This document shows positions 1 through 4,729 of a DNA stretch of 4,729 bases, piece by piece; position 1 is the first letter of the stretch, and each line of letters begins with the position of its first letter. Position numbers and translations under genes: made by a program. The DNA comes from a virus. Lineage: Duplodnaviria > Heunggongvirae > Uroviricota > Caudoviricetes. The stretch lies in IMG/VR virus record IMGVR_UViG_2711768053_000006. The stretch is one strand, 5' to 3'. Under the pieces are notes generated by a model. The model worked only from the letters and a program-made list of their open reading frames with translations, was not told the origin of the DNA and did not search any database.

Positions 1-88
1 TCGGGAAAGGGAAGACAAACATTGAGATGATCATCACCATTAACAACAAAATCAGCAATTCCGGGCGGACACGCACCCCGTGTAATAA

Positions 89-373
89 GGAAGTCAGAAC
101 CGTTTATTGCCTCTGCAACCTGTAAAGAAAACACTCCCGTACAGCTCATGCCTGCAAGCGGTATCCGTAAATGCCCTCAGACGCTCCACCAACACCATAT
201 TTCTTTCTTCGTCAAATAACGAAGGTGCGCAAAATTGCGTTATCGAAAGTTGCACCATTTCCGTTATTCCATTCGAAGGCGTGCGCCACAATGCACTGGA
301 TGACGCCCGTCACCAGGCAAAATACGTTACAGCTACGATACAAAAACTGATCCCGAGTCAGGCTGATTTTTAA
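89..373 (+). pseudogene. C-terminal remnant of a DnaQ-like (DEDDh) 3'-5' exonuclease; probably decayed
   Basis: The translation ends ...IPFEGVRHNALDDARHQAKYVTATIQKL..., which matches the Exo III motif (H-x-A-x-x-D-A) of DEDDh exonucleases. The frame is closed upstream by TAA TAA at 83-88, the 95 open codons contain no ATG (the track's start at 107 is TTG), and no Exo I or Exo II motif is visible in any frame of 1-373. Confidence 0.3.
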
Positions 374-384
374 TGTTCAACCCC

Positions 385-417
385 GGTCGTCGCCCACCAG
401 CTATAGTGGCGGCGACC
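385..417. other. GC-rich stem-loop between the exonuclease remnant and xis, with a Chi octamer in the loop
   Basis: GGTCGTCGCC (385-394) pairs with GGCGGCGACC (408-417), 10 bp including one G-U, around a 13-nt loop. CCACCAGC at 394-401 is the reverse complement of Chi (GCTGGTGG), so Chi lies on the minus strand. Confidence 0.25.
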
Positions 418-437
418 ATGATTAGCGAACGACGCTC

Positions 438-686
438 ATGGCAAGACTTATTCTGCTCACTGAGTGGGCAAAAGAGGAATTCGGTGAGCCGGTCCCTACT
501 CCGGGTACGTTAAGTAAATACGCTAAAGCCGGAATGATATTTCCTCTCCCCAAAAAAGTTGGAAGACACTGGCGAGTGGATCCACACGCTCGCTTTGTAG
601 GAATGGTAAACAAGCCGGAGGTGATCGCCACAGATCACCCAGCCTTGAAGAGGATACTGGAAGATGGCGCGCCCGCGAAAATATAA
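438..686 (+). CDS. xis: Excisionase (Xis), lambda-type
   Basis: 82 aa starting at ATG 438. MARLILLTEWAKEEF...GMIFPLPKKVGRHWRVDPHARFVG parallels lambda Xis (MYLTLQEWNARQ...CRIFPPPVKDGREYLFHESAVKV, from memory). It lies immediately upstream of int and overlaps it by 23 nt, as xis and int do in lambda. Confidence 0.8.
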   Translation: MARLILLTEWAKEEFGEPVPTPGTLSKYAKAGMIFPLPKKVGRHWRVDPHARFVGMVNKPEVIATDHPALKRILEDGAPAKI

Positions 687-1794
687 AACTGATGTTCCGG
701 GATTATCTCCGTATTTTGACAAAAGAAATAACAAAGTTTACTGGCGTTACAGGCATCCCATAACAGGCAAAAATCACGGTCTCGGCAGTATTGACCAGAA
801 ACTGGCAGAAACTATTGCAGCAGAAGCGAACAGCCGTCTTGCCAGGCAGCAAATGGAACAAATGCTCAGTCTGCAGGAGAAAATTATTAATGATACCGGC
901 GGTTCATCAACCGTTTCCATTTTTCTGAATAATTACAGAAAAATTCAACAGGAAAGATATGAAAACGGAGAAATCAAACTCAACACGCTGAAACAAAAAG
1001 CGGCCCCTCTCAGGGTATTTGATGAACGTTTTGGCACCAGACCGTTAGATGCCATCACCGTAAAAGATGTGGTATCGGTGCTGGAAGAGTACAAGGCCAG
1101 AGGACATAACAGAATGGGACAAATTTTCAGGAAGGTACTGATCGATGTTTTCCGGGAAGCTCAGCAAACGGGCGATGTCCCGCCAGGCTTTAACCCTGCA
1201 GAATCGGCAAAAAAACCGCAGGTGCGGATATCAAGACAGCGACTGACTTTTGATGAGTGGATGATGATTTATAACGCAGCGGAAAAGGATGGTTACTTTT
1301 TACAGCGCGGCATGCTGCTGGCACTGGTGACAGGCCAGCGCCTTTCAGATATTTGCAAAATGCAGTTTTCGGATATCCGGGATGGTTATCTTCATGTCGA
1401 ACAGCAAAAAACAGGAACCCGGATTGCCATCCCTCTGGCTCTGCGTTGCGATAAATTAAATCTCACCCTGGATGATGTGGTGTCATCCTGTCGCGATTGC
1501 GTTCTTAGTCCGTGGCTATTGCACCATCATCACGCGAAAGGGACAGCTAAGCGCGGCGGGATGGTTAAGCCAGCAACGTTAACTGTTGCATTTAAAAAAG
1601 CGCGGGATTCTGTGGATTACAACTGGCGTGCTAATGGCACCCCACCCTCTTTCCATGAGCAGAGATCTTTATCAGAAAGATTGTTCAGAGAACAGGGAAT
1701 TGATACCAAAATTTTGCTGGGTCATTCGAATCAAAAAATGACCGATATTTACAACGATGCACGCGGCAAGGAGTGGAAAAAACTGGTCATTTGA
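664..1794 (+). CDS. int: Tyrosine site-specific integrase, lambda Int family
   Basis: 376 aa, collinear with lambda Int over its whole length. The N-terminal arm-binding region (MARPRKYKTDVPGLSPYFDKRNNKVYWRYRHPITGKNHGLG) and the catalytic signature are present: R in LVTGQRLSDI, K in EQQKTGTRIAIP, H-x-x-R in FHEQRSLS, and H and Y in LLGHSNQKMTDIY. A Shine-Dalgarno-like GAGGA sits about 9 nt upstream of the ATG at 664. Confidence 0.95.
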   Translation: MARPRKYKTDVPGLSPYFDKRNNKVYWRYRHPITGKNHGLGSIDQKLAETIAAEANSRLARQQMEQMLSLQEKIINDTGGSSTVSIFLNNYRKIQQERYENGEIKLNTLKQKAAPLRVFDERFGTRPLDAITVKDVVSVLEEYKARGHNRMGQIFRKVLIDVFREAQQTGDVPPGFNPAESAKKPQVRISRQRLTFDEWMMIYNAAEKDGYFLQRGMLLALVTGQRLSDICKMQFSDIRDGYLHVEQQKTGTRIAIPLALRCDKLNLTLDDVVSSCRDCVLSPWLLHHHHAKGTAKRGGMVKPATLTVAFKKARDSVDYNWRANGTPPSFHEQRSLSERLFREQGIDTKILLGHSNQKMTDIYNDARGKEWKKLVI

Positions 1795-1801
1795 TGACCA
1801 G

Positions 1802-1835
1802 TTTTGCAGAGGAGTTTTGCAGAGATTTTGCAGAG
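1802..1835 (+). repeat. Three tandem direct repeats of TTTTGCAGAG; candidate Int arm-type binding sites (P'-arm-like)
   Basis: Exact 10-mers at 1802-1811, 1815-1824 and 1826-1835, starting 8 nt after the int stop codon. A fourth near-identical copy (TTTTGCAGAA) lies at 2079-2088. The position relative to int mirrors the lambda P'1-P'3 cluster. Confidence 0.5.
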
Positions 1836-2046
1836 AAAATTAAAAGCGGTACCCGGCAGAGAACATAAACACCCACGGATCCAGTCGTACCGAGTCTTTC
1901 ACGGTATTAACACCAGATTTATACTTAGCCGTGGTATCGATATCCATGTACCACACTGGCAGGTTTCAAAAAATACAATAACCAATTGTATTTAAAACAA
2001 AAAATAAGATTTTGAGATGCTTTTTTGTACCGTTTTTCTGTGTTTT

Positions 2047-2059
2047 TAACCGATTGATT
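2047..2059 (-). promoter_or_regulatory. IHF-binding site consensus match
   Basis: The minus strand reads AATCAATCGGTTA, which fits WATCAANNNNTTR exactly and sits among T-tracts inside the att-like region. Confidence 0.3.
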
Positions 2060-2142
2060 TTGTTGAAATCTTTTTTGGTTTTGCAGAAGGGATTTTTTGC
2101 CTGATTGTAACTTTGCGATTTTTTTCTGGGCTAATTGACGCA

Positions 2143-2184
2143 CAATTCTGGGCAAAAAGCGTGCAACCAAAAAGCCCAGAATTG
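2143..2184. other. Perfect 11-bp inverted repeat with a 20-nt loop; possible RNA processing or terminator-like element, or a protein-binding site
   Basis: CAATTCTGGGC (2143-2153) pairs perfectly with GCCCAGAATTG (2174-2184). The loop is AAAAA-GCGTGCAACC-AAAAA. A third TTCTGGGC copy lies at 2124-2131. The element begins 5 nt from the tfa stop codon. No U-run follows the stem on either strand, so it is not a canonical intrinsic terminator. Confidence 0.3.
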
Positions 2185-2188
2185 AACG

Positions 2189-2767
2189 CTAATTACTGCT
2201 AATCGTCATCGCTCTGATTGAGCGTAAATCCTCCAGATTATTCAGTTCTTCCTTCATCTCACGCTGGCGCTGATAAATCTCGTCATTGCGCTTAACCTGC
2301 GCCTGCGCCATCGCAGCTGCCAGCTCCTGAAGTTGCGCCATTGTCAGTGTGACAAGGTTATTTGCTGCATCCCCCCATCCCAGCGTTGACCGCGTACCTG
2401 CAACCTTTGTCGCCATTGCCACGGGCGCAATACGACTTATTGAGTCTGCACCACCATTCCAGGTACGACCGTTCCATTCGAACGTGAACGGCTGCGCCTC
2501 CTGTTCTGTGCGCCATGCCTCAATTTCCCGTTTTTTGGCATCTTTTGCCGCTGCGATAAGTTCAGGTGTGACTGTAAACGGGGCAATTTCCCCCCATTTG
2601 CCGCTCTGTAACTCTTCCCAGATGCGCTGGCCTGTCGGGGCGGTATCGTCCTGCATGGCGGTATACGGGACGAATTCCGTTTCACCCTCAAATAACACCT
2701 CGCAGTCAACCGCACCATTTTCAAGGTAATGCGCGTTTCTGATGCCTTTTACTGCTCTGATTTTCAT
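2189..2767 (-). CDS. tfa: Putative tail-fibre assembly protein or chaperone (Tfa-like)
   Basis: 192 aa, starting 14 nt downstream of the stf stop with a GAGGAAAT Shine-Dalgarno about 8 nt upstream of the ATG. The size and position are those of lambdoid tfa genes. A central F-x-W-NG...W-NGG segment loosely recalls the lambda Tfa middle region, but the C-terminus lacks the canonical W..YR.LLNRVD-type motif. Confidence 0.55.
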   Translation of the reverse strand: MKIRAVKGIRNAHYLENGAVDCEVLFEGETEFVPYTAMQDDTAPTGQRIWEELQSGKWGEIAPFTVTPELIAAAKDAKKREIEAWRTEQEAQPFTFEWNGRTWNGGADSISRIAPVAMATKVAGTRSTLGWGDAANNLVTLTMAQLQELAAAMAQAQVKRNDEIYQRQREMKEELNNLEDLRSIRAMTISSN

Positions 2768-2781
2768 GTTTTATTTCCTCG

Positions 2782-4729
2782 TTACTCGATGCGCACAAAC
2801 AGGCAAATACGGGCTTCATTACCGTAAGAATCTCTTGCACCGGATAACGCCATATAACGCCCAGGGAAAGTGTACCCGGTAGCCCCAACCTGTGGCGTTG
2901 AGCCGTACGACCCTATCCCTGTAGGTGCTGCGCACTTAATATTTACGGCCCCCAGACGCGAACCCGCCACCACATCACCCAGACCAATTTTGATTTCTTT
3001 ATCCCCGGAAGTTGTTCCGCGATAAACGGCCAGCACCGGAACACCAATTCCCGGATACTGAAAATAAGCGCCACTTCCCGACATGGTCGAAAGATGCTCA
3101 CTTAACATCTTTGACGTCAGAGACAGATTTATGACTGAAATCAGCCCCCACGCCACCTCTCCGTCAGCATATGCAGAGCTGTACTGTGCATAAAAAACAG
3201 ACTGGTCAGAATTTGGCTGATATCTGCTGTAAAAAAATAATCCCTTGTCAGTTTCTGCTGGATTACCGTTACTGACACCGGACGGAAAAAGATTCACGTC
3301 AACAATCCCGGTAAAAGAATCACGGTCCGGTAATATTTTTGAATTGTACAAATAAATAAAATAACGTCCCTCCGTGGCGTTTTTTACCCACTCAAGAAAT
3401 TTTTCATCGGAATTGAAATCAAGGCGTTCTGACTGGCTGAACGCATAACCAAAACCAAAGGCACCAGGCAGTGCCAGCCTGCCCGGCGTGCGGTCGCGGA
3501 TATCGCCCTGGGGTTCCATTGTCGCAGCCGCTTTCAGCTCAAGCTCTGTGCGCATGGCCTCAGGCGTGTCCAGTGCCAGTAATGCGCGGGCTTTTTCTGA
3601 CAGCTGCGCCAGTAAAATCCGGCCCTCTGCGCTGAAATAAGGTAGTGTGTTTTCTTCCGGTGTTATCTGGCTGACAGCCGTTAACACGTCATTAAGCGGC
3701 TGTTTACCTGCCAGTGCTTTAGTGACCGTTGTCGCAAACTCCGGGTCATTGCCCAGCGCAGCTGCCAGCTCGTTCAGTGTGTCCAGGGCTTCCGGTGACG
3801 AGTCAACCAGTGCGGCAAGCAGTTTGCGGACAAAAGCCGCGTTCGCGGTTTCCAGACCAGCAGCATCATCCGGTGGTGTTGGTGTGGTTGGCGTGCCGGT
3901 AAACGCCGGGCTGTCCAGTGGCGCTTTTGTTTTCGTCTCGTCCATGACGGTTTTGACGGCTTTTGGTGTGGCGGCCAGTTCTTCGCTGTCGTTGTCTGTA
4001 TCACTACAGAGTTGCACCAGACCTTTTTCTGTTGTGGAAGCATTGCTTCCCTTCAGGTCATCAACTATCCGTTGCGCCTCGTCCCTGTGCTGTTTTGCTT
4101 CCTGCGCATTGCCTGCGCTCGCATCCTGGCTGACTTTCGCCTGCCGGGCATATTCGGCAGCATTATTTTCATGGCCCAGCGCAACATTTGCCGCATTTTC
4201 TGCACTGGTCGCAGCCGAAGACGCTGCTTCCTTATACTGACTGGCGCGTTCGGCTGCATCAACCGATTCATCCCGCGCCACCCCTGATGTCTGTGCACTG
4301 TTTTCTGCCTCATTCGCAAAACGTTCCGCATCATCACGGGCTGTTGTGGTGACTTCTGCGTCCTGTGCGGTTTGCTGTGCGATTTCTGCTGCACTATCCG
4401 CATGGCTTTTTGCATTCTGCTCGCTCAGGGCGGCGTTATCTGCATTGTTTTTTGATTCCTCTGCGCTGGATGCAGAGTCATCTGCTGCCTGTTTGGCCTG
4501 CTTTACTGCATCTGTAACACTCTGTACACCCTCCTGCACCTGCCCGGCGCTCAGCTCAACTTCTGAGGCCAGCTGTTCAACGCGCTGCTTATCTTCGGCA
4601 ACTGCGATGGCGTTCAGTTGTACGTTATCCGCCAGCGTCTCGCAGTCGCTCTTAATTTGTTGCGCATCAGCGACATGTTGCCCGGCCTGTCGTTCGCTTT
4701 CCGCTGCCGCTTCCGCGCTCTGCTGCGCC
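2782..4729 (-). CDS. stf: Side tail-fibre protein (Stf-like), 5'-partial with the N-terminus outside the window
   Basis: The frame stays open from the TAA stop at 2782-2784 to the window edge; I translated 4540-4728 by hand and found no stop, so the track's GTG start at 4539 is not the real start. It contains the conserved lambdoid fibre segment SPAFTGTPTTP...ALDTLNELAAALGNDPEFATTVTKALAGKQP...LPYF, preceded by an Ala/Ser/Glu/Gln-rich rod and followed by a distal domain of about 245 aa. Confidence 0.9.
   Translation of the reverse strand, partial: AQQSAEAAAESERQAGQHVADAQQIKSDCETLADNVQLNAIAVAEDKQRVEQLASEVELSAGQVQEGVQSVTDAVKQAKQAADDSASSAEESKNNADNAALSEQNAKSHADSAAEIAQQTAQDAEVTTTARDDAERFANEAENSAQTSGVARDESVDAAERASQYKEAASSAATSAENAANVALGHENNAAEYARQAKVSQDASAGNAQEAKQHRDEAQRIVDDLKGSNASTTEKGLVQLCSDTDNDSEELAATPKAVKTVMDETKTKAPLDSPAFTGTPTTPTPPDDAAGLETANAAFVRKLLAALVDSSPEALDTLNELAAALGNDPEFATTVTKALAGKQPLNDVLTAVSQITPEENTLPYFSAEGRILLAQLSEKARALLALDTPEAMRTELELKAAATMEPQGDIRDRTPGRLALPGAFGFGYAFSQSERLDFNSDEKFLEWVKNATEGRYFIYLYNSKILPDRDSFTGIVDVNLFPSGVSNGNPAETDKGLFFYSRYQPNSDQSVFYAQYSSAYADGEVAWGLISVINLSLTSKMLSEHLSTMSGSGAYFQYPGIGVPVLAVYRGTTSGDKEIKIGLGDVVAGSRLGAVNIKCAAPTGIGSYGSTPQVGATGYTFPGRYMALSGARDSYGNEARICLFVRIE

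Follow-up and report, generated by a model that had tools for sequence, protein, structure and literature searches.

The window analysed here, which is the whole stretch of 4729 nt, carries xis and int on the plus strand and tail-fibre genes on the minus strand. xis (438..686, plus strand) codes for an excisionase of 82 aa (PF07825 Exc, E 3e-07 in Pfam). Its 3' end overlaps the start of int (664..1794, plus strand), coding for a lambda-family tyrosine integrase of 376 aa (PF09003, E 7e-22; PF00589, E 1e-16). Residues 14-375 of Int align with lambda Int (5j0n, E 4e-56), and the active-site R, K, H, R, H and Y are all kept in this alignment. Judged by its sequence, Int is homologous to lambda Int over its full length and has an arm-binding domain at its N-terminus. 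The exact Xis protein adjoins int at ompW in numerous other contigs.

The last gene of the late operon codes for a tail-fibre assembly-like protein of 192 aa (2189..2767, minus strand; DUF4376, PF14301, E 3e-16). Next to it lies a tail-fibre gene (2782..4729, minus strand; PF03406 Phage_fiber_2), which is represented by its C-terminal 648 codons and runs off the contig end. The sequence here is 98.9% identical over 2541 nt to four ompW prophages (L006, L008, L009, and L010), whose tail is contractile and Mu-like. int and the tail-fibre assembly gene are convergent, with stop codons at 1794 and 2189, and are separated by 394 bp (1795-2188), in agreement with the gap of about 390 bp described when the sequence was first read.

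A perfect inverted repeat with an 11-12-bp stem spans the int stop codon (1779..1805, plus strand). Its RNA fold (-14.9 kcal/mol, z -4.4) was not equalled by any of 200 shuffled sequences, and its 3' arm runs into the first of the repeats described below as arm-type. This hairpin is a possible int 3' terminator or mRNA stabiliser, and could couple termination to Int binding. Two small ORFs, 1804-1995 on the plus strand and 1925-2170 on the minus strand, are regarded as non-coding on account of their position within the att site.

The gap also contains a 126-nt fragment of the 3' end of ompW (1840..1965, minus strand), missed in the sequence-only reading. It comprises 41 codons and a TAA stop and translates to NLPVWYMDIDTTAKYKSGVNTVKDSVRLDPWVFMFSAGYRF*. 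In junction-bearing genomes, these 126 bp appear in RefSeq as a pseudogene for partial OmpW. It is this fragment that identifies both the core and attB, neither of which had been named from the window.

Comparison with lysogens carrying the same Int defines the site. The exact Int adjoins a complete ompW of 212 aa, followed by yciC, in all ten of the places listed. The attL junctions of ten E. coli contigs with this Int are identical to window positions 1795-1958 with one mismatch, and are unrelated to the window past 1965. The exact DUF4376 protein is found at attR in five of the seven places listed, where the gene order is the DUF4376 gene, about 230 bp, the ompW 3' fragment, yciE, yciF and the trp operon. 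At four of these attR loci (L006, L008, L009, and L010), identity with the window extends from 2188 back to 1931, where the sequence changes to that of the host ompW 3' end. The interval 1795-2188 is thus the reciprocal of attL and attR and therefore consists precisely of the P arm, the core and the P' arm. The attL and attR identities overlap only at 1931..1958 (minus strand), a 28-bp stretch that reads CAGTGTGGTACATGGATATCGATACCAC in the ompW sense; strand exchange must consequently fall within these 28 bp, a limit that follows from sequence identity and holds for this phage-host pair. The same 28 bp are intact in the uninterrupted ompW of E. coli K-12 (gene offset 520), so that the host-genome search for a shared identity of 15-45 bp, proposed earlier, has been answered. 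The core 1931-1958 is common to attP, attB (K-12 ompW), attL and attR. Core and attB, the latter at the ompW 3' end, are now defined.

Inside the core, the inverted hexamers GTGGTA and TACCAC stand 12 bp apart and may be the core-type sites. Folding of the core region was no better than that of shuffled sequences (z -0.4).

Taken as a whole, the interval 1795-2188 is very probably the complete, unrecombined attP of a temperate E. coli phage which targets the 3' end of ompW. The proposal that an intact attP lies between int and the tail-fibre genes is borne out by its exact reciprocity with attL and attR of other genomes. The core was found inside the interval rather than elsewhere in the phage. 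No host genes lie directly beside the interval, the one reservation being a type III secretion system (T3SS) fragment at the left tip of the contig, 1.5 kb away.

The P' arm, next to int, has three exact tandem copies of TTTTGCAGAG on the plus strand (1802-1811, 1815-1824, and 1826-1835). A fourth copy, with one mismatch, is located at 2079-2088 in the distal arm, and no further exact or one-mismatch match was found within the 4.7-kb window. The four matches compare with 0.71 expected, and only one of 200 shuffles reached four. The repeats are thus present on both arms (three plus one) and confined to the attP interval; the three tandem copies are kept in all four aligned attP or junction sequences and in the PPompW attL. 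This fits the arm-type-like repeats noticed earlier, and by analogy the TTTTGCAGAG repeats are presumably the arm-type sites of Int.

The distal arm was examined in an alignment of seven diverged sequences: the window, the EC4115 and Br_190 junctions, phage 204576, P-EibA, PPompW_132418 attR and 401651 attR. It delimits a conserved, AT-rich P arm (1959..2090, plus strand), which includes the fourth repeat and the only WATCAANNNNTTR match to the IHF consensus in the window (2047-2059, minus strand). This match is weak by itself, as 35 of 200 shuffles gave at least one, yet it is invariant across all seven sequences. The T-tracts reported earlier are likewise present: positions 1950-2100 have 27-28% GC and are T-rich on the plus strand. 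The core and the distal block 2040-2087 are invariant in the alignment, and the P-arm block GTGTTTTTAAC..TGATTTT.TT.AA.TCT.TTTT.GTTTTGCAG is invariant or nearly so, while its flanks have diverged. Xis and Fis sites were not identifiable in the attP arms.

Homology among the seven sequences ends near 2090 and what follows is specific to the phage type; the O157-type junctions and six loci found in IMG/VR lose homology at 2055-2100. Since family conservation ends there, the functional attP can be placed at about 1800-2090. The rest of the gap (2091..2188) is a spacer of about 100 bp, non-conserved in P-EibA, PPompW_132418 and Br_190, which takes the place of a b-region, as expected from the earlier description of that region as almost absent. 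A long hairpin occupies this spacer (2130-2195). It is imperfect, with 10 perfect bp in 22-nt arms, and overlaps the stop codon of the DUF4376 gene; as minus-strand RNA it folds with -28.2 kcal/mol (z -3.75). In EC4115 and phage 204576 it is decayed, and the DUF4376 gene there is a pseudogene or differs. A sib/tI-like retroregulator, separated from int by attP, was considered for the 2130-2195 hairpin and rejected as a claim, as there is no U-run, the terminator scan was negative and the structure is unconserved in the family.

By homology with lambda, the N-terminal domain of Int would bind the TTTTGCAGAG repeats, three beside int and one in the distal arm, its catalytic domains would bind the core, and IHF would bend the AT-rich distal arm. 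Strand exchange with ompW would then take place inside the 28-bp identity (1931-1958). Such integration would remove the last ~30 codons of host ompW, for which the phage copy at 1840-1930 would substitute, leaving the lysogen with a full-length, C-terminally altered OmpW. Xis (438-686) would drive the reverse reaction. The binding of Int, IHF and Xis and the exact cleavage positions are predicted from the analogy with lambda.

The ompW 3' end carried by the phage (1840-1930) is not the same as that of the host. In one segment (1866-1898, minus strand) the phage-borne protein reads AKYKSGVNTVK and the K-12 protein ANYKLGGAQQH; every lysogen is thus expected to make an OmpW altered in that segment. 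Lysogens with this Int do encode a hybrid OmpW of the full 212 aa, whose C-terminus is of this type and in one of them (L013) differs from the window by a single residue.

The site resembles that of lambda in several respects. Both systems have a heterobivalent Int with an arm-binding domain, a xis located upstream of int and overlapping it, three tandem int-proximal arm-type repeats (those of the window being positionally analogous to P'1-P'3) with at least one distal repeat, and an AT-rich distal arm with a match to the IHF consensus. The conserved site is somewhat longer, about 290 bp as against ~240 bp for lambda attP, and the arm-type sequence is different. Unlike in lambda, attB is intragenic, and therefore in the P' arm the core is separated from the arm-type repeats by ~90 bp of substitute coding sequence. 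Also unlike in lambda, the b region is essentially absent and a sib/tI-like element could not be demonstrated.

The closest known elements are the PPompW prophages of STEC and EPEC, for which ompW as attB and an att of 121 bp were published (Nakamura et al., 2021, PLoS Pathog, PMC8112680). Treatment with mitomycin C yielded circles that PCR could detect, and their attP was sequenced from PCR products (PMC8112680). A PPompW integrase was defined by >90% identity over >90% length to the PPompW integrase of O145:H28 (PMC8112680). Window positions 265-1965, which include all of int, are 96.1% identical to twelve PPompW-containing records, and this level of identity across int places the integrase within that definition. 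PPompW (LC567822.1) has the same exonuclease gene 3' end, xis, int, P' arm and conserved P-arm block, the same attB in ompW and a duplicated ompW 3' segment. This duplication is annotated as 121 bp in LC567822.1, whereas exact identity with the host covers just 28 bp in the phage studied here. The late ends are different: in PPompW a lambda-like tail precedes nleG/espM effector loci, while the window has the DUF4376 and tail-fibre genes. In relatives the latter late end is part of a prophage whose tail is contractile and Mu-like and whose terminase is of the P27 type.

We are confident that the phage combines an integration module of the PPompW integrase family with a phiP27-like late module encoding a contractile tail. 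The two modules occur together in single prophages bounded by ompW and yciE. One of them, located in NZ_CM129040.1, measures 44 kb and comprises a lambdoid early region, P27-type terminase, HK97-type capsid, Mu-like contractile tail, tail fibre and DUF4376. In GCA_012251565.1, ~39 kb of a single contig separate the exact Xis, found at attL, from the exact DUF4376 protein, found at attR; the int side there is 97.2% identical to the window. The tail side of the window is 100% identical to such single prophages over 1931-3630, and its int side has one mismatch over 913-1958 relative to other lysogens. The differences that do exist are clustered: 26 out of 29 differences from L006 fall within the tail-fibre gene (3631-3901), and 14 out of 16 differences from L015 within xis and the start of int (483-711). 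Such clusters resemble recombination patches, so the element can be considered mosaic.

The DUF4376 gene is also found in other surroundings. In a Logan contig (L011, 7314-9311), an identical or related gene follows immediately after a lambda-type major capsid gene E, and in Br_190_kylling (L002, 8132-8794) it adjoins a capsid gene fragment. Together with the P arm, the DUF4376 gene seems to be exchanged among late regions of very different kinds.

Junctions like that of the window, contiguous from int into the P arm, have also been described in chromosomes. E. coli O157:H7 TW14359 carries two prophages in tandem at ompW, and a related arrangement in EC4115 was attributed to homologous recombination (PMC9997748). 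We inspected both loci and found them in agreement with the published accounts. The O157:H7 tandem has the same contiguity of int, ompW', core and P arm (95.2% identity over 265-2089), but past ~2089 its junction leads to effector loci of the neighbouring prophage and not to a tail-fibre assembly gene. In EC4115 (NC_011353.1, 2933555-2985110) the junction leads to a prophage that ends at an integrase beside mlrA (yehV) rather than ompW, an end which fits the published relocation by homologous recombination between prophages.

The physical state of the source molecule is a separate question. The window is the reverse complement of a whole WGS contig (CXXT01000102.1, 4729 bp, draft assembly GCA_001268445.1), so nothing flanks it; an identical 4729-bp contig was recorded in two samples. 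Judging by the behaviour of short-read assemblers, neither side of the site is likely to be duplicated in the source. As the contig passes through the site unbroken, two identical tandem copies are disfavoured on this view, and so is a source that mixes integrated with excised forms. The states listed earlier on the basis of the sequence (phage, circle, plasmid-like prophage, tandem) were apt choices. Both tandem junctions on finished chromosomes and a separate 31.5-kb phage record exist.

The left end of the contig is unusual and bears on this question. Positions 1-224 are not phage DNA: sctV is represented here by its first 33 codons and sctW by its last ~43 codons (minus strand). These positions are 91.6% identical to pCEA224S and CP057153.1 (E. 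coli) and 88-90% identical to Salmonella plasmids. The source type of sctV and sctW is a plasmid-borne T3SS on ~130-kb conjugative plasmids of E. coli. An origin from the mxi locus of Shigella pINV was considered for this segment and rejected, as no Shigella plasmid matched. At 223-262 there follows a piece of the prophage exonuclease gene, 37-40 nt long and inverted, which is normally located ~100 nt upstream and whose minus strand here encodes GNGATFDNAILRT; only at 261 does the exonuclease gene resume with its normal 3' end. Two breakpoints thus fall within 40 nt, almost without microhomology. Such a structure points to a complex rearrangement from which only exo'-xis-int remained, or else to a chimeric tip of the contig. 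A chimeric tip would lower trust in the assembly, while the presence of the same contig in two samples leans slightly towards a real left junction. A scan of genome contigs for the 30-mer across the T3SS/exonuclease junction and for a conserved T3SS 50-mer gave no match, and in the plasmid collection the T3SS plasmids carry no int.

For the source itself, we see about an even chance that the window represents an internal hybrid junction, with the P and P' arms derived from different prophages, in a tandem or partly deleted chromosomal array. Among 5426 complete E. coli genomes, 347 hold at least 80% of 1795-2188 contiguously, nearly all places being chromosomal; such junctions are therefore common on finished chromosomes. 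Besides the documented tandem of TW14359, GCA_050626215.1 has a tandem with the same Xis, in which int/junction/DUF4376 is located 28.8 kb from int/ompW/yciC on a 5.2-Mb contig, and decayed versions are present in Br_190_kylling and EC4115. The exonuclease gene upstream of xis is reduced to its last ~37 codons, which fits a remnant and not a viable phage, although this truncation could be an assembly artefact. An array further requires that the two prophages differ enough in int and the tail genes for unbroken assembly, and the contig shows neither a host flank nor a flank from a second prophage.

Possible but rather unlikely is a free phage genome co-assembled with its host, whether excised as a circle, replicating, packaged or plasmid-like. 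Here the unbranched passage of the contig through the site is readily accommodated, and both halves of the window belong to one phage type that exists elsewhere as a single prophage, down to the complete identity of the tail side mentioned above. The PCR detection of PPompW circles points the same way, and so does a 31.5-kb record, 'Escherichia phage 204576', in a finished ETEC assembly, where int, attP and tfa are contiguous (94% identity). This record (CP025907.1, 31,521 bp), in which the attP-form junction lies at ~21.5-22.0 kb, was deposited as a complete phage, although lambdoid phages are usually larger; what it has in common with the 44-kb ompW prophage is limited to the early and int region, the late region being unrelated. 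However, free forms are far rarer than chromosomal junctions in finished genomes, and the early region is missing from the window if its left end is real. A search of IMG/VR contigs with the exact 49-mer across the P arm, core and P' arm gave no matches, and all six loci found there with a degenerate pattern were O157-type junctions. When the plasmid collection was compared with window 225-4729, no plasmid in the attP form was found; the only matches were of the attL type, on ompW-carrying records that look like chromosome pieces filed as plasmids. Overall, a junction within a tandem or decayed array appears somewhat more likely than a free circular genome.

It is improbable that a single ordinary prophage was misassembled, with its attR and attL sides misjoined through the core and the ompW similarity. 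True junctions do share 28 identical bp and partial similarity beyond them, and the suspicious left tip, with its paired breakpoints and inverted piece, is on the same contig. But a 28-bp repeat is shorter than the usual k-mers and reads, so true junctions should be resolved, the identical contig was obtained from two samples, and real junctions of the same architecture are abundant. Finally, it is very doubtful that the left junction is real in the sense of rare plasmid-borne T3SS DNA fused to a truncated exo-xis-int-attP module; if it were, a T3SS replicon or island would bear a complete and functional ompW integration module and could move into and out of ompW like an integrative element.

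The earlier reading of this locus was correct and the system is an ordinary one. The PPompW family, its ompW target, the att duplication and tandem occupancy are already published, and the site adds no new biology. Its value is for annotation, as it fixes the core at 1931-1958, attB at the ompW 3' end and the functional extent of attP at about 1800-2090. The int-attP integration module at ompW is very common in E. coli, and since such junctions are frequent in chromosomal prophage arrays, the contiguity of int, attP and tail genes in a draft assembly is not proof of a free phage.

What the first reader, a model, noticed from the sequence alone, without database searches (positions are those of the whole stretch)
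1801..2090. Candidate Int arm-type sites: 3 x TTTTGCAGAG directly after the int stop plus a fourth copy about 250 bp away
Three exact 10-mers with 13- and 11-bp periodicity start 8 nt after the int stop; a 9/10 copy sits at 2079-2088 and a partial GCAGAG at 1857-1862. Lambda Int binds arm-type sites clustered in the P' arm next to int (P'1-P'3) and distally in the P arm (P1, P2) through its N-terminal domain, which is conserved in this integrase. The repeat differs from my recollection of the lambda arm consensus, so it would define a distinct arm-site specificity.
Basis: partly seen in the sequence, partly recalled or inferred. Interest (0 to 1): 0.45.

Follow-up and report, generated by a model that had tools for sequence, protein, structure and literature searches.

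The report
Integrase arm-binding sites of ompW phage
The four TTTTGCAGAG repeats are real and are almost certainly the accessory ("arm") sites that this phage's integrase grips while inserting the phage into the bacterial ompW gene, which makes them an ordinary, expected part of a lambda/phage-21-type attachment site.

Summary
(G/A)TTTTGCAGAG occurs at 1801-1811, 1814-1824 and 1825-1835, and GTTTTGCAGAA at 2078-2088, all on the + strand. The partial GCAGAG at 1857-1862 is not a site; it lies in ompW codons.

The window is the phage-form attP of a lambdoid phage that integrates into ompW ("PPompW"). Its order is xis, int, three repeats, a surrogate ompW 3' end, a 28-bp crossover block (1930-1957), an AT-rich arm with an IHF-like site, the fourth repeat, then the tail-fibre genes.

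The arm-site reading is strongly supported by comparison.
- Phage 21 (Int 50% identical) has TTTTGGGGAA x3, annotated as attP subsites, and e14 has TTTTGATAA x3. Both also carry one distal copy about 120 bp beyond the host-gene homology.
- Among 92 distinct Int homologues (mostly Enterobacterales genomes), 77 carry a triple with 13/11-12 spacing within about 170 nt after int.
- The motif class (GCAG, GGGG, GATAA, ACTG) follows the Int N-terminal domain, whereas the core-binding and catalytic domains follow the integration site.

No binding experiment exists. This is a new member of a known kind, of modest interest. The family-wide set of arm specificities is the most useful by-product.

The parts
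438..686 (+). xis (excisionase, 82 aa); it overlaps the start of int
   Evidence: ORF. Pfam Exc PF07825, E=3e-7. Annotated xisE in the PPompW records.
664..1794 (+). int, a lambda-type tyrosine integrase (376 aa). The N-terminal arm-binding domain is aa 2-71 (nt 667-876).
   Evidence: Pfam Arm-DNA-bind_1 E=7e-22 and Phage_integrase E=1e-16. 50% identical to phage 21 Int and 36% to lambda Int. The N-domain hits PDB 1KJK/2WCC.
1801..1811 (+). Arm-type site next to int (positional equivalent of lambda P'3): GTTTTGCAGAG
   Evidence: Conserved in PPompW, phage 204576 and E. albertii, and as TTTTGCAG in 31 non-redundant loci of this class.
1814..1824 (+). Arm-type site, middle copy (P'2-like): GTTTTGCAGAG
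   Evidence: The 13-nt offset from the first site holds in every triple the scan reported.
1825..1835 (+). Arm-type site nearest the core (P'1-like): ATTTTGCAGAG
   Evidence: The offset from the middle site is 11 nt here and 11 or 12 nt across the family.
1838..1958 (-). Phage-borne surrogate 3' end of ompW (stop codon 1840-1842). It replaces the host C-terminus after integration. This is the '121-bp att sequence' of the literature.
   Evidence: Annotated duplication in LC567822. PMC8112680. In-frame OmpW C-terminus. 78.6% identical to native ompW.
1930..1957 (.). Crossover (core) region: GTGGTATCGATATCCATGTACCACACTG, the only block shared by attP, attB, attL and attR next to the point where they diverge. 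It contains the inverted GTGGTA...TACCAC pair, which are possible core-type sites (inference).
   Evidence: Four-way alignment A4. Between 1888 and 1929, attL is phage-type and attR is host-type, so exchange happened to the right of 1929 and to the left of 1958.
2047..2059 (-). IHF-consensus site (AATCAATCGGTTA), 19 bp from the distal arm site
   Evidence: It is the only WATCAANNNNTTR match in the window (about 1 in 6 shuffles give one). Its AAC and TGATT positions and its place are invariant in the P arms of window, 204576, P-EibA, PPompW, phage 21, e14 and Kp4865-4.
2078..2088 (+). Distal arm-type site (lambda P1 equivalent): GTTTTGCAGAA. It has the same orientation as the triple and lies about 138-140 bp from the core centre.
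   Evidence: It is an exact GTTTTGCAGAGG in P-EibA, where homology to the window ends right after it. An equivalent single copy lies 119-121 bp beyond the host-gene homology in PPompW attR, phage 21, e14 and Kp4865-4.
2058..2067 (+). Weak, doubtful extra site TTTTGTTGAA (7/10), 21 nt upstream of the distal site. It touches the IHF-like site.
   Evidence: It matches TTTTGNNGAR. It is only partly conserved and has no class-specific counterpart in phage 21 or e14. It is listed for completeness, not claimed.

Best explanation
The four repeats are the arm-type binding sites of the attP of an ompW-integrating lambdoid phage. Each is bound by the N-terminal domain of one Int protomer, while that protomer's core-binding and catalytic domains hold the core at about 1930-1957. 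The three tandem sites next to int correspond to lambda P'3-P'2-P'1. The single site at 2078-2088 corresponds to lambda P1. An IHF-bent AT-rich arm, with its IHF site at 2047-2059, is inferred to bring the distal site back to the core. On the other side, the P' arm has to span the 121-bp ompW surrogate that the phage carries to keep ompW intact in lysogens. In this it resembles phage 21 and e14, which span an icd surrogate.

Shown here: the sequence anatomy, the crossover interval, conservation, and co-variation with the Int N-domain. Inferred: actual Int and IHF binding, which sites serve integration and which serve excision, and how the long P' arm is folded.
For: 1. Int has the lambda arm-binding domain.

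2. The position, orientation and spacing match lambda. In int-sense, lambda reads ATAATGATTT/ATTTTGACTG/ATAGTGACCT directly after the stop, and P1 lies about 138 bp past the core in the same orientation.

3. Phage 21 is the closest studied relative. It has GTTTTGGGGAAG x3 (spacing 13, 12) 12 nt after int, annotated in OL657228 as 'attP ... 3 subsites P1P2P3'. This is followed by a terminator, the icd surrogate and a fourth copy.

4. In e14, cargo genes separate int from att. Its TTTTGATAA triple stays next to the icd end, not next to intE, so the repeats belong to att.

5. Of 92 distinct homologues, 77 have a triple with 13/11-12 spacing within 170 nt of the stop, and 2 more have it about 600 nt downstream. 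Information content is concentrated in the three sites and low in the flanks.

6. The motif class matches an N-domain signature at residues 13-17 in every triple-bearing locus of the three main classes: PGLSxY for GCAG, PNLYxK for GGGG and PNLYPL for GATAA. The two ACTG loci read PNLFCF.

7. There is a double dissociation. N-domain identity is 0.65 for same-arm/different-attB pairs against 0.55 for different-arm/same-attB pairs. For CB the figures are 0.50 against 0.56, and for CAT 0.56 against 0.62. One icd flank cluster contains all four motif classes, while the GCAG class spans at least 9 different flanks.

8. In the P arm, the only blocks invariant across classes are the IHF-like consensus and the TTTTG of the distal site. 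Homology between P-EibA and the window stops right after that site.
Against: There is no biochemical evidence for this phage.

Motif class also correlates with overall Int phylogeny. Identity in the rest of the protein is 0.66 within classes against 0.56 between them, so part of the co-variation is shared descent.

xis is tightly linked to the int N-terminus, so co-variation alone cannot separate Int from Xis as the binder.

No inverted P2-like site, which lambda needs for excision, was found.

No IHF consensus was found in the long P' arm.

The triple lies about 95-143 bp from the core centre, farther than in lambda.

Thirteen of the 92 homologues show no triple within 1.2 kb. This could reflect cargo insertion or decayed prophages.
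Confidence: 0.86

Rival explanations
1. The tandem triple is a binding array for the excisionase (Xis/RDF), like the X1-X1.5-X2 microfilament of lambda, rather than for Int.
For: Three direct repeats about one helical turn apart resemble a Xis array. xis (438-686) is physically linked to the int 5' end, so it would co-vary with the motif just as the N-domain does.
Against: Lambda's Xis sites lie in the P arm between P2 and the core, not next to int. The lambda sites at this position and in this orientation are the P' arm sites. A single isolated distal copy next to an IHF site fits P1, not Xis. If the repeats were Xis sites, the well-conserved arm-binding domain would have no candidate target, because nothing else in attP is both repeated and class-specific. 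The phage 21 record annotates its three repeats next to int as attP subsites P1-P3. From memory only (Wang et al. 1997), the phage 21 dodecamers are regarded as Int arm recognition sites.
Confidence: 0.07
2. The repeats act in transcription or RNA. Either they are a CII-type activator array (TTGC repeats), or they form part of a 3' hairpin/terminator that controls int mRNA.
For: Each unit contains TTGC. A perfect 12-bp palindrome (1779-1790/1794-1805) spans the int stop and the first TTTT, and the region folds better than shuffles (z = -2.8).
Against: The TTGC spacing is N9 and N7, not the N6 of CII sites. The GGGG, GATAA and ACTG classes have no TTGC yet keep the same geometry. No terminator-like site was found and there is no Rfam hit. 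In e14 the triple is 3 kb from int. The fourth copy, 250 bp away, is unexplained by this reading.
Confidence: 0.04
3. The repeats are a chance or slippage-generated tandem repeat with no function.
For: The region is short and AT-rich, and one shuffle in 200 gave 4 hits.
Against: The architecture recurs in 77 of the 92 distinct Int homologues sampled (phage, viral-contig and genome loci), with fixed 13/11-12 spacing and discrete motif classes. Conservation is confined to the sites. The distal copy sits at a fixed 119-121 bp position in five systems.
Confidence: 0.01

Closest known systems
attP of coliphage 21 (icd-integrating; GenBank OL657228)
   Same: Int is 50% identical. Three direct repeats follow the int stop with 13/12 spacing. 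A surrogate 3' end of the target gene lies between the repeats and the crossover. One further copy in the same orientation lies about 120 bp beyond the homology, preceded by an IHF-consensus site. The repeat begins TTTTG.
   Different: The motif is TTTTGGGGAA, not TTTTGCAGAG, with a different N-domain signature (PNLYCKLDKRTGKVYWQY). The target is icd, not ompW. Its P' arm is longer (165-bp icd fragment plus a terminator), so its attP spans about 398 bp against about 288 bp here.
attL/attR of the cryptic prophage e14 of E. coli K-12
   Same: It has the same 3+1 architecture and 13/11 spacing, and the distal copy lies 119 bp from icdC. The Int family is the same. The PPompW genes are even annotated intE/xisE.
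   Different: The motif is TTTTGATAA. Cargo genes (ymfD, ymfE, lit) lie between the triple and intE. The target is icd.
Bacteriophage lambda attP (P1, P2, P'1-P'3; consensus C/AAGTCACTAT)
   Same: It is a heterobivalent Int with the same N-domain fold family. The P' triple abuts the int stop. P1 has the same orientation about 138 bp from the core. IHF sites lie in the arms.
   Different: Int is only 36% identical. The arm consensus differs. Lambda has an inverted P2 and a short (about 80 bp) P' arm, and carries no host-gene surrogate. Its crossover identity is 15 bp, against 28 bp here.
PPompW prophages of STEC O145:H28 / O157:H7 (Nakamura et al., PLoS Pathog 2021, PMC8112680)
   Same: It is the same phage lineage. 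Int is 98.9% identical and the int-att region is 96% identical at the DNA level. Excision and the attP junction were shown by PCR.
   Different: A term search of that paper found no mention of 'arm'. It defines only a '121-bp att sequence'. The present analysis narrows the crossover to 28 bp and assigns the arm sites.

Membership tests
Lambda-type heterobivalent integrase attP with arm-type sites | The integrase carries an N-terminal arm-DNA-binding domain | tested here: met
   PF09003, aa 2-71, 77.7 bits against a cut-off of 22. phmmer hit to lambda Int N-domain structures 1KJK/2WCC.
Lambda-type heterobivalent integrase attP with arm-type sites | A repeated sequence, different from the core, is present in both arms flanking the crossover | tested here: met
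   Triple at 1801-1835 and single copy at 2078-2088, on either side of the crossover block 1930-1957.
Lambda-type heterobivalent integrase attP with arm-type sites | Arm-site sequence co-varies with the Int N-domain, independently of core/attB specificity | tested here: met
   Four motif classes match N-domain signatures. The 2x2 comparison shows that the N-domain follows the arm motif while CB/CAT follow attB. All four classes occur at icd. Shared descent contributes to the signal.
Lambda-type heterobivalent integrase attP with arm-type sites | DNA-bending (IHF) sites lie between the arm sites and the core | tested here: inconclusive
   One consensus site in the P arm (2047-2059), conserved across classes. 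None found in the P' arm at zero mismatches.
Lambda-type heterobivalent integrase attP with arm-type sites | An inverted P2-type arm site is used with Xis for excision (as in lambda) | tested here: not met
   No inverted copy in 1795-2190 with 2 or fewer mismatches. The only minus-strand match with 3 mismatches (2148-2158) lies beyond the distal site, outside the inferred attP. No class-specific inverted block appears in the P-arm alignment. This is a difference from lambda itself, not from the wider class.
Lambda-type heterobivalent integrase attP with arm-type sites | Int protects or binds the sites (footprint, EMSA) | not testable with these tools
   This needs purified protein. No publication on this phage's arm sites was found.
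Phage 21 / e14-type attP (target-gene 3' surrogate type) | Three direct repeats beginning TTTT (TTTTG in three of the four classes), with 13 then 11-12 nt spacing, on the int side of att | tested here: met
   Window spacing is 13, 11. Phage 21 is 13, 12 and e14 is 13, 11. The same holds in 77 of 92 homologues.
Phage 21 / e14-type attP (target-gene 3' surrogate type) | A diverged copy of the target gene's 3' end lies between the triple and the crossover and restores the ORF in lysogens | tested here: met
   ompW surrogate at 1838-1958, in frame and ending ...SAGYRF*. This is analogous to the icd fragment of phage 21.
Phage 21 / e14-type attP (target-gene 3' surrogate type) | A single distal copy in the same orientation lies about 120 bp beyond the homology boundary | tested here: met
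   121 bp in the window and PPompW. 119 bp in phage 21 and e14. 119 bp from the record end in Kp4865-4.

The most novel reading that the evidence does not exclude
The 21/e14/PPompW integrase family carries a small natural set of at least four mutually distinct arm specificities: TTTTGCAG, TTTTGGGG, TTTTGATAA and TTTTACTG. All sit on an otherwise fixed scaffold (3+1 sites, 13/11-12 spacing, P1 at about 120 bp). The specificity appears to be encoded mainly by a few residues at positions 13-17 of the N-terminal domain (PGLSxY, PNLYxK, PNLYPL, PNLFCF). Specificities have been reassorted with different core/attB specificities, so that phages sharing one attB (icd) avoid cross-excision. If true, this is a readable recognition code for beta-sheet/major-groove binding and a source of orthogonal integrase-attP pairs.
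Probability: 0.55. Interest if true: 0.5.

Novelty: new member of a known kind. Interest (0 to 1): 0.3.

Why it matters
For this phage, the result turns a loosely defined '121-bp att sequence' into a full attP map: three P' sites, the ompW surrogate, a 28-bp crossover block, an IHF site and a P1-like site, spanning about 288 bp. That map is what is needed to build integration vectors for the ompW site, or to predict which prophages in STEC genomes can excise each other.

More generally, the comparison shows that arm-site specificity in this integrase family is modular and comes in discrete classes. This explains how several phages can share one chromosomal site without cross-reacting, as in the old 21 versus e14 observation. 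It also offers natural orthogonal parts. None of this changes the accepted mechanism of lambda-type recombination.

Tried and rejected
- The partial GCAGAG at 1857-1862 is rejected as a fifth site. It lies in ompW codons and is not conserved.
- A P2-like inverted copy was searched for with up to 3 mismatches. The only minus-strand match between 1795 and 2190 (2148-2158, 3 mismatches) lies beyond the distal site.
- TTTTGTTGAA at 2058-2067 was considered as a second distal site. It is only 7/10, touches the IHF-like site and has no class-specific counterpart in phage 21 or e14, so it is not claimed.
- A CII-type TTGC array is rejected: the spacing is wrong and TTGC is absent from the other motif classes.
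- No intrinsic terminator or known RNA family was found.
- tRNA targets were checked for the related loci and none was found in the 60 loci scanned (L088-L147). The main shared target is icd.
- Literature: Wang et al. 1997 (J Bacteriol 179:5705) and Fadeev et al. 2009 (N-domain/DNA NMR structure) are not held in the library. What I say about them is from memory. Text searches for the motifs and for phage 21 arm sites gave nothing useful.
- Most IMG/VR contigs end exactly at the int stop, at predicted prophage borders, and were useless for the downstream region. The genome contigs carried the analysis.

Full report
**1. What is in the window**

The ORFs and domain hits give the following order:
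- xis at 438-686 (+), Pfam Exc.
- int at 664-1794 (+), 376 aa. It has the lambda Arm-DNA-binding domain at aa 2-71 (E=7e-22) plus the catalytic domain.
- A 394-bp non-coding stretch at 1795-2188.
- On the minus strand, a DUF4376 protein that I take to be a tail-fibre assembly gene (2189-2767) and a tail fibre (from 2782 onward).

The best database relatives are the 'PPompW' prophages of Shiga-toxin E. coli. Their int-att DNA is 96% identical and their Int is 98.9% identical. Phage 204576 matches through the whole attP. In the prophage records the match stops at window 1965. A '121-bp duplication due to insertion' is annotated there and corresponds to window 1838-1958. The window is therefore the phage (circular) form, with int and the tail genes joined across attP. 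PMC8112680 describes these prophages, shows excision and the attP junction by PCR, and defines a 121-bp att sequence. A term search of that paper found no mention of 'arm'.

**2. The observation**

TTTTGCAGAG is exact at 1802, 1815 and 1826. TTTTGCAGAA is at 2079. All four are on the + strand, and nothing else in the window comes within one mismatch. The expectation is 0.71 hits, and 1 of 200 shuffles reached 4. With the preceding base the unit is (G/A)TTTTGCAGAG, and the spacings are 13, 11 and 253.

The 'partial GCAGAG' at 1857-1862 lies inside a reading frame on the minus strand that encodes the last residues of OmpW (...FSAGYRF*). It reads GCGGAG or GCTGAG in relatives and in native ompW. 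It is not a site.

**3. Where the crossover is**

I aligned attP (window), attL and attR of PPompW_132418, and an unoccupied ompW.
- The so-called 121-bp repeat is only about 80% identical between phage and host (one search gives 78.6%).
- attL carries the phage version up to window 1929, and attR carries the host version.
- All four sequences share GTGGTATCGATATCCATGTACCACACTG (1930-1957). They diverge immediately to the right of it.

Strand exchange therefore happens inside this 28-bp block. The block contains GTGGTA...TACCAC in inverted orientation, which are plausible core-type sites; this last point is inference. The segment 1838-1929 is a surrogate 3' end that keeps ompW open after integration.

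**4. Comparison with relatives**

The closest studied relative is phage 21 (Int 50% identical). Its GenBank record annotates 'attP consists of 3 subsites P1P2P3; consensus YYTTCCCCAAAA' starting 12 nt after the int stop. In int-sense this reads GTTTTGGGGAAG x3 with spacing 13, 12. It is followed by a terminator, the icd 3' surrogate and, 119 bp beyond the end of the icd homology, a fourth copy in the same orientation.

Other relatives show the same plan:
- e14 in E. coli K-12 has TTTTGATAA x3 (spacing 13, 11) next to the icd end, and one copy 119 bp from icdC at the other prophage end. In e14, three cargo genes separate the triple from intE. The repeats therefore belong to att and not to the int 3' region.
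- Klebsiella phage Kp4865-4 has TTTTGATAA x3 after int and a copy 119 bp from the other record end.
- PPompW_132418 attR has the distal TTTTGCAG 121 bp from the homology boundary.
- The P-EibA prophage end is 78% identical to window 1838-2087. It carries an exact GTTTTGCAGAGG, and its similarity to the window ends right after it. That is what one expects at the outer edge of a functional attP.

Lambda itself, read in int-sense, has P'3-P'2-P'1 (ATAATGATTT/ATTTTGACTG/ATAGTGACCT) abutting the int stop. P2 is inverted about 107 bp past the core, and P1 lies about 138 bp past the core in the same orientation as the P' sites. The window's distal site lies about 138-140 bp from the centre of the crossover block, in the same orientation. 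It is therefore the P1 equivalent.

**5. Family-wide test**

I fetched 80 genome loci, almost all from Enterobacterales, plus viral contigs that encode Int homologues.
- Of 92 distinct proteins, 77 have a triple repeat with 13 then 11-12 nt spacing within 170 nt of the int stop.
- Two more have it about 600 nt downstream, and 13 have none within 1.2 kb.
- The motifs fall into discrete classes: TTTTGCAG (35), TTTTGGGG (23), TTTTGATAA (16) and TTTTACTG (2), plus one TTTTGGAG.
- Information content is high in the three sites and low in the spacers and flanks.

The class matches an N-domain signature in every triple-bearing locus of the three main classes:
- PGLS[CP]Y.D.R for GCAG.
- PNLY[CR]KLDKR for GGGG.
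- PNLYPL[FY]SRK for GATAA, which includes e14 IntE.
- PNLFCFADPR for the two ACTG loci.

Of the 8 alignment columns that fully separate the GCAG class from the GGGG and GATAA classes, 3 are residues 13, 15 and 17.

The class is not tied to the integration site. One flank cluster of 48 loci, which contains phage 21 and which I take to be icd, contains all four classes. The GCAG class spans at least 9 unrelated flanks. A 2x2 comparison gives a double dissociation:

| Domain | Same arm, different attB | Different arm, same attB |
|---|---|---|
| N-domain | 0.65 | 0.55 |
| Core-binding | 0.50 | 0.56 |
| Catalytic | 0.56 | 0.62 |

This is the pattern expected if the N-domain reads the repeats while the rest of the protein reads the core.

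In the P arm, an alignment across classes leaves only two invariant blocks. One is an IHF-type consensus (YAANNNNTTGATW; window 2047-2059, the only such match in the window). The other is the TTTTG of the distal site.

**6. Mechanism proposed**

Four Int protomers bridge the arm and core sites. The three tandem sites and the distal site hold N-domains. The core at 1930-1957 holds the CB and CAT domains. IHF at 2047-2059 bends the P arm.

The P' arm is long, with the triple about 95-143 bp from the core centre, because it must contain the ompW surrogate. From memory, the same reasoning was given for phage 21's unusually long attP by Wang et al. 1997. That paper also reported that 21 and e14 do not cross-excise efficiently and that the outermost dodecamers are needed. 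I could not retrieve it.

Two things are missing relative to lambda: an inverted P2-like site and a recognisable IHF site in the P' arm. How excision is directed is therefore open.

**7. Rivals**

- A Xis array is the only serious alternative, because xis is linked to the int 5' end and would co-vary too. Three things argue against it: positional homology with lambda's P' arm sites at the int stop, the isolated P1-like copy, and the lack of any other candidate target for the conserved arm-binding domain.
- CII-type or terminator roles are rejected.
- Chance is excluded by the family-wide recurrence.

**8. Verdict**

It is a new member of a known kind. The architecture is that of phage 21 and e14, and the motif class and ompW target have, as far as my searches show, not been described as arm sites. 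Interest is modest (0.3). The by-product, a discrete and reassorting set of arm specificities readable from a few N-domain residues, is the part worth following.

Noticed in passing
window 1840-1965 (- strand): The phage-borne ompW 3' end is not a neutral copy. It encodes ...DTTAKYKSGVNTVKDSVRL..., whereas native OmpW has ...DTTANYKLGGAQQHDSVRL.... That is 7 changes within a 10-residue stretch, while the flanking residues are identical. Lysogens therefore make a chimeric OmpW. From memory, this stretch would lie in a surface-exposed loop and OmpW serves as a colicin/phage receptor. If so, the swap could alter receptor properties, a form of lysogenic conversion.
   Followed up: partly
window 1779-1805: A perfect 12-bp palindrome (AAAACTGGTCAT ttg ATGACCAGTTTT) spans the int stop codon and the TTTT of the first arm site. 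As RNA it forms the dominant hairpin of the region (z = -2.8), but it does not meet the terminator pattern. Its function is unknown. It could affect int mRNA stability or Int binding to the first site.
   Followed up: partly
window 2124-2195: There are three copies of TTCTGGGC/GCCCAGAA and a 22-nt inverted repeat (2132-2153/2174-2195). They form a strong hairpin (-32.8 kcal/mol on the minus strand, z = -3.8; -26.9 on the plus strand). The element lies just outside the distal arm site and overlaps the tfa stop. Relative to int and att, this is the position that, from memory, sib/tI occupies in lambda, so a retroregulation element is conceivable. The sequence is poorly conserved in phage 204576.
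   Followed up: partly
window 1838-1958; E. coli genomes: 347 of 5426 complete E. coli genomes contain a chromosomal place covering at least 80% of the intact attP region. This fits the paper's report that this sequence also occurs inside other prophages as a potential secondary attB ('attB-in-PP_3').
   Followed up: no
L115 2934-2958; L156 2935-2959; L171 652-676 (e14): In some relatives the arm-site triple lies 0.6-3 kb from int, because cargo genes (in e14: ymfD, ymfE, lit) have been inserted between int and the P' arm sites. That junction seems to be a preferred slot for moron insertion.
   Followed up: partly
window 265-414: The left end of the window matches the 3' part of exodeoxyribonuclease VIII (recE-like) genes of many lambdoid phages at 86-90% identity. 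Bases 1-264 have no phage match at this stringency.
   Followed up: no
L162, L167 (Symbiopectobacterium): A fourth arm-motif class, TTTTACTG x3, has its own N-domain signature (PNLFCFADPRTKRIYWQY). It is seen only in two icd-flank loci of an insect-symbiont genus.
   Followed up: no
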